The notes below the pieces were generated by a model. The model was not told the DNA's origin. It saw only the letters and a program-made list of their open reading frames with translations, and ran no database searches. Position numbers and translations under genes: made by a program. 64,000 bases of DNA, taken from Promethearchaeota archaeon. Lineage in GTDB: Archaea; Asgardarchaeota; Lokiarchaeia; Sigyniarchaeales; SOKP01. The stretch covers positions 1 to 64,000 of the forward strand of contig JAEOTP010000069.1 of assembly GCA_016839765.1 (NCBI GenBank), in the 5' to 3' direction. Within the stretch, counting starts at the first letter, position 1, and every line of letters begins with the position of its first letter. Shown one piece after another: positions 1 to 64,000 of this stretch.

Positions 1-254
1 TATTTTGGTAATACTCCCATATAGCCAAAAGTACACACTTCTTCGAATATAAACACTCCACCAATACCAGATATCTTTCCATCTTCTTCATAAATGAGAA
101 ATTTTCCAACATTATTTTTAATTAACGCTCTCCACGCCTTCTCTTCCTCTTCATTAATCCTCTTATTAAGAGTTCTTCCAAAAGAAGAATAGAGAACCCC
201 AACACTTTTATAAATTTCTGTATCGCTTAGTTCTCTAATATTGTCTTCTATCAT
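1..254 (-). CDS. GNAT-family N-acetyltransferase (partial, runs off window start)
   Basis: Manual translation MIEDNIRELSDTEIYK...FLIYEEDGKISGIGGVFIFEEVCTFGYMGVLPK matches the GNAT beta-strand pattern leading into motif A; not in ORF track. Confidence 0.6.
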   Translation of the reverse strand, partial: MIEDNIRELSDTEIYKSVGVLYSSFGRTLNKRINEEEEKAWRALIKNNVGKFLIYEEDGKISGIGGVFIFEEVCTFGYMGVLPK

Positions 255-333
255 AGCCAATTCTAATTCTTATTATATTAAATGTGATTAATGTCAAAGT
301 AATAAACTAATTAATAAAAATTAAAGCATAAGA

Positions 334-804
334 TTAATCCTTCATTAATGTCTCAATATGATTAATAATCTTTTTCTCTAGATTAAGATCATTAGGATAA
401 CCTTTTTCTAAATTTTTTAAAATTTCATTATTTAAATATTGGTCAAGGTCATTATCAGAATCCAAATCATCTAATATATTAAAAATATCTTTTTTTTTAT
501 CTAAAATCTCATTTAAAAAGATGAATACTACAATATCTTTCGCTTCTTCAATAGTATTTGATCCTATAACAAGGATAATATCTTCATTAAAAAGATTTCC
601 TCGATAACTGAATATATTCGTATTTCCCCATTTCTTTATTTTATATTTTAAAAAACCTAACACACCTAGGATATCTAAGGGATTTCCATCTCGTTGAAGT
701 TTAAAGCATATTCCAACTTTTTCTTTACTTTCGTAGATAGTATGTAAATCCTTAATATGACCGATTAAAATCTCTCTTTGGGGGGAAGTCTTATTATTTG
801 ACAT
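334..804 (-). CDS. hypothetical protein
   Basis: 156-aa ORF, co-oriented with neighbours, no recognised motif. Confidence 0.6.
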   Translation of the reverse strand: MSNNKTSPQREILIGHIKDLHTIYESKEKVGICFKLQRDGNPLDILGVLGFLKYKIKKWGNTNIFSYRGNLFNEDIILVIGSNTIEEAKDIVVFIFLNEILDKKKDIFNILDDLDSDNDLDQYLNNEILKNLEKGYPNDLNLEKKIINHIETLMKD

Positions 805-818
805 AAGGTTTATTAGAT

Positions 819-1259
819 TTATTTATTTAGAATGGGTTCCAAAATTTCAGCAGCACTTTTAACAAACTTAGGGCATAAATCTTCAAAAACATTGTTCATA
901 TTAGCTTTTTCTCGTCCTTCAAGAGTACTAATATCACAATTAAGGAGTTCTTTACATTTGATTGTTCCATTAACACTTCTGAATTGTTCAATAAAATTCT
1001 CACCTGCTTCATATGCTAATTCTTTACTTTCTTGGTCCTCAACATCCAAATCTCTATATCTTAAACCTATAACCATCAATGCTCCTGTTACTGCGCCACA
1101 GGTATTTCCAGATCTAGCTAATCCTCCTCCCAGCGAACTACTTATTTTGAATGCTAAATCCTCATCAAGACCATATTGGGTACCATAAGCTTTAAGAACA
1201 GCTTGAGCACAATTATGTCCTTGATTAAAAAAAGTAATGGCCTTTTCAATTTTATTCAT
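819..1259 (-). CDS. C_GCAxxG_C_C family putative redox protein
   Basis: HNCAQAV, TCGAVTGA, CKELL and final CPKFV motifs. Confidence 0.9.
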   Translation of the reverse strand: MNKIEKAITFFNQGHNCAQAVLKAYGTQYGLDEDLAFKISSSLGGGLARSGNTCGAVTGALMVIGLRYRDLDVEDQESKELAYEAGENFIEQFRSVNGTIKCKELLNCDISTLEGREKANMNNVFEDLCPKFVKSAAEILEPILNK

Positions 1260-1313
1260 AATAATTCCAATTTAGCAAATATTCAAATAATTTTCTAAAT
1301 GATTTCAAATTTA

Positions 1314-1330
1314 GAAAAGTTTAAATATAT
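1314..1330 (+). promoter_or_regulatory. putative BRE/TATA promoter of the AbrB-methyltransferase operon
   Basis: purine-rich GAAAAG followed by TTTAAATATAT about 60 nt upstream of the AbrB ATG. Confidence 0.5.
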
Positions 1331-1375
1331 ATGATTAATTCGATTAATATGAAAAACATGAATTATATGATTAAA
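1331..1375 (+). repeat. five tandem 9-bp direct repeats (consensus ATGAWTAAT), putative operator
   Basis: ATGATTAAT TCGATTAAT ATGAAAAAC ATGAATTAT ATGATTAAA between the TATA box and the AbrB start. Confidence 0.6.
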
Positions 1376-1388
1376 AGGATTTTCAAAA

Positions 1389-1646
1389 ATGAGCAAATTT
1401 ACAAAAGATAATTATTTCTTTGGCTCTGTGAAAGTAGGCGAAAGAGGCCAGATAGTTATTCCATCAAAAGCAAGGAAAATTTTTAAAATAGAACCAGGAG
1501 ATCAATTACTTGTTTTTGGAGATATTAATAAAGGAATTGGAATAATAAAAGCTACAGAGTTAAAGAATTTTGCCTTGAAGTTTTTTGAAGCATTCGAAAA
1601 AGAGAGCAATAATAAATTGAAAAAAAATAAAATTGGAGATAATTAA
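1389..1646 (+). CDS. AbrB/MazE/SpoVT family DNA-binding protein
   Basis: GSVKVGERGQIVIPSKARKIFKIEPGD swapped-hairpin signature. Confidence 0.9.
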   Translation: MSKFTKDNYFFGSVKVGERGQIVIPSKARKIFKIEPGDQLLVFGDINKGIGIIKATELKNFALKFFEAFEKESNNKLKKNKIGDN

Positions 1647-1647
1647 A

Positions 1648-2184
1648 ATGGGTCATAAAAAAAGTCAATCAAATTTAGACTTTAAATGTATGTCATTCTT
1701 TTTTAAAATTCGTGATTTTTTTAAATCACCTATAAAAAAAGTAGAAAAAGCTAAAATAAAACAAGGAGATTTTGTCCTTGATTATGGTTGCGGAGCAGGA
1801 AGTTATTCTATGGCTGCTGCTGAGATCGTGGGGTCGTCTGGAAAGATTTATGCCGCCGATATTCACCCTTCTGCTATCAAGGAAGTGAATAAAAGAGCTA
1901 TGAAAAAAAACCTAAAAAATATTGAAACTGTTCAAACAGATTGTAAAACAGGATTAGAACCTAATAGTATTAATGTTATTATTTGCTTTGATGTTTTACA
2001 TGGTATTGAAGATAAAATTTGTATTTTAAAAGAATTTTATCGGGTTTTAAAACCTGAATCAATTCTCTCCTTTGATGATCATCATATGAAAGAAAATGAA
2101 ATATTAGAGAAATTAACTTCAGAAGGATTATTCAAATTAGTTGATAAAAAAGATGATCAATACAACTTTACCAAAGTTGCATGA
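1648..2184 (+). CDS. class I SAM-dependent methyltransferase
   Basis: VLDYGCGAG motif I, IYAADIH, RVLKP; ATG at 1648 follows GGAG. Confidence 0.9.
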   Translation: MGHKKSQSNLDFKCMSFFFKIRDFFKSPIKKVEKAKIKQGDFVLDYGCGAGSYSMAAAEIVGSSGKIYAADIHPSAIKEVNKRAMKKNLKNIETVQTDCKTGLEPNSINVIICFDVLHGIEDKICILKEFYRVLKPESILSFDDHHMKENEILEKLTSEGLFKLVDKKDDQYNFTKVA

Positions 2185-2346
2185 TTATTATAATAAAATA
2201 GGTTTAAAGGCCATTTAATTCGATTTTACATTTAATATTTTCTTTAACTGCTTTTTGAAAAATAAAAAAATAAATAATTTTGGTTTTATAATATTTTTGC
2301 TTAGCTTATTTCATTCATAAAATTAAAATTTAAAGGGTAAAGGCTT

Positions 2347-3774
2347 TTGAGTTTAAGTGAAAATGATTTATTATATCAATATAACCATGAAAAAGATGGT
2401 AAGGTTAGAAGAAAAATTCTTGAAACTGCTTTAGAGTATGATTTGAAAAAGACTATTCCTCTTTATATCGAAGCATTAAAGGATGCTAATGTTGAGAATA
2501 AAGTTTTCGCAATTAGATATTTGGGACAAAATTATGTTATAGAAGCTCTAAAACCTTTAATAGAATTGACTCAATATAGATTAGAGATTTACGATGAGCT
2601 AATTTCAAGCATAGTAAAAATTGCTAAACATGTGGATTTAGAAGAAATTATTGGGTTTCTTGAAATGGGAAACTTTAATTTAAAAAAATCTATTCCTGTT
2701 ATTTTGGGGAAAATAGGGAATAAAAATGCTGTAAAAATTCTTATTGAACTCTTAGATGATAAAAACCCTATTGTGAGGAGAAATACTGTCAGAGCTTTAG
2801 AAAAATTAATTGAACCAACAGATTTAAGGCATCTAATAAAGAAGTTGGGAGATATAAATCTTGAAGTTAGAAAGACTACCATTCGTGTTTTAGGGTATAC
2901 AGGAGATAAAAACTCAGTTAAACCATTATTAGAGCTGCTAAAGGATCCAGAACCTGATATAAGAAGACACACAGTTAGAGCACTTTATAGAATTTTAAAA
3001 AAGGAAAAATCTCTAAGAACAATATATAGTATATTAAAAAGCAAGAATTCTATTTTACGATTAGAAGCTATTAAATTACTCGGATTGATTGAAAGTCCTG
3101 ATTCTATTAAACACCTAACTAGATTACTTAATAGTACTAATGGAAAGATTAGAAGACTAGCCTTTAATGTAATAATAAAGATTTCGAAAGCTAAAAAGAT
3201 AATGGATAATTCAATTCTTCAGGGTTTGGAAGCTAAAGAATGGCAAATTAGAAGATATTGTGCGAGAATTATAGGAGTAATTGGTAACGATTCAAATACT
3301 GATTCCCTTTTTAATTTGTTAAAAAACACAAAGAATTCAGTCAGAAGAGCTGCAATTGAGGCATTATCTAAGCTTGGTGGAAAAAAGATAATAGAAATTT
3401 CTAAAAAATATTTAGAAAACCCAGACTGGAGAATTAGAAGGTCTGTAGTCGATCTATTAAGAAAAATTGGTACTGAGGAAGCAATAGATCCACTAATTAA
3501 AAGTCTTAATGATGAGGATGTTTATATTAGAAGTTGGGCTATTAAAGCACTTGGAAATCTTAACGGTGACGAAATAATTAACGCATTAGAAGTTAAATTA
3601 AAAGATGAAAATCCAAAAATAAGATTGTCAGCTATAAAAGCATTAGGTAAAATCGGAGATAAAAAGGCTATGAATTTGCTTGTCCAAGCCTTAGGAGATG
3701 ATCAATTCGAAATCAGAAAAGAAATTGAATCTATTTTGAACAAAATCGAACCAAATTGGTTAAATCTAATTTAA
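2347..3774 (+). CDS. HEAT/PBS-lyase repeat protein
   Basis: many LxDxxxxVRxxAxxALGxIG repeats. Confidence 0.9.
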   Translation: MSLSENDLLYQYNHEKDGKVRRKILETALEYDLKKTIPLYIEALKDANVENKVFAIRYLGQNYVIEALKPLIELTQYRLEIYDELISSIVKIAKHVDLEEIIGFLEMGNFNLKKSIPVILGKIGNKNAVKILIELLDDKNPIVRRNTVRALEKLIEPTDLRHLIKKLGDINLEVRKTTIRVLGYTGDKNSVKPLLELLKDPEPDIRRHTVRALYRILKKEKSLRTIYSILKSKNSILRLEAIKLLGLIESPDSIKHLTRLLNSTNGKIRRLAFNVIIKISKAKKIMDNSILQGLEAKEWQIRRYCARIIGVIGNDSNTDSLFNLLKNTKNSVRRAAIEALSKLGGKKIIEISKKYLENPDWRIRRSVVDLLRKIGTEEAIDPLIKSLNDEDVYIRSWAIKALGNLNGDEIINALEVKLKDENPKIRLSAIKALGKIGDKKAMNLLVQALGDDQFEIRKEIESILNKIEPNWLNLI

Positions 3775-3908
3775 CTGATCTTTTTAAATAATTGAAATTA
3801 TCCTTTTAAGAATAGACTTTTTTGGAGAATTTGAGTTCTGTCAATTAAGATTTTGGGAACTTTTATTTTAGGTTTATTTTTTCTCTACATAATTAAATGA
3901 AGAAATAG

Positions 3909-5180
3909 ATGATCGAAAAAATGGATCAAGCATTAAATAAATACATATATAAATTCATTGAGGATGTGTGTACTACAATAGGACCCAGAGAATCTGGAAC
4001 AAAACAAGAAATTCTTGCTGGTAATAAAATAGAAGAAGAATTGAAAAAATATTGTGATAAAACCAACCAAGAAGAATATATCAGCCATCCTCACGCATTT
4101 CTTGGTGGGATAAGATATGGCGCAATGCTAGTCCTAGTTTCTATTGTTTTGTACTGGCTTTCTCTACTAATCGATCTTAATATTTTACAATTGGAATCAT
4201 TTTATAGTTTATTATTGATAAGCGTTGCTCTTATCATAATGGCTCTTTCAATTAGCTATTTTATCTTTAATGTGATGAAATATTATGAAGTATTTGATTT
4301 CCTTTTTCCAAAGAGAAAATCAAATAATATAATTGGAACAATAAATCCCTCTGGAGAGATAAAAAATACAATAATTTTTTCTGCACATCATGATTCTGCC
4401 TTTGAATTTAATACATTTTATTATTTGGGACGTACTGGGCAAGTTATTATTAATTTGGGCTATTTAGGAGCTGCAATCATATTTATAGTAATTATTGTAA
4501 AAATTATATTTCAGTTCTTAACAAATATTGTTGATTTCGCAATTGTTTTCTTATTTTTTGGTATTTTATTTTTAATTTTTATCCCAATAGCCTTTGTTTA
4601 TATATTTTTTCATAGTTATCGCCCGGTTCTAGGAGCTTTTGACAACTTATCTGGCGTTGCAGTAGTATTGGGGATTGGGAGGTATTTGTACGAAAATAAA
4701 ACTAATGACAATTTCTTTCCCAAACACACAAGAATTCATCTGATATCTTTTGCTGGCGAAGAAGCTGGATTAAGAGGTTCAAAAAGATATATTAAATCTC
4801 ATTTTAAGGAACTTAAAGAGACTGGAGCTATTGTAATCAATATGGATGGATTAGCAAAAAAAGATATTATCATTGTAATTGACAAGGAATCAGGAATTGG
4901 AGCAAAACATAAACCTGAAGTTGTTAAATCCTTATATAAAATAGCTAAGGACATTAACAATAAAGCTAAGATGGGTTCACTTCCATTTGGAGCAACTGAT
5001 GCAGCAGCATTTAGCAAAAAAGGAATTGCTGCCACCTGTTTAGGAGGATTAAATCTTAAAGAAGAACTTGCCCCTTATTATCATACAAGAAATGATACTC
5101 CTGAAGTTATTGAAGAGGAAGCATTAGGACAAGCAGTTCAAATCTGTGTTGAATATTTAAAGTTAATAGATTCCAAATAA
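3909..5180 (+). CDS. M28-family membrane-inserted metallopeptidase
   Basis: SAHHDS, GAFDNLSG, GEEAGLRG, TDA and YHT motifs with TM insertions. Confidence 0.85.
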   Translation: MIEKMDQALNKYIYKFIEDVCTTIGPRESGTKQEILAGNKIEEELKKYCDKTNQEEYISHPHAFLGGIRYGAMLVLVSIVLYWLSLLIDLNILQLESFYSLLLISVALIIMALSISYFIFNVMKYYEVFDFLFPKRKSNNIIGTINPSGEIKNTIIFSAHHDSAFEFNTFYYLGRTGQVIINLGYLGAAIIFIVIIVKIIFQFLTNIVDFAIVFLFFGILFLIFIPIAFVYIFFHSYRPVLGAFDNLSGVAVVLGIGRYLYENKTNDNFFPKHTRIHLISFAGEEAGLRGSKRYIKSHFKELKETGAIVINMDGLAKKDIIIVIDKESGIGAKHKPEVVKSLYKIAKDINNKAKMGSLPFGATDAAAFSKKGIAATCLGGLNLKEELAPYYHTRNDTPEVIEEEALGQAVQICVEYLKLIDSK

Positions 5181-5336
5181 GCATGAAAAGATGATATTTA
5201 ATTAATATAGAAATATTATTTTCCTTATCTATTTCTTGTTCGCGTAACTGCTTTTTTCTAAAAAGAAAAACCTTCAACAATTAAATACTAAAAGACCCAA
5301 TTTTAGATTAATTAATAATATAAATACAAGGTGATT

Positions 5337-5498
5337 ATGAAATTGAAAGAATATAAGGTGGAAGTTGTAGGAAATATTTACGCTAGCGCAAAACACGCTA
5401 AAGAATTTGAAAAAATTTTAAACGATCAAGCAAATGAAGGTTGGGAATTTAAATTAGCCGCTTCAATGTACTTGGTATTTGAAAGAGAGAAAATATAA
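5337..5498 (+). CDS. small DUF4177-like protein (53 aa)
   Basis: MKLKEYKVEV...FEKILNDQANEGWEF...LVFEREKI; AGGTGA SD upstream, T-tract downstream; below ORF-track cutoff. Confidence 0.7.
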   Translation: MKLKEYKVEVVGNIYASAKHAKEFEKILNDQANEGWEFKLAASMYLVFEREKI

Positions 5499-5579
5499 GA
5501 AATATTCCAGTTTTAACTTTAAATTTTTAACTTTTTTTTCAAACTGATCTATACTGATCAAAAAAGACATAAGCAAATT

Positions 5580-5975
5580 TTAATATAAAAATATTATTTT
5601 TCGAATATATTTCTCAATCTCATCTAATATGGGATTTATTTTAGATATATCGTTTAAAATAAATGAAAGAAACGTCTTTTCATCACATTCAATTAGTATT
5701 ATAGTATCTTTATCCAGCTCAGCAATAATTTTATTAAACTTTTTTCCTCCTATTGTCTTTCCTAGGCCTAAAGCACTTTCTAAAACGGAAGCACACATCG
5801 AGGAATATTCATCACTATTAAATTCTGGATAACTCCCACTTAAATTTTCAGCGATAATCCCTCCTTCTCTGTAAGAAAAGATTACTCCCTTTAACTTTCC
5901 TTTTTGCTTTAATTCATTTAAAATCTGGTTCAGCATTTCCAGTTTCTGTTCCTTAGTAGGTTCTTTATTATTCAT
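5580..5975 (-). CDS. roadblock/LC7 domain protein
   Basis: GVIFSYREGGIIA...SMCASVL pattern, ~130 aa. Confidence 0.7.
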   Translation of the reverse strand: MNNKEPTKEQKLEMLNQILNELKQKGKLKGVIFSYREGGIIAENLSGSYPEFNSDEYSSMCASVLESALGLGKTIGGKKFNKIIAELDKDTIILIECDEKTFLSFILNDISKINPILDEIEKYIRKIIFLY

Positions 5976-6038
5976 TTTCAAGTGCAAGAAGATATGCTAA
6001 TAAATAAATTAATTAATAACACTATAAATGTTTAATAT

Positions 6039-7451
6039 ATGGAGCAAGTTGAATTTGATAAAAAAGTAGAAGAGTTAATTAAAAAAACAAACTCTGAGTT
6101 TATTGAAAAAGATTTACCTACTTTTTTAAAAATTCCCAGTAATACTTTTAATAAAAAGGGAATTCAACAAGCAAAAGATTTTTTACTTTCATATATCTCG
6201 GATTTTTGTGGGGATTTTAGGGAATTTGAGGGTGAAATTAATCCCCTAATCTTAGCAAAAGTAGAGGGCCAAATTAAAGACTCTCTATTAATTTATATGA
6301 TGTATGATACACAACCAATTACTAATGAAACAGAATGGATATCTAATCCTTTTAACGCTGAGAAAAAAATCCTAGCAGAACCATTAGATAAGCTAGGAAA
6401 ATGTATTATAGCAAGAGGGGCATATAATTCAAAAACCCCATTATTATGCTTTTTAAATGTAATAAAAATTCTAAAAAAAAATGAAAAATTACCAATTTCT
6501 CTATTATTATTATTTGATGGAGAGGAAGAAATAGGCTCACCTTCATTATTACAATATTTGGAAAAGAAGAAGGAAATTTTGAAATCTTGTTTAGACGCAT
6601 ATTATCCAGCAGCTAAGCAAGATTTAAATGGTAGAGCAGTTCTTAAATTAGGATACAAAGGTATCCTTTCACTCAATATTAAGACTTTATCAAAAAATAA
6701 GGAAACACATTCTGCATATAGTTCAATGATTCCAAATCCAGCAATAAATTTGGTAAATTTAATAAACTTAATGTATTCAGAATATAAATTCAATATTACT
6801 CCATTAAAGAATCCCTATAACCCCACCGAACAGGAAGAAAAGATAGTTAATGATTTATTTAAACAAATTGATATTGAAAATATAAAACAAAAAGCGGGTA
6901 TTACTCAAATACTTGAAGAGGATACAAAAGAAGGTTTTTTGAATTATTTGTTTAATCCTACATTTAATATATCCACATTAAAATCAGGCTATTTGGAGGA
7001 AGGTATAAAAAATATAGTTCCACATAGTGCAGAATGTAATATTGATATCCGATTTGCACATGATATTTCTATTGCTGAGCTCTATAAAGAAATTAAAAAT
7101 TTAGTAGAAAATTATGCTAAACTCTCTAAATTAGAGATCAAATTAACTAAAAAGATTGGTTATGAAGGTTCTCGGGTTTTAAAAGATTCAAACCTTATTA
7201 GAAGTCTTGTCAAGAGTTTTGAAAAACTAGATGTCCAAACGGAAATTTGGCCATTAAGCGCAGCAGCAGCTCCTCTAAGCAAAATTCAAAAAGAATTAGG
7301 ATTAAATTTTATTGTTGGTGGTTTAGGTATTGGTGGTTTTGCGCACTCTCCAAATGAATTTATTCAGATTGATTCAATATTAAACATGCGCCTTTCAAAT
7401 TACTTTTTTTTAAAAAACTATACTCACAATAATTTAAAGGTGAATTTTTGA
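6039..7451 (+). CDS. M20/M25/M40 family metallopeptidase (ArgE/DapE-like)
   Basis: YDTQP, ARGAYNSK, DGEEEIGS, AHSPNE; some metal ligands are divergent. Confidence 0.85.
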   Translation: MEQVEFDKKVEELIKKTNSEFIEKDLPTFLKIPSNTFNKKGIQQAKDFLLSYISDFCGDFREFEGEINPLILAKVEGQIKDSLLIYMMYDTQPITNETEWISNPFNAEKKILAEPLDKLGKCIIARGAYNSKTPLLCFLNVIKILKKNEKLPISLLLLFDGEEEIGSPSLLQYLEKKKEILKSCLDAYYPAAKQDLNGRAVLKLGYKGILSLNIKTLSKNKETHSAYSSMIPNPAINLVNLINLMYSEYKFNITPLKNPYNPTEQEEKIVNDLFKQIDIENIKQKAGITQILEEDTKEGFLNYLFNPTFNISTLKSGYLEEGIKNIVPHSAECNIDIRFAHDISIAELYKEIKNLVENYAKLSKLEIKLTKKIGYEGSRVLKDSNLIRSLVKSFEKLDVQTEIWPLSAAAAPLSKIQKELGLNFIVGGLGIGGFAHSPNEFIQIDSILNMRLSNYFFLKNYTHNNLKVNF

Positions 7452-7608
7452 AAAATTTGGTAAATCTTTAAAATCTTTCTAAAACAAATTATTTTTAAAA
7501 TAGAACTTTCTTAATATTAACAATTAAAAAATCGAAAAGTGAATATATTATTAACTTATAATCTTTAAAATAACTTGAAAAGATATTAATTATTTTGGGG
7601 TACTGAAA

Positions 7609-8145
7609 ATGGAAAGCGATGCTATGTATAAAGTCTGTCTATTTGGGGACGGTGGAGTGGGCAAGACTACTTTAATCAAGCGATATCTTACTGGTGTTTT
7701 TAAAGGAAATTCTACCATAACTATAGGTGTTGATTTTCACGTTAAAAAATTAAAAATTGAAGGAAAAAAGGTTTCACTGCAAATATGGGATTTTGCGGGA
7801 GAAGATCGATTTAGATTTCTTTTACCTAGTTATGTAGTTGGAGCATCGGGTGGGATTTTTATGTATGATATCACACGCTACTCAAGCTTGAAAAATTTTA
7901 AAGATTGGATTGAAATTTTCAAAAGAGGTTTTATTGGGGATAATAGGCAATTACCAGTCATTATGGTTGGAGGAAAATTAGATTTACAGTATAAAAGGAC
8001 AGTATCGACTAAAGACGCATACGATTTAGCGAGGAATTATAATTTATATGGATATATTGAATGTTCTTCAAAAGATGGACGTAATATTGAAGAAATCTTT
8101 ATTGAAATTGCAAAAATAATGATGCATAGATCAGGAATAATTTAA
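7609..8145 (+). CDS. Rab-like small GTPase
   Basis: GDGGVGKT, TIGVDF, WDFAGE, GKLD, CSSK motifs. Confidence 0.95.
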   Translation: MESDAMYKVCLFGDGGVGKTTLIKRYLTGVFKGNSTITIGVDFHVKKLKIEGKKVSLQIWDFAGEDRFRFLLPSYVVGASGGIFMYDITRYSSLKNFKDWIEIFKRGFIGDNRQLPVIMVGGKLDLQYKRTVSTKDAYDLARNYNLYGYIECSSKDGRNIEEIFIEIAKIMMHRSGII

Positions 8146-8204
8146 GATTATTGTCTAAAATTAAAATAAAGCTCTTTTTCTAAATTCTTAAATTAAATTT
8201 TAAC

Positions 8205-8540
8205 CTATTTTGATTTTAATTCTGCTCTGTTGATTAAATAAAGTAAATGAGAACCATACATATTTTTATTTGCTATAAATGATAACTCAACCTTGTTCTC
8301 ATTTCTATTTTTGTAAACCGTTTCAAAGATCAAAATATCCTGTCCCATATTTAGATCCTTTTTGTAAGAGTATACTGTTAGGTTATCAGAATAATATTCA
8401 ATCCTTTTATGGTGAGCACGAGCTTTATTTATTTCTTGTTCTAATTCTTTTGCAAAATTTGTACAATTATCCTCCAGAATTAATTTAATTTCTCCAACTG
8501 TATTTAATTCTTCAAACTCTTCTATATTACATTTTGCCAT
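8205..8540 (-). CDS. hypothetical protein
   Basis: 111-aa ORF with GAGG SD-like motif upstream. Confidence 0.55.
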   Translation of the reverse strand: MAKCNIEEFEELNTVGEIKLILEDNCTNFAKELEQEINKARAHHKRIEYYSDNLTVYSYKKDLNMGQDILIFETVYKNRNENKVELSFIANKNMYGSHLLYLINRAELKSK

Positions 8541-8715
8541 ATCAATAACCTCATAGAATTATTTTTTACCTCGAATAATTAATAAAAATTCTAGATTTTA
8601 AAAAAAAGGATTTTTAGGCAATTACGTGATAAGCATACTATCCATTTTTTATTAATATTATTAAAATTAATATTATTAAAATTATTGAAAAGAATAAAAT
8701 TTTATAATCAGAAAT

Positions 8716-9555
8716 TTAATTAGTAAATATTTTATTTAACTCATCTAAAATGAGATCCGGTATTTGGTTAAGATTAACCTGATCTAAATCTTCTAACTTT
8801 AATTGTTCAACATCTTTCATTTGAGAAACTCCAGTTAATACTAATACCGTTTTAATACCTGCCAAATTGCCTGCTAAAATGTCAGTATCCAAGCGATCTC
8901 CAAAAATAGCAGTTTTTTTAGTTGGAACTTTTTTCTCCTTCAGAATGAGTTCTATACCATAAGGTTGAGGCTTTCCAAAAACTTTTATAGGTTTAATCCC
9001 GGTACATGTTTCTAGAGCTTTTACCATAACACCCGCGCCTGGTAAAACACCCCTATCTACTGGTAATGTTGCGTCCGCATTTGTAGCATAGAATTGAGCA
9101 TTGCCTTCTAAGATGCATTTTTGAGCTAATGCTAAATTTTTGTATTTAAAATCACGATCTAATCCTACGACTACAAAATCAACCTTCTTATACTCTGATT
9201 CCACCGTTATAATTTCATGCCCACAAGCTTTTAGTTCTTCCCTTAAGCCAATTTCACCTATTACAAAGATTTTCGCTCTTTTTTTAAGCTTAGAAATTTC
9301 TGCAGCTGTAATTGAAGCACTAGTATAGAAATCACCAATTTCACTTGAGATTTTGAAGTCATTTAATCTATCAACATACATCTGTCTAGTTGCTGTAGAA
9401 TTATTTGAGTTATACACAATATTTATTGTAAGTTCTTTTAATTGTTGGATAACTTTATCTACACCTGGGAGTAATTTATTCCCCCTATAAATAACTCCAT
9501 CTAAATCAAAGATTGCCAATTCAATATCTTTAAGTTCTTCGATCAATTGACGCAT
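8716..9555 (-). CDS. HAD-superfamily IIA hydrolase (NagD-like)
   Basis: FDLDGV, SNNS, GKP, GDRLDTDI motifs. Confidence 0.92.
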   Translation of the reverse strand: MRQLIEELKDIELAIFDLDGVIYRGNKLLPGVDKVIQQLKELTINIVYNSNNSTATRQMYVDRLNDFKISSEIGDFYTSASITAAEISKLKKRAKIFVIGEIGLREELKACGHEIITVESEYKKVDFVVVGLDRDFKYKNLALAQKCILEGNAQFYATNADATLPVDRGVLPGAGVMVKALETCTGIKPIKVFGKPQPYGIELILKEKKVPTKKTAIFGDRLDTDILAGNLAGIKTVLVLTGVSQMKDVEQLKLEDLDQVNLNQIPDLILDELNKIFTN

Positions 9556-9562
9556 ATTTGAA

Positions 9563-10741
9563 TTACCATCCTACAGGTAAACCTAGTAACAAAATAAAAA
9601 GTTGAATTCCTATTGGAATGAAAATTGGGTTTAAAATATTATCAGCAGTTGCAGCAGGAAAATAATCAGTTAAAAAGAATATTACAGCTCCAATTATGGC
9701 ATATATTGGACCTACAAAAATTAAACCAATAATATATGCTACAAGAACTCCTGCAATAAAACCTTCCACAGATTTTGTATCTTTACTTCTTAAAATAATC
9801 TTATGTTTGCCGTATTTCCTCCCTATCAGGGCAGCAGCCGCATCCGATAAACATGCAATGAGTATACCCGCGAAAAAAGCTCTAATATGCATAATTCCTG
9901 CCATATAAAGCATGTAAGAAAACACAAATCCAGTCATGATATAAATTTGTGGACCCAAGGCATTTTTTTCTTTATTTCTCAGAATGGAACGGCTAATAAA
10001 GTTTAAAAGTGAATATTCAGGACCCTTGAGGATTCGGAATAAATCAGATATGAGAGCAAACATTAATGCTCCTAATAAGCCCATCATAGTAAGATCGATA
10101 ACTGCCTGAAATTCCCCTATTCTATAAGGAAAAAGAGAGACATCACCCCATATAAGTTCGTATGCGGGTTCAACTTGATTAATTAACAATATTACTCCAT
10201 CGCTAATTAGTAGTGTTAAAGGGGCTAAAAAAAAAAATCCAAAGTAGCCTATAATGACAAGTATTCCCATTAAATGAAAACTTTTTCGTACCAATTCCAT
10301 TTTAAATGGAATTTCTTGTTTATAGGGATCTTCTATCATCATTTTTTCAACATATCTTCTCAAACTGGATTTTCTTTCTGATACAACCGTACTACTACTT
10401 GAATCTTTAACTTGTAAATCCATTTTATTCTTTTTTAATTTAATAATCATAACAAAAACACCATTAATAAGGAGAACCATTCCTACCCACCATACCATAA
10501 ATCCATTATAGGGATATGGGAAGAATCCCATATGAGAAGAATCTCTAAAAAAAAGATTATATAATCCAAAAATAATCAAACAAGATCCAGTAACAATTGT
10601 AGAAATTGCACCATATCGATTTTTTGCTCTATGACCTCCATATCCAATAAAAAACGTTAAAAAAGCAAAAATAAAGAGAATCAGGGATAATCCAATAGTG
10701 TATGCAATACTAACAAGGGTCCAAAAATCCATAGTTACCAA
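9563..10741 (-). CDS. CTP-dependent polyprenol/diacylglycerol kinase-like membrane protein (SEC59/DGK1/VTE5 family)
   Basis: RKSFH, SDAAAALIGRKYGK, KSVEG, ADNI; multi-TM. Confidence 0.8.
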   Translation of the reverse strand: MVTMDFWTLVSIAYTIGLSLILFIFAFLTFFIGYGGHRAKNRYGAISTIVTGSCLIIFGLYNLFFRDSSHMGFFPYPYNGFMVWWVGMVLLINGVFVMIIKLKKNKMDLQVKDSSSSTVVSERKSSLRRYVEKMMIEDPYKQEIPFKMELVRKSFHLMGILVIIGYFGFFFLAPLTLLISDGVILLINQVEPAYELIWGDVSLFPYRIGEFQAVIDLTMMGLLGALMFALISDLFRILKGPEYSLLNFISRSILRNKEKNALGPQIYIMTGFVFSYMLYMAGIMHIRAFFAGILIACLSDAAAALIGRKYGKHKIILRSKDTKSVEGFIAGVLVAYIIGLIFVGPIYAIIGAVIFFLTDYFPAATADNILNPIFIPIGIQLFILLLGLPVGW

Positions 10742-10827
10742 TTAAATAACTTATTATTAGCATCAATCTAATTATTTTTATAATTAATAATCAAATAATT
10801 ATTCTTTGGTTTCTAAAGATCCTTGTA

Positions 10828-11889
10828 ATGAACCTATTAGAAACAGATTTCGTTAAAACTTTAAAAAAAGAAAAAACAAAATCAGTTCCAATATACTGTC
10901 CAGGATACCCTGAATTGGATTTCTTAAAAATTTACCAAGATCTCTATAATATCGAAATTGATCCTACAAAATTTATTTTGATTGAGAAGAATTATGATAT
11001 AATTAAAAAAATGGGCTTTGATGCTATCTCTTTATGGGATTTCAGACGAGGAAAAGGAGGTTATCAAATAAATAAGCAGGTTAGGGTAGATGGTTGGGGA
11101 AGATTATATAAAAATGACTGGTATCTTTGGGATGGTGTTTTCAAAGATGAAAAAACAGTCGATAATTGGGAGCACCTACAACTTCCATCTAAGGAAAGCT
11201 TAAGGCTATTAGAAAAATTTTTACCTAAATTAAGAGATAAATTAACTATTGTTTTATCCTTGCCTGGATTATTTGAAAAAACATGGCAATCAATGGGGCT
11301 TATTTATTTCTCAAAATGTTTAAAAAAAAATAACTTATCTTTTATTCAAAAGGTGGTAGACTTTTTCTCAGATTATATAAAGAGCTTAGTTTCAACTCTA
11401 GAAAATATTGGAGTGGATTTATTTCTTGTTGCTGACGACTGTGGCTATAAAAATAATGAATTCATCCCAAAAGCGATGTGGAAAAAACTATTTTTTGAAA
11501 AGTATTATAATATCGTTAATTCTATACACAACCATGATAAATTAGTTATATTACACTCTGATGGTTATATCTCTAATTTATTTGATATATTTATTAAAAT
11601 TGGATTTGATGGAATTCAAAGTTTGGAACCTTCTGCAGGAGTGAATATTTTTTCTCTTTTTGAGAAATTTATGAATAGAATTTGTTTTATTGGCAATCTA
11701 GATATTTCATTTTTAGCCTATGGGACTCCTATTCAAATTAAAAATTATGTTATTAAGTTATTATCAAAAGCAAAAGAAACTACAACACCTCTTATTGTCA
11801 GCCCTACTCATCAAATAAATGCAATTGCCAAACCTGAAAATATTAGAATTATGATTGAAACCGTAAAAAATTACAATTTCTTGGTTTAA
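10828..11889 (+). CDS. uroporphyrinogen decarboxylase/MtaA-CmuA family protein
   Basis: ADDCG, LHSDG, SLEP, CFIGNLD, PENI motifs. Confidence 0.85.
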   Translation: MNLLETDFVKTLKKEKTKSVPIYCPGYPELDFLKIYQDLYNIEIDPTKFILIEKNYDIIKKMGFDAISLWDFRRGKGGYQINKQVRVDGWGRLYKNDWYLWDGVFKDEKTVDNWEHLQLPSKESLRLLEKFLPKLRDKLTIVLSLPGLFEKTWQSMGLIYFSKCLKKNNLSFIQKVVDFFSDYIKSLVSTLENIGVDLFLVADDCGYKNNEFIPKAMWKKLFFEKYYNIVNSIHNHDKLVILHSDGYISNLFDIFIKIGFDGIQSLEPSAGVNIFSLFEKFMNRICFIGNLDISFLAYGTPIQIKNYVIKLLSKAKETTTPLIVSPTHQINAIAKPENIRIMIETVKNYNFLV

Positions 11890-12108
11890 AATTTATAGTT
11901 GACTTTAAAACCAACTTTATTAAGAAAAAGTACTTTTATCCAGATATTATACAAGTTAATAAACTAATAATAAAGAACATTTTTATATATAAAACGAATA
12001 ACAAAAAATAAATACCACAATCTACTTTAAATATAAATATGGTTTAAGATAATTATTATCTAATAAAATATCAACTTCTTTTAATATTAACCAAAAGTGA
12101 AGGAGAAA

Positions 12109-12489
12109 TTGAGCCAAATGGATGCTAGTACCCCCGAAACACTTGATGACCTATTAAAAAAGCTCCTTGCAGCTATTCCGGAAGTGAAAGCTGCAGCAAT
12201 AGTCTCTGCTGAAGGACTTCCAATTGCTTCAGCTCTTCCGCGTGATGTTGATGAAACAAGAATCGCCGCAATGACCGCCGCTTTACTCTCCTTATCTGAA
12301 AGGGCTATTATAGAGATGAATAAAGGAGATTTTGACCAGTTATATATAAAAGGGAGCGACGGATACCTCCTAATCCTACAAGCAGGTCCCAATGCTGTGT
12401 TAACAGTCTCCGCTGATAAAGACGTACGACTTGGGTTAATCTTACTAGATTGTAGAAGAACGTGTGAAAAAATAGCTCAATTAATTTAA
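12109..12489 (+). CDS. roadblock/LC7 (MglB-like) protein
   Basis: AAAIVSAEGLPIASALP...IAAMTAALLSLSER; TTG start after AAGGAG (alternatives 12097 or 12118). Confidence 0.92.
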   Translation: MSQMDASTPETLDDLLKKLLAAIPEVKAAAIVSAEGLPIASALPRDVDETRIAAMTAALLSLSERAIIEMNKGDFDQLYIKGSDGYLLILQAGPNAVLTVSADKDVRLGLILLDCRRTCEKIAQLI

Positions 12490-12607
12490 ATTTGAGTTTT
12501 AGTAATCTTATATTTGATTCTCTAATTGTAGGAAAACCAAAAATTATTAATTTTATGCTACATTTAAAATTTCAATTATAGTTCATCTATTTAACTGGTG
12601 TATAGTC

Positions 12608-13201
12608 ATTTTCAAACTTTTTCAAATTCAAGGGAAAATTGAGATTCCACCGTTTTTATTTGACCAACCAAAGGATGTTTCTGCCCGTATAATTCTATCT
12701 GAGGATTATGAGGGGATTATTACTAGAGATTATGGATTTATTATTGCAATAGTGGATGTTGTTGACGTGGGCCCTGGAATAATAATTCCTGGGAATGCAA
12801 ACACATTTCATGAGGTTGAATTTACAATCCTTTCTTTTAAACCGGTGATATCTGAAGTAGTGGAAGGAGAGGTAGTAGAAATTGTTGATTTTGGGTCTTT
12901 TATAAGACTAGGACCACTTGATGGATTGGTTCATGTTTCACAAATATGCGATGATTATATTTCATATGAACAAGTAGGCAATCGATTTATAGGGAAAGAA
13001 ACAGGAAAAATACTTGAAGTAAATGATATTGTGCGTGCTAAAATCATAGCAGTATCATTAGGTACTGGAAGGAGTGGAAAATTGGGTTTAACTATGAGAC
13101 AAAAATTTTTGGGAAAAGAAGATTGGATCGAACAAGATATTGAGGATGAGTATAGTGAAAAAGGAGAAGAAACAGCTAATAAAAAAGAGAATAAAAAATA
13201 A
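12608..13201 (+). CDS. rpoE1: DNA-directed RNA polymerase subunit Rpo7 (E'), ATT start
   Basis: Frame extends upstream of the ORF-track GTG to (I)FKLFQIQGKIEIPP, the conserved Rpo7 N-terminus; S1 domain EGEVVEIVDFGSFIRLGPLDGLVHVSQI; GGTG 7 nt upstream of ATT. Confidence 0.92.
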   Translation: MFKLFQIQGKIEIPPFLFDQPKDVSARIILSEDYEGIITRDYGFIIAIVDVVDVGPGIIIPGNANTFHEVEFTILSFKPVISEVVEGEVVEIVDFGSFIRLGPLDGLVHVSQICDDYISYEQVGNRFIGKETGKILEVNDIVRAKIIAVSLGTGRSGKLGLTMRQKFLGKEDWIEQDIEDEYSEKGEETANKKENKK

Positions 13202-13222
13202 AGATAATGAGGTGAATTACAA

Positions 13223-13414
13223 ATTTCAAAAGACCGAGCTTGTAAAAACTGTCATTTAATAACTAAAAATGAACAAATTTGCCCTAAATGTAAAACCCAT
13301 AGTCTAAGTGATGATTTTACGGGAGAAGTTATAATAATAAAACCTCAAGAGTCAAAATTTGCAGAATATCTGAAAATTCATTTTCCTGGAAAATATGCTT
13401 TAAGAGTCCGTTAA
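13223..13414 (+). CDS. spt4: transcription elongation factor Spt4 (RpoE2), ATT start
   Basis: (I)SKDRACKNCHLI...CPKC...SDDFTG...PGKYALRVR; GAGGTGA SD; missed by ORF track. Confidence 0.92.
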   Translation: MSKDRACKNCHLITKNEQICPKCKTHSLSDDFTGEVIIIKPQESKFAEYLKIHFPGKYALRVR

Positions 13415-13422
13415 AAAGCAAT

Positions 13423-14010
13423 CTACTCCTTTTGCATAATCGATAAAAATTTTTTTACTGTGTTTTGAATTCTCCTATTTACATCAACCATAACAATACC
13501 TTCTGGAATGGGATTTTTAGAATCGGTTATGGGAGGTTGCCCGTAAAACACTAAGCTTTTTAAATTTTGAATAAGAGGTAAAGTTATAACAAGAGGAAGT
13601 ACCAATAGATCTTCTTCCCCTTCGATTATTTTTAATAAAATTCTTTTATTTGATATTATCATTTGGTTTAATAGATTAAAACTTTCTTTACGTATTGTAC
13701 CTTTTGGATTCTTAAATTCAATTATTTCCTCAAAATATTCTTCATATCGTATTTTAATTTGACTTCTCTGAGTTTTTTCATCAACAATACATAGCTTAAT
13801 AAATTCTCTTAAAAATTGATTTATGAGAAAATCATTAGTGACAATATCCCCAACAAGATATACATTAATTTTAAACCCAGAATTTAAGAATTCTTTTATT
13901 AAACTCTCCACCTTAGGAATTGTTTCCGACCTAGATCCTGCAATTAATTTTCCTAATGGCTGTGTAAATCTATGCCTCCCTTTTTCGGGGATTTTAAGAT
14001 TTTCATGCAT
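13423..14010 (-). CDS. GTP-dependent dephospho-CoA kinase (DUF359 family)
   Basis: VGDIVT, VDEKTQR, NPKGTI, IEGEEDLL, YGQP motifs. Confidence 0.88.
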   Translation of the reverse strand: MHENLKIPEKGRHRFTQPLGKLIAGSRSETIPKVESLIKEFLNSGFKINVYLVGDIVTNDFLINQFLREFIKLCIVDEKTQRSQIKIRYEEYFEEIIEFKNPKGTIRKESFNLLNQMIISNKRILLKIIEGEEDLLVLPLVITLPLIQNLKSLVFYGQPPITDSKNPIPEGIVMVDVNRRIQNTVKKFLSIMQKE

Positions 14011-14300
14011 TTCCTTATCTTAAATTTTATTTTTTAAATTAATAGTTAGTACTAATAAAATTAACCATAAGAATATACTGCTTATGAAAGTAATAGAAAA
14101 AACGCCTACTTAAACATTTTTCAGCCAGAAAAAGTATCCATAATAAAATCTTTATTTTCCAGTTAAAGACCCTAATTTGTGCTATAGTCTATTCAAAAAA
14201 ACCAAAATTTTAATTCTTATAGTGCTTTGATCTTAAATAACTTAGAATAATCTTTAAATTAACTGATTGATTCAGAATTATACTACTTAAAAGGTTCATT

Positions 14301-14654
14301 ATGCCGCTAAATATTGAAATTTTAGAAGAGAAGAAAAATCCGCTGATAAACAGGATTGAATTAAGATTTAAAATCGATCATTTTGCTGAAGGAACTCCGA
14401 ATAGATTAGAAATAAAAAAGAAAATTGCTAAGATGAGCAAAGCAAATGAAAAATTAACCATAATCAGTGATATTAAGACACATTTTGGTTCCGCTCATGA
14501 TGTAGGTACTGCTCATATATATGAAAACGCAAATGCATTGCAATATTTTGAACCCTTTCATATCCAAGCAAGGAATCTAGAAAAAGAAAAAAGAACGGAA
14601 ATCTATAAATTGAAAAAGAGGAAAGAACCTTATAAACATCTATTTGATTATTAA
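14301..14654 (+). CDS. rps24e: ribosomal protein eS24
   Basis: NPLINRIE, GTPNRLE, THFG, AHIYE motifs and operon context. Confidence 0.92.
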   Translation: MPLNIEILEEKKNPLINRIELRFKIDHFAEGTPNRLEIKKKIAKMSKANEKLTIISDIKTHFGSAHDVGTAHIYENANALQYFEPFHIQARNLEKEKRTEIYKLKKRKEPYKHLFDY

Positions 14655-14684
14655 TAAGTAATTAACTTTGAAATTGAAGGAAAT

Positions 14685-14934
14685 ATGACGAATGTATCAA
14701 ATTTATATAAAATTGAAGGAAATAAATTAGTTAGAACCCATAGAACATGTCCTAAGTGTGGACCTGCCTATTTTCTCGCAGACCACTATGATAGATGGTG
14801 AGATTAAACTCATTATCCATAAAAGATCGTCTTGTGGGAAATGTGGCTACACAATATTTAAAAGAAAGGGAACTAAAGGAGCAAAAAGAGTAGCAACGAA
14901 AAGAACTCCTAGAAGACGTATGAAATCAAAGTAA
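14685..14934 (+). CDS. rps27ae: ribosomal protein eS31 (S27ae), two exons 14685-14792 and 14824-14934; 72 aa after splicing
   Basis: Exon 1 [36 protein letters not shown] plus exon 2 [16 protein letters not shown]...; canonical position between rps24e and kae1. Confidence 0.9.
14793..14823 (+). other. putative 31-nt bulge-helix-bulge (BHB) intron in rps27ae mRNA
   Basis: 4-bp helix TATG/CATA, 3-nt bulges ATA and AAA, 9-bp intron stem GATGGTGAG/CTCATTATC; canonical cuts restore the frame. Confidence 0.8.
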
Positions 14935-14998
14935 TCTCTTAGAGCTTAGTCTATTTTTTTTCTTAAATTCTCGCTAATAAACAAAATTGGCGAATATA

Positions 14999-16009
14999 AT
15001 GAAATCTAATAAAATAGCCCTTGGTATAGAATCAACTGCGCATACATGGGGTGTTGGGCTTGTCGATTTTACAGGGAAGGTTTTAAGTTTAGTAAATGAT
15101 GTATTTGTACCTGAAAAAGGAGGGCTTCATCCTGCTTTGGTTAGGGAGCAACATTTGAATAATTTCACAAGAGTTATTAATGAGGCTCTTACTCAAGCTA
15201 AATGTTCAATTAAAGATATTAATTTGTTAGCTTTCAGTCAAAGTCCTGGTTTAGGGCCTGTATTGAAAATAGGAGCACTTGTAGCACGTATGCTGGGTCA
15301 ACTTTTAAAAATCCCTATAATTGGAGTAAACCATTGTATTGCCCATATAGAAATAGGAAGATTAATGTGTAATATTGATGATCCCCTCTCTCTCTATGTG
15401 TCTGGTGGTAATACTATTGTGAGTGCCTATGAATCTGGAAGATATCAAATTTTTGGAGAGACATTAGACATTCCTATAGGTAATTTACTTGATTCATTTG
15501 CTAGAGAAGCAGAAATTCCTCATCCTGGGGGTCCCAAAATAGAAAATTTGGCTAAAAAATCAAAAAAATATCTCACTTTACCTTATGTGGTTAAAGGAAT
15601 GGATCTATCGTTTTCAGGACTTTTTACAGCAGCTAAAAGATTATTAGAATCTGAAAAATATGAAAAAGAATATAATTTATGTGATATTGCTTTTTCTCTT
15701 CAAGAGACTGCATTTGCAATGCTTACTGAAGTCACAGAAAGAGCCCTTGCTCACACAGAAAAGACTGAAGTTTTACTAACAGGGGGAGTAGCGGCAAATA
15801 AAAGATTACAACAAATGATTAATTCAATTAGCGATGAGCATAATGCAAAGTTCGAAGTTGTACCCCTAAAATATGCAGGGGATAATGGTGCAATGATTGC
15901 TTGGACAGGGATATTAAGGTATAAGAGTAAAGGAGAATTTAACCTTACAGAAACAATTATAAATCCAAAAGAAAGGATGGATAATATTTCTATTCCGTGG
16001 AGAAGCTAG
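14999..16009 (+). CDS. kae1: KEOPS N6-threonylcarbamoyltransferase Kae1
   Basis: GIESTAHT, VNHCIAHIE, SGGNT, GETLDI, GDNGAMIA. Confidence 0.96.
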   Translation: MKSNKIALGIESTAHTWGVGLVDFTGKVLSLVNDVFVPEKGGLHPALVREQHLNNFTRVINEALTQAKCSIKDINLLAFSQSPGLGPVLKIGALVARMLGQLLKIPIIGVNHCIAHIEIGRLMCNIDDPLSLYVSGGNTIVSAYESGRYQIFGETLDIPIGNLLDSFAREAEIPHPGGPKIENLAKKSKKYLTLPYVVKGMDLSFSGLFTAAKRLLESEKYEKEYNLCDIAFSLQETAFAMLTEVTERALAHTEKTEVLLTGGVAANKRLQQMINSISDEHNAKFEVVPLKYAGDNGAMIAWTGILRYKSKGEFNLTETIINPKERMDNISIPWRS

Positions 16010-16023
16010 GTGATAAATTAGGA

Positions 16024-16698
16024 ATGACTAGAAATATCACTAAAGAGAAATTGCTTCATAAAGGTGCAGAAGCAAGTTTATTTTATGGTCACTGGTTTGG
16101 TAAAGAAGTTATCTTCAAACATAGGATTATTAAGGATTATAGAATTGAACAACTTGATAGAAAAATTCGAACAGTAAGAACATTAAATGAAGCTCGAGCC
16201 CTTATAAAGGTAAAAGAATATAGAATTAACACACCACAAGTATATGAGATTGATACAGAAAGCTCCACAATAATTATGAAATATATCTCTGGTTCTAAGC
16301 TAAAAAATTTAATTAAAACTCTAAATATCTCTAAAAAAAAAGAGATTTTCACTAATCTGGGTCGAATTATCGCAATTTTACATATTAATGGACATATTCA
16401 TGGCGATATTACCACCAGTAATATAATATTAACATCAAGCGAAGATATTTTCCTTATTGATTTTGGACTTCATGATTATTCGGATTCTATCGAAGATAAA
16501 AGTGTTGATATCCATCTTTTAAAAAGAGTATTAATTTCTTCGCATGGAGATGATTTTAAGTTATGTTTTAATGCTTTTCTTGAGGGTTATAAATCAGAGT
16601 ATAGAGAAAGAGGAAATAATGCTTATAATGATATTATTAAAAATATCTCTATTATAGAAACTAGAGGGCGATATGTAAAAAAAGAAAATCGATTATGA
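16024..16698 (+). CDS. bud32: KEOPS kinase Bud32
   Basis: KGAEA, HGDITTSN, IDFGL, RGRY; adjacent to kae1. Confidence 0.95.
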   Translation: MTRNITKEKLLHKGAEASLFYGHWFGKEVIFKHRIIKDYRIEQLDRKIRTVRTLNEARALIKVKEYRINTPQVYEIDTESSTIIMKYISGSKLKNLIKTLNISKKKEIFTNLGRIIAILHINGHIHGDITTSNIILTSSEDIFLIDFGLHDYSDSIEDKSVDIHLLKRVLISSHGDDFKLCFNAFLEGYKSEYRERGNNAYNDIIKNISIIETRGRYVKKENRL

Positions 16699-16965
16699 TA
16701 GTAAAACATTTTCAATTTAAATATATAAATACCCTAATAATCGTTCATATTCTAATTAAATTTATCGAAACAATTTAGTAATGATATAGAATGCTTTAAA
16801 TACTTTATATAGGGAGAGATAATTTTATAAACAAGTTTTACTTATAATTTATTATCAAAAAGTTGGAATAAATTAAGGGTAGCGATTATTTTTGTTATCA
16901 TTTTTCCTCCTAAGATGGATCTCGGCTATTATTCCAAAAAAATAACAGGACAGGAGTAAGGAGAA

Positions 16966-17166
16966 TTGTCAGATAAAAAGAAAAAGAAAAAACCAACAAT
17001 GCAAAATATTACTATCAATATTCCTGAATGTTACGATAAAAATATTCAAAAGTTAATAGCGATGAAAATTGTGCCAAGTCGCTCTGAAGCAATTAGAACT
17101 GCATTACGAGAATTTTTACACAATGAATATAAGAATTTAAAACTTCTTGGCTATTTTGATGAGTAA
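16966..17166 (+). CDS. ribbon-helix-helix (CopG/MetJ) protein
   Basis: NITINIP...SRSEAIRTALREFL. Confidence 0.85.
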   Translation: MSDKKKKKKPTMQNITINIPECYDKNIQKLIAMKIVPSRSEAIRTALREFLHNEYKNLKLLGYFDE

Positions 17167-17182
17167 CTTTTTAAAATAAAAT

Positions 17183-17428
17183 TTATCGTCTTTTTCTTAT
17201 TTTTCTAGCTTCTCTTTCTACTTCTCTTAAAACTATAATATCACTTTCTCGTACAGGACCTTTAACATTCCTTGTTAAAATACGATTCTTGTCTGGACCC
17301 TCTAAAATTCTTACTTTAATTTGATTAATCTCGCCAGTTAATCCAGTTCTACCAACAATTTGGATAACTTCTGCAGGAATAGATGAATCCACAAATTGAG
17401 TTCCTTTTGATTTATCTAACTTGACCAA
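17183..17428 (-). CDS. rps28e: ribosomal protein eS28
   Basis: [25 protein letters not shown]. Confidence 0.96.
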
Positions 17429-17443
17429 ATTTTTTCCACCAAC

Positions 17444-17815
17444 TTACTTCTTTAAATCCTCTAGTTTCTTGATTACTGCATCTAAAACATTGTCATTTCC
17501 TGTTCCTAGATTTTCTATAGCGATAGCTGATGCTCCTACATTAATCCTAACGGTATTTCCTAATTCTTTTTTTGAAGATAAATATGCATAAGGTATTAAT
17601 TTTTCTTCACATAGTAATGGTACATGAAAAAGTATCTCTGGAGGGCTTACATCTTCAGCCATTACTACAATCTTAGCATTATTTCTTTCAATAGATTTAG
17701 TCACTTCATTCATTCCTTTTCTTATTTTAGAATCTCGAGATTCTGCTATTTTACTTAATACATTCTTTAATTCATTCTTTAAATTATCAGGAACTTTAAA
17801 TTTTACATAACTCAT
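17444..17815 (-). CDS. rpl7ae: ribosomal protein eL8 (L7Ae)
   Basis: MSYVKF, KGMNEVTKSIER, AEDVSPPEI, LCEEK. Confidence 0.96.
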   Translation of the reverse strand: MSYVKFKVPDNLKNELKNVLSKIAESRDSKIRKGMNEVTKSIERNNAKIVVMAEDVSPPEILFHVPLLCEEKLIPYAYLSSKKELGNTVRINVGASAIAIENLGTGNDNVLDAVIKKLEDLKK

Positions 17816-18017
17816 TTTGTTCTCCTTCAAATATATAATTTTTAATATATTATCATAAATCATCGATTTGTATTGAGATTAAAAATAATGGATATAAAAA
17901 AAATTTTTGCTTAATTTAGCTTTTTTATCCTTAATTTTCAAAAAATTTTTTTCCTTTAAAATTTAGAAGATAGAAAATAAAAATCATAAAGATTACACAA
18001 ATATCCTAATTATACTA

Positions 18018-18323
18018 CTACACAGAATTTAATGTGTTTTTTTCTTTATTTTTAAGAGCGTTTAATGCTTCAGTAGCACTCTCCACAACCTTTATGATCT
18101 TCCTTGATGCAGAATGACATCCTGTTTTATCAAGAAAATAAGCTAATTTGATTAGATCTTGGACTGCTTGCACTAGTTCTTGCTTTCCAAAATATTCCCT
18201 AAGCAAATCTTGCAGTTGTTCAACCGCATAATCGTCGAACTCAATTGGCTCAACCCCTTTATAAGCCATTCCCATTGCCCTTTCAACAATTGGGTGAATC
18301 TGTCTTTTTTGATCTTCTGTCAT
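18018..18323 (-). CDS. hypothetical helical protein
   Basis: 101-aa ORF with plausible composition. Confidence 0.55.
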   Translation of the reverse strand: MTEDQKRQIHPIVERAMGMAYKGVEPIEFDDYAVEQLQDLLREYFGKQELVQAVQDLIKLAYFLDKTGCHSASRKIIKVVESATEALNALKNKEKNTLNSV

Positions 18324-18516
18324 TCTTATTCTTTTGATATGATTCTAAAGGGATTTCTAGACTAATTATAAATTTAGAACTTATAATTGTTGGGGTCACC
18401 AAATAAAATAGACGAAAGATTTATTGATAGGAATGGATGAAAGTAGAATTACGAAATAATAAAAAATTAATTAATTAAAAAAAAATTAATAATAAAAAAA
18501 TTAGAGATTGATAAAA

Positions 18517-19059
18517 ATGAGGGGAAGTAAATATATCGCAATAATTGGTGCTATTTTAGGAATTCTTGTTGTGGTTCTGTTTTACCTTTTACCCGAAGTA
18601 TTTTGTTTATGGCGAATTGAAGCTACAGGGGCAGAATATTTGAAATTATATTTAGGTGGGTTCTATTCTATGGCTTATTCATTTACTTCTTGGCTCTCGC
18701 TAGATATTGAATTTATTCAGACTCCGGATCCACTATTGTTCGTTGTAAGTATTCTAATAGCAGGAGGGTTTGTTATAACACTAATCGGTGGTTTAGAAGG
18801 AAAAAGAAATACAGGAATTGGAGGGGGAATTACTTTGCTATTGGGTCCTATTCTCCTTATGATTGCGTTATTAACCGGAATGGGTACTCTTTTCGGAGAA
18901 TTGGCTTCGATTTTAGGCATGGTTGGACAAAACCTCCTATTTGGAAGCGTGAGTGCAATGGGAACGACTATGAGCTGGGGCTTAGGGCCTGGTTTTTTTG
19001 TGGCCTTAGCAGGGGGAGTTTTAGGAGTAATAGGGGGAGCTCTTATGGAAAGAGAGTAG
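18517..19059 (+). CDS. hypothetical membrane protein (about 4 TM)
   Basis: hydrophobic Gly-rich segments; T-tract downstream. Confidence 0.7.
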   Translation: MRGSKYIAIIGAILGILVVVLFYLLPEVFCLWRIEATGAEYLKLYLGGFYSMAYSFTSWLSLDIEFIQTPDPLLFVVSILIAGGFVITLIGGLEGKRNTGIGGGITLLLGPILLMIALLTGMGTLFGELASILGMVGQNLLFGSVSAMGTTMSWGLGPGFFVALAGGVLGVIGGALMERE

Positions 19060-19343
19060 TCGATTTAATTATTAAGATCTATTCTATTATAAGATTTTTT
19101 TTAAAAAATATTTTTTTTTAACTCCTCGTAAGGGTGGAAAAGAGATGTATACAAAGGTTCAAATGCTTAAGGGATTTAATATTTTCTTTCTCACCAAGTA
19201 AAGATCTGTCAAATTTTTCTTTAAATACTAGTCTTCTGAAGTTATTCTCACAATCGACACAAATGTTAAATATTGATTTATATTCATTTTACATAAGAGT
19301 CTATATGCTCTTGGCGAAAATTAATTGATATGAGTGGAAAAAA

Positions 19344-19790
19344 ATGGAACAAAAAAAATTATTTAATATTGGTACAATTTTACTTCTTGCTACGGTTGTA
19401 GTTTTGGCAATATATGGTATTCTCTATGTAATTACTGGAAGCCCAGCTATTACTGGAGCTTTAGCTTATATCGGAAAGAGTGAAGCGGAGATAAATGCTT
19501 TTGATCCCGAATTGATGATTATACTTAGCTATCAGTTAAGGGTACTAGGAATTGCATACATGAGCCTTGGAATTGCATATATATTTATAATTAACTTTGG
19601 TTTTCGAAAAAAAGAGAAGTGGGCTTGGATAGCTACCCTAATAGCAATTGTTGGTTTTGTTGTACCACTGATGCTCATGAGCATTAGTGTAATGGGTATA
19701 GATATCGATGTAATAATCTTAATCATTGTTCTGATTATTCAGATAGTAGGAGCGATTATAACCTATAAAAGTTTTTTCGGAGCCGAATAA
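19344..19790 (+). CDS. hypothetical 4-TM membrane protein
   Basis: four hydrophobic helices, GFRKKEKWAW loop. Confidence 0.75.
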   Translation: MEQKKLFNIGTILLLATVVVLAIYGILYVITGSPAITGALAYIGKSEAEINAFDPELMIILSYQLRVLGIAYMSLGIAYIFIINFGFRKKEKWAWIATLIAIVGFVVPLMLMSISVMGIDIDVIILIIVLIIQIVGAIITYKSFFGAE

Positions 19791-19868
19791 AGAAGTTATG
19801 GCAGTTATTAATTCTAAAATTTCTTAAAATTTTAAATTTCTTTTTTTTTAAAAAATAACAATTCTCTT

Positions 19869-20000
19869 ATGGAGAATGGCTTTTTTACTGAATTGAGTGA
19901 AAGAGTCAAATTCTCGATTTTATTGGGATTTTATGATGGAGATGGAGAGAGAAATTCATCTAAAATCCACAACTCAAATAAGAAATTTCTCTTTTATTGA
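19869..20000 (+). pseudogene. LAGLIDADG-type endonuclease fragment
   Basis: 43-codon frame MENGFFTELSERVKFSILLGFYDGDGERNSSKIHNSNKKFLFY containing a LLGFYDGDG motif. Confidence 0.55.
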
Positions 20001-20194
20001 AGTCTTGAGAACTTTAGGAGATCATTTATTAATTCTACATGAGCGACGATCATTCTTCTGCAGCAGAACCTTTCAAGGCCTAATTTTGTGAACGCCTCAT
20101 CAGAGCTCTCTCCTTTTTCAATCATTTCAAGATAAGGTTTATAGGTATGGGCGATTAATTTCCCGCAGCTGAAGCAGCGAATTGGAATAATAAT
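19994..20194 (-). CDS. rpoN: DNA-directed RNA polymerase subunit Rpo10 (N), ATT start
   Basis: (I)IIPIRCFSCGKLIAH...LGLERFCCRRMIVAHVELINDLLKF; missed by ORF track. Confidence 0.95.
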   Translation of the reverse strand: MIIPIRCFSCGKLIAHTYKPYLEMIEKGESSDEAFTKLGLERFCCRRMIVAHVELINDLLKFSRLQ

Positions 20195-20429
20195 ATGACA
20201 ACATTCTCCTTGAGTTATAATTACATTGTTATATAGTTAATGATTAAAAAAAAAGTTTTCTAAATTTTTAGATTATAGTTTTTTTAATTGATGATTTACT
20301 GAAATTTTCACGACTCCAATAAGCAGATAAACTTCTCTAATATTATTGTTTGAATTTTGAATTTTTATATTCTTCCAAAACTTATTTCATTCAAAAAAAG
20401 TAGTGATAAGGCTTTGATGGCAAGTTATT

Positions 20430-20612
20430 TTACTGCTTCCCATAAAATGCGGTCCAGCGTGTTTTACGTGGATTTTTCTTATATAACAACATAGCTTTGC
20501 GACATTTTTTCGTACAAAAATTTAGAAGAGTTCCGTCTTTCTTCACAAACATATGTCCTCTTCCGATAGGGATGTCCCATCCACAGAATGAGCACTTTTT
20601 TACTTTAACCAT
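20430..20612 (-). CDS. rpl24e: ribosomal protein eL24
   Basis: CSFCG, GRGHMFVKKDG, FCTKKC, PRKTRWT. Confidence 0.96.
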   Translation of the reverse strand: MVKVKKCSFCGWDIPIGRGHMFVKKDGTLLNFCTKKCRKAMLLYKKNPRKTRWTAFYGKQ

Positions 20613-20643
20613 CCATTCTTCATCTCAAAACTAGTTGAAATAC

Positions 20644-21051
20644 CTATTCCTCTTTTTTAGCCTTGAATAGTTCAGTTTCACCATACTTGACCACACTAAG
20701 ATTAATCAGCGTCATATCAAAAGTTATTTCATTTCCTCGTACCGTTTTTCTTCTTTTTTGCCCTTTTCTTTTAGGCTTATAACCCGTTCCACGTTTAGAA
20801 ACTAAAATCCTTTTCTTAACAGGTCCATGGACATCTCTTCTCATTGGGAATCCACTTGAATCTGAACCGCCAGTGATTTTAAATTCATAATTTGGAAATC
20901 CTACTAAACCTCCCTTAATAGTATCCCCAATTTTCATACCTTCAAATCTGAATTTTTTCTCGTCAATCTCAATTAATTTAGTTAATCCTTTACCGGGACC
21001 TGTATTCCCACCAGAAATATTAAGTTTAAATATTCTTTTCTCTGAACTCAT
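20644..21051 (-). CDS. rps6e: ribosomal protein eS6
   Basis: KITGGSDSSGFPMR, RKTVRGN. Confidence 0.96.
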   Translation of the reverse strand: MSSEKRIFKLNISGGNTGPGKGLTKLIEIDEKKFRFEGMKIGDTIKGGLVGFPNYEFKITGGSDSSGFPMRRDVHGPVKKRILVSKRGTGYKPKRKGQKRRKTVRGNEITFDMTLINLSVVKYGETELFKAKKEE

Positions 21052-21207
21052 ATTTATCAAACTTCTAAAGAGAGAACTACTATGAAAAATCTCCTAAAAC
21101 TTAAAAATTTTATTGATTTCACAATTTCTCTGGCAATTAAACAAAAATAAAAAAATTTATTATGAAGATCATTACCTATAATTATAGAATAGTTGGGATT
21201 TGGTTAA

Positions 21208-22035
21208 ATGCAAATTTTTGAAGTCCTTGAGTTAAGAGAATTTCCCTATTTTTTAACGGTGGAAGTTACTGAAGGAGAAACTGTAAGAGACGTATTAAAT
21301 GATTACAATAGCCATAAAGTTTATTTACTCGTAGATCATGATACTAAAAAAATTCTAACCTATAATGGTCCAATAAGCTCTTTAAAGTTACAAATATTTG
21401 GTGGAATACTTGCAAGTATGCTCCGTAAACAACTTAGATTGTTTTATCGAGTATATCCCTTAAATATATATTCCAGAGAAGATCTTGAATTTCAAGAAAT
21501 TTTAGATAAACCATTGGGAGAAGGGAGGGCTAGATCAATTGAAAAAAGTGATTTTCCTGATCCCACAACAGCTTCAACTACAGGTGATCTCGTCATTCAC
21601 AATCCTCGATTGAAAAAAGTAGTTGAAACCATTAAAGCATATCCCTTGCCTGAAGATTACAAGAGAATTTTTGTGATTATAGGTGGTATATTATATTCAG
21701 AAGAAGATATAACGGAATTATTTCTAAAAGAAGAAAAGGTAAAAAGAGAATTTGTAAAAATGGGGCGGTTAAACAATGGATTTACATTTTTTAATGATCG
21801 CAACTATTCTCTTCGTGTTATTGTTAAAGATCGCGCAATTCAAGGTATTGAGCTCTTTATTCCAGAATATGAAAAATATGACAGTATAAAATTGAAAGTT
21901 CCAGTAATTCCTGAAGAAAAATTTAATAGACCTGGAAAAATCGATTCTTTAATAGAATCTTTCAATATTCCAGAGAAAATTTCAGATGAGAAATTAAATC
22001 AGGGTCGTAACTTAGATCAAAGTAAAAATAATTAA
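21208..22035 (+). CDS. protein with gelsolin-like N-terminal domain (Asgard type)
   Basis: SHKVYLLVDHDTKKILTYNGPISS resembles the gelsolin core (LLD...IYxWxG..SS). Confidence 0.5.
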   Translation: MQIFEVLELREFPYFLTVEVTEGETVRDVLNDYNSHKVYLLVDHDTKKILTYNGPISSLKLQIFGGILASMLRKQLRLFYRVYPLNIYSREDLEFQEILDKPLGEGRARSIEKSDFPDPTTASTTGDLVIHNPRLKKVVETIKAYPLPEDYKRIFVIIGGILYSEEDITELFLKEEKVKREFVKMGRLNNGFTFFNDRNYSLRVIVKDRAIQGIELFIPEYEKYDSIKLKVPVIPEEKFNRPGKIDSLIESFNIPEKISDEKLNQGRNLDQSKNN

Positions 22036-22045
22036 CCAGTTCGAT

Positions 22046-23386
22046 ATGATTTTATTAATTAATCCTAAAACTACTAAACCTACAGAATTTCAGATTAAAT
22101 ATTTTAGGGAACCAAGTTTAGGGATTTTATATTTAGCGGCAGTACTAGATCAAAATAATTTAGATGTAGATATTTTAGATTTAGAACAATTTCTTGATTT
22201 AAAAGATACTAAATTAGAAGAATTAATAATAGAAAAAACTCAAAATTATGAGATAATAGGAATAACTTCACTGACTAATACCTTTAGTTTAGCACTTAAA
22301 TTTGCTAATATTATTAAACACCATGATAGCCGAAAATATGTAATCTTAGGAGGTCCTCATGTTTCATTCCTTTATGAGGAAATTTTACAATCCCAGAATA
22401 TTATTGATTTTATTTGTATAGGTGAATCTGAAAATTCGTTCTTACGATTAGTAGAGATTCTAAGAACAATAATAAATACTAATAAAAAAATTCGGAATTA
22501 TGAATCTTATTTACAAAAAATTAAAGGATTAGCTTTTATTAATTCTGAAAGTAAACTAATTTTTACAGGCTCTCCTAAACCTGTTGATATTGAAACTATT
22601 CCTTTACCAGCACGCTATAAATTAGAACATATTCAACATTATTATAGAGTAGCCAATGTTATCATAAACCGAGGGTGCCCATTCCAGTGTTCATTTTGCT
22701 CCAGACAAAATTTATTTAAAAAAGTTAGGATTAGAAGTATAAGTTCAATTCTCTCTGAAATCAGGGATATTATTTCATACCAAAATTATAATTACATTAA
22801 TTTCTATGATAATATCAATATTGATAAGGATTTCTTCAAGAACTTTTGTAATATGTTCATTGAAAATAATATTAGAATTCCTTGGGGTTGTGAATTAAGA
22901 GTAGATAATATAACTAAGGAAGATGCCCGGCTACTAAAAACTGCTGGATGCGAATTAGTTGCAACAGGGATAGAATCAGCCAGCATTGAAGTTTTAAAGA
23001 GAAACTTTAAATATCAAAATCCAAACGATGTGTTGGAAGGTATTAAACATTTAAAAAAGTATAATATTCCCATCCAAGCTTATTTTGTTTTAGGCTTACC
23101 AGGGGAAACTGAAAAAACCTTTTTTAAAACTATAAATTTCATTAAAAGGTTACCTTTCGATAAGAATGATACAATTAACTATTTTGTAGCAACTCCATAT
23201 CCCGGCTCTCGATTATGGGAAGAACAACAAATATTCAACATAAATATTATTGAAAATGATTTTACTAAATATGACTGTCAACATGTTATTTTTGAAACTG
23301 AGGATCTTGATCTTAATACGCTCCAAAAATTATTAAAAACTGCTAAAGAAATTGAAAAATATAATCTAAAAGCTAGTAACTATTAA
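22046..23386 (+). CDS. B12-binding radical SAM protein
   Basis: GGPH, GESE, RGCPFQCSFC, PYPGS. Confidence 0.92.
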   Translation: MILLINPKTTKPTEFQIKYFREPSLGILYLAAVLDQNNLDVDILDLEQFLDLKDTKLEELIIEKTQNYEIIGITSLTNTFSLALKFANIIKHHDSRKYVILGGPHVSFLYEEILQSQNIIDFICIGESENSFLRLVEILRTIINTNKKIRNYESYLQKIKGLAFINSESKLIFTGSPKPVDIETIPLPARYKLEHIQHYYRVANVIINRGCPFQCSFCSRQNLFKKVRIRSISSILSEIRDIISYQNYNYINFYDNINIDKDFFKNFCNMFIENNIRIPWGCELRVDNITKEDARLLKTAGCELVATGIESASIEVLKRNFKYQNPNDVLEGIKHLKKYNIPIQAYFVLGLPGETEKTFFKTINFIKRLPFDKNDTINYFVATPYPGSRLWEEQQIFNINIIENDFTKYDCQHVIFETEDLDLNTLQKLLKTAKEIEKYNLKASNY

Positions 23387-23429
23387 TTGTATTTTAAGTA
23401 AAGTCTATTATTTTTAAGTTTCTTTAAAT

Positions 23430-23963
23430 TCACCTATAAGGCATACAATAAGGAAACGTTCGATGAAACAATGAAAAAGCAGTTCTTTCTTTACCTTCAT
23501 TGATTAGCTTTCTAACATTTTTTAGATTTTCCTTTTGTTGGATTAATACAGTAGGTTTAATACCCCTAGGTTCTTGATCTTTGCGATATGCTAACTCAGA
23601 TTCAGCTTGGCTTATAGGGTCTAAATCTGGTGGTAAACCAAATTCTTCTTCTATTTGTTGTTGGGTTAATTTATCTGGAAATGTCCTATGGAAATTTGAA
23701 AATGCCTTAATATCATTTCCTTCTTTTAAGAATTTCACTACGTTTTCTAAATTAATCTTTTGGTTACGAATTATCTCTGGTCTATCGCCTCTTCCTTCTT
23801 GTTCTTTAATTAATTTACTTAAAAATTCTAAAATATCCTTTCCATTTTTCTCTTTAAAGTTTCTAAAATCTTTATAACAAAGATCTAAATAATTTCCCTC
23901 TCTCGGGTCTTTAGGATCTTTTTCCATCGATATTATATAATTTTTTGCGGTTACATTACTCAT
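23430..23963 (-). CDS. hypothetical protein with internal two-fold repeat
   Basis: two copies of QKxNLxNVxKxxxEGxxxxAFSxFHRTFP. Confidence 0.7.
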   Translation of the reverse strand: MSNVTAKNYIISMEKDPKDPREGNYLDLCYKDFRNFKEKNGKDILEFLSKLIKEQEGRGDRPEIIRNQKINLENVVKFLKEGNDIKAFSNFHRTFPDKLTQQQIEEEFGLPPDLDPISQAESELAYRKDQEPRGIKPTVLIQQKENLKNVRKLINEGKERTAFSLFHRTFPYCMPYR

Positions 23964-24221
23964 TATCGTTCACCCATTTATTACTCCATTTATTATTATT
24001 AAAATCTTATCTTTATATTCAAAACAATTTACATATTTATAATTTACTAAAATCATGCAATTTCCATTATCTAAAATTAGATTACTAATATTATTTTTCA
24101 AATGAATAATTAGATAATTTTAATAAGAGAGAATTAACTCTAATTTAATGTGGATATTGTATTATTTATATTATCCATAACATACAATAAAATATTAAGA
24201 AAATAATCACTGTGTTTTGGT

Positions 24222-25505
24222 ATGGCAAAACCGGAATATTTTATCGGAGAAGCGCTCATTGGAGAGGCTCCCGATCTTGCCCATATTGACTTAATTATTG
24301 GCTCCAAAGACGGGCCTGTTGGAATTTCTTTTGCAAATGCTCTTAGTTCTCCTTCTATAGGACATGGTGGACTTTTAGCATGCATTAGACCAAATCTTTT
24401 ATCAAAGCCAATAAGCTTAGTTATTCCAAAAGTCACAGTTTCTAAAATGGCAGAGGCTAATAAGATATTTGGTCCAGCTCAAGCTGCTGTGGCTAAAGCA
24501 ATTGCTGATGCTGTTGAGGAGAATCTTATACCAATGAGTAAACTTGATGAATGGGTGTTAATTGTAAGTGTATTTATACATCCTGAGGCAACCAACTACC
24601 GAAAAATTTATCAATATAATTATGGTGCCACTAAATTAGCAATTCAAAGAGCATTAAAAAACTATCCTCCAATAGAGAAAATCTTTTATGATAAAGATCG
24701 TGCGAAACACCCTGTGGCTGGAATAAGAGTTCCTAGACTATGGCGGCCTCCATACATACAAGTAGCGCTAGATCATCCAGTTTTAGAACACCAAATGAGA
24801 GTAGTTAAACAATTACCTAAAAGTGATAGAATTCTCTTAGAAGTTGGAACACCTTTTTTGAAGAAATATGGTATGGAATCGATTAAGAAAATTCGTGAGC
24901 TTGCCCCGCAAAAATTCATCGTCGCTGACCTGAAAACTCTTGATGTGGGTAAATTAGAAGTCGATTTTGCATTCGATGCAACTGCAGATGCTGTGGTTGC
25001 AAGTGGATTAGCATCACCCTCCTCACTCGATAAATTCATATTAGAGGCTCAGCGTCTTGGAATTTATGGATTTGTTGATACTATGGAAGTTGATGATCCT
25101 ATTGGGAAATTAAGTAGTTTAAAACAAACACCAGATGTTGTAATCTTACATAGAGCAATTGATGTTGAGCAAGCTACAGAATCTCAATCTCCGGACGCAG
25201 CACAAAAAGCTAGATGGGCGCTAGTACCAAAAATTAAGGAACTATATAAAGATAAAAAATTAGCTTCAGGTAGAGATCGGGTATTAGTTGCTGTTGCAGG
25301 AGGAATTGAGCCAAAGACTGCGAAATACGCCCTCGCACAAGGTGCAGATATTCTAATAGTAGGAAGATACATAGCTTCCAGTAAAGATATAAAGAATGCG
25401 ATGAGGAACTTTATTAATATATTACCGGGTTATTCTGATATTGATTTAAAAAGAATTCACACTGAAGATGATGATAGCTCTGTAAAGAAACCTACATGGA
25501 ATTAG
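24222..25505 (+). CDS. fae-hps: bifunctional formaldehyde-activating enzyme / 3-hexulose-6-phosphate synthase
   Basis: GEALIGE..AHIDLIIG, FGPAQAAVAKA (Fae); LEVGTP, ADLKTLDVG, AVAGGI, IVGRYI (HPS). Confidence 0.93.
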   Translation: MAKPEYFIGEALIGEAPDLAHIDLIIGSKDGPVGISFANALSSPSIGHGGLLACIRPNLLSKPISLVIPKVTVSKMAEANKIFGPAQAAVAKAIADAVEENLIPMSKLDEWVLIVSVFIHPEATNYRKIYQYNYGATKLAIQRALKNYPPIEKIFYDKDRAKHPVAGIRVPRLWRPPYIQVALDHPVLEHQMRVVKQLPKSDRILLEVGTPFLKKYGMESIKKIRELAPQKFIVADLKTLDVGKLEVDFAFDATADAVVASGLASPSSLDKFILEAQRLGIYGFVDTMEVDDPIGKLSSLKQTPDVVILHRAIDVEQATESQSPDAAQKARWALVPKIKELYKDKKLASGRDRVLVAVAGGIEPKTAKYALAQGADILIVGRYIASSKDIKNAMRNFINILPGYSDIDLKRIHTEDDDSSVKKPTWN

Positions 25506-25553
25506 AAATCTTTTAAAATTTTTTTTAAACCTAGTTTTTTGCTTAACACTCTA

Positions 25554-25826
25554 TTACACTTGATTTAAATCAAAATAATCATTTATTAGGGTATAAAATC
25601 TCTTTAATACCTCTTCTCCTCGTTTTGTTGTTTGATACTTTTTCATGTTACCATCATTTAGTTGTTCAATTAAATTTCGAGATAAGAGAAATTCAAGTGT
25701 CTCCTTTATCGCGCTCGTTTTTAAACGTGTTTTTCGTAATAACCATGTTTGAGTTCTTTTTGCCCTTAAGCAGAATTCCAATACTTCAGCCCAAATTTCG
25801 AACTTACTCCGTCTTGAAGAACTCAT
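25554..25826 (-). CDS. winged-helix transcriptional regulator
   Basis: RRSKFEIWAEVL...YQTTKRG. Confidence 0.85.
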   Translation of the reverse strand: MSSSRRSKFEIWAEVLEFCLRAKRTQTWLLRKTRLKTSAIKETLEFLLSRNLIEQLNDGNMKKYQTTKRGEEVLKRFYTLINDYFDLNQV

Positions 25827-25848
25827 TGATATATCACCATTATAAAAA

Positions 25849-26580
25849 TTACATGGATTCCTCCTCATCAGAAAAAATTGAATTTTCTAAAGATAACTGT
25901 TCTAATTCTTGAGCCCATTCGTTTAATTTGGGAAATAATTGTTCCCATTTAACGATTTCCTTTCTTATTTTAAATGAAGTCATCAAATTTATTAGCCAAA
26001 AGACTAGCATTGATAGAAATAATATTACCATACAAACTTTTATTAAATCATTTACATTTCCAGCATCCAAAAAGCGTGTAATTAAGAAAACTATATAAAA
26101 ACCCGAGATGAAATTAAGGAATAAGAACGTACTCACTAGTTTAATCAAAGTTGTTTTTTCTTTTGAATAACGATTAAAAAACGCATAAAAATTGGTAATA
26201 TATGGGACAATTCCATCGTAGAGAGCAGTTCGTGTTTGTTCTTTTCCTTTAGTCTGTTTAAGAGAACGGTTTCCTCTGATAATGAACAAACCATAAAAGA
26301 TTATCTGTATTCCTATTTGAATAATTAGTAATGAAAGAACCGCAGTTAGAATAATAGTCACTATGGTTCCAAATAAGCCATATCTTTGAGATAGATCTGT
26401 TGTCGCTTGTCCTATAACCAGTAAATATATCCATAGAATAATAATCCCTACAGCAAAAGAAAATAACAAGATTAACGACGAGAAATGGATTTTAAATAAC
26501 TGATTTATTCTTATAAATTTTGTATATAATGATTGTTGGCTTTTAATTAATCCATTTTTTTCATTCTCGATTTTTTCCAT
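25849..26580 (-). CDS. hypothetical 4-TM membrane protein
   Basis: four TM segments; AGGTGA SD. Confidence 0.7.
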   Translation of the reverse strand: MEKIENEKNGLIKSQQSLYTKFIRINQLFKIHFSSLILLFSFAVGIIILWIYLLVIGQATTDLSQRYGLFGTIVTIILTAVLSLLIIQIGIQIIFYGLFIIRGNRSLKQTKGKEQTRTALYDGIVPYITNFYAFFNRYSKEKTTLIKLVSTFLFLNFISGFYIVFLITRFLDAGNVNDLIKVCMVILFLSMLVFWLINLMTSFKIRKEIVKWEQLFPKLNEWAQELEQLSLENSIFSDEEESM

Positions 26581-26741
26581 AATTTCACCTTAGAAGTTAT
26601 TATGATATACAAGGGAGCAAAAATATTTAAGTATGTAAGGGTAAATCGTGGCTAGGGATCTATAATCCTTATTTGAAATATTTTACCATTTTTAATAACT
26701 AGGTTATTCAAAAAAATAAAAAATAGAGGAAAAAACGAGAT

Positions 26742-28997
26742 TTATTTAATCGGTCGGGAATTCGCTTGAAAAATCGGACCGATGAACTGAGAATACAAGA
26801 CGCTGTACTGCGATTGATTAGAGACTATAGTAATCATTTCGCTTTCTTTATCTGTTGCTGGACCTAATATTACCTCTTCAGCATCTCGGGTGACAGCAAA
26901 AAATTCTCCAGTACCACTTAATTGTCTAAATTGTATATTTCCAAGAGCCATCATTTTTCTTATTATATCCCCGTACTGATTCATATCAAAATGACTGGTA
27001 AGTAGAAATCTTGCTGCTTTTTTCTGGTATGCAAATTCACTTATTACTTGCAAAACTTCGGGGATGACATAGGGCATGACGATAATAATTGAAGATTTTG
27101 TCCTAAAAACTGCATCCTTAATTGCAGCGACCATAGCATCTTTTCCAATTACTGGCCAAGTGGTTACTTCAGCTAATTCAGGAATTGAAGCAGAGCTATT
27201 GAAAATATCTCTCAATTTTCCTTCATTTATTTCAGCTAATTCTGTGCCATCATCAATAGAATTCATAAACTGTAAAGTAAAATCCGCTATAGCATCTTTA
27301 ATGTTTTGTGTTGTATCTCGCGTTGTGTTAGATAAACTATTTTGAAGAGTTTTAGCATTTTGTTCATATTTAGATTTATGGTCTGTGAGCATTTCACTTA
27401 ATGTTCTATCAAGATCAGCTGATTCATCACCCCATAAACTAATTTCAGAAGTTATTTTTTCAGATGAATCTCTTTTGCCGCCAATAAATTTATCATCAAC
27501 GTCTCTAATCCAATTTTCTTTTATTTGCTTAACTTCTGTATCAAATCCAGTATAATGTTTTAATGAATCTTCTTTATGTCTATTGATTGCCTCATCGTAC
27601 TGCCTTTTATGTTGTTTTAGTGTACTTTCTGAAGAATCTTTCAACTTTAAACTCGTATCTGAGCAATCTTTTACTCCACTTGTTAGAGTGTTATCAATCT
27701 CACCTGCCATATCCGTAGCTAAGGTTTCTAATTGAACATTAATTGTTTCTTGAGCCTTCTGATCAAGATCAGTTGTCTCGGTAACAACATTATCATTCTC
27801 TTTAGTCATGGTGTCTGTTATATCACTCTTTAGAGTATCGGTAGTATCTCTTGTATCTTTAATGTACTCTTCACTTACTTTGGTGAAATCATCTTTCATT
27901 GGTTCTGTATAAGTTAAAATGTTTTGGATTGTTGTTTCATGTCGTGCTTTATATTTTTTCTTTTTTCCCATCCAGAAGAAACCTTTTTTAGCCATGTCTG
28001 CTGAAAAATCCGTAAATCGATTTGCGTGCTCTAAGAGATTATCAATCAGAGTCAATGTCATACTCTTGAATTCATTGGTTTGGTCAGTTAAAATTCGTTG
28101 TCTTTCATCCACTGTTGCTTTTAGGTTTGTAGATAATGTATCTGTTGTATTCTTTAAATGATTAAGATGTTCTTTTAAGAGGCGCGAAAGTCTCTCTTTC
28201 AAATCAGTAATAATTTTATCCATTCTCTCCAGATATTTTTCAAGAATTTGTTCCATTCTTGGTTTTAAATCACTGGCTATGGTTTTATGTCTCTCTACAT
28301 GATCATCCAAATCCTTTTTTAATTCTCTTTCTAGATCCTCAACTCGTTTTGAAAAATCACTTAATAAATCCGAAATAAGATTTGTTAAGTTCTCTTTTGT
28401 TCGATTAACTGCAGTCTCATTTTCTTTTATTTTACTATCGCTAATGTTTTTTACATCTGAATTTAATGTATCTACAATCTTATGAAGATTTTCTTCCAAA
28501 GTTTTAGACGTATCAGTGAATCGATTTCTTGCACTATTAATTCGTTCTCTTTTATTATTGTTTTTTGTGTCAGAATCCTCAAAAAAAGCCTTAATTTGGT
28601 TATCAACGGCAGTAACAACCTCATCTATACTTTTATCTTGAATTGCTTCAAGTTTTTCAAATCGTTTCGCCTGGTCGGCTAGTATATTATCTTTAATTTT
28701 GGCGATTTCACCTCTAAAAACCTCAGATTCACCAATATATAATTCAAAGAAGGGTTCAAGAGGAATAAATCGGTCTACAATCCCAGTAACTTTCTTAAGA
28801 AATCCTTTTTCAACTAGCCATTCTGTAATTTGTAAAACAGATTCATAAGTAAATCCTTCATGTTCTTCCATTAATGTTAAATATACCTCTGAAGCAGTAG
28901 CTCTTGGTACTCTTAAATAAACTAAATAAACAAGGATTTGCTCTTCGGTAAATCCGTAGCGAGTAAAAATTTCTTTTGTAATTTCTTTTAGAGACAT
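26742..28997 (-). CDS. TrmB-like regulator with very long alpha-helical insertion
   Basis: N-terminal TrmB-type wHTH (YGFTEEQILVYLVYL..ATASE..LVEKGFL..FIPLEP), ~500-aa helical region, C-terminal TrmB/PLD-like domain (KSSIIIVMP...RDAEEVILGP). Confidence 0.7.
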   Translation of the reverse strand: MSLKEITKEIFTRYGFTEEQILVYLVYLRVPRATASEVYLTLMEEHEGFTYESVLQITEWLVEKGFLKKVTGIVDRFIPLEPFFELYIGESEVFRGEIAKIKDNILADQAKRFEKLEAIQDKSIDEVVTAVDNQIKAFFEDSDTKNNNKRERINSARNRFTDTSKTLEENLHKIVDTLNSDVKNISDSKIKENETAVNRTKENLTNLISDLLSDFSKRVEDLERELKKDLDDHVERHKTIASDLKPRMEQILEKYLERMDKIITDLKERLSRLLKEHLNHLKNTTDTLSTNLKATVDERQRILTDQTNEFKSMTLTLIDNLLEHANRFTDFSADMAKKGFFWMGKKKKYKARHETTIQNILTYTEPMKDDFTKVSEEYIKDTRDTTDTLKSDITDTMTKENDNVVTETTDLDQKAQETINVQLETLATDMAGEIDNTLTSGVKDCSDTSLKLKDSSESTLKQHKRQYDEAINRHKEDSLKHYTGFDTEVKQIKENWIRDVDDKFIGGKRDSSEKITSEISLWGDESADLDRTLSEMLTDHKSKYEQNAKTLQNSLSNTTRDTTQNIKDAIADFTLQFMNSIDDGTELAEINEGKLRDIFNSSASIPELAEVTTWPVIGKDAMVAAIKDAVFRTKSSIIIVMPYVIPEVLQVISEFAYQKKAARFLLTSHFDMNQYGDIIRKMMALGNIQFRQLSGTGEFFAVTRDAEEVILGPATDKESEMITIVSNQSQYSVLYSQFIGPIFQANSRPIK

Positions 28998-29262
28998 AAG
29001 CTTTTCTCCAATTTTCAAATTCAGTATTTAATAAATTTAAATTAATATGTATTAAAATGAATTCCTTTTCAAATAATTTTATTATTTTTTTAAGTGTATA
29101 ATAATAATTTCAAAATAATAATATTAAAACTTAAGTTTTGACTAACCAAAATTTTAAGCCGTTTTCTGAAACCATCAAATTTTCATTAATCTACAATTTA
29201 ATGGGAAAGATTATTCCTCAATCCTTTTTATACTAAGTTCTTTTGTAATATTTAAAATAAAT

Positions 29263-29958
29263 TTGATGAAAAAAATGAAAAAATTAAGTAAAATACTTTT
29301 AAGTACTTTTTTGATAGCATTAGTGTTTTCTACCGTCTCTAGTTTCAATGTAGTCGCCATAGAATCTCCTGATGAGACATATGATATTCCTACTGACACA
29401 GAACAAAGAATGGTACAAGCTAATATTAGAACTATGTTTCGTTTTCGACAAAGAACACAATTAACGTTTCAAGCTAATGTAAATTTAGATTTAGATATGG
29501 ACTGTGATGCCTTAAGAATCGGTGCTAAGGATTTTATAGTGGAAATTGAAGGAAATCAAGATCTTCATATGAATATGACTTGTACACGTGAAGAAATTCA
29601 ATTAGGTCTACAGATGGGAAATACATATCGAATAAGAAATCGTAATACTTATCGATATCAAGAAGGCTTTGTTGCTTATATGCAGTGCAATGGAACGTTT
29701 TTACAAGCAAGGTTAAGAATTCAAGCTACCAACGAAAATAGAGTAGGATCATGGGCTTATTATGATGAAGCAACAGATGAATGGGTTTCAGTTCCAACAA
29801 CTGTTGAAGATGGATATCTAACCGCAACTGTTGATCACTTTTCATATTGGACGGTTTTAATCCCTGACAATACATTATACGTAATTATAGGTGTTAGTGT
29901 AGCTGTCGTAGCCGGAATTGTAGTTGTTGCTATCATTTATTATAAAAAAAGAAAATAA
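29263..29958 (+). CDS. secreted, C-terminally membrane-anchored protein
   Basis: N-terminal signal peptide, beta-rich domain ending TVDHFSYW, C-terminal TM plus KKRK. Confidence 0.75.
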   Translation: MMKKMKKLSKILLSTFLIALVFSTVSSFNVVAIESPDETYDIPTDTEQRMVQANIRTMFRFRQRTQLTFQANVNLDLDMDCDALRIGAKDFIVEIEGNQDLHMNMTCTREEIQLGLQMGNTYRIRNRNTYRYQEGFVAYMQCNGTFLQARLRIQATNENRVGSWAYYDEATDEWVSVPTTVEDGYLTATVDHFSYWTVLIPDNTLYVIIGVSVAVVAGIVVVAIIYYKKRK

Positions 29959-30037
29959 AATATTATAGATAAATTTTAAAACATTTTTTTTTTAATTTTA
30001 ATAAAAATTACTAATAAAACACAAAAATTGAGCTTAA

Positions 30038-31285
30038 TTGTTTTTTTGGAATATTAAAAAGAGGAAAATTCGCATCTTTAGCATTTTAATCTTATCCGTT
30101 ATAGTACTGCAATTCACATTCTTCATTTATCAAGCTTCTTCAAGAGAAGAAATTATTCCTGGTTTTTCTACAGAAGACCAAATCTATCCAAATGAAACAG
30201 TTATTTATAAATTCCCTAATAATATTGTTTTAGGTATTTCTACTAACACTTTTATTGATATTAAGATTAGCTATGAGAATAGAATAGCAAATCGCGAGAT
30301 TTTTTTAAAAGTAAATAACAGTTCGCCAATTTCATTAAATATCACCTCTAAAATGGAAATGGGGAGTTTTAATTTATCAGAAAAACCTGAAAGCCCTAGA
30401 AGAGGAGGTTTTCAATTTCAGTATAGATACAACTGTATTTACCAAATATCATTTAATGTAACCATCGAAAATATTACATTTCGTAGTATCAAAAACTCTT
30501 TTTATGGGTTTAATCCAAATAATCAATATTCCATGGCTATCTTTAAAGCTTCTCAAGACTCTTGGCAGTTTGTAGATACTTCTGACAAATATAATGAGAC
30601 AAGTTCTGAAAATTATTTAGAAAGTTCTCTTTCAAATCTTGAGGCGGGGACTGATTACTATATTACCTTCTTTGAGTTGAGTGAAATTTTTGATAGTTGG
30701 TTTTGGGTAATTTTAATAATTGTTTTTGCTGTGGCATTTGGGTCAATCGTAATTCTAATTTCAAAGAAAGATTATTTCCGTTATCTAAGAACAAGACAAA
30801 CACCAATAGAAAAAGGAGCACACAGATTAACCTTGGAAGAAGTATTAGAAAATGAGAATAGAAATAATATTATAGATTTAATACTTGAAGAGCCAGGAAT
30901 ACACTTTAATGAACTTTTAAGACAAACAGGACTTGCTGCTGGAAATTTAGTCTGGCATCTAGACATCTTAGAAACATATAAAGTAATAGGTAAAAAAAGA
31001 ATTAGTAAATTTATAGCATACTTCCCATATTATCAAAAAAATCCGATTTCAAATTTGGATATTGAATTAAGTAAAAGCAAATTAACTTTAGAAATCTTGG
31101 AAATGATAGAAAAAGAACCAGGTCTCTGGAATAATTTGATTACCAAACGATTAAAGGTAGATCATAAAACTATTCAATATCACGTGGATAAATTAAAAGA
31201 ACTTGGGTTAATTAATTTTAAAAAAGATGGAAGAAAGAAAAAAATATACCCAAATCTCGATTCAGAATACTTCAATAAAGATTAA
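30038..31285 (+). CDS. membrane-anchored transcriptional regulator (extracellular domain, TM, tandem wHTH)
   Basis: PGIHFNELLR...LVWHL and second wHTH EPGLW...IQYHVDKLKELGLI. Confidence 0.8.
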   Translation: MFFWNIKKRKIRIFSILILSVIVLQFTFFIYQASSREEIIPGFSTEDQIYPNETVIYKFPNNIVLGISTNTFIDIKISYENRIANREIFLKVNNSSPISLNITSKMEMGSFNLSEKPESPRRGGFQFQYRYNCIYQISFNVTIENITFRSIKNSFYGFNPNNQYSMAIFKASQDSWQFVDTSDKYNETSSENYLESSLSNLEAGTDYYITFFELSEIFDSWFWVILIIVFAVAFGSIVILISKKDYFRYLRTRQTPIEKGAHRLTLEEVLENENRNNIIDLILEEPGIHFNELLRQTGLAAGNLVWHLDILETYKVIGKKRISKFIAYFPYYQKNPISNLDIELSKSKLTLEILEMIEKEPGLWNNLITKRLKVDHKTIQYHVDKLKELGLINFKKDGRKKKIYPNLDSEYFNKD

Positions 31286-31313
31286 TCTCTCATTAATATC
31301 TTAGAACTTTGAG

Positions 31314-32717
31314 TTAAAGATTAAGCAGCCAAGAATTAATCTGTGGAGCAAAAATAATCAGTAAAATTATTAGAACAATGAATATAATGCACGATGCACT
31401 TTTTATTATAGCAGGTCCTCCAACGTTTACATTTTCTGATCTTTGCCTGAATTCCTTAACTTTTGCGCGATAAAATGCTTTTAATCCTTTATTTGTTAAA
31501 ACTAGTTGCTCATTAATATTTTCAATAAGTCCCCCTTCGATTAATTTGTCAATATGCTTCTCAGCAGTAGCAGGACCTAATTCGTCATAGAAGAAATCAG
31601 CAAAACCTTCATAATACATCCTTCCTAAATTAAGACCTTTAGTGAAGTATTCTATTAGAATCTTGCGAGATAAAGAATCTCTCCGTATGCTACCTAAGAT
31701 ATATCCAGTTAGCCGATTTTCATAAATATTATCCGCAAATACTTTTATAGAGGTTATATCAAAATCTTCTTCTTTTTTTGAAAGCTCCAGAATAATTTCA
31801 ATACCTTCTTTAAACACTAAAATTGCGATAACAATTCCAACAAGCGAGTCAACAAAATATATCTTAAAAATCGCAAAGGTTAAACCAATTAGAACACCAA
31901 TTGAAAGCATTAAATTCAATTCAGAATCTTTAGAATCACTAAGGAGGGATAAATTTCCTGAAGTTCTACCAACCAGACTTTTAAGATACATCAATCCCGT
32001 ATTTATCGCTATTGAAATAAAGCTAATAAAATATGCTTCTATTGTTGGCACTATCGGAGATTTTATAAGAAGGTCTTCTATGCCAGACCAGACCAAGGTT
32101 ACTCCAGTGAACATCATCAAAAGGACTATTAATATACTTGCTAATTTGTCCTTTTTAAATTTCATTCCAAGCAATACTATTAAACCTATTTTTATTAAAT
32201 CGGTCAAATTTTCAAAACCTTCAGTTAACATCCCCTGTGACCCTAATTGTAATCCGGTAAAAATCTTCAAACTTGAGAGAATTATTAAAAAAATTGCTGA
32301 TATTAGAATCACAGATGTTTTTGAAAACAATCTACGCATCCAATAACTTGTATGTAAATTCCAGAAGTAGCTAACCTCAACTAGTTTTTTACCAGTTTCA
32401 GTAAGTTCAATTGTATTGTTTTGTTTGATTTCTATTAATTTCTTGCGGTTCGCTTTTTGTATATATTCCTCAGTATCATTATCTTCAATGAGAACTTGTT
32501 TTGTCGCAGAAAGAAAAAATAAACGCATTTGAGATTTTAAATCTTCAATATCTTGTACTCCATCATAGATAAGACATAAAAAACCATATAAAAAATCTTC
32601 GTGAGGGTCTCTATGATGTCCATCATAATATTTCTTTACGAAATTTTGACCTTCTCCTTTTGGACCAAATTTTAAGTCTTTTCTTGAATATTTCGATTTC
32701 AAATCCTCTAAAGGCAT
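31314..32717 (-). CDS. cation diffusion facilitator-like transporter with flanking wHTH-like domains
   Basis: LKIFTG..GSQGMLTEGFENLTD, GRTSGNLSLLSD, VDSLVGIVIA; ELTETG and LTNKG wHTH tails. Confidence 0.7.
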   Translation of the reverse strand: MPLEDLKSKYSRKDLKFGPKGEGQNFVKKYYDGHHRDPHEDFLYGFLCLIYDGVQDIEDLKSQMRLFFLSATKQVLIEDNDTEEYIQKANRKKLIEIKQNNTIELTETGKKLVEVSYFWNLHTSYWMRRLFSKTSVILISAIFLIILSSLKIFTGLQLGSQGMLTEGFENLTDLIKIGLIVLLGMKFKKDKLASILIVLLMMFTGVTLVWSGIEDLLIKSPIVPTIEAYFISFISIAINTGLMYLKSLVGRTSGNLSLLSDSKDSELNLMLSIGVLIGLTFAIFKIYFVDSLVGIVIAILVFKEGIEIILELSKKEEDFDITSIKVFADNIYENRLTGYILGSIRRDSLSRKILIEYFTKGLNLGRMYYEGFADFFYDELGPATAEKHIDKLIEGGLIENINEQLVLTNKGLKAFYRAKVKEFRQRSENVNVGGPAIIKSASCIIFIVLIILLIIFAPQINSWLLNL

Positions 32718-32800
32718 TAAGTTTTATTATAAGACATAAAAATTATATATTTCGAAATTACTATTAATCGAAACTAATATGAAAATAAAATTTATGAAAA

Positions 32801-33304
32801 TTGATTGATCCTGAAAAACTTTTACAATTCATAAAAAATAGAAGAACTATTCGTAGTTTTCAAGGAAAAATGATTTCAGATAAGGAAATCGAAATGATTT
32901 TGGAAGCAGGTAGATGGGCTCCTAGCGCTTCGAATAGACAACCCTGGGAATTTATTGTAGTTAAAAATGAAAGAAAGAAGCAAGAATTAGCAAAGGTGGC
33001 TACATATGGTAGGTTTTTGGGAAATGCTCCTCTGGTTATAGCTATTATAGGAAAAATATATCAAAATCCAAAATGGTATGTTCAAGACACCTCTCTAGTA
33101 TCGATGAATATGATGTTGATGGCCTGGGCTTTAGGAATAGGAACTTGCTGGATTGGTTCAATGGATCGTGAGAAAGCGAAAGAAATTCTTGAACTTGGGA
33201 AAAATGATTTTGTTCTTACAATCTTACCAATGGGTTATATTGAAGGTGAAATTCCAAAACCTAAAAATAGAAAACCCTTAGAAAAAATCACTAAGGAAAT
33301 TTAA
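32801..33304 (+). CDS. nitroreductase family protein
   Basis: RRTIRSF, APSASNRQPW, GIGTCWIG. Confidence 0.93.
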   Translation: MIDPEKLLQFIKNRRTIRSFQGKMISDKEIEMILEAGRWAPSASNRQPWEFIVVKNERKKQELAKVATYGRFLGNAPLVIAIIGKIYQNPKWYVQDTSLVSMNMMLMAWALGIGTCWIGSMDREKAKEILELGKNDFVLTILPMGYIEGEIPKPKNRKPLEKITKEI

Positions 33305-33316
33305 AAATAACTCTCT

Positions 33317-34483
33317 TTAAATCGTTATTGTTAGATCTTCAATTGTTTCTGGAGCTTTGGTTAATTTTTGATACCCCTCTTGAGTAATTAACACTGTATC
33401 GGAATGACGGAACCCTCCTAATCCTGGAATATATATTCCTGGTTCGATACTAATTATCATATTTGGTTCAAGTTTTCGATCATATCCCTCAGCGATATAT
33501 GGAGCTTCGTGTCCAGTTATTCCAAAACCATGACCAGTACGATGAATTATGTAATCAGCATAACCTTTTTCGAATATAAATTTTCTCACTTTTTTATCAA
33601 TTTCACTCATAACGCTACCTGGTTTTAAAAGATTATAAGCCAAAGCTCTTGAACTAATCATAACTTCAAATGGTTCTTTGGCTTTTTCTGGAACATTTCC
33701 TAAGAAAAAAGTGCGTTCTAGCTCAACACCATAACCATCAACTTGGGCTTGAACTATAGAAACATGGGGCCCTCCTTCTTCCATCTCGGTAAATATATGA
33801 GGAACTAAATGCGGATCATGAGAAATTGAAGGTGGCCAGACTGCAGCTGTTGTTTGTGTAGCTCTAAAATTAGCATTAGGAATGTCTTGTACAATCTTTG
33901 AGGTCATAGCATTTGTGACTTCTTTATATAGAGCAAATTCAAGAACTTTTGGCCGACATTTCTTAAGTAAAACCCTATGTCCTTTATTAACAATTTTACA
34001 TGCGTGAATTGTTCTCCCTATTTCATAATCTGTTTTAATGATTCGTGCCTCTTCAATAAGATCTGTTATGATTTTTTTACCAGGAGTTTTGTCTACTATA
34101 CCCATCGGCATCATAGATTCAATTCCTACAGTAGCATCTTTATTGATTAATTTCTGGTAGTAATCAAACCAATTCTCACCCTCACGAGCAGGAAATTCAT
34201 AATAAATTATAAAATCAAGCTCTAATATTGCTCGTTGTTCAATATGTCCTTTTTCTAATAGAGGAATCAACATTTTTGGAAGCCCTTCTTTTGGAATAAT
34301 TAAAATAAAGGGTCTTTCATGAACATAAAAAGCAAAATTAGTTAAATAATAGATATTAGTCGGATCGAAAGAAATATAATAATCTAAATTTTCTCTATCC
34401 ATTAAAATTCTTATTTTTTCTAATCGATTAGTTAATTCCCCTTTATTGGGAGGGGAAGTGATTGCTTTATAGTTTATCTTCAT
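33317..34483 (-). CDS. M24 Xaa-Pro peptidase/creatinase family protein
   Basis: HRTGHGFG, HEAP, SIEPGIY, GFRHSDT. Confidence 0.9.
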   Translation of the reverse strand: MKINYKAITSPPNKGELTNRLEKIRILMDRENLDYYISFDPTNIYYLTNFAFYVHERPFILIIPKEGLPKMLIPLLEKGHIEQRAILELDFIIYYEFPAREGENWFDYYQKLINKDATVGIESMMPMGIVDKTPGKKIITDLIEEARIIKTDYEIGRTIHACKIVNKGHRVLLKKCRPKVLEFALYKEVTNAMTSKIVQDIPNANFRATQTTAAVWPPSISHDPHLVPHIFTEMEEGGPHVSIVQAQVDGYGVELERTFFLGNVPEKAKEPFEVMISSRALAYNLLKPGSVMSEIDKKVRKFIFEKGYADYIIHRTGHGFGITGHEAPYIAEGYDRKLEPNMIISIEPGIYIPGLGGFRHSDTVLITQEGYQKLTKAPETIEDLTITI

Positions 34484-34499
34484 TGTTTATTTCTCCCTT

Positions 34500-35270
34500 T
34501 TACTTTTTTACAAATTTTTCAAGTCTTTTTCTAACTTCATCAGATTGGCCAGTAGTAATCATTGCAATAGATTCGCGAGCTAAAACAGATTCAATATTTA
34601 AATCTTGATTTTCATTAATGAATGATTTTGTATATCTTAAAGCCAAGTGATCTTTAGATATAATCATATTAGCAGTTTTCCTTAAAATTCTGTCTAAACT
34701 TGCTAGTGGACATAGCTGATTAACTAAGCCTATATTCAAGGCTTCTTCAGCAGTAATTTCTTTACCCAAAATCATTAATTCTTTGGCCCGTGTTTCTCCA
34801 ATAATTCGCGGTAACAATTTAGTAGAAGCATTTGAAAAGAAAAGACCAACTCCAACTTCAGGAAGCATAATTCTTGTATCTGAAGCAGCTATTCTTATAT
34901 CACATGCAAGTGTATGCTCAAATCCTCCACCTATAACCCAACCATGATATCCAACAATTATAATGCCTGAATGTGCCATCATAGCTCTTGTTAAAATTTG
35001 CCATGATTCCAGAAATTCAACAGCCTCGTCTAATCTATTTTTAGTCGTTAATAATTCATATCCATATTTTAGATCAGCTCCAACTGTAAAGTGCTTACCA
35101 TTAGCTGCATAAATTACACATACATCTTCATTTTTCGCACTCAATTTAAAATATTCAATTAATTTTTTAAGAACATTTAAATCAATAGTATTTCGTTGGT
35201 CTGGTTTATTCAAGGTTATTCTACCTATGTCACCCTCTTTTTCATATAATACAATATCTTCCAAAATCAA
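34500..35270 (-). CDS. enoyl-CoA hydratase/isomerase
   Basis: FTVGADL, IGGGFE, CDIRIA, PEVGVG. Confidence 0.9.
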   Translation of the reverse strand: MILEDIVLYEKEGDIGRITLNKPDQRNTIDLNVLKKLIEYFKLSAKNEDVCVIYAANGKHFTVGADLKYGYELLTTKNRLDEAVEFLESWQILTRAMMAHSGIIIVGYHGWVIGGGFEHTLACDIRIAASDTRIMLPEVGVGLFFSNASTKLLPRIIGETRAKELMILGKEITAEEALNIGLVNQLCPLASLDRILRKTANMIISKDHLALRYTKSFINENQDLNIESVLARESIAMITTGQSDEVRKRLEKFVKK

Positions 35271-35411
35271 TTTCTCCTCAATATTTTTTTAATTTTAAAA
35301 ATAATTTGAATTGTTCAATATATTTCGGAATAAAAATTTTATTATCCTTTTTTAAAAAGGGTTTAAAGTAAAGGCTCTTAATTAATACTAAAATGAAGCG
35401 GGTATAAATAA

Positions 35412-36935
35412 ATGGTATTAGAAAAATTAGAACCAAAAATTGTATGGTATATTTTTGAAGAAATAATTGCTAAAACACCGCGTCGTTCTAAAAAGGAAGA
35501 TAAAATTAGAAATAAGATTAAAACTTGGTTGATTGAGCAAGCAGAACTAAAAAGACTCGAAATTAATATTTCTGAAGATCTGGTTGGTAATATTTTAATT
35601 AAAAAACCGGCTACAAATGGGATGGAATCAGTTCCTCCCCTACTTCTTCAAGCTCATTTAGATATGGTTTGTGAAACAGATAGACCAGAGGGATATAACT
35701 TTGATGATAGTGGAATTCCCATAAGAATACAAGATAATGGTGAGTGGATTGATGCTGATGGAACCACTTTGGGAGCAGATGATGGAATAGGGGTGGCATT
35801 GGCATTGGCAATTTTAATAGATAATAAAAAAGTCACCTCGCATGGACCCATTGAAGTTCTCTTTACTGTTAATGAAGAAGATGGCTTTACTGGAGCTACA
35901 AATCTAGATGTTAAAATCCTTGATATTAAAAGTAATTACATGATAAATTTAGATAGTGGTCCAATTGGAGAAATTACAATTGGTTCCGTTTGTGGAAGGA
36001 GAACGTATTTTAGAAAAGAATTTGAATGGTTAAAACAAAATTCTTTGGAAAATCTACTATTCATTGAATTAACTATTGATGGTCTATTAGGAGGACATTC
36101 TGGAGCAGATATTCATTTACCAAGGGCAAATGCTAATAAATTAATCAGTAGAATTTTATCAAATATAAGTCAATACATAGAAATTTATTTATGCAAATGG
36201 AATGGAGGTACAGTTTCTAATGTTATCACTAGAAATGCTGAAGTAAAATTTGCTCTAAACTCAAAAGACGAAGAGATTTTTGAAAATTTGATTCACGATG
36301 AAATAGCAATAATATATGATTATTACAAAGCTTCAAGAGAAGGATTTCCAATACTGGAACCTGATATAAATATTACTTGGAAAAAAGGAAAACCAGAAAA
36401 ATTTCTATCAGCCGAGGATACAAAACTTATCATTTCCACTACAAGCCTTTTTCCCCAAGGAGTCTTAAGATATTCACCATTTTATGAAAACTTTCCTGAA
36501 TCTTCTAATAATTTTGCGATAGTATGGACAAAAGATAATAGAATTATTATACGGCTCTATCCTCGAAGTATTATTCGATCTGAATTGAATTCATTTGTAC
36601 AATCCATGGTTCAACTGGGGGAACTAGGAGGTTGGCAGATGGAATTACGTGATATATTACCAGAATGGACGCCCCAACCTGAATCAAAATTTCTTAAATA
36701 TGCCAAAGAACAATATGAATCAATTTTACAAAGACCTGTTAAATCTAGTATTGTTCATGGAGGTTTAGAAACTGGAAGGATAAGCCAAAAGATTCCTGGA
36801 ATTCAAATGATTTCTATTGGACCTACAGTTGACGGTGAACACACACCTAATGAAAAGTTAAAAATTGTGGATGTTAGAATAATTTATGAGTTATTAATCA
36901 AAATTTTGATGAATTTTTCAATTATAGAAAATTAG
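35412..36935 (+). CDS. pepD: aminoacyl-histidine dipeptidase PepD (M20C)
   Basis: QAHLDMV, TTLGADDGIG, NEEDG, GGHSG, HGGLE, HTPNE. Confidence 0.9.
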   Translation: MVLEKLEPKIVWYIFEEIIAKTPRRSKKEDKIRNKIKTWLIEQAELKRLEINISEDLVGNILIKKPATNGMESVPPLLLQAHLDMVCETDRPEGYNFDDSGIPIRIQDNGEWIDADGTTLGADDGIGVALALAILIDNKKVTSHGPIEVLFTVNEEDGFTGATNLDVKILDIKSNYMINLDSGPIGEITIGSVCGRRTYFRKEFEWLKQNSLENLLFIELTIDGLLGGHSGADIHLPRANANKLISRILSNISQYIEIYLCKWNGGTVSNVITRNAEVKFALNSKDEEIFENLIHDEIAIIYDYYKASREGFPILEPDINITWKKGKPEKFLSAEDTKLIISTTSLFPQGVLRYSPFYENFPESSNNFAIVWTKDNRIIIRLYPRSIIRSELNSFVQSMVQLGELGGWQMELRDILPEWTPQPESKFLKYAKEQYESILQRPVKSSIVHGGLETGRISQKIPGIQMISIGPTVDGEHTPNEKLKIVDVRIIYELLIKILMNFSIIEN

Positions 36936-36961
36936 AATAGCTAAAAAAACAAAACATTATT

Positions 36962-38266
36962 CTAAGCATCTTCTAATTCAATCACATTACTTAATTTGTC
37001 TTTTATTTCTGCTTTCAATTCTTCAGATAATTTACAATCTGTAATTTTCCAAAATCTAAATTCGTGATTGAGATATGCAGGACATTCTACTCTTATATTT
37101 TTAGGACACTCTGCGAATTGCCAACATTGAAATATTTTTTCTTCATAAAATTTATGAAACTTTTTAGGTAATTTCTTATAATCAAAATTCGTCTCTTTAA
37201 CAAATTTATCCAGATCGTTTGAATTATACGTATTCCAGAATAATACTTTTTTAGATTTGTTTTCTTCCTTCTCAAGATAGTTAAACATAGCCGCCATCGA
37301 TTTTCCCGTATATGTGGTCTCTAATTTAAAATTCTTGCGATGCCCCTCTAATTCCATTACTTTATCAATGGCAGCTTGACCTCTAATAGTTTTTATTCCA
37401 TAGCCAGACCCAAGATATCCAGATACAAATTCAAAATCGTCTTCTGAAACTTTAATATCTGGGATTGATTTATCATTTTTTCGTAGATAATTGATAGCTT
37501 TATTAGCATTTTTCATTACAGCTGAAGGATTAGAAGTTAAAGATATATATACTGCTACAGCATGTACTTTTGTCTTCAATCCCATTAATTTGCATCCTGC
37601 TATAAGACCAGCTGAAGTTCCAGTAGATCCTCCTGGAATAAAAATTACATCTGGTTCTGGAATTATTTTCTGATCAATTTGTTTTTTTAATTCAATAATA
37701 GCATTTACAAATCCAATTGTTCCAAGAGGAGATCCTATTCCAAATAGAGGTGAGCCTCCAGGGAACATTAAGAAATATTTTGGATGAAATAATTTGAAAA
37801 ATAAGAATTTTGCAAAGGTGCTAATATCTCCTTTACCAAGATGGAGTTTAGCTCCAAAATGGTTAAATAATAATAATGAACGTTGGACATGCCAAGTTAA
37901 AGGTTGATGGAAAAGATAAAGGGTACATTTTAAAGGTGGGTTTAATTGATGACACACTATAGCACACGCTAATCCATGATTTGTTCCAATACCTCCATTT
38001 GTCACAACGCCTTTTTTCTTTTTTTGTAAAACTTTCCCAAAAATAAATTCAAACTTTCTTAATTTATTTCCTCCATAAGTATGATGATTTTTATCATCAC
38101 GTTTGATATATATCTCTCCACCTTTTAAATCGAATTCTTTTTCTAATTCGGTAAGCCTGTCTATTTTGGTTGGTAACTGCGTTAAAATAGGAATCCAAGG
38201 AACTTTTCCTTTTAAATTCGGGTATAGTTCAAATAAATAAGGTTTCTCTAGTGTCATAATCATCAT
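36962..38266 (-). CDS. PLP-dependent ACC deaminase/D-cysteine desulfhydrase family protein
   Basis: KRDD, GGNKLRK, GGSTGT, LETTYTGK; Cys-rich C-terminal extension. Confidence 0.88.
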   Translation of the reverse strand: MMIMTLEKPYLFELYPNLKGKVPWIPILTQLPTKIDRLTELEKEFDLKGGEIYIKRDDKNHHTYGGNKLRKFEFIFGKVLQKKKKGVVTNGGIGTNHGLACAIVCHQLNPPLKCTLYLFHQPLTWHVQRSLLLFNHFGAKLHLGKGDISTFAKFLFFKLFHPKYFLMFPGGSPLFGIGSPLGTIGFVNAIIELKKQIDQKIIPEPDVIFIPGGSTGTSAGLIAGCKLMGLKTKVHAVAVYISLTSNPSAVMKNANKAINYLRKNDKSIPDIKVSEDDFEFVSGYLGSGYGIKTIRGQAAIDKVMELEGHRKNFKLETTYTGKSMAAMFNYLEKEENKSKKVLFWNTYNSNDLDKFVKETNFDYKKLPKKFHKFYEEKIFQCWQFAECPKNIRVECPAYLNHEFRFWKITDCKLSEELKAEIKDKLSNVIELEDA

Positions 38267-38298
38267 AATAAAATGTTTGAAATAAAAGCTTAGTAAGA

Positions 38299-39204
38299 TT
38301 ATTGTCTTAGAATAAATCCATCATCTTTCTGCGAAATGAGTTTTTGTATCAAAAATTTGTCAAAATGTTTTTGAATCATTATTAATTCGGCTATAATTTC
38401 ATATTCCTTAAACATACTATAATATTTATATATAAAGTTTTTACCCTTGAAATCATTTACCTTTATGGGTTTAATCTCTGAAAACTGAGATAAAATCCGA
38501 TCATCACGTTTATAGATTATTAATTTATACTTCTTTAATTCTTCATTTATCGTCTTTTTACCTTCAATAATTCCTCTATGTCCTGTAGCAACAATATCTA
38601 TATTTATTTGTTCAAGTTTTTCAATAGATTTTTCGAAATCAAGTAAATCTGAATCAATTCCAGCATAAAATACAAAATTAGTCAAATCTATATCCGCTAA
38701 AAAAGCCATCTTTGAATTCAATTCATAAAAGGAGCAATGTCCTGCCGTATGCCCTGGAGTATGAACAATTTTTAACGTTAGATGATCTCCTATCTTAATT
38801 ATGTCATTATCTTCATAAGTTTTTTCAATTTTAGTATTTTTTAATTTAAGGCTTTCTTCTAAACCAGCAAACATCTCAGCAGCAGAAGTATTCGAAATGC
38901 CATAATAATCATTGAATTTATCAACATTTTCAATCAAATATTTATCATTAAAATGAATTAAAAAGTTTGCATTGGGGAATATTCTATTTCCAGAAGTATG
39001 ATCTTCATGCCAATGTGATAATAGTACATTATTTATCTGGAACTTTCTTTTTAATTTTATTAATAATCTAGTTGAGATACCTGTATCAATAATATAATCT
39101 TCAATAAGTAGAGAATGTGAATAAGGATATTTGCCATTTCTTGCTCCTTCAATGAAATAAATTTCTGGAAACTCATCTGAAATTGAGTGAATAAAATCGT
39201 CCAT
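38299..39204 (-). CDS. metallo-beta-lactamase fold hydrolase
   Basis: SHWHEDH, TPGHTAGH, TGH. Confidence 0.9.
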   Translation of the reverse strand: MDDFIHSISDEFPEIYFIEGARNGKYPYSHSLLIEDYIIDTGISTRLLIKLKRKFQINNVLLSHWHEDHTSGNRIFPNANFLIHFNDKYLIENVDKFNDYYGISNTSAAEMFAGLEESLKLKNTKIEKTYEDNDIIKIGDHLTLKIVHTPGHTAGHCSFYELNSKMAFLADIDLTNFVFYAGIDSDLLDFEKSIEKLEQINIDIVATGHRGIIEGKKTINEELKKYKLIIYKRDDRILSQFSEIKPIKVNDFKGKNFIYKYYSMFKEYEIIAELIMIQKHFDKFLIQKLISQKDDGFILRQ

Positions 39205-39374
39205 CTTTATTTTAGTTTAAGATAATTTTATAAAGAAAAACATAGTAAAAATCTTAAATATTACCTAGCGTTTGTATAATCTTTTGTACAAATCTGAAAA
39301 AAATATTGCTCTTTTTATTCTTTTTTTAATAAATTATTGTTGGATTTATTATAATTAATTTTCTCAAATCAAAA

Positions 39375-39530
39375 ATGTATTATAATTGCCCAAACTGTTC
39401 CAGTATGAAAAAGCCCAAAATTATTAAATATTTTCCACCAATTATCGTAAAGTGTTTGGATTGTGAGTATGAAAATTCAGAGCAGAAATTCGTACAAAGA
39501 GACAAAACCCACCAGGTGGTTATGCATTAA
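39375..39530 (+). CDS. small zinc-ribbon protein (51 aa)
   Basis: MYYNCPNC...VKCLDCEY; below ORF-track cutoff. Confidence 0.6.
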   Translation: MYYNCPNCSSMKKPKIIKYFPPIIVKCLDCEYENSEQKFVQRDKTHQVVMH

Positions 39531-39613
39531 ATAAAAAGGGTTTTTTGTAATTATTTATTTTTTTCTAATATTTTAAAAAGCAGGTTTTAATATAAAACTC
39601 CAGACACATGCAT

Positions 39614-40084
39614 TTACTTTTTATCACTTATAAAGAACATCTTTCTTTTCGAGTGCACTTTTTTAAAATGATCTTTATATTTTTCAATTTCATCCTGAAT
39701 TTCTTCTAATTCTTTATTTTCCAACATTTTATTAAAAATATTTAGTGTTGACAAGTATAATTTAGGCACAAATGTATCAATTTGAGAAAGCTGATAAGCT
39801 AAATCTAATATTGATGAGTAACCTATTTTTAAATTAATTTCTCTATTTTTAATTTTCTGTAGAATCTCCTTTTCGAGTTTTCTTCTCGAAATATTACTCC
39901 AAATTAATTCATACACAAAATAATTTACAGCTTGCACAGCTTCTGTTAAAAGAGCCGTACCTGTAGCAATTGCTATACTACGTGTTAAAGCATATGCAGT
40001 TACAGTTCCTAAAACTAAAGTAATTCCCCTATAAATCAAACTTTTAATTAAAGTAGTTTTCCATTCAATATTTTGAGTTTCCAT
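39614..40084 (-). CDS. DUF2061-like membrane protein with C-terminal extension
   Basis: KSLIYR...YFVYELIW. Confidence 0.7.
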   Translation of the reverse strand: METQNIEWKTTLIKSLIYRGITLVLGTVTAYALTRSIAIATGTALLTEAVQAVNYFVYELIWSNISRRKLEKEILQKIKNREINLKIGYSSILDLAYQLSQIDTFVPKLYLSTLNIFNKMLENKELEEIQDEIEKYKDHFKKVHSKRKMFFISDKK

Positions 40085-40224
40085 AGAGCTCTACCATTTA
40101 AAAGCAAATATTAACTATAGAATCAATATTCCTTTTGATATTTAAATATATATAAAAAACGTCTTATTTTAAATACTTTAATGACTTTTTGTGATATTGC
40201 ACTCCTCAACTTATTCATTTTTCA

Positions 40225-40407
40225 TTACTTCAACGCATAATAGCAACGTTTAGGAGAATAAACCTTCTCTTCTTCTCTTAATTCCTTTATAATTTTTGAT
40301 ACTTCTTTAGATTCTATTCCTAATTCTTTTGCAATATCCCCAGGTCTTAATGGTTTATCAAGGGTTCTGAAAACTTCTATTACCTTATAATAAATAAAAT
40401 AAATCAC
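40225..40407 (-). CDS. small winged-helix protein (5' end uncertain, possibly truncated)
   Basis: KPLRPGDIAKELGIESKEVSKIIKEL...SPKRCYY. Confidence 0.65.
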   Translation of the reverse strand: MIYFIYYKVIEVFRTLDKPLRPGDIAKELGIESKEVSKIIKELREEEKVYSPKRCYYALK

Positions 40408-40458
40408 AAATGCAAAACTGAAGCAAAGGTATTAAACATATATTTCTATTAATTATAA

Positions 40459-40542
40459 ATAGAAGTCGCAATTGAAATGGGAGGAGGTCTCGCAATTCTA
40501 TTAAGTAGGCTTGCTCTTAAAGTTCTTAAATATTACTCTTAA
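40459..40542 (+). pseudogene. C-terminal remnant of a carboxymuconolactone decarboxylase/AhpD-like gene
   Basis: IEVAIEMGGGLAILLSRLALKVLKYYS*, preceded by an in-frame stop. Confidence 0.5.
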
Positions 40543-40581
40543 TGAATTTAACACAACATATCTATAAATAGAGATACCCCA

Positions 40582-42057
40582 TTAATAGCTCTTAGCGATA
40601 TAAACAGTACAGGATGCCGGTTTACCACAAATTAAACATGTTGCAAATTCGTGCTTTTCCTCATCGACTCTTTTACCTCTAACAAACCCCCCTATTTCTT
40701 TTTCAACCAGTTCCGCACACTGATAAGCATCCATATCGATTGAACAAAATCCACAACACACGATTTTTCCGTTATTAATCGCTTCTATGGCTGCATCTTT
40801 TTCATATACACATTCAACTTGAGACTCAAAATCAATAAGTGACTTCTCTTTTATTTCTTTCGTATAATTTGCAGCGATTTTATCAATCTTAGATTCTAAT
40901 TCTGCCTCTTTAATGGTAGATTTTTTATCATCATGTCGTTTAATGAGGATGATTTCTCCTTTTTCAATATCTTTAGGTCCAATTTCAATTCTGATAGGAA
41001 CACCCTTCAATTCCCAAAAATAGAACTTATTACCAACAGATTCATCAGAATCATCAATTTTCACTTTGAATTTATCTTTTAGGTGATTATATATTTCCTT
41101 AGCTTTCTTAATTACGATTTCTTCTTTACCTTTATAGATAATTGGAATAATAATTATTTGAATTGGTGCTAAATCAAAAGGCAAAATTAAACCTCTATCA
41201 TCTCCGAGATAAGCAATCATTGCCCCATATATTCTACTTATCGCTGGACCATAACATGTTTGATATCCATATTTTTCTTCACCATCTCTATCAATAAACT
41301 TTACATTAAAAGGTTTAGAGAAATTTTGACCAAGCAAATGAGTTGATGGCAATTGTAATACCTTTCCTGAACCCATTAAAGCATCTGCCGCATAAGTAGA
41401 AATAGCCCCGGGGAATTTATCCCATTGTGGTCTTTCGAAAAAAATTATAGGGATTCCAAACTCATCTTGTAGCATTTGATATGTTACTTCCATGTCTTCT
41501 TTTACTTGTATTAGGGCTCCTTCCATTGTTGAAAATACGTCATGACCTTCTATCCAATGAAATTCTCGTGCTCTAAAGAATGGTCTCGTCATTTTTCCTT
41601 CATAGCGCCATATTTGACATGAAAGATATCGTTTAAAAGGTAAATCCTTATAACTTCTAATCCATAATGAATACATTTTATATAAGGCAGTCTCACTTGT
41701 CGGCCGTAAGGCTAATCGCTCAGATAATTTACCTGAACTACCTGCTTCAGTGACCCAAAATACTTCTGGGGCGAACCCTTCTACATGCTCAGCTTCTAAT
41801 AAAAAGTTACTCTCCGGGATTAGTGAGGGCATAGTCAATGGAAGGTGTCCGTTTTTTTCCATTAACTCTTCATATTTAGCATACATTATTTTTATTGTTA
41901 TGGTAGCCCATTCTCTATAAACAACAAAACCCTTGATATTATATCGAATATCAGCTAACTCCGCCTTGTTGATTAATTCAGTATACCAAGCAGAAAAATC
42001 CTCTTCCTTAGAAACAGTAATTCCCGTTAAAGGAATCTCTTTTTTCTTTTTTGCCAT
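40582..42057 (-). CDS. proS: proline--tRNA ligase (archaeal/eukaryotic type)
   Basis: HVEGFAPE, LRPTSET, REFHWIEGH, GQNFSK, C-terminal AKSY. Confidence 0.97.
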   Translation of the reverse strand: MAKKKKEIPLTGITVSKEEDFSAWYTELINKAELADIRYNIKGFVVYREWATITIKIMYAKYEELMEKNGHLPLTMPSLIPESNFLLEAEHVEGFAPEVFWVTEAGSSGKLSERLALRPTSETALYKMYSLWIRSYKDLPFKRYLSCQIWRYEGKMTRPFFRAREFHWIEGHDVFSTMEGALIQVKEDMEVTYQMLQDEFGIPIIFFERPQWDKFPGAISTYAADALMGSGKVLQLPSTHLLGQNFSKPFNVKFIDRDGEEKYGYQTCYGPAISRIYGAMIAYLGDDRGLILPFDLAPIQIIIIPIIYKGKEEIVIKKAKEIYNHLKDKFKVKIDDSDESVGNKFYFWELKGVPIRIEIGPKDIEKGEIILIKRHDDKKSTIKEAELESKIDKIAANYTKEIKEKSLIDFESQVECVYEKDAAIEAINNGKIVCCGFCSIDMDAYQCAELVEKEIGGFVRGKRVDEEKHEFATCLICGKPASCTVYIAKSY

Positions 42058-42156
42058 AGTCTATTTTAAAAATACTTGAAATGTTAAATATTTTATGAGT
42101 AAAAACTAAAAATCTAAAATATGGTACTAGATTAGAAGGAGTCTTTTTAAGTTTAA

Positions 42157-42897
42157 TTAACCATTATCCAACAAAAGTTTTGCATCTGTTAGAATAAACC
42201 CAGAATGTATAAGGACCGTAAATTTTTTTGACTCCAAAAAATTTTTAATTTCTCTTCCTACCCTTTCAGCTTTTGCCTCATCTATTCCATGAGAATATTC
42301 GATAACTGATTTTACTGTCTTTAATAAATATTTATCACTTTCACGTGGAGTAGTGATGGAGATCGATTTTGCCCCAGCAATTTGACCAATTTTTTTTAGC
42401 TCTTGTTCTAAAGGACCAATTGCAAAAAATTCTCGATTTTTCCTTTCAATTTTTTCTGCCAATATCTTTTCTAAATTGTCTCTTGTCTGCTTATCATAAA
42501 AAGCTGTTAATTCTTGAGAGCAAATTTGCTTGTATTTTCCTGAAATTAATTTATCCTTTTCTTGTATAAACTTTATTAGGTTACCATAATACTTTTCATC
42601 GAGCTTCTGGAAGGTTTCTACATTCTTTACAAAATCAGTTAAATAATCAAGTAAGTCAAAATAGAATTTCAATTCAGACTTAATTTGTAATTTATCATTA
42701 ATCTCTTTTATTTCAGGATAATATTTCTTCAATATTTCATTAATCTGCTTGTTACACGCGGCGCATAATTTAGCGATCATATCTACACTGCTAATTGACC
42801 TCTTACGTACCTGTTCTAATACATCGTTATCTAATTTTGATAAATTCTCAAATATTTCAGTAATTTTCGCTCTATATTTTTTTTCAATATAAGACAT
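42157..42897 (-). CDS. hypothetical helical protein
   Basis: 246-aa ORF co-oriented with proS. Confidence 0.65.
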   Translation of the reverse strand: MSYIEKKYRAKITEIFENLSKLDNDVLEQVRKRSISSVDMIAKLCAACNKQINEILKKYYPEIKEINDKLQIKSELKFYFDLLDYLTDFVKNVETFQKLDEKYYGNLIKFIQEKDKLISGKYKQICSQELTAFYDKQTRDNLEKILAEKIERKNREFFAIGPLEQELKKIGQIAGAKSISITTPRESDKYLLKTVKSVIEYSHGIDEAKAERVGREIKNFLESKKFTVLIHSGFILTDAKLLLDNG

Positions 42898-43037
42898 TCC
42901 TAAGAAGAAAATAGAGTAGACATTTAAAACATTATATATTTGAAAAAAGTTATTAAATCTTCAAGGAAAATAAAGGTATTTGGATATAACTCTTCCAGAA
43001 AATTAATATTTCCCACTAACTAACTTTTTTCTCCTTT

Positions 43038-44243
43038 CTATAAACCAAAAAAAGTACCCACAGTCATAACTGTACCACTTATGAGAGAAACGGTAAAATT
43101 ATCATTTAAATTGAAAGAAAATAGTTCAACTAAAGGTGCTGTAATACCACCAATTACCAAGATTGGCAATGGAATATTTAAAGTAGTATATAGGACGAAC
43201 CCAACAATCAATACACAGCCACAATACGCTAATGTTCCCTCAAGCGTCTTATTAAAAATCTTGTGTCTTCCAAAGGCAAGACCGAAAAGTTTTGAAAAGA
43301 TATCACCAAAAATCAAGAAGGTTAGAGAGATTATTGCAATATCTTTTTTAAAAAGAAGTATAGCTATAAATGCAGCAACTAAAAATAAGGTCATAGATGA
43401 AAATTTTTTTTCCTCATGCTTTCTAAACAATGCTTTCACTTTGGTTGTTAATACCACATTTGTTTGATGATGGATAAATCTTATGATGTCAAGAAAGATA
43501 AAACATAAACCTACTATTCCTATTATAATAAGAGCTAATGTTTGTGTATAAAAAACGTAAAATAAAATAAATAATACGGCAAAAGGACGTGTTGCAGTTC
43601 GCCACCAATGAGCTTTAAAATTTTCATCTTGAATGGTCATTTTCTTCTTAATTATTACGTTATAAAGTTGTATAGAAACAATATATGTAAGGATTATGGT
43701 TAAGTAGATAGTGTATTGGACTTCAGGGTAATAAACAAAAAGAGTATAGGCAAGTACAGGAATAACAGTAATTCCTACAAGTTCTCCAGTTTTGGTTACA
43801 TATCCAAAAATAGCAACAATTATAAAGAGAAATAACAAGATAAAGAAAATTTCTAGGCCAAATGAAAAATAGCACACAAGATAATATAATAAAATGCCTG
43901 TGGAGGTGGCTACTCCTTGCCCTCCTCTGAACCTTAGATAAAATGGAAGTATGTGTCCGAGGATTGCAGCAAGTCCACTGATCTGTATGAAGATGTATTC
44001 CGCTCCAATCACTGCCGCGAGGAATATAGATAATAATCCTTTAATTGTATCATAAATAGCTGTTGGGATCGCGTATGAAAGACCCAATGTTTTATATACA
44101 TTTGAAGTACCAGCATTACGAGTTCCTACCTCTCTTATATCAATATTTTTCAATCTACCGAATATATATGCCGGATTAATTGTACCTATAAAATACCCTA
44201 TACATATACTTAAAATATTTACTAACAAAATAACACCATTCAC
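43038..44243 (-). CDS. PlsY-like glycerol-3-phosphate acyltransferase fused to a CTP-dependent lipid-kinase-like domain (copy 1)
   Basis: DIREVGTRNAGTSN, GHILPFYLRFRGGQGVA; C-terminal GDIFSKLFG..KTLEG..NDN. Confidence 0.82.
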   Translation of the reverse strand: MNGVILLVNILSICIGYFIGTINPAYIFGRLKNIDIREVGTRNAGTSNVYKTLGLSYAIPTAIYDTIKGLLSIFLAAVIGAEYIFIQISGLAAILGHILPFYLRFRGGQGVATSTGILLYYLVCYFSFGLEIFFILLFLFIIVAIFGYVTKTGELVGITVIPVLAYTLFVYYPEVQYTIYLTIILTYIVSIQLYNVIIKKKMTIQDENFKAHWWRTATRPFAVLFILFYVFYTQTLALIIIGIVGLCFIFLDIIRFIHHQTNVVLTTKVKALFRKHEEKKFSSMTLFLVAAFIAILLFKKDIAIISLTFLIFGDIFSKLFGLAFGRHKIFNKTLEGTLAYCGCVLIVGFVLYTTLNIPLPILVIGGITAPLVELFSFNLNDNFTVSLISGTVMTVGTFFGL

Positions 44244-44392
44244 AGAAACACCGATTTGTGATAAGAATCTATTATTTATAAATATATTTAGGTTTACTTA
44301 CTTGTTGAGGAAGTAAATATTTTATTTCAATATTCCATATCGTTTTGAATTTCTAAATAATATTAATAGATTTTTCATCGATTTTAGTTAAA

Positions 44393-45601
44393 TTAAAAAC
44401 CGAAAAGGGTAATTACTGTCATAATGGTACCGCTTAATATGGGCACAGTGAAATTATCATCAACGCCTATAGGTAAAAATTCCGTAATTGTAGCAGTAAT
44501 TCCTCCCCATAAAAGCAAAATTAAAGGATAATTGAAGGAGGCAAACATTATATAAGCACAGATTAATACGCATCCAAAAAAAGAAAGCGATCCCTCTACA
44601 GTTTTATGGAAAAGCTTATGTTTTCCAAAAGCAAGTCCAAACACCTTACCAAACATGTCACAGAACGTTAAATAAATTATAGCAATAATAGCAATAGGCA
44701 TTTCAAATAAAAGAACGGTAACGAAAAACCCTATTAGAAATATTGTCATTGTAGAGAATTTCTTTTTCTCCTCTTTCCTAAAAATCTTTTTTATTCTCTC
44801 TGTGAAGAGTACATTTGCTTGTCGATGAAGGAATCTTACGAGATCTAAAGCGATAAAACATAATCCTACAATCCCGATAACAATAAGAGCCATTTCTTTT
44901 GAATAGCATATATAAAAAACAAGAAATAGCAAGGCAACTGGCCGTATTATGACCCGCCACCAATGGGATTTGAAAGTTTCATCTTCTATTCTCAGTTTTT
45001 TATCCTTTATAATATGATAAATGCAAAATGAAAAAATATAAGCAAGAATTATCCAAAAAAACAGATTATATTCAACATCTGGATAAAATACAAAGACAGT
45101 ATACCCAACAAGGGGGAGAATTATTGCTCCTAATATCTTTCCCGTTCTAGACACATATACAAAAATCGCAATAATTAATGCCATATAGAAAAAAAAGAAA
45201 AACATTTCAAGACCAACTAGTAGATAATTTACCATATACATAATTAAAATTCCAGTTGCACAAGCTAGCCCTCGTCCACCTTTAAAACGAATATAAAATG
45301 GAAATATATGCCCAGCAATTGCTGCCAATCCACTCAAATGAGCAAAAAAATAATCTGCTCCTAAGAAAAAAGCTAAAAAAATTACCCCAACACCTTTTAA
45401 TGTATCAAAAATTGCAGTTGGAATCGCGTAGGCTTTTCCTAAAGTACGAAAAGTATTCATCGTCCCAGCAATCCCTGTGCCTTGCTCTCTAATATCAATC
45501 TTTTTAATTGTTCTAACTAAAATATAGGCAGGTAGAATTGAACCAATTAAATACCCAATAACTGGGCTCAGTGTATTAATAAATATCGTATAAGGATCCA
45601 T
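44393..45601 (-). CDS. PlsY-like glycerol-3-phosphate acyltransferase fused to a CTP-dependent lipid-kinase-like domain (copy 2)
   Basis: DIREQGTGIAGTMN, GHIFPFYIRFKGGRGLA; C-terminal CDMFGKVFG..KTVEGS..DDN. Confidence 0.82.
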   Translation of the reverse strand: MDPYTIFINTLSPVIGYLIGSILPAYILVRTIKKIDIREQGTGIAGTMNTFRTLGKAYAIPTAIFDTLKGVGVIFLAFFLGADYFFAHLSGLAAIAGHIFPFYIRFKGGRGLACATGILIMYMVNYLLVGLEMFFFFFYMALIIAIFVYVSRTGKILGAIILPLVGYTVFVFYPDVEYNLFFWIILAYIFSFCIYHIIKDKKLRIEDETFKSHWWRVIIRPVALLFLVFYICYSKEMALIVIGIVGLCFIALDLVRFLHRQANVLFTERIKKIFRKEEKKKFSTMTIFLIGFFVTVLLFEMPIAIIAIIYLTFCDMFGKVFGLAFGKHKLFHKTVEGSLSFFGCVLICAYIMFASFNYPLILLLWGGITATITEFLPIGVDDNFTVPILSGTIMTVITLFGF

Positions 45602-45804
45602 AAAAAAATCTTTTTTTTAGAGTATTTTATTATAAGAAATATTTTGTCATCTTTGTTAATAAGTTTTCAGAAATACGATCTCTTAAGAATCCTAAAATAA
45701 CTATGAATAGCCAAACTACATTAGAATTAAAAAATATTAAAAAAAAAGAAAAATAAAAAAATCAATCAATTCAAATTTAATTAATCTTGAAATAGATTAA
45801 CCAA

Positions 45805-46737
45805 TTAGCCTAATTTGCTTTTTATTTGCTTAGATCTGCTTCTTAATGTGACTTCGGTGACTTTAGCAATTTCTGAGACTTCTGCTTGAGTTTTACGACA
45901 ATTGCTTGACTTAGCAGCCATATAAATAACACTCGCTGCTAACCCTTTTGGATCTTTTCCCGTGCGAAGTAAGCCATTTTTGGACGCTTGGGCAAGCATG
46001 TTGATTGCCTTCTTTTGCACCTCCATAGGTAAACCCAAATCGTTACCGAACCGAAATACTAGCTGTTCAGCGGTGATCGGTTTATATCTAAGCGAAAGTT
46101 CCGGGAGAACCTCTTTAACAATCATCCCTAAGCTTCTATGGACAGTTCGCCTTGGAGTCATTGAAGAATCGCATACTTCCTCTAAGAGTCTAGGAAATTC
46201 ATGTACTCGGATCGCAGCGTATAACGCAGCGGCAATAAAACCATCAATTGATCGACCCATCGTTAACTTCTTCTTAGCAACAACTGAATAAATCTTCCAC
46301 GCAGTTTCTTTAATATACTCCGGGATATTCATCTTAGAAGTAAGCATCTTCAATTTTGGCTTTGCTTCCCAGAAATTTCTTTCAATACTGGAGATTAATG
46401 AATTCTGAATTTTAGAAAGTCTTGAGAATAATGTTTTACCCTTTGCATTGATGAGTCTACCCTTACTATCGATTTTGGTGTTTGGTAACATAGTTCTGGG
46501 CCCAAATTCCCTCCACCGCGGTTCAGTCCTTCTCCTCTTGTTCACCTCTTCTACAGTATATGCCCGTCTCTCATTTCCAACCAAATTGCGACTCTGAATC
46601 ATTCCGCAACTTAAACAAACGATATCTCCATCTTTGGACTCAATACACGGATTATCACAGCATTGCTCACTGCTACTTTTCTCATTTGAACTATCAGTTC
46701 TTTCCGAATAGTGCCGAAGTCTATCTTTGTAGCTCAT
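45805..46737 (-). CDS. tfb: transcription initiation factor IIB (TFB)
   Basis: Zn ribbon VCLSCG, two cyclin repeats, GKDPKGLAA, TEVTLR. Confidence 0.93.
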   Translation of the reverse strand: MSYKDRLRHYSERTDSSNEKSSSEQCCDNPCIESKDGDIVCLSCGMIQSRNLVGNERRAYTVEEVNKRRRTEPRWREFGPRTMLPNTKIDSKGRLINAKGKTLFSRLSKIQNSLISSIERNFWEAKPKLKMLTSKMNIPEYIKETAWKIYSVVAKKKLTMGRSIDGFIAAALYAAIRVHEFPRLLEEVCDSSMTPRRTVHRSLGMIVKEVLPELSLRYKPITAEQLVFRFGNDLGLPMEVQKKAINMLAQASKNGLLRTGKDPKGLAASVIYMAAKSSNCRKTQAEVSEIAKVTEVTLRSRSKQIKSKLG

Positions 46738-46987
46738 ATTTTTTCACATTTATGTATTAATTCTAAATATATATCCATATTACGGATACTAAAACTTAAT
46801 TGTTTTAAATTATAAATTATAATATTCCCCAATGAAATCTTACAATTTAAACCTATCCAATAAATTATTAAGATAGTCACATATTTAAAGATATTTCTGT
46901 AAAAATTATTTTGTTGTGGGGCAACAAGCCCATCTAACCCGTGATTAAAACAAGAATAATTATAAAATATAAGTGACATCTCGATCA

Positions 46988-48280
46988 TTACTTTTCTTTT
47001 AGAATAGGGATGATTTGGGGTCCATTTGGTAAAATTAGTATCCTAGCATTAGGACCATGTTTAGATAAGGACATTCGGATTGCAGCTTCTATTGATTCAG
47101 CGTATTTTAAGCCTATATTACCCAATCCATCTCTATTTATTGTAGAGATAACATATACTTCAGCTTTCATCATAATTCTTGTTAGAATTTGAATTTCCCA
47201 TATATCAATCATAGTTATTTCTTTAGATAATGCTTTTCGATAAATATCTTCAGGTTTTTTTTTAGAAAAAAGGAGATCTTTAAATTTATCATGACCAACG
47301 CCAATACCGTCAATACACTCATTTACAGAAATTATGGTCCCTCCCTCCTTAACAGCTATTTCTCCAATTCCCATACTCTTTACAGCTTGGTATAAATTAA
47401 GATCCAATGGGTATCCTCCATTTCCGCATATTACTATGTCATAGGGGTTATCAATCTCTTTAAATATGTAGTTTAATTGGTAATCAACCAATTTTTTATG
47501 CACTTCTTCTAAATCACCAGCTGCAACTTGAGTAATTCTATGTTCCTCGTTAATGCAAACATTTATTACAAAATCTACACCCGATAACCTAGCAATTTCT
47601 GTAGAATTTTTTGCCATTGGATTATTTTCATATATTCCAAATCTTGAATAAGGAGAATCGATATTTTCAACAGAATGATTAGCTTGAATTGTTAACGCTC
47701 CAGAAATTCCTGGTACTATAGATTTCCTGCCGCCAGAAAATCCAAAAAAGAAGTGAGGTTCAACATAGCCAGTTAAAATCTTTAAGTCGCTCTCATAATA
47801 ATATTTATTTATATAAATTGGTACTCCATCTTCGGTATCTCCTAAATAAATAAGAGAATCATTATCTCTAGCGTTATGATTAATATATTTAATTCTATTT
47901 AAAAGATCTGTTCCTATTATTCTTTCTAATTCATAATCATACGTTGTTCGATGAAGTCCAGTTGCAATTAATACTCCTATTTGATTATCTTTTATACCAT
48001 ATTCATTTAATTCAGCTATTAGAGCTTCAAGAATGATATTCGAAGGAACTGGTCTTGTAGCATCAGATACTACAATACAAATTTGATTTAACTTTTTCCT
48101 TTGATCAACGATTTCCTTTAGTGGAGGGGTCCCTATAGGATTATTAATCCAATTTTTAATGACATTTTTTGGATTTTCAATTACAACTTGCTTTATTGGA
48201 TGAATTATTGTTGCATTCCAATTCGGATCAAGAGAAAATTCTAAGCTTGTTTTACCATAGTCAAATTTCACATTTCTCAC
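46988..48280 (-). CDS. larA: nickel-pincer-dependent lactate racemase LarA family
   Basis: SDATRP, ATGLHR, EPHFFFGFSGGRKS, YQAVK. Confidence 0.88.
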   Translation of the reverse strand: MRNVKFDYGKTSLEFSLDPNWNATIIHPIKQVVIENPKNVIKNWINNPIGTPPLKEIVDQRKKLNQICIVVSDATRPVPSNIILEALIAELNEYGIKDNQIGVLIATGLHRTTYDYELERIIGTDLLNRIKYINHNARDNDSLIYLGDTEDGVPIYINKYYYESDLKILTGYVEPHFFFGFSGGRKSIVPGISGALTIQANHSVENIDSPYSRFGIYENNPMAKNSTEIARLSGVDFVINVCINEEHRITQVAAGDLEEVHKKLVDYQLNYIFKEIDNPYDIVICGNGGYPLDLNLYQAVKSMGIGEIAVKEGGTIISVNECIDGIGVGHDKFKDLLFSKKKPEDIYRKALSKEITMIDIWEIQILTRIMMKAEVYVISTINRDGLGNIGLKYAESIEAAIRMSLSKHGPNARILILPNGPQIIPILKEK

Positions 48281-48304
48281 CTGATGATATAATTGACTCT
48301 TTTA

Positions 48305-49189
48305 TTATAATGTGCTGAATTCTTCCCCACGATACCCCCAAGATCTCAATATCTTTTCAGCATCAGAAATGATATTGCCTATAAAACTTTTTAAAGGAAT
48401 AATTTCTTTAATATGCCCTGCTGCTGGACTCCAAATAGTTTTATCTTTTAATTGAAAATGGAAAATTTTTTTATAATATTCTGGGTCAAAAATGTCTTGT
48501 TTAATTAACTTCTTTTTGTAGCTCTGTGGAACTCCACATTCTTCCGTAGCCATAATCGCTGTTCCAAAACATACAGCATCAGCCCCCATTGCCAAAGCAG
48601 CAAGAAAGCCACGTGCATCACCGATTCCTCCAGCAGCAATAATAGGAATTTTTAACAGCCTTTTAGCCATAGTAATATTTACTAAAGTAGTATTCTGGAG
48701 AGGATTTTTAAAGCCAGTACCTTCTAAACCCACCAATGTTATCGCATCAGCACCCATATTTTCTGCTGATTGTGCATGTTTTAAAGTTGTACATTTATGA
48801 AACCATAATCCTCCAGCTTTGTGTATCTTTTTTCCAATATTAGGAGCTTGATATGCTGATGTTGTAAAGATTTTGACTCCGTTATCTAATGCAATATCAA
48901 CAAAATCCAAATAATATTTCTCATTTTTTGGATTAGAAACCCTTTTTGCCGTCTCTGGGGGCATTATGGAAAAGTTTATACCAAATGGTCTATTTGTTAA
49001 ATTTTTCATAAGTTGCAATTCTTCGCGAAACACCCCATTTGTGTTGAAGTTTAACGCGGTGATGATACCTAAACCTCCAGAATCAGAAAATTTAGCGGCA
49101 AAATTAGCCCTCCCTACTCCAGCAAAAGCTCCCATAATCACAGGATATTTTATTCCTGTCAACTGAGTGATTTTAGTTTTCCATTTCAT
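48305..49189 (-). CDS. nitronate monooxygenase/FabK-like flavin oxidoreductase
   Basis: GGLG, PFGIN, IIAAGGIGDARG, GADAVCFGT. Confidence 0.9.
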   Translation of the reverse strand: MKWKTKITQLTGIKYPVIMGAFAGVGRANFAAKFSDSGGLGIITALNFNTNGVFREELQLMKNLTNRPFGINFSIMPPETAKRVSNPKNEKYYLDFVDIALDNGVKIFTTSAYQAPNIGKKIHKAGGLWFHKCTTLKHAQSAENMGADAITLVGLEGTGFKNPLQNTTLVNITMAKRLLKIPIIAAGGIGDARGFLAALAMGADAVCFGTAIMATEECGVPQSYKKKLIKQDIFDPEYYKKIFHFQLKDKTIWSPAAGHIKEIIPLKSFIGNIISDAEKILRSWGYRGEEFSTL

Positions 49190-49344
49190 TATTAACTATT
49201 CCTTCATTCAAAAAAAAACAGAAAAAAATGCAATTTTAAAGTTGTATTAATTTTATATTATTAAAAGTAGATATATTTTCTTATAGGAAAAGGTTAAAGT
49301 TTTGTTAATTTTTAACTGGTTAAAATAAAGTTTAGGGGATAATA

Positions 49345-49764
49345 TTGACAAAAATACTTAAGGATTTATGGGTGCTTACATCTACTGGGGCTACATTATT
49401 TTCCAGAGTGCTGGATAAAGCGAAGCTGAATCCCCAACTATTTGGAGCTTTGATGTCTGCTTTAAATACATTTGCAGAAAAACTTTCTGACGGAGGAATA
49501 TCTAATTTTGAAATGAGAAACATTAGGTTTGTAGTTGTAAGAAGAAGAGATTTTCTTTTCGTTGGCACAGCTCTCAATAAAATTAAAGAGAAAAAAGTAG
49601 TTGAAGAATTAAAAGTAATTAGTGATAGATTTTTTGATGTATATCCCTCGGATGTTTTGCTAAATTGGGATGGTGATATAAATATTTTTTCTAATTTTGG
49701 GCAATTTATAGAGAATTCTTTAGAAAAACCAATTGACAAATTAAAGGAAGCATTTTGGTCTTAA
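49345..49764 (+). CDS. longin-like domain protein
   Basis: LWVLTSTGATLFSR...LFGALMSALNTFA...WDGDINIF, typical Asgard longin-like pattern. Confidence 0.7.
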   Translation: MTKILKDLWVLTSTGATLFSRVLDKAKLNPQLFGALMSALNTFAEKLSDGGISNFEMRNIRFVVVRRRDFLFVGTALNKIKEKKVVEELKVISDRFFDVYPSDVLLNWDGDINIFSNFGQFIENSLEKPIDKLKEAFWS

Positions 49765-49880
49765 AATTAACTTATTATTCTGAAGATATTAAAAATTATT
49801 TGCTATAACCATAAAAAATTTAAGATTAATAATATATTACTTACATGAATTAAATAAAATAATTCCAATCCGATTTATTT

Positions 49881-50219
49881 ATGACAAAGAACAACAATAT
49901 TGATGAAAAAACCTTAAATAAAGGAAAAGTTATTCGAGATTTTGAAGAAGAATTCAATAATAAGAGATTAAGCCCACTTTCATCAAATACTTTTAGTAAT
50001 ATTATTAAAAATTTGTCTACTCCTCGTTTTCTTGGATCTTATCATCTTAAAGAAGCAATAAATCCTAAATTTAAATCAGTTGAAAGACTATTAAGAGGAG
50101 ATATTCAATTAAAATATACAAAATCTTTAAGAAATGTTGTATTTAATCCAATTACAATAGCTCTAATTATTATTGCTTTAGCCTTCAATTTATTTTGGTT
50201 ATTTACAATTTTATTTTAA
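49881..50219 (+). CDS. hypothetical tail-anchored protein
   Basis: single TM at the extreme C-terminus. Confidence 0.6.
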   Translation: MTKNNNIDEKTLNKGKVIRDFEEEFNNKRLSPLSSNTFSNIIKNLSTPRFLGSYHLKEAINPKFKSVERLLRGDIQLKYTKSLRNVVFNPITIALIIIALAFNLFWLFTILF

Positions 50220-50355
50220 AGTGTAAATAAAAAGATCAAAATCTTCCTTTTCTTTAAATCAACAATTCCATATTTCTAAATAAATTTTAAAGAAATCTTA
50301 CTATTTATAACATAGATCTATCGATTTATTTTTAAGATTAAATGGGGTTTAATTA

Positions 50356-51825
50356 TTGATATTTGATGTTATCGTAATTGGTGGCGGAGTAATTGGTTGC
50401 TGCATAGCACGTACTTTATCTAAATATGATTTAAATATTTGTTTAATAGAAAAAGAAGCAGATATTGCAAGTGGTACAACAAAAGGTAATTCTGGCGTTG
50501 TTCATGCAGGATATGGAGCTCCAAGGGAGCATACCAGGAGACAGTTTTGTATAAAAGGTAATAAACTCTATACTCAAGCAGTGGAAGAATTAAATTTTCC
50601 TTTTCAGAGGATAGGTTCTTTTGTCGTAGCTGTAGAAGATAGTCAAATAAAATTTCTTGAAGAGGAACGGAAACGGGGAATAGAAGATGGTATTCCGGGA
50701 CTGGAGCTAATATTAGATAAAGAAAGAATTAAATACATGGAACCAAATCTTACAGATGATGTTATCGGCGTGCTTCATGCACCCACAGCAGGCATTGTTA
50801 GTCCTTATGAAATGACTTTTGCTCTTGCTGAAAATGCTGCGACTAATGGAGTTAAATTCTTTCTAAATGCAAAAGTTAAAAAAATCACACATCAAGATTA
50901 TCTTTTTAAATTAAAAACTAAGGCCGGTGAATTTCAAGGACGAAATGTAATAAATGCGGCAGGGCTTTACGCTGCCAAAATCTCAAAAATGGTTGGTTTA
51001 GATTATTTTGAATTAATGCCAAGGAAAGGGGAATATATTTTATTTGATAGAAATGCCATGCATCTAAATAAAGTTCTATTTCCTATTCCTACTAAGGTAT
51101 CCAAGGGGATCCTAGTATGCCCTACTATCCATGGCAATACATTTGTAGGACCTAATGCTCAAAATATCACAGATAAGAAAGATATTTCAACCACCGAAGC
51201 AGGATTAAAAGAAATTATTGAGGGGGGTAGAGGATTAGTACCTAATTTACCATTACGAGCTTCAATAAAAAATTTTGCCGGACTGAGAGCTGTACCTGAT
51301 ACGTATGACTTTATTATTGATAATACAGATGTTTATGGATTTATCAATGTAGCTGGTATATTATCACCTGGGTTAACTTCATGTTATGCAATAGTTGAGA
51401 GAGTAGAAGAATATCTTGAATTACTAGGAGTAGAATTAAAAACTAAAGATGATTATAATCCTATACGACCAAAACCAGAAAGATTTAAAGATTTTTCTAA
51501 AGAGCAATTAGATGGGAAAATTAAAGAAGATCCCGCATGGGCTAGAATAATTTGCCGATGTGAAATGATTCCAGAAAAGGAAATTGTCGATGCAATTCAT
51601 AATCCTGTGGGAGCTAAAACTGTTGATGGAATAAAATTCCGTTGTAGACCAGGCATGGGGCGCTGTGGAGGAGGCTTTTGCCGCCCACGAGTCATAGAAA
51701 TATTATCTCGCGAATTGGGCATAACCTATCAAGAAGTAACAAAACGAGGCGAAGACACTTATTTTTTAATCGGTAAAACTAAAGATATTCAGTTGAGAAA
51801 TATTGAAGAGGGGGTTAAAGAATGA
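50356..51825 (+). CDS. FAD-dependent oxidoreductase, glycerol-3-phosphate dehydrogenase GlpA-like with BFD-like [2Fe-2S] domain
   Basis: GGGVIG, NSGVVHAG, SPGLT, CRCE...GRCGGGFC. Confidence 0.88.
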   Translation: MIFDVIVIGGGVIGCCIARTLSKYDLNICLIEKEADIASGTTKGNSGVVHAGYGAPREHTRRQFCIKGNKLYTQAVEELNFPFQRIGSFVVAVEDSQIKFLEEERKRGIEDGIPGLELILDKERIKYMEPNLTDDVIGVLHAPTAGIVSPYEMTFALAENAATNGVKFFLNAKVKKITHQDYLFKLKTKAGEFQGRNVINAAGLYAAKISKMVGLDYFELMPRKGEYILFDRNAMHLNKVLFPIPTKVSKGILVCPTIHGNTFVGPNAQNITDKKDISTTEAGLKEIIEGGRGLVPNLPLRASIKNFAGLRAVPDTYDFIIDNTDVYGFINVAGILSPGLTSCYAIVERVEEYLELLGVELKTKDDYNPIRPKPERFKDFSKEQLDGKIKEDPAWARIICRCEMIPEKEIVDAIHNPVGAKTVDGIKFRCRPGMGRCGGGFCRPRVIEILSRELGITYQEVTKRGEDTYFLIGKTKDIQLRNIEEGVKE

Positions 51826-53120
51826 ATAAATACAAAGTCGATGTGGCTGTGATTGGTTCGGGAGCAGCGGGTTTAGCTTCTGCAATTGAAGTTAAAAAGG
51901 CAGAATTAAGTGTTTTAATAATAGAAAGAGATCACGAGTTAGGTGGAATTACCCTACAATGCATTCATAATGGATTTGGATTAAAAGAATTTGAAGAAGA
52001 ATTAACTGGTCCGGAATATATTCAGAGATTTATTAATGAAGTTAAAGAATTACAAATCCCTTATCTTTTAGATACAATGGTATTTGAAATCAATAAGGAT
52101 AAACTTGTTTATGCCGTTAATAAGCAAGAAGGTCTTATTGAAGTTGAAGCAAAAGCAATTATTTTAGCGATGGGTTGTAGAGAAAGAACAAGAGGAGCTA
52201 TTAATATTCCTGGTTTCAGGCCTTCTGGAATATATACTGCCGGCCAAGCCCAAAGATTTGTAAATATTGAAGGTTACTTACCAGGAAATACCTTTGTTAT
52301 CTTAGGAAGTGGAGATATCGGAATGATAATGGCACGTAGATTAACATGGGAAGGATGCAAAGTAAAAGCTGTTGTAGAGATTTTACCCTACGTAAGTGGC
52401 TTATTGAGAAATCAAGTACAGTGTCTAGAGGATTATGAAATACCTCTTATTACAAACTATACCGTTACCAAAATTCATGGTAAAGATAGAATTAAAGGGG
52501 TTACAATATCAAAAGTTGATAGAAATTTTGATCGTATTGTTGGTTCAGAAAAATTTATTGAATGCGACACGTTACTTTTGTCAGTTGGTTTAATACCGGA
52601 AAATGAATTAACATTACAAGCAGGAGCCGAACTTTCTAAAAATGGTGGTCCAATAGTTGATAATAATTTAGAAACTACTATTAAAGGCATTTTTGCTTGT
52701 GGTAATGTATTACAAGTCCATGATTTAGTTGATTTGGTTACAGCAGAAGCTAAACGCGCAGGAAAAATAGCTTCTGAATATGTTAAAAGTAGAAGTGATA
52801 AGGAAATTAAAGCCCGTGAAACGATTAAATTAGTCTCTGGAGATAATGTTAATTATGTTAAACCTGATTTAATTAATAAGAATGATCTATCAAATGATAT
52901 AATCTTCACTTTTAGGGTAAGTTATCCAGATAGAAGGGTTCTAATACAATTTAAAGATGAAGAAAATAGCATCATCTATAAAAGAAAGAAAATCTATGTT
53001 ATACCAAGTGAGATGGTCGAATTGAGTATAAATTTGGAAAAACAAGGTATAAACCCTGAATGTAAAACAATAACAGTTGAAGTAATTCCTCGTCCAGAGG
53101 TATTAATAGAGGAGGATTAA
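51822..53120 (+). CDS. NAD(P)/FAD-dependent oxidoreductase (partner of GlpA-like subunit)
   Basis: GSGAAG, QCIHNGFG, GCRER, GSGDIG, ACGNVLQVHDLVD; overlaps upstream stop. Confidence 0.88.
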   Translation: MNKYKVDVAVIGSGAAGLASAIEVKKAELSVLIIERDHELGGITLQCIHNGFGLKEFEEELTGPEYIQRFINEVKELQIPYLLDTMVFEINKDKLVYAVNKQEGLIEVEAKAIILAMGCRERTRGAINIPGFRPSGIYTAGQAQRFVNIEGYLPGNTFVILGSGDIGMIMARRLTWEGCKVKAVVEILPYVSGLLRNQVQCLEDYEIPLITNYTVTKIHGKDRIKGVTISKVDRNFDRIVGSEKFIECDTLLLSVGLIPENELTLQAGAELSKNGGPIVDNNLETTIKGIFACGNVLQVHDLVDLVTAEAKRAGKIASEYVKSRSDKEIKARETIKLVSGDNVNYVKPDLINKNDLSNDIIFTFRVSYPDRRVLIQFKDEENSIIYKRKKIYVIPSEMVELSINLEKQGINPECKTITVEVIPRPEVLIEED

Positions 53121-53136
53121 TAAAAGGTGATAAACT

Positions 53137-53517
53137 ATGTCAGAACTTAGTACAATAAAAATAATTCGTTGCATTGTATGTCCAACAGGCTGTGAGATAA
53201 AAGTTAAAAAAGGGGGTGTTGAAAAAGTTACATTTGATGGTTATACTTGCGAGCGGGGACTTGAATATGCTCAGCAAGAGTATTATGAACCAAAAAGAAT
53301 TCTTACTACAACTATGAGAATCGAAAAGGGGTTATTACCTTTAATTCCCGTAAGAACGGATAAAGCTATCCTTAAAGAAAAATTAAAAGATGTCTTAGAA
53401 GAAATTGCGGAAATGAAATTAAAAGCCCCAATTAAAATGGGAGATATCTTAATTGAAAACGTCCTTGGATTAGGAGCTAATATTATAGCAAGTCGGAATT
53501 TAAACAAAATAGATTAA
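53137..53517 (+). CDS. DUF1667 CxxC metal-binding protein
   Basis: CIVCPTGC, CERG, PKRILTTT. Confidence 0.88.
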   Translation: MSELSTIKIIRCIVCPTGCEIKVKKGGVEKVTFDGYTCERGLEYAQQEYYEPKRILTTTMRIEKGLLPLIPVRTDKAILKEKLKDVLEEIAEMKLKAPIKMGDILIENVLGLGANIIASRNLNKID

Positions 53518-53620
53518 TTATTTATTTTGTTTCTATAACTGTAGTTTCGTCTGAATAAAAATTTATAAACTATATGCAATAAAATTAAATTAAAAATCTT
53601 TTAAAAGAAATTATATCAAA

Positions 53621-54271
53621 TTGGATATACCAAAATTCTCAATGTTAGATTCTTTAATTATCAAAATATTACTTATTATTAGTTTCTTCTTTTTTGGGTA
53701 TAATCTTACATATATCATTCTTTTCAAAAGAAGGCATAAGAACAACCAAAGTAATAATCAGATTAATAATAAACTAAAGGAAACAAGATTATTTGCAAGA
53801 CTGGGCATTCATATTATCAATATTTTCATATTTTTATGTTGTTTAAATATTTTTATATATAATTATTGGATAATAATATTTCCAAGAATTAACTTATTTT
53901 TTAGTAATATAGTACAAATCATTGGTTTTACTTTTATTATAGGGGGTAATATCACCTTATTATTAGCCTATAGGAAATTAGGAATTTATTGGGATTACCC
54001 CATTGACGGTTTGAAAAAAAAGAAAAAATTAGTAAAATCAGGTATTTATGCTAAAATTAGACATCCAATTTACCTTTCATTTAACATTTTGTGTATTGGT
54101 TTTAATATGATTTTATTAGACTGGTTTTTATTAATTCTATATATAATTGGAGCAATTGGACTGTATTTTCAGGCAATTGATGAAGAAACGATTCTATTAG
54201 AATTTTTTGGACAAGAATATGATACTTATATGAAAAGTACTGGTAGATTTTTTCCTAAATTCAAAAAATAA
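53621..54271 (+). CDS. isoprenylcysteine carboxyl methyltransferase/PEMT family membrane protein
   Basis: LVKSGIYAKIRHPIY, EE...FGQEY..Y....RFFP. Confidence 0.88.
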   Translation: MDIPKFSMLDSLIIKILLIISFFFFGYNLTYIILFKRRHKNNQSNNQINNKLKETRLFARLGIHIINIFIFLCCLNIFIYNYWIIIFPRINLFFSNIVQIIGFTFIIGGNITLLLAYRKLGIYWDYPIDGLKKKKKLVKSGIYAKIRHPIYLSFNILCIGFNMILLDWFLLILYIIGAIGLYFQAIDEETILLEFFGQEYDTYMKSTGRFFPKFKK

Positions 54272-54384
54272 TTATATAAATTAAGAAAAAAACCAAATAT
54301 TTATATTAACTAATTAAAAATATTCGTTATAGAGATGTAGAAAATTTAATTAATTAAATATAATGCTTTAATATTAATGAACCA

Positions 54385-55701
54385 ATGCCTAATAGTAAAA
54401 TTCTCCTTATTAATCCTCCCACTCCCCAATATAATATGAAACTATTCCCACCACTAAATTTAATTACTATTGCAAGCCATATTCCAGAAAATTATGAAGT
54501 AAAACTAATTGATAACAATTTTGAGAAGTTAGAGTATGATGCTGATCTTGTTTGTATAAGTGCTAATACATATTCTATTCGGCGAGCTTATAACATTTCT
54601 AATAAATATAGAAAAAAGGGGATTCCTGTAATAATAGGTGGCAACCATCCTACCATTTTACCGGAGGAGGCAAAATCCTTTTCTGATTCTGTTGTAATTG
54701 GAGATGGAGAGCCTATTTGGAATGAATTATTAAAAGACTACCACAACGGTAACTTAAAAAAATATTATAAATCAAGATTTTTTAATTTTGAAGAGGCAAA
54801 AATACCACGTAGAGATTTATTAAGAAGATCATATTCATTTGATTCTTTAGAAACTGTTAGAGGTTGTCCTTTTGATTGTGATTTTTGCTCAGTAACAAGA
54901 TTTCATGGAAGAACTTATCGCTTTAAACCATTGAAGAATATTGAAAAAGAGGTAGAATCATTACAAAAAAATCGCATTTTTATTGTTGATGATAATATTA
55001 TCGGTTATGGTGGAAAGGCTGAAGAAAGAACTATTGATTTGTTTAAGTTATTAATTGAATATGATTTAAAATGGATGGGACAAGCTTCGATTAATCTTGC
55101 AGATAATGAAAAAATTCTTTCTCTAGCAAGCAAAAGTGGTTGCATCTTTTTATTTATTGGATTTGAATCTATCCAAAGAGAAGCCTTGAGATATTTCAAT
55201 AAAAAATTGAATTTAAAGAGAGGAATAACGTCTTATAGAGATATAATTCAATGTTTACATGATTATGGTATTGGGATTATGGGATCGTTTATTATTGGAA
55301 CAGATTTCGATACAAAAGAAAGTTTATCTCAATTAAAGACTTATATTAAGGAATTGGAAGTTGATATACCAAATTTTACTCATTTAACTCCGTATCCAGG
55401 AACAAAAGTCTATGAAAAGCTTTTAAATGAGCAGAGGCTTATTAATGAAAAATTTTGGTTAAAAGATCCATTTCCAGTGTTTACATTTAAACCCAAAAAT
55501 CTCACTTTGGAAGAACTATATGAACATAGTATGGATCTTATAAAAAGTTTTAATAAGATTATACCTGCTTCTTTTCGGTCCTTTAAATCCTTGATAAAAA
55601 GGAAATCGATGAGAAAATCAATCTATATTTTAGCTGAAAGTCTAAATATTGGTAAAGTTTTAAATAAAGAATTAAACAATTATCAAAAATTCTATTTTTA
55701 A
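54385..55701 (+). CDS. B12-binding radical SAM protein
   Basis: GGNHPT, RGCPFDCDFC, TPYPGT. Confidence 0.92.
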   Translation: MPNSKILLINPPTPQYNMKLFPPLNLITIASHIPENYEVKLIDNNFEKLEYDADLVCISANTYSIRRAYNISNKYRKKGIPVIIGGNHPTILPEEAKSFSDSVVIGDGEPIWNELLKDYHNGNLKKYYKSRFFNFEEAKIPRRDLLRRSYSFDSLETVRGCPFDCDFCSVTRFHGRTYRFKPLKNIEKEVESLQKNRIFIVDDNIIGYGGKAEERTIDLFKLLIEYDLKWMGQASINLADNEKILSLASKSGCIFLFIGFESIQREALRYFNKKLNLKRGITSYRDIIQCLHDYGIGIMGSFIIGTDFDTKESLSQLKTYIKELEVDIPNFTHLTPYPGTKVYEKLLNEQRLINEKFWLKDPFPVFTFKPKNLTLEELYEHSMDLIKSFNKIIPASFRSFKSLIKRKSMRKSIYILAESLNIGKVLNKELNNYQKFYF

Positions 55702-55843
55702 AAATTCCAAATCCATTTAAGTTTAAGTCGGATTGTTGTTAATTCGATTAAATTTTTCTAATAGTTATTATAAAAAATTTTTTGAAACTGTCTACATTTT
55801 CTTTTTTGAATTAATAAAGAATGTTTCAAAGGTATTCCAGAAA

Positions 55844-56299
55844 ATGACAGAAATGGACCAAATTTACAGGGTTCATAAAAATTTATATATTGGCGCATAT
55901 TGGCCACGTTTAAATTTCAAGAAATTTAAGGTAATTGGAATCACAGCTATAGTTAATTTGATGGAAGAAAATCTCTATGATCCCACCTCTCAAGGATTTG
56001 CTTATTTACATAAAGGATTTCCTGATGATTGGTATCCACCTCATACATATCTCAAAGAAATAATTGCATTCATAGATAAGCATATAAAAAATGGAAAAGT
56101 TTTAGTCCATTGCGCAATGGGAGTTTCAAGAAGCGGTGGAATAATTGTGGCATGGCTTTTAAAAAAAAATCCCAATTGGAATTGGACTGATGCGATAAAT
56201 TATGTTTGGCAATCAAGATTGATTTACCCTGCTATTGAGATTAAAGAATCTATCTTGGATTATTTTGAATCAATAGAAGGGCGAAGGAGAGACATTTAA
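55844..56299 (+). CDS. dual-specificity protein phosphatase
   Basis: VHCAMGVSRS (HCX5R); ATG at 55844 preferred. Confidence 0.9.
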   Translation: MTEMDQIYRVHKNLYIGAYWPRLNFKKFKVIGITAIVNLMEENLYDPTSQGFAYLHKGFPDDWYPPHTYLKEIIAFIDKHIKNGKVLVHCAMGVSRSGGIIVAWLLKKNPNWNWTDAINYVWQSRLIYPAIEIKESILDYFESIEGRRRDI

Positions 56300-56446
56300 A
56301 TGTCAAAATTTACTTTTTTTTTTGAAATCGAGAAAGAGAGATTTTAGCTTTTAACTTTAACTTTTTTTTTTACAAAGATTTTTAAAATGAATCTTAGATC
56401 TTTTATTAAATTACATTTTGATTAGATTTTAAAAAAAGGAGAAAAT

Positions 56447-56773
56447 ATGTCTGAATTTGAAGAAAAGGTGTTATCCTTACTCGAAAAAATCAATGATAAA
56501 TTGGATAAACTTCTTAAATCAAAACCAACTTCAACCATAGAAGTAAAAGCAGCAGGGACGGGTACAGTTAAGCCGTCTGCTATCGTTGAAAAACAAGAGG
56601 AAGAAGAAAAAGCAATAGAAAAACCCCCTGTAGAAGGAAGAAGGATATGTCCTGATTGTGGAGGAACTGACTTTAGGACTGAAGAAGATCGCTCTCAAGT
56701 ATTGCATCAGATGGGAGGGATAAAAATCTACGCGAAACAATATATATGTAAGAAATGTGGAAAAGTTGTTTAA
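56447..56773 (+). CDS. zinc-ribbon protein with N-terminal coiled coil
   Basis: CPDCG...CKKCG; AAGGAG SD. Confidence 0.75.
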   Translation: MSEFEEKVLSLLEKINDKLDKLLKSKPTSTIEVKAAGTGTVKPSAIVEKQEEEEKAIEKPPVEGRRICPDCGGTDFRTEEDRSQVLHQMGGIKIYAKQYICKKCGKVV

Positions 56774-56905
56774 TTTTTTTCTTTTATTTTAAATTTTTTT
56801 AATAATCAAGCAACTCTAAATCGATTTCTTTTAAAAAAACCTTGAAAATCTGTCTCTATCATCCAATAAAGGCATCTTTTTTATCTGATGATATACAATT
56901 TTCTG

Positions 56906-58741
56906 TTATTTCTGCTTTTTCTTTTTGAATGGATCTTTAAATTGCATTTTATATAAATGATTATAAAGACCATTTAATTCAACTAATTCTTGATGTGACC
57001 CCTCTTCAACTATTTTCCCCTTATCTAAAACAATAATACGGTCTGAATTTATTATTGTAGATAATCTATGTGCTATAGAGATGCTTGTACGCCCTTTTAA
57101 TAAAGTTTCTAGGGCTTGTTGTATTAGAAGTTCACTGTATGGGTCGATAGATGAGGTTGCTTCATCTAGGATTAGAATAGGTGGATCACCTATTAATGCT
57201 CTTGCAAATGCAATCAATTGTCTTTGACCTTCAGATAATTTACTACCCCTTTCTCCTACGATTGTATCATAGCCTCTCTCAAGATTTACTATAAATTCAT
57301 GAGCATTTACCTTTTTAGCTGTTTCTACAATTTGATCTTCAGTGGCGTTTAAATTTCCGTATCTTATGTTTTCCATAATAGTACCAGAAAATAGAAAATT
57401 CTCTTGGAGGACAATTCCCATCTTATTTCTTAGACTTTTAAGATTTATATCCTTTAAATTAATAGTATCAACATCTATCCCTCCTTTTGTCGGATCATAA
57501 AATCGAGACAGTAATTTAACGAATGTACTCTTCCCTGCACCTGTATAACCAACTAGTGCTAATCTTTCTTTTGCTTTTACTTTTAAATTGATACTTTCTA
57601 ATACTGGAACATTTTCTTCATACGAAAAATCCACATTTTTGTATTCAATTATTCCTTTTACATTTTTTAAAACGAGAGCATCTTGTATTTCTTTTATTGA
57701 TGGTTCTTCATCTAATAAACCAATAATTCTAGCTCCAGCTGCAATTGAATTTTGTAAAAGTGTTAAAAAACTAATTAATGATAATAAAGGCTCAAAGAAC
57801 ATAAAAATATAAAAAATAAACGCTAATAAAGTGCCTTGTGAGAGTGACCCTTCTCGAATTAAAAAGCCTGCAGTAAAAAATACAACACTAATTCCTAAAG
57901 TTATGACTAATAGACTAATTCCGGGTATAAATGCGAGCAACTTTGCGGCTTTCATGGTCGTTTGTTTTTCTAGCTCTGTGGTGTTTTTAAATTCGTTATA
58001 ATTTTCCTCCTCGACAGCAAAGGATTGAATCGTTCGCATTCCCATAATAGACTCATCCAAATTGCTGGTTACGTCAGCAACTCTTTCTCTTAAATCCTTG
58101 AAGTATTTTCTAGCTTTTTTTAAAAGAATAATTCCTAATCCGAAAACTATAGGTACAATCAAGAATATTACTAGTGTTAAACCAGGACTTAATATAATCA
58201 TAAAAAGTAAAGCTCCAAGCACTAAAAAGATATTACTCAGAGAAATTAATAATCCTGATTGTATTAATTGTTGGATAGTATTTACATCACCAGTGAGATA
58301 ATTGATCTTTTTTCCTGTTGTACGGTTGGGAGTTTCGTGATAATCTAAGCCTAATTTTTGAAATTTAATAAAAAGTTCTGCTCTTAAATTGAACATTGTA
58401 ATTGTTGCTAATTTTTGTATAATATAATTTTGGGCTATCCTTATAAGAACTCCAGAAATTGTCAAAACAAAAAAAATAATCCCAAGAATAATAACTACAT
58501 CAATATTACCTTCAGTTGCACCTATTCCACCACCCAAACCATCATCCACCAATGATTTAAATACTAAGGGAGTAAACCAATTAAACGCTATATTTAAAAT
58601 GATAAATATGGTAAGAGGGAAGAACAGCTTTCTATTTTTTTTTCCAATATACCGAATGAATCTCCCTAATATTTTTAAAGTCCCTTTAATATCTCTCTTT
58701 TCCTTATGTTCTTCATTTACTTCTTTTTTTTCTCTCGACAC
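56906..58741 (-). CDS. ABC exporter, fused TMD-NBD subunit
   Basis: GYTGAGKS, LSEGQRQ, LDEATS, IAHR. Confidence 0.95.
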   Translation of the reverse strand: MSREKKEVNEEHKEKRDIKGTLKILGRFIRYIGKKNRKLFFPLTIFIILNIAFNWFTPLVFKSLVDDGLGGGIGATEGNIDVVIILGIIFFVLTISGVLIRIAQNYIIQKLATITMFNLRAELFIKFQKLGLDYHETPNRTTGKKINYLTGDVNTIQQLIQSGLLISLSNIFLVLGALLFMIILSPGLTLVIFLIVPIVFGLGIILLKKARKYFKDLRERVADVTSNLDESIMGMRTIQSFAVEEENYNEFKNTTELEKQTTMKAAKLLAFIPGISLLVITLGISVVFFTAGFLIREGSLSQGTLLAFIFYIFMFFEPLLSLISFLTLLQNSIAAGARIIGLLDEEPSIKEIQDALVLKNVKGIIEYKNVDFSYEENVPVLESINLKVKAKERLALVGYTGAGKSTFVKLLSRFYDPTKGGIDVDTINLKDINLKSLRNKMGIVLQENFLFSGTIMENIRYGNLNATEDQIVETAKKVNAHEFIVNLERGYDTIVGERGSKLSEGQRQLIAFARALIGDPPILILDEATSSIDPYSELLIQQALETLLKGRTSISIAHRLSTIINSDRIIVLDKGKIVEEGSHQELVELNGLYNHLYKMQFKDPFKKKKQK

Positions 58742-60567
58742 TATGCTCGTTCCTCGACTTTTAGTGTTAAATATAAATTTCTATAAATCCCTTCTTGACT
58801 CATTAATTCTTCATGGGTGCCTAATTGGGCAATTTCTCCGTTATTTAAGATTAATATTCTATCAGCATTTCTCACACTTGATAATCTTTGAGTAATAAGA
58901 AAGGTGGTAGAATCTTTGAAAACTTCTTTGAAATTCTTTTGGATTCTATATTCAGTATCAACATCGACACTACTAGTAGCGTCATCTAGAATCAAGATTT
59001 TGGGTTTAATAGCTAAAGCTCTAGCAATTGAAATTCTTTGCTTTTGACCCCCTGATAGAGTTGTACCTCTTTCACTTACCTTAGTTTCATACTTTTCGGG
59101 TAAATCTTCTTCAATAAATTGGTAAATGTTAGCAAATTTTGCTGCATTTTTTATGTCTTCATTCTTTATAGACTTATTACCAAACGCAATATTTTCCTTA
59201 ATTGAGCAGGAAAATAAAAATCTTTCTTGTGAGACAAAACCGATTTGTTTTCTCAGAGATTTGAAGCTAACATCCTTTATGTTAATACCATCTATAAGAA
59301 CTTCTCCCCTAGATACATCATAAAACCTAGGAATTAATTTAACCAATGCTGATTTTCCAGAGCCGGTTGCTCCTAATATTGCAATATTTTCACCCGGCTT
59401 AATTTTCAAATTTATATTTTTTAATACAAAATTTTTCTTAATTTCATTAAAATTAAAAAATACATTTCTAAATTCAACTTCTCCCTTAATGGTGGGCATT
59501 TCAAGAGCATCTTCTTTTTCTTTGACGATAATCTTTGAATTCAAAATATGAACCACTCTATCAGACGTTTCTGATATTTGGGGCATATTTCCAAAAAATC
59601 TTGAGATAAAGTACAAAGGTTCTATTGAAAAATTCAAAACCATTACAAATGCGAACAAATCTCCAAAAGTGATATCATTATTGAGGACAAATAATCCTCC
59701 AAGAAGTAATACAATAAGAAAAGCAATATTATCAATTAAACGAATTATTGGATCAAAGCTTGATTGTAGTTTTATAATGTCCATTGAATCTTTATAGTAT
59801 TTCTCATTATATTGTGAAAATTTATTAATTTCATAAGATTCTCTTCCAAAAGATTTCACAACAGTAATTCCTTGAACATTCTCTTGAATGTTGTTGGTCA
59901 AATCTGCATAAGTTTCCCTTGATTTTTTAAAGACGGGCCTAAATTTCTTTCTGAAAATAAGTAATACATAAAATAACGCAGGTGACACAATTATAACAAA
60001 GAAAGCTAATTCAATATCGATTATAAAAAGAATTGCAAAGCTAAATGAAAAAGTAAAGAGTTGTCGTATAAAAAGTTGAAGATTATTTCCCAAAAATTCC
60101 TTAAGTAAATTTACATCACTTGTTGTTCGAGACAGAAGTTCTCCGGTCTTGTGTTCATCTAACCATCCCCAAGACATCTGCTGTATTGTAGAAAAAAGGT
60201 CGTTTCTTAAATTATAAATTACACTTGCTCCCATCCATCTATTAATATAAATTCTTATTCCATTAATGATGCCAACAAGAGATTGAATAATTACTATGGT
60301 AAAAAATATAGGAAAAACATTTTCAATAAGAATACTCGGATTTACTAAGATATCCATTGCTGGTCCTAGAAATAAAGGAAATGTGAGGTATAAGATAGAT
60401 TGAACTACTCCTAAAATAGCTATAAAGATGAAGAGCTTTTTAAATTCCCAAAGATAGGATAGAATTTGCTTTACTGATGATTTATATCTATGAGTGAGAA
60501 ATCTGTTTCTACGTTCTAAGAATTCAATTTTTTTTCGCATATTGAATAATTTGAAAGTTTTAATCAC
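58741..60567 (-). CDS. ABC exporter, fused TMD-NBD subunit (degenerate-site partner)
   Basis: GATGSGKS, LSGGQKQR, LDDATS, ITQR, the heterodimeric TM287/288-type pattern. Confidence 0.95.
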   Translation of the reverse strand: MIKTFKLFNMRKKIEFLERRNRFLTHRYKSSVKQILSYLWEFKKLFIFIAILGVVQSILYLTFPLFLGPAMDILVNPSILIENVFPIFFTIVIIQSLVGIINGIRIYINRWMGASVIYNLRNDLFSTIQQMSWGWLDEHKTGELLSRTTSDVNLLKEFLGNNLQLFIRQLFTFSFSFAILFIIDIELAFFVIIVSPALFYVLLIFRKKFRPVFKKSRETYADLTNNIQENVQGITVVKSFGRESYEINKFSQYNEKYYKDSMDIIKLQSSFDPIIRLIDNIAFLIVLLLGGLFVLNNDITFGDLFAFVMVLNFSIEPLYFISRFFGNMPQISETSDRVVHILNSKIIVKEKEDALEMPTIKGEVEFRNVFFNFNEIKKNFVLKNINLKIKPGENIAILGATGSGKSALVKLIPRFYDVSRGEVLIDGINIKDVSFKSLRKQIGFVSQERFLFSCSIKENIAFGNKSIKNEDIKNAAKFANIYQFIEEDLPEKYETKVSERGTTLSGGQKQRISIARALAIKPKILILDDATSSVDVDTEYRIQKNFKEVFKDSTTFLITQRLSSVRNADRILILNNGEIAQLGTHEELMSQEGIYRNLYLTLKVEERA

Positions 60568-60649
60568 AAATTAATAATTGGTTATATTTTTAATTCCATT
60601 AAAATTAAATCCTATAAATATTCGAAGAAATTAGTTTCCTCACCAAATT

Positions 60650-61756
60650 TTGTTTTTAAAGGTGAAATCTATTCCAACGATACGAATGAAAAAATGGCTC
60701 AAATCTCTAAAAACTTTCAGTTTAAATAAATTCACCAATAGAAAAATACCATATTCCGCACAAATCGAGGTTACTCTAAGATGTAATGCGAGTTGTCCTT
60801 TTTGCTCAATTCCAGCTTTACCTAAGTCAGTAATCATTAATGAAATGAATACTAATCAAATAAAATTAATAATTGATCAAATTGCAGAGTTGGGAGTTAA
60901 TATCATATCTTTTACTGGAGGAGAACCAACTTTGAGAAAAGATTTGCCCGAACTCATCAGCTATACAGGAATCACGCATGATTCTATTGTTGGTGTTGCC
61001 ACAAATGGATATTTAATGCCGAAGTTATTCAAACAAAACGGAGGATTAGAAGGATTGGATTACCTCTTGATCTCAATCGATTATCCACAAGCAAAATTAC
61101 ATGATAAAAAAAGAGGAATTAAAGTATTTGATAAAGCTATTGAAACAATAAACATTGCAAACAAAAGAGACATAAAAGTCATAATAAATACTGTTGTAAT
61201 GAATGATAATATCCATTTACTTGAAAAAATATGTCAATTAGCAGAAACATATGATGTGTCTATAGAGTTATATCCTTGCGAGTATATTGTTCGAGAATTT
61301 CATAATAAAAAATATTTCATAGAAAATATTGAAGAGATGCTCCCAAATATCTCATTATGGGCTAATTTAATTCGCTCCTTGAGAGAAAGATATAAAAACA
61401 TATTAACCGACCCATTTAGTATTACTGTTATAGAAAAAGGAGGTTTTGGTGGATATCCAGACTATAATCAACGATTCTTACGTTGCCATGTTTCAGAAGC
61501 CTACCTGTTTGTTAGATGGGATGGTTTCATTGATTACCCATGTAAAATTCACCCCTTAATAAGTTTTAATGCATTAAAGTATCCCATATCACTAATTTAT
61601 AATTTAAAAGAAGTAAGAGACATTATGCAATGCCGGGATGACTTTAAATTCTGTAATGGATGTTATTTTGGCTGTGCTATTGTAGCTAGCTTGCCAGCTA
61701 AGTGGAAGGCTCTCTATTCTAAATATGTTCAAGGTTATTTAAATGGAAATTTATAA
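60650..61756 (+). CDS. radical SAM protein with SPASM/twitch-like C-terminus
   Basis: CNASCPFC, TGGEP, TNG, C-terminal CxxCxxxC. Confidence 0.9.
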   Translation: MFLKVKSIPTIRMKKWLKSLKTFSLNKFTNRKIPYSAQIEVTLRCNASCPFCSIPALPKSVIINEMNTNQIKLIIDQIAELGVNIISFTGGEPTLRKDLPELISYTGITHDSIVGVATNGYLMPKLFKQNGGLEGLDYLLISIDYPQAKLHDKKRGIKVFDKAIETINIANKRDIKVIINTVVMNDNIHLLEKICQLAETYDVSIELYPCEYIVREFHNKKYFIENIEEMLPNISLWANLIRSLRERYKNILTDPFSITVIEKGGFGGYPDYNQRFLRCHVSEAYLFVRWDGFIDYPCKIHPLISFNALKYPISLIYNLKEVRDIMQCRDDFKFCNGCYFGCAIVASLPAKWKALYSKYVQGYLNGNL

Positions 61757-61826
61757 TGATATAATCATTTTCTAAATGAATTTTAAATTAGAAAAATTCC
61801 TACAGATTAAAAGAAAATTTGAGAAA

Positions 61827-61862
61827 ATTTTAAAGTAAAAGAAGATTTTAAAGTAAAAGAAC
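61827..61862 (+). repeat. 18-bp tandem duplication
   Basis: ATTTTAAAGTAAAAGAAG / ATTTTAAAGTAAAAGAAC. Confidence 0.7.
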
Positions 61863-61864
61863 AT

Positions 61865-62485
61865 TTGAGTGATGGAAATTTGACTAATGTAGACATAATA
61901 CTTCAAATAATGTTTATTTCTATAGGAATGGTAGCTTTAGGATTAATTTTAAACAAATTTTTAGGAATTAATCTTCAGTCTGCCAGAGAATTAAGAGATA
62001 AAGCACAAAACATTCAAGAGCGTATGCGAACAGCCCAAGCTACAGGAAATGCTCAGGAAATGTTTGCGCTGCAGCGAGACTCCACTGCTTTAATGAAACA
62101 GATGATGAAAAAACAACTTATCCCATCATGTATTAGATGTGTTGTATTTCTTGGAATTTTTGCTTTAATAGGAGTTTTTTATATGAATTATGCTTCAGGA
62201 CTTTTACCCTTTGTGATTCCACTTCTTGGAGATGGTTGGGTTGCTGTTTATTTTTTGTTTTCTATTGGGTTTTCTCTCCTTTTATGGGGAGTAAAGAAAT
62301 TATATAGAAAGTTAACGGGTAAAGTTGATGCAAGGAGTAAGATTTCAAAGGAAATTTTAGAAGTATTATCACCTACATCTCAAGGAACAGCAAGTGGTTT
62401 TCAAATACCTGCCCCAGCACCATCAGGAAGTGAGGAAACTGAAAAACTTGATTCTTGGAAAGATCGCATTAAAAATAACTCATAA
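61865..62485 (+). CDS. EMC3/TMCO1 (DUF106, Oxa1 superfamily) membrane protein
   Basis: TM1, cytosolic coiled coil, Met-rich MKQMMKKQLIP, TM2, LPF...GWVAVYFLFS. Confidence 0.8.
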   Translation: MSDGNLTNVDIILQIMFISIGMVALGLILNKFLGINLQSARELRDKAQNIQERMRTAQATGNAQEMFALQRDSTALMKQMMKKQLIPSCIRCVVFLGIFALIGVFYMNYASGLLPFVIPLLGDGWVAVYFLFSIGFSLLLWGVKKLYRKLTGKVDARSKISKEILEVLSPTSQGTASGFQIPAPAPSGSEETEKLDSWKDRIKNNS

Positions 62486-62520
62486 TTGCGAATCATTAAA
62501 TAAACTTGAATAATTAGGTT

Positions 62521-62862
62521 ATGAAATTTTATACTCTACTATTTATTGGTATCATAATAGTATCGATAATTTTACTTATCCTAAGTTTATTTTTTGGGGT
62601 TTTTTTCCCAATTTTTCCATTTTTTATCATTTTACCTCTTTCTTGTGGGTTAAAAAGGAGATCTGAAGAAAATTCTGATGAAGTATCACAACCTTATGAA
62701 AATCCAAGTACTGTTGATATTAAATTAAGTGATGAGATAAATCAAAAAGTATCAACAAAGTGTCCAATGTGTAACAACAAAATTTCTGAAGAAAATTTAA
62801 GATTCTGTCCCTATTGTGGTTCAAAAATACAAATTCAAAAGGGTTATAAAGGTGGAAAGTAA
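62521..62862 (+). CDS. membrane-anchored zinc-ribbon protein
   Basis: N-terminal TM, CPMC...FCPYCG. Confidence 0.75.
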   Translation: MKFYTLLFIGIIIVSIILLILSLFFGVFFPIFPFFIILPLSCGLKRRSEENSDEVSQPYENPSTVDIKLSDEINQKVSTKCPMCNNKISEENLRFCPYCGSKIQIQKGYKGGK

Positions 62863-63337
62863 AAATAATTTAAGAAGACAAATGATTTTATATTTTCTTT
62901 TTGCTGCGTGTATGATCATTCTAAATTATCTTATACAGAAAACTAATCAACAATTGTTTGTGCCATTAATATGCGGAAATTTTGGATTTAATGAATTTAT
63001 TCATGCTGTTTATTGCTCAACCAACCCTTATAATATGCCTGAATTAATCGGTTCAATTCTTGCTGTAGGAATAACCTATCTTATTAAATTCTTTTTAGAT
63101 AAATATATCGTTTTTAAAAGAAGTGGTAGTAAGCTGAGGGAGACTTCAAAGGAATTTATGAAATATTTTTTCTTCGCAATATTAACTACTATTGAAAATA
63201 TTGGAATACAATTCCTTCTTACGAATTTTTTAAACACTCCATTAGAAGTAAGTTTCATTATAGCTCTTGCTATTGGTTACTTTACTAAATTTTTCTTAGA
63301 TAGGAAATATGTTTTTACACATGATTATTCATCTTAA
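62852..63337 (+). CDS. GtrA-like membrane protein
   Basis: two KFFLDKY/RKY(I)VF repeats, 4 TM. Confidence 0.8.
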   Translation: MESKNNLRRQMILYFLFAACMIILNYLIQKTNQQLFVPLICGNFGFNEFIHAVYCSTNPYNMPELIGSILAVGITYLIKFFLDKYIVFKRSGSKLRETSKEFMKYFFFAILTTIENIGIQFLLTNFLNTPLEVSFIIALAIGYFTKFFLDRKYVFTHDYSS

Positions 63338-63516
63338 TACATGTTCTAACCACTTCTTATTCTGTGTAAATTTTAGAAAAGTTGTAACTCAAAAGCTATG
63401 CTCTTTAAAAGATAATAGAATTAGCTTTAATCTACTCTATGAATTTCATAAGTAGTATTATTAAATATTTATAATGAGTAGAAAAATTTAATAGCCTAAA
63501 TATTGTTTTTTATATT

Positions 63517-64000
63517 ATGTCAGATGAACGTGAACCTCAAAAAGATGAAGATGAATCAATCACAGAGGCTCTTTCAAGTTTAGGGTGGGTTGAAGAACGG
63601 GAAGAAGGCGAAAAACCCGTTTCAGAGGAAGAAAATCTCAAGGAACAGTTAGATGAATTTATTGAACAAAATAGAAAACTTAATGATCAACTAATAAAGT
63701 TATCAGAAGAATTGGATAATAGTAAGAAGGATTATGAATTCTTATTTCAAGAAAAAGAAAAATTTCAGCAAATGGCTGAGCAAAATAATAATACTATTGA
63801 AAATCTACTTCAAACTATTGTAAAAAAGGATGACAATATCAAAGAATTAGAAACAAAAACAGAAGCACTGTCCCAATCGTCTAAAAGCGATCTAGAAATG
63901 AGTCAGATTATAGAAGATAAAGATAAAGCGACTTTAGAGCTACAAAAGCAGTCTGAAACCCAGAAACAACAAATTGAAGAATTAGAGTTTTCAAATAATG
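63517..64000 (+). CDS. long coiled-coil protein (partial, runs off window end)
   Basis: MSDEREPQKDEDESITEALSSLGW... open to window end, E/K/Q-rich heptads. Confidence 0.7.
   Translation, partial: MSDEREPQKDEDESITEALSSLGWVEEREEGEKPVSEEENLKEQLDEFIEQNRKLNDQLIKLSEELDNSKKDYEFLFQEKEKFQQMAEQNNNTIENLLQTIVKKDDNIKELETKTEALSQSSKSDLEMSQIIEDKDKATLELQKQSETQKQQIEELEFSNN

Follow-up and report, generated by a model that had tools for sequence, protein, structure and literature searches.

Sequence comparison confirms rpo7, spt4 and rpo10 of this Promethearchaeota archaeon as intact genes that are predicted to start at an ATT codon led by a Shine–Dalgarno (SD) sequence. All three genes, which code for components of the transcription machinery, lie within the window, that is, the whole 64,000-nucleotide stretch of DNA that was analysed (Table 1). 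A permissive start-codon regime of the genus, and not a circuit dedicated to transcription, is probably what explains that Rpo7, Spt4 and Rpo10 are translated from AUU. In what follows, ATH stands for ATT, ATA or ATC, and canonical start codons are ATG, GTG and TTG. The archaeal initiation apparatus includes homologs of eIF1 and eIF2 and, to our knowledge, has been thought to be limited to AUG, GUG and UUG starts. A literature search found no paper in which routine ATH starts in Asgard archaea are described.

Table 1. Coordinates in the window of the three ATT-started genes and of their upstream elements
Feature	Position	Strand	Description
Conserved promoter-like block of rpo7 (CCAAAAATTATTAATTTTATG)	12537..12557	+	about 50-70 nt upstream of start
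SD core GGTG of rpo7	12597..12600	+	7 nt spacer to ATT
rpo7 (RpoE')	12608..13201	+	197 aa; ATT start 12608-12610; stop TAA 13199-13201
SD GAGGTGA of spt4	13209..13215	+	in 21-nt gap 3' of rpo7; ATT 8 nt after GGTG
spt4 (RpoE'')	13223..13414	+	63 aa; ATT start 13223-13225
rpo10 (RpoN)	19994..20194	-	66 aa; ATT start 20194-20192; stop 19996-19994
SD core GGAG of rpo10	20206..20209	-	11 nt spacer to ATT

The start sites of rpo7, spt4 and rpo10

The preliminary description had claimed that none of the three genes has a canonical codon ahead of its conserved N-terminus and that, in each, an SD-led ATT stands at or next to the position of the homologous Met. Reading of the frames bears out the first point. 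The rpo7 frame is open from 12551, and its first in-frame canonical codon is GTG 12752, codon 49 counted from the ATT; the spt4 frame (13211-13414) is devoid of any in-frame ATG, GTG or TTG; and the rpo10 frame, on the minus strand (20236-19994), first offers a canonical start at ATG 20125, codon 24. The second point agrees with both the ortholog alignment and the spacing of the SD sequences. In all three genes the ortholog ATG falls exactly on the ATT position, which in rpo10 is the first among three ATT codons, and the three spacers are of a length that is normal for canonical starts of the genome, where GGTG stands 5-10 nt and GGAG 7-12 nt ahead of the codon. Moreover, the rpo7 start is bracketed by in-frame stops located 1-2 codons 5' of the ATT or ATC in two relatives, G015 and G007, and a stop 1-2 codons upstream of the ATT brackets the spt4 start in G022. 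As had also been stated, neighbouring genes use other starts: S24e, Kae1, Bud32, L7Ae, S28e, L24e and S6e begin at ATG, TTG or GTG.

The predicted products match Pfam domains above the curated cut-offs: SHS2_Rpb7-N (residues 10-62, 40.6 bits) and S1 (residues 82-154, 42.7 bits) in Rpo7, Spt4 (residues 5-63, 53.1 bits) in Spt4, and RNA_pol_N, positions 1-58 of which align with residues 2-59 of Rpo10 (93.6 bits). Were translation to begin at GTG 12752, Rpo7 would lack most of its SHS2 domain; were it to begin at ATG 20125, Rpo10 would be left without its N-terminal CxxC zinc motif. It is exceedingly improbable that the ATT codons are not the starts and that sequencing errors, pseudogenes, products of downstream GTG or ATG codons or, in rpo10, a frameshift account for the observations: although an out-of-frame ATG (20204-20202) directly follows the GGAG of rpo10, each gene is essential and single-copy in the genome, the downstream starts are destructive in rpo7 and rpo10 and non-existent in spt4, and the identical ATH codons recur in independent assemblies of relatives, which rejects the G>T error that the preliminary description had named as a possible refutation. 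A frameshift from the out-of-frame ATG(-TTG) was rejected in its own right: the ATG is only 1 nt away from the GGAG and is not conserved, being missing in G018 and G010, both of which are also without a canonical start at proper spacing.

The expectation that annotation would miss or truncate these genes was correct, as gene finders confined to ATG, GTG and TTG would give an rpo7 product of 149 aa and an rpo10 product of 43 aa, and would lose spt4. The NCBI call for one relative, P0001, errs in the other direction, with its start set at an ATC that lies too far 5' by 10 codons.

Upstream of rpo7, the block CCAAAAATTATTAATTTTATG is nearly invariant over the same-genus leaders (alignment A1) and, judged by its position and composition, we infer that it is a putative BRE/TATA element. 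Its position implies a leadered rpo7 mRNA, with a leader of roughly 30 nt. RNAalifold found no conserved base pairs in 20 rpo7 leaders, so that a structured regulatory leader is unsupported for this gene, and a scan with Rfam matched no family anywhere in the window.

Start codons and SD sequences among relatives

Among 22 genomes of the same genus, rpo7 starts at ATT in 15, at ATC in three and at ATG in four. The GGTG is kept in 16/16 same-genus ATT or ATC genomes with a readable leader, and is also found in G034, a genome from another family in which rpo7 starts at ATA. The SD is decayed or lost in three of the four same-genus ATG genomes (G024, G012 and G009), and has likewise been lost in the ATG genome G030 relative to its ATA sister G034. 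On the rpo7 tree the start class changes six times; the SD shifts in the same way in 4-5 of the six independent pairs and in the opposite way in none, although with six independent contrasts the sign test (p 0.06-0.125) falls short of p<0.05.

The same pattern is repeated in rpo10, where SD and start codon change together. The Met-aligned codon of rpo10 is ATT in G019 and G023, ATA in G018, G020 and G010, and ATG in a further 22 genomes. The leaders of the ATT and ATA genomes contain GGTGA, GGAG or GTGAT, whereas most ATG genomes are without an SD but have a conserved TATA-like block 20-34 nt upstream; in two ATG relatives, G022 and G013, AAAATA is found where AAGGAG stands here. The SD of spt4 is kept in ATT and ATG relatives alike. 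The spt4 codon is ATT in G000, G022, G018, G010 and G019, and ATG at the same position in G013 and G020; in more distant relatives an ATG or TTG lying one or two codons away serves as the spt4 start.

The states of the three genes do not co-vary (rpo7, spt4 and rpo10 start at ATT, ATG and ATG in G013, and at ATT, ATT and ATG in G022). The ATT codons of spt4 and rpo10 are confined to a subclade and are young and patchy. The toggling of the rpo7 codon between ATT, ATC and ATG, with the SD in step, suggests that what is constrained is the output and not the codon. The genus-wide persistence of the rpo7 ATT may instead be due to selection that acts on this very codon, and not to tolerance.

Covariation of this kind has a precedent, since suboptimal start codons tend toward stronger compensating SDs (Belinky, Rogozin and Koonin 2017, PMC5622118). 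There, as in rpo7 and rpo10 here, the strengths of start codon and SD shift together along lineages. That work, however, deals with AUG, GUG and UUG only, whereas the weak partner in our case is AUU, AUC or AUA, and ATG can stand without any SD.

ATH starts across the genome and in the aIF1 gene

Coding-like sequence lies 5' of any canonical start in about 100 of the 3032 genes (3.3%), in excess of a null taken from confident SD-led canonical starts; the figure contains some frameshifted gene fragments and misses ATH starts near a canonical codon. Under a strict filter, by which the SD had to be 5 nt or longer, the coding extension had to score 8 bits or more and the upstream sequence had to be non-coding, 26 ATT, 10 ATA and 8 ATC starts were left; the counts for the control codons were AAT 6, TTA 6, TAT 1, TTT 2, GAA 2 and AAA 12. 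The 41 high-confidence genes with an SD and an ATH codon fall into redox, GTPase, transport, regulator and repair classes, and in 22 of 40 high-confidence ATH genes a Pfam domain extends 5' of the first canonical start. These filters on coding potential and on SDs of at least 5 nt replaced a count of four-mer SDs, in which the enrichment at ATT was weak (135 observed vs 107 expected). An EM estimate of start usage from coding potential and SD was dropped as too noisy, AT-rich upstream codons having absorbed weight. ARAGORN, run on the whole genome, detected only 19 tRNAs, none of them for Met.

The gene for aIF1, on contig C91, bears a weak codon as well. In a table of aIF1 starts covering 28 genomes, the codon is ATT in 17/17 genomes of the same genus and ATA in genus g5; outside the same genus, g5 alone was seen to have a near-cognate rpo7 start. 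Six further genera have a readable aIF1 start, which is canonical in each, and their sampled rpo7, spt4 and rpo10 starts are canonical too. On Sulfolobus solfataricus 30S subunits, aIF1 blocks a model mRNA with AUU but not one with AUG (PMC4705826). A link between the ATT starts and aIF1 stringency is plausible at the level of the lineage, because aIF1 is itself ATT-started.

Tolerance or regulation

Under a permissive start-codon regime, the SD:anti-SD duplex would set the P site of the 30S subunit over AUU, and the initiator Met-tRNA would pair with two of the three bases, so that the proteins would begin with Met. About 3% of the genes of the genus would be translated from ATH behind an SD, and the proofreader aIF1 itself from an invariant ATT. 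At a genomic G+C content of about 30%, decay of ATG to ATT or ATA would be tolerated wherever the SD can carry initiation, and output would be held roughly constant by a trade between codon and SD, a weak codon being paired with an intact SD, and ATG with one that is decayed or absent. The presence of three transcription genes with ATH starts in a single window is mostly coincidence, since rpo7 and spt4 belong to one operon and the number found, three, is in line with the background rate.

A known counterpart is found in E. coli infC (IF3) and pcnB, in which AUU behind an SD is likewise a genuine start in an intact gene (10.1101/063800; PMC4705826). As with aIF1 here, the product of infC rejects near-cognate codons. 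Unlike in E. coli, the machinery here is archaeal (aIF1, aIF2 and unformylated Met-tRNAi), such starts extend to about 3% of genes and not just to two, and the start codons of rpo7, spt4 and rpo10 are not fixed but toggle with ATG and ATC among relatives. Moreover, rpo7, spt4 and rpo10 code for transcription proteins and not for fidelity factors as infC does. A sensor of the infC type has a product that discriminates against AUU and a weak codon that is invariant; Rpo7, Spt4 and Rpo10 do not have the former property, which belongs to aIF1 only, and the codons of their genes vary, whereas that of aIF1 does not.

It is conceivable, if rather doubtful, that in this genus and independently in g5 the near-cognate start makes aIF1 self-limiting, as for IF3, and so fixes a low stringency, the ATH-start genes, those for Rpo7, Spt4 and Rpo10 included, then forming a translational stimulon. 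Eukaryotic eIF1, as cited in PMC6237735, limits its own synthesis via a poor AUG context. The ATT of aIF1 would be an archaeal counterpart, the weak feature being the codon itself in aIF1 and the context of the AUG in eIF1.

The preliminary description had gone further for the genes of the window, proposing that a shared ATT may coordinate or limit the synthesis of Rpo7 (the stalk subunit), Rpo10 and Spt4 through aIF1-dependent stringency. The connection to aIF1 survives as plausible in view of its own invariant ATT, and a response to the level of aIF1 would be expected of every gene with an ATT start (PMC4705826); a translational regulon specific to transcription, in contrast, is unlikely. 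All three ATH genes of the 68-gene window serve transcription, the ATT or ATC of rpo7 is old and widespread in the genus, and with the discovery genes included ATH starts occur in 4/24 basal transcription genes, against about 3-5% genome-wide, a nominal enrichment (binomial p 0.007-0.03). Among the held-out basal transcription genes, however, only 1/21, a TFB paralog with ATT, has an ATH start, which equals the genome background. Starts are canonical in RpoK, L, P, F, H, D, A' and B, Spt5, two TFS, TFE, TBP and six of the seven TFB genes, so the ATT is not shared by other RNAP subunits, and the partners of Rpo7 and Spt4, Rpo4 and Spt5, start at ATG. Nor is the effect confined to one kind of gene: ATH starts occur in all functional classes, unrelated ones included, an outcome that had been named beforehand as refuting the regulon. 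In addition, the three start states vary independently among close relatives, the rpo7 leader is without conserved RNA structure, and the change of the rpo7 ATT to ATG in four lineages, in three with loss of the SD, implies that the codon is dispensable.

Gene-by-gene adaptive down-tuning, in which ATT would be selected for a low protein level independently of any lineage-wide relaxation, is quite improbable. In E. coli, near-cognate codons initiate weakly, the output of AUU, AUA and AUC being 0.02-3% of that of AUG (10.1101/063800); the ATT or ATC of rpo7 is retained in 18/22 genomes of the genus, and the ATT of aIF1 is invariant. Yet across 20 taxa the third base of the rpo7 start has undergone about seven changes (four from T to G and three from T to C), a frequency no lower than that of a nearby synonymous site; relatives also accept ATG with a decayed SD instead, and the ATT codons of spt4 and rpo10 are recent.

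The permissive regime thus remains the reading we prefer. For these Asgard genomes, gene finding based on ATG, GTG and TTG only would drop Spt4 and truncate Rpo7 and Rpo10, and such calls could cause false "missing subunit" conclusions when archaeal and eukaryotic transcription machineries are compared. The covariation of SD and start codon provides a natural series of leaders, ATT with an SD and ATG without, that is testable in vitro. AUU, AUA and AUC appear to be routine starts in this lineage, even for essential, stoichiometric subunits of RNAP, and the gene for the proofreading factor bears the same weak codon.

ATT starts of three transcription genes

As judged from the sequence, the ATT starts of rpo7, spt4 and rpo10, each a single-copy gene, are real, conserved and dependent on a Shine-Dalgarno (SD) motif. 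The starts were read from stop-to-stop open reading frames and the raw sequence, which confirm the preliminary description in that all three genes carry an ATT behind an SD with no earlier in-frame canonical codon (ATG, GTG or TTG). Pfam domain positions confirm the identity and the register of the products: SHS2_Rpb7-N and S1 occupy residues 10-62 and 82-154 of Rpo7, the Spt4 domain covers residues 5-63 of the spt4 product, and residues 2-59 of the rpo10 product match positions 1-58 of the RNA_pol_N profile. Use of the downstream canonical codons would leave Rpo7 without most of its SHS2 domain and Rpo10 without its CxxC motif. Moreover, a genome-wide comparison places the SD spacers of all three genes within the ranges found before canonical starts of this genome (G000). 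Translation of the three would presumably begin with Met at AUU.

Features of G000 discussed in the text, as read from the sequence (C-numbers are contigs outside the window)
Feature	Strand	Extent or open frame	Start	SD and spacer	First canonical codon
rpo7	+	open from 12551	ATT 12608	GGTG 12597-12600, 7 nt	GTG 12752
spt4	+	13211-13414	ATT 13223	GGTG of GAGGTGA (13209-15), 8 nt	none in frame
rpo10	-		ATT 20194	GGAG (20209-06), 11 nt	ATG 20125, 23 codons in
TFB paralog, window copy	-	45820-46380	ATG		
ORF with coding-like extension	+	61823-62485			
TFB paralog, near-cognate start		C17:40284	ATT	GGTG	
aIF1 (SUI1)	-	C91:35229-35444	ATT		

The comparison covered 40 relatives, of which 24 belong to the same genus and 16 to three other families of the order. 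The same start codons recur among these relatives and thus represent real, heritable states rather than assembly errors; the possibility that sequencing error lay behind ATT is not borne out, as relatives' genomes share ATT or other near-cognate codons. The Met-aligned codon of rpo7 is ATT in 15, ATC in three and ATG in four of the 22 informative same-genus genomes; genomes of other genera have ATG or TTG there, apart from ATA in G034. An in-frame stop two codons upstream in G015, and one codon upstream in G007, leaves no space for an alternative rpo7 start. For spt4, ATT is found in G000, G022, G018, G010 and G019, the same position is ATG in G013 and G020, and more distant relatives start at an ATG or TTG offset by one to two codons. 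The Met-aligned codon of rpo10 is ATT in G000, G019 and G023, ATA in G018, G020 and G010, and ATG in the other 22 genomes; an in-frame TTG in G010 lies 1 nt past GGTGA, a spacing too short for a start. The start states of rpo7, spt4 and rpo10, respectively, are ATT, ATG and ATG in G013 and ATT, ATT and ATG in G022. In this distribution the states are nested, the near-cognate start of rpo7 being old in the genus; ATT in spt4 and rpo10 is limited to the subclade nearest G000 and is patchy inside it.

Many full-length Rpo7 calls with an MFKL N-terminus are present in the protein database. One NCBI call, P0001, corresponds to the rpo7 leader of G020 (locus L034) and reads MFYLFIWCRAIFKL. Its start is an ATC that precedes the conserved ATT by 10 codons; the call runs through the SD and is probably over-extended. 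Another call, P0003, is shortened (181 aa). Some pipelines thus accept ATT or ATC starts already, inconsistently.

Start codon and leader

The SD changes together with the start codon. Every rpo7 leader with a near-cognate start retains (T/G)GGTG at -11 to -8. In the ATG genomes this stretch reads AGTG in G012 and AGGATA in G009, AGGTG is kept only in G002, and G024 lacks an SD. A further pair comes from another family: G034, with ATA, has GGTGA followed by a 7-nt spacer, and its ATG sister G030 has TTGGTTT. The start class changes six times on a maximum-likelihood rpo7 tree, and the SD shifts with it in four to five of six independent pairs and in the opposite way in none (sign test, p 0.06-0.125, with few contrasts). 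The same pattern is seen for rpo10: ATT and ATA genomes carry GGTGA, GGAG or GTGAT, and most ATG genomes lack an SD but have a conserved AATTTTTTTAGAATA block 20-34 nt upstream (same-genus loci L011-L017 and L020-L022), which may be a TATA box serving an mRNA with little or no leader. In the subclade of G000, an SD-bearing leader with ATT or ATA stands in place of this SD-less, AATTTTTTTAGAATA-type leader, and the leaders of G022 and G013 are homologous to that of G000 (AAAATA...ATG versus AAGGAG...ATT). The operon-internal spt4 has a strong SD in both its ATT and ATG states. No conserved secondary structure was found in the rpo7 leader, and Rfam gave no match in the window. The covariation in rpo7 and rpo10 agrees with the SD compensation described for weak GUG and UUG starts (PMC5622118), and suggests a constraint on the initiation rate and not on the codon.

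Near-cognate starts across the genome

A dicodon coding model with greedy ORF selection, implemented in our own scripts, predicted 3032 genes in the 3.32-Mb assembly, and these account for 86% of the DNA. Measured against genes with a confident SD and canonical first start, about 100 genes (3.3%) have a coding-like extension upstream of any ATG, GTG or TTG. A strict filter (an SD no shorter than 5 nt, a coding signal of 8 bits or more that lasts until the first canonical codon, and a non-coding upstream flank) retained 26 ATT, eight ATC and 10 ATA starts. These stand out against the control codons, which are as frequent or more so and gave AAT 6, TTA 6, TAT 1, TTT 2, GAA 2 and AAA 12. The 41 high-confidence genes with ATT, ATA or ATC (ATH) starts show a striking GGTGA-N6-7-ATH pattern. 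In 22 of the 40 ATH genes outside the window, the beginning of a Pfam domain precedes the first canonical codon, the rest being uninformative or lacking a Pfam match. The supported genes include EtfA with a ferredoxin domain, several ferredoxins, aldehyde:ferredoxin oxidoreductase, two MvhD, SDR and folE2, as well as a GPN-loop GTPase, two roadblock/LC7 proteins, SMC, an ABC ATPase, HxlR, a response regulator and HhH-GPD. ATH starts are therefore distributed across gene classes, an outcome that the preliminary description had listed as counting against its proposal. In the window ORF at 61823-62485, a coding-like stretch of 14 codons (16 bits) precedes the first canonical codon, with no SD-preceded ATH. 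ARAGORN called only 19 tRNA genes in the 3.3 Mb, none for Met or Ile and with Pyl(cta) and two SeC(tca) among them; probably, many tRNA genes contain introns or are missing from the assembly.

The preliminary description had proposed that the shared ATT might coordinate or limit the synthesis of small RNAP subunits and Spt4 in response to aIF1-dependent stringency. Among 21 further basal transcription genes, found by Pfam family and read at their 5' ends, ATG or TTG stands at the expected place in RpoA', B, D, F, H, K, L and P, Spt5, two TFS, TFE, TBP, a TBP-like gene and six TFB paralogs, and one TFB paralog has ATT, its zinc ribbon lying upstream of the first canonical codon. Of the seven TFB paralogs, one lies in the window and the others on six other contigs. 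ATH starts amount to 4/24 if the discovery genes are counted (binomial p 0.007-0.03 against a background of 3.3-5%); the remaining genes give 1/21, equal to background, and this held-out rate, together with the spread over gene classes, does not support a transcription-specific regulon. The window itself holds three ATH genes among 68, in line with the background rate.

Control genes at the loci compared among relatives nearly all have canonical starts: S24e has ATG in 25/26, S6e is canonical in 19/19, and the DPCK-like gene has an aligned ATG or TTG in 25/27, the other two having a canonical codon no more than a few positions away. Among 21 L24e orthologs (rpo10 loci L003-L031), one has ATC at the Met-aligned codon and no nearby canonical start, so that near-cognate starts reach ribosomal protein genes too. 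The ATT starts of rpo7, spt4 and rpo10 are part of a near-cognate start usage that extends across the lineage.

The start of aIF1

The aIF1 gene has no canonical start between the upstream TGA and its CxxC motif. Its ATT is invariant in 17/17 readable same-genus genomes, behind a conserved AAAGGTTGTGA or GAGGTGA, and adjacent codons vary (loci L101-L129); in G007 and G005 an in-frame GTG lies inside the SD. The start is ATA in another genus (G030 and G034), and TTG, ATG or GTG in the six other genera in which it is readable. Near-cognate starts of aIF1 and of rpo7 were seen in the same two lineages and in no others, a coincidence that is suggestive only, because it comprises just two events. 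The AUU start of bacterial infC serves autoregulation, and aIF1 resembles infC in being a discriminating factor with an ATT (AUU) start of its own. Together with the rejection of AUU model mRNAs by Sulfolobus aIF1 (PMC4705826), this likeness makes a self-limited aIF1 that would set a permissive start regime a reasonable candidate mechanism. That the ATT of aIF1 is invariant while the rpo7 codon toggles argues that a sensor role, if there is any, would belong to aIF1 and not to rpo7, spt4 and rpo10.

Follow-up and report, generated by a model that had tools for sequence, protein, structure and literature searches.

The gene for the ribosomal protein eS31 (rps27ae) in a contig of a Lokiarchaeia archaeon raises the question of how a complete protein can be made from a reading frame that is broken in its middle. 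In the window, the 64,000-nt stretch of contig JAEOTP010000069.1 (assembly GCA_016839765.1) analysed here, the eS31 frame opens at 14685 and ends after only 38 codons with the TGA at 14799-14801, while the second zinc knuckle of the protein is encoded in a different frame. A 31-nt insert at 14793-14823 sits between the two knuckles and brings both the stop and the frameshift. We argue that this insert is very probably a bulge-helix-bulge (BHB) intron in the eS31 mRNA that would be cut by the tRNA-splicing endonuclease EndA and joined by the ligase RtcB.

An interrupted eS31 gene

The locus comprises the following features, all on the plus strand:

14301-14654 (+): rps24e (eS24), upstream gene of a probable operon; PF01282, E 2.9e-26
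14685-14792 (+): rps27ae (eS31) exon 1, 36 codons, first CxxC knuckle; PF01599 positions 1-36 of 44, NF001669
14793-14823 (+): predicted BHB-type intron, 31 nt; scarless absence in close relatives, counterparts at the same site in 12 further GTDB genomes and in 5 additional metagenome variants
14824-14934 (+): rps27ae exon 2, 36 codons and stop, second CxxC knuckle, basic tail; pN/pS about 0.10 among carriers
14999-16009 (+): kae1 (KEOPS), downstream gene; TIGR03722, E 5.8e-138
15997-16698 (+): bud32-like kinase, downstream gene; kinase/RIO1 Pfam hits, position after kae1

Excision of 14793-14823 in silico yields an eS31 of 72 amino acids with the junction H-Y-D-R-S-S-C and a knuckle-to-knuckle distance of 54 nt, as in intact relatives, and a single residue separates this product from P0115, the uninterrupted eS31 of a relative that lacks the intron. 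An earlier note on this DNA had claimed such an intact product with normal CxxC spacing, together with the coordinates of the insert, its BHB elements and a setting between rps24e and kae1; all of these held on recheck, the setting by profile matches that place eS31 between rps24e and kae1-bud32. A second, intact rps27ae, which the note had seen as a point to check, was not found in the 3.32-Mb, 96%-complete assembly of the genome, where the 31-nt insert sequence itself occurs once. The insert had no match in Rfam at gathering level and, at only 31 nt, contains neither a ribozyme core nor an intron-encoded protein of the group I, group II or homing-endonuclease type. A single-sequence AlphaFold model of an intact eS31 relative was of low confidence (pLDDT 60).

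At NCBI the eS31 genes of carriers stand as S27ae proteins of 38 amino acids (L042, protein P0163), and the present analysis corrects this annotation of insert carriers as genomes with a truncated S27ae. Two further observations concern the surroundings of the locus. The divergent intergenic region upstream of rps24e (window positions 14035-14135) shows indels of 99, 32 and 26 nt among close relatives, none with a BHB shape. Further upstream, rpo7 and spt4 (12600-12620 and 13205-13230, plus strand) have no ATG, GTG or TTG at the expected start; instead, an ATT follows a GGTG or GAGGTG motif at this position, as it does in L083, and in L091 the start of spt4 is an ATG.

Predicted fold and cleavage sites

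The elements of the predicted fold are as follows:

14787-14790 (+): central 4-bp helix, exon strand; 4/4 paired in 17/17 copies, one pair altered on both sides in G134 and m107
14791-14793 (+): 5' bulge of 3 nt, predicted cut 14792/14793; boundary unambiguous in G075 and G077
14794-14817 (+): intron hairpin, 9-bp stem of 14794-14802 with 14809-14817 and a 6-nt loop, containing the premature TGA 14799-14801; pair probability 1.00, compensatory changes in 8/9 pairs
14818-14821 (+): central helix, intron strand; pairs with 14787-14790
14822-14824 (+): 3' bulge AAA of 3 nt, predicted cut 14823/14824; invariant in the 13/13 genomes found without using the motif
14772-14841 (+): predicted exon-exon outer helix of 14772-14783 with 14829-14841, a loose closure of the motif; register differs among relatives

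The stem of the intron hairpin includes two G-U pairs. On the exon side, beyond one conserved pair (C14786-G14825), there is an internal loop and, further out, a helix that varies among relatives; the 3' bulge is closed by a single C/U-G pair, both bases of which are also set by codons. As predicted from sequence, the motif would be relaxed and not of the strict hBHBh' type, and it fits the HBh' form. Only 4 of 2,000,000 shuffles of the insert gave a 4-bp helix and a 9/9 stem in the same register, and the folding z-score of the region is -3.2 to -4.0. Note that in this genome the BHB fold lies above the minimum-energy fold, by 1.1 kcal/mol without the closing pair and by 1.8 kcal/mol with it; the probability of the central helix is about 0.09 here (79-nt folding window) and 0.03-0.93 across copies, and in about half of these a fold of similar energy competes with the BHB.

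The intron boundaries in this genome are not unique, as a shift of 4 nt to the right leaves the product unchanged. Both ends are fixed in G075 and G077, where they lie behind the second bulge base on either side, the position given by the BHB cleavage rule (PMC2738675). The EndA cut rule invoked in the earlier note thus fits, and excision at these boundaries restores the host sequence exactly.

In the mechanism that we propose, the 9-bp intron hairpin of the pre-mRNA would stack on a 4-bp helix of exon and intron whose two strands each bear a 3-nt bulge, an (alpha-beta)2 endonuclease would cut at 14792/14793 and 14823/14824, after the second bulge base, and RtcB would ligate the exons for translation of a normal 72-residue eS31. 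Translation of the unspliced message would stop after 38 codons, and its product would lack the second zinc knuckle. The genome encodes two EndA paralogs and one intact RtcB. EndA alpha is closest to the alpha subunit of Aeropyrum pernix (E 3e-37), keeps the catalytic-site His, which is Ala in the second structure aligned, and contains an L1/CSL-like loop; the second paralog, beta, is devoid of the catalytic-site His. An (alpha-beta)2 EndA with an L1 loop has been reported from Asgard archaea, and the loop has been tied to the cleavage of relaxed motifs (PMC5829648). The host is hence predicted to possess a splicing endonuclease that accepts relaxed motifs as well as an RNA ligase, and many of its tRNA genes carry introns.

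Same-site inserts and covariation in relatives

A family-wide profile search retrieved eS31 from 129 of 135 genomes. The gene is interrupted in 13 of the 129, distributed over three genera (5 genomes in that of the host and 8 in the two others), and in all 13 an insert of 30 or 31 nt follows the same Asp codon. Note that the RNA motif played no part in picking up these carriers, which were identified by the protein profile. When GTDB was searched with a pattern, the 12 other genomes came up again along with one chance hit, and in metagenomes five further versions of the insert with 28-30 nt were found; chance matches to the pattern came without the stem. Other genomes of the family that were examined have an exact empty site with no scar. 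In a 251-genome sample of the phylum, eS31 is present in 243 genomes, and no insert was found there outside the family; this rests on the match scores and on an inspection of the five weakest matches beyond the family, all of them free of internal stops and inserts.

The earlier note had suggested that an alignment of relatives might show inserts at the same codon with covarying BHB stems, and this is what the 13 genomes and the metagenome copies revealed. Across 17 distinct copies, 98.7% of the BHB pair cells are paired, compared with 85.4 +/- 1.4% after shuffling and 35-45% when the partners are slid; for the 9-bp intron stem the figure is 98%. Compensatory changes on both sides occur in 9 of the 14 BHB pairs, one of them an exon-intron pair, although the copies are related and these counts are not independent. 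In G134 and m107 a changed exon Tyr codon is matched by a changed partner in the intron. RNAalifold recovers the central helix and the stem unaided. Among the copies G-U pairs swap with A-U and G-C pairs, an interchange that fits pairing in RNA rather than in DNA. Each of the 17 inserts introduces an in-frame stop within three codons, including those of 30 nt that keep the frame.

Two side observations were made on individual entries. The eS31 of L082 (ENA contig ERZ23495091, 577 bp) is 97-98% identical to the window and its upstream rps24e only about 70%, which may reflect recombination or a chimeric contig. L101 / G115 bears Candidatus Odinarchaeota in its title, yet is grouped in this Lokiarchaeia family.

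Further inserts in the host genome

When about 550 kb was compared with two relatives without recourse to the motif, the host genome (G000) turned out to contain three additional coding inserts with BHB geometry, none of them present in its relative G022:

C57:103567-103599 (+): 33 nt, BHB geometry; interrupts the codon for the Lys in the P-loop of EF-1alpha and brings in stops
C57:13917-13946 (-): 30 nt, 4-bp helix, imperfect stem, two stops; lies immediately ahead of the DAGG motif in a small GTPase
C46:3602-3631 (-): 30 nt, BHB type, contains a stop; the gene that it interrupts has 577 codons

In each case the insert adds a stop and its excision restores a long frame. A scan of the genome with the motif alone and a coding filter gave 16 hits versus 13-18 for decoy geometries. 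The earlier note had proposed a scan of Asgard genomes for other BHB-split genes; in this genome the alignment yielded the three inserts, and the motif-only scan produced no excess over decoys.

Gain, loss and possible spread

On a tree of Kae1, eS24 and eS31 with 72 rows the intron needs at least 11 changes; this is a quick tree in which carriers are over-sampled and nine short rows are omitted. Carriers have intron-less neighbours at 95-97% locus identity. Since the stems share sequence beyond what the exon dictates, a single origin is likely. Among carriers the intron arms are more alike than the synonymous sites of their hosts: the introns of G094 and G138 match completely, with 60% identity between the two at synonymous sites, and the host genome shares 24 of 25 arm bases with G134, a member of a different genus, at 53% synonymous identity. 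Arm identity correlates with host similarity (rho 0.34, with pairs that are not independent), and no co-conversion of the intron flanks was seen. Slowly changing stems with precise and repeated loss are compatible with these data, and so is lateral spread.

Most likely the intron is a tolerated passenger of single origin, not a control switch, and would have been gained or lost repeatedly within one Lokiarchaeia family. A bolder extension, which we put forward tentatively and consider possible rather than probable, is that Lokiarchaeia routinely splice many coding messages, those of ribosomal-protein and translation-factor genes included, via the tRNA-splicing enzymes, and that 30-nt introns with no mobility gene move between lineages into empty alleles without co-conversion of the flanks. 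If this were true, the identical introns of G094 and G138, the arms shared by G000 and G134 and the repeated presence and absence in sister lineages would be traces of such spread.

We also searched for the spliced form itself. The exact spliced junction had 0 matches in JGI contigs. Intact proteins with the sequence of the spliced product, or one near to it, all derive from intron-less alleles, at most about 97% identical to any carrier, and no intron-less contig more than 97% identical to a carrier was found. For the intact protein that is identical to the spliced product of G019, the contigs represent intron-less alleles with SNPs of their own, one of them a DNA assembly. As the matches are intron-less alleles, several of them from DNA assemblies, none is counted as cDNA evidence; transcription, cleavage, ligation and neutrality of the eS31 intron are inferred. 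Ribosomal-protein operons are usually strongly expressed, and with its short junction eS31 is therefore a convenient target for proof at the RNA level.

Alternative explanations

All data used here are metagenome assemblies, and an error of assembly or sequencing, a concern already voiced in the earlier note, might have produced the insert. We regard its probability as negligible, as a separate Logan assembly (contig SRR14699982) agrees with the window at every position of a 4772-bp stretch (100% identity) that contains the insert, two further NCBI assemblies hold the identical 31 nt, and the insert exists in 17 differing sequence versions with covariation. If the insert is real, eS31 might be dispensable and the carriers might hold pseudogenes or truncated genes into which a hairpin was inserted; the protein is not universal in archaea, with no match in Haloferax among our controls, and public assemblies do call the 38-residue piece as a gene. 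This is highly improbable in view of the state of the exons, which the earlier note had described as otherwise undamaged: no further lesion was found in any of the 13 carriers, and exon 2 is intact in all of them, with both cysteines kept and a pN/pS of about 0.10, a value that for distant carriers includes the history before any recent gain. The pairing of the insert is kept while its sequence changes, and the phylum at large retains eS31. Two other ways of reading the frame were tried and rejected. Stop-codon reassignment fails because TAA, TAG and TGA all occur in the inserts and some of these shift the frame, and a two-piece protein that starts from the ATG at 14788 would require this ATG to share the frame of exon 2, as it does in the 31-nt and 28-nt copies but not in those of 30 nt. 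Translational bypass of the T4 gene 60 or byp type, in which the ribosome would stall at the stop within the hairpin and jump between a take-off and a matching landing codon on an uncut RNA, fares slightly better and is still very unlikely. The early stop of every insert lies inside the hairpin, 15 of 17 inserts start with an AGR codon, as does exon 2, and in 7 copies the stop directly follows AGR. In G075 and G077, however, the stop follows the Asp codon, for which there is no matching landing codon, and in 7 more copies, the host genome included, the codon before the stop is unmatched at the landing site, so that the model fails in 9 of 17 copies; it also leaves the conserved exon-intron helix, the compensatory change within it and the invariant 3-nt bulges unexplained.

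The BHB intron is thus the preferred explanation, and the claim of the earlier note that it must be removed for full-length eS31 to be made is strongly supported by the comparative evidence together with the genes for EndA alpha, EndA beta and RtcB. As a special case of this explanation, the intron might in addition be a regulated switch that ties eS31, and with it the downstream kae1-bud32, to EndA/RtcB capacity. The early stop kept in every copy, the competing fold of similar energy in about half of them and the high conservation of the intron arms relative to host synonymous sites would all suit such a function. The stops, however, are equally expected as a fail-safe against read-through products, and the intron is absent from about 90% of the family, even from loci 95-97% identical to carriers, and scattered on the tree. 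Its patchy presence and the similar inserts in unrelated genes argue against a special regulatory role at eS31. We therefore consider a switch improbable, and the coupling of ribosome biogenesis to tRNA-processing capacity proposed in the earlier note finds no support in a distribution that requires this many changes on the tree.

Comparison with known systems

In the literature covered here, cbf5 is the only gene for which splicing within the coding sequence of an archaeon has been confirmed, and introns of Asgard archaea are described for tRNAs only. Work by Tocchini-Valentini in PNAS in 2011 reportedly may predict further introns in archaeal coding genes. A study from 2020 named cbf5 as the only earlier mRNA case and added one intron in a 5' UTR (PMC7714728), and introns in other coding genes have been predicted, but not confirmed (PMC2738675). 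The reports on Asgard tRNA introns treat tRNA genes only (PMC11291895; bioRxiv 10.64898/2026.10.13.758758), and our literature search, which covers few subscription journals, found no published Asgard mRNA intron.

The closest parallel is the cbf5 intron of Crenarchaeota (Watanabe 2002; Yoshinari 2006; Yokobori 2009, PMC2738675), likewise a short, BHB-like element in a conserved codon of a coding sequence that is cut after the second bulge base by a hetero-oligomeric EndA and is present in some lineages only. The eS31 insert would work in the same way and, the dominance of the fold aside, all features of a relaxed BHB that could be tested at the level of sequence are found in it. It differs in belonging to another phylum and to a ribosomal-protein gene, and its splicing is predicted from sequence, whereas that of cbf5 was confirmed by cDNA. 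The cbf5 intron goes back to the ancestor of two orders and was lost a few times, while the eS31 intron differs between loci that are 95-97% identical and, in contrast to the cbf5 case, is accompanied by at least three further inserts of its kind in the host genome. The BHB introns of archaeal tRNA genes, among them the numerous non-canonical introns of Asgard archaea (PMC11291895; bioRxiv 10.64898/2026.10.13.758758), share with the eS31 insert the motif, the enzymes and the repeated gains, but here the substrate would be an mRNA and removal would restore a reading frame. In Haloferax volcanii, the 5' UTR of HVO_1309 contains a BHB intron (PMC7714728) that likewise resides in an mRNA substrate of the splicing endonuclease; in contrast to eS31 it lies outside the coding sequence, was shown in vivo and in vitro and depends on a different type of EndA.

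If removal of the eS31 intron is required, mRNA splicing would be routine in the archaeal lineage closest to eukaryotes, and in a single-copy, highly conserved ribosomal-protein gene, and the sister lineages with and without the intron would make its gain and loss testable. In the splicing of HAC1 and XBP1, which is stress-regulated, IRE1 cuts the mRNA at stem-loops and a ligase joins it. A role of RtcB in splicing of this type is noted in PMC8718801. As in our reading of eS31, cutting by an endonuclease and joining by a ligase restore or change the reading frame of an mRNA, and the parallel drawn in the earlier note stands only for the ligation chemistry of RtcB. It does not extend to regulation, for which nothing is in evidence at eS31, nor to the cut, which is made by IRE1 and not by a tRNA endonuclease at a BHB. 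The enzymes that would act on eS31 have homologues that serve in eukaryotic tRNA splicing and in the ligation of XBP1.
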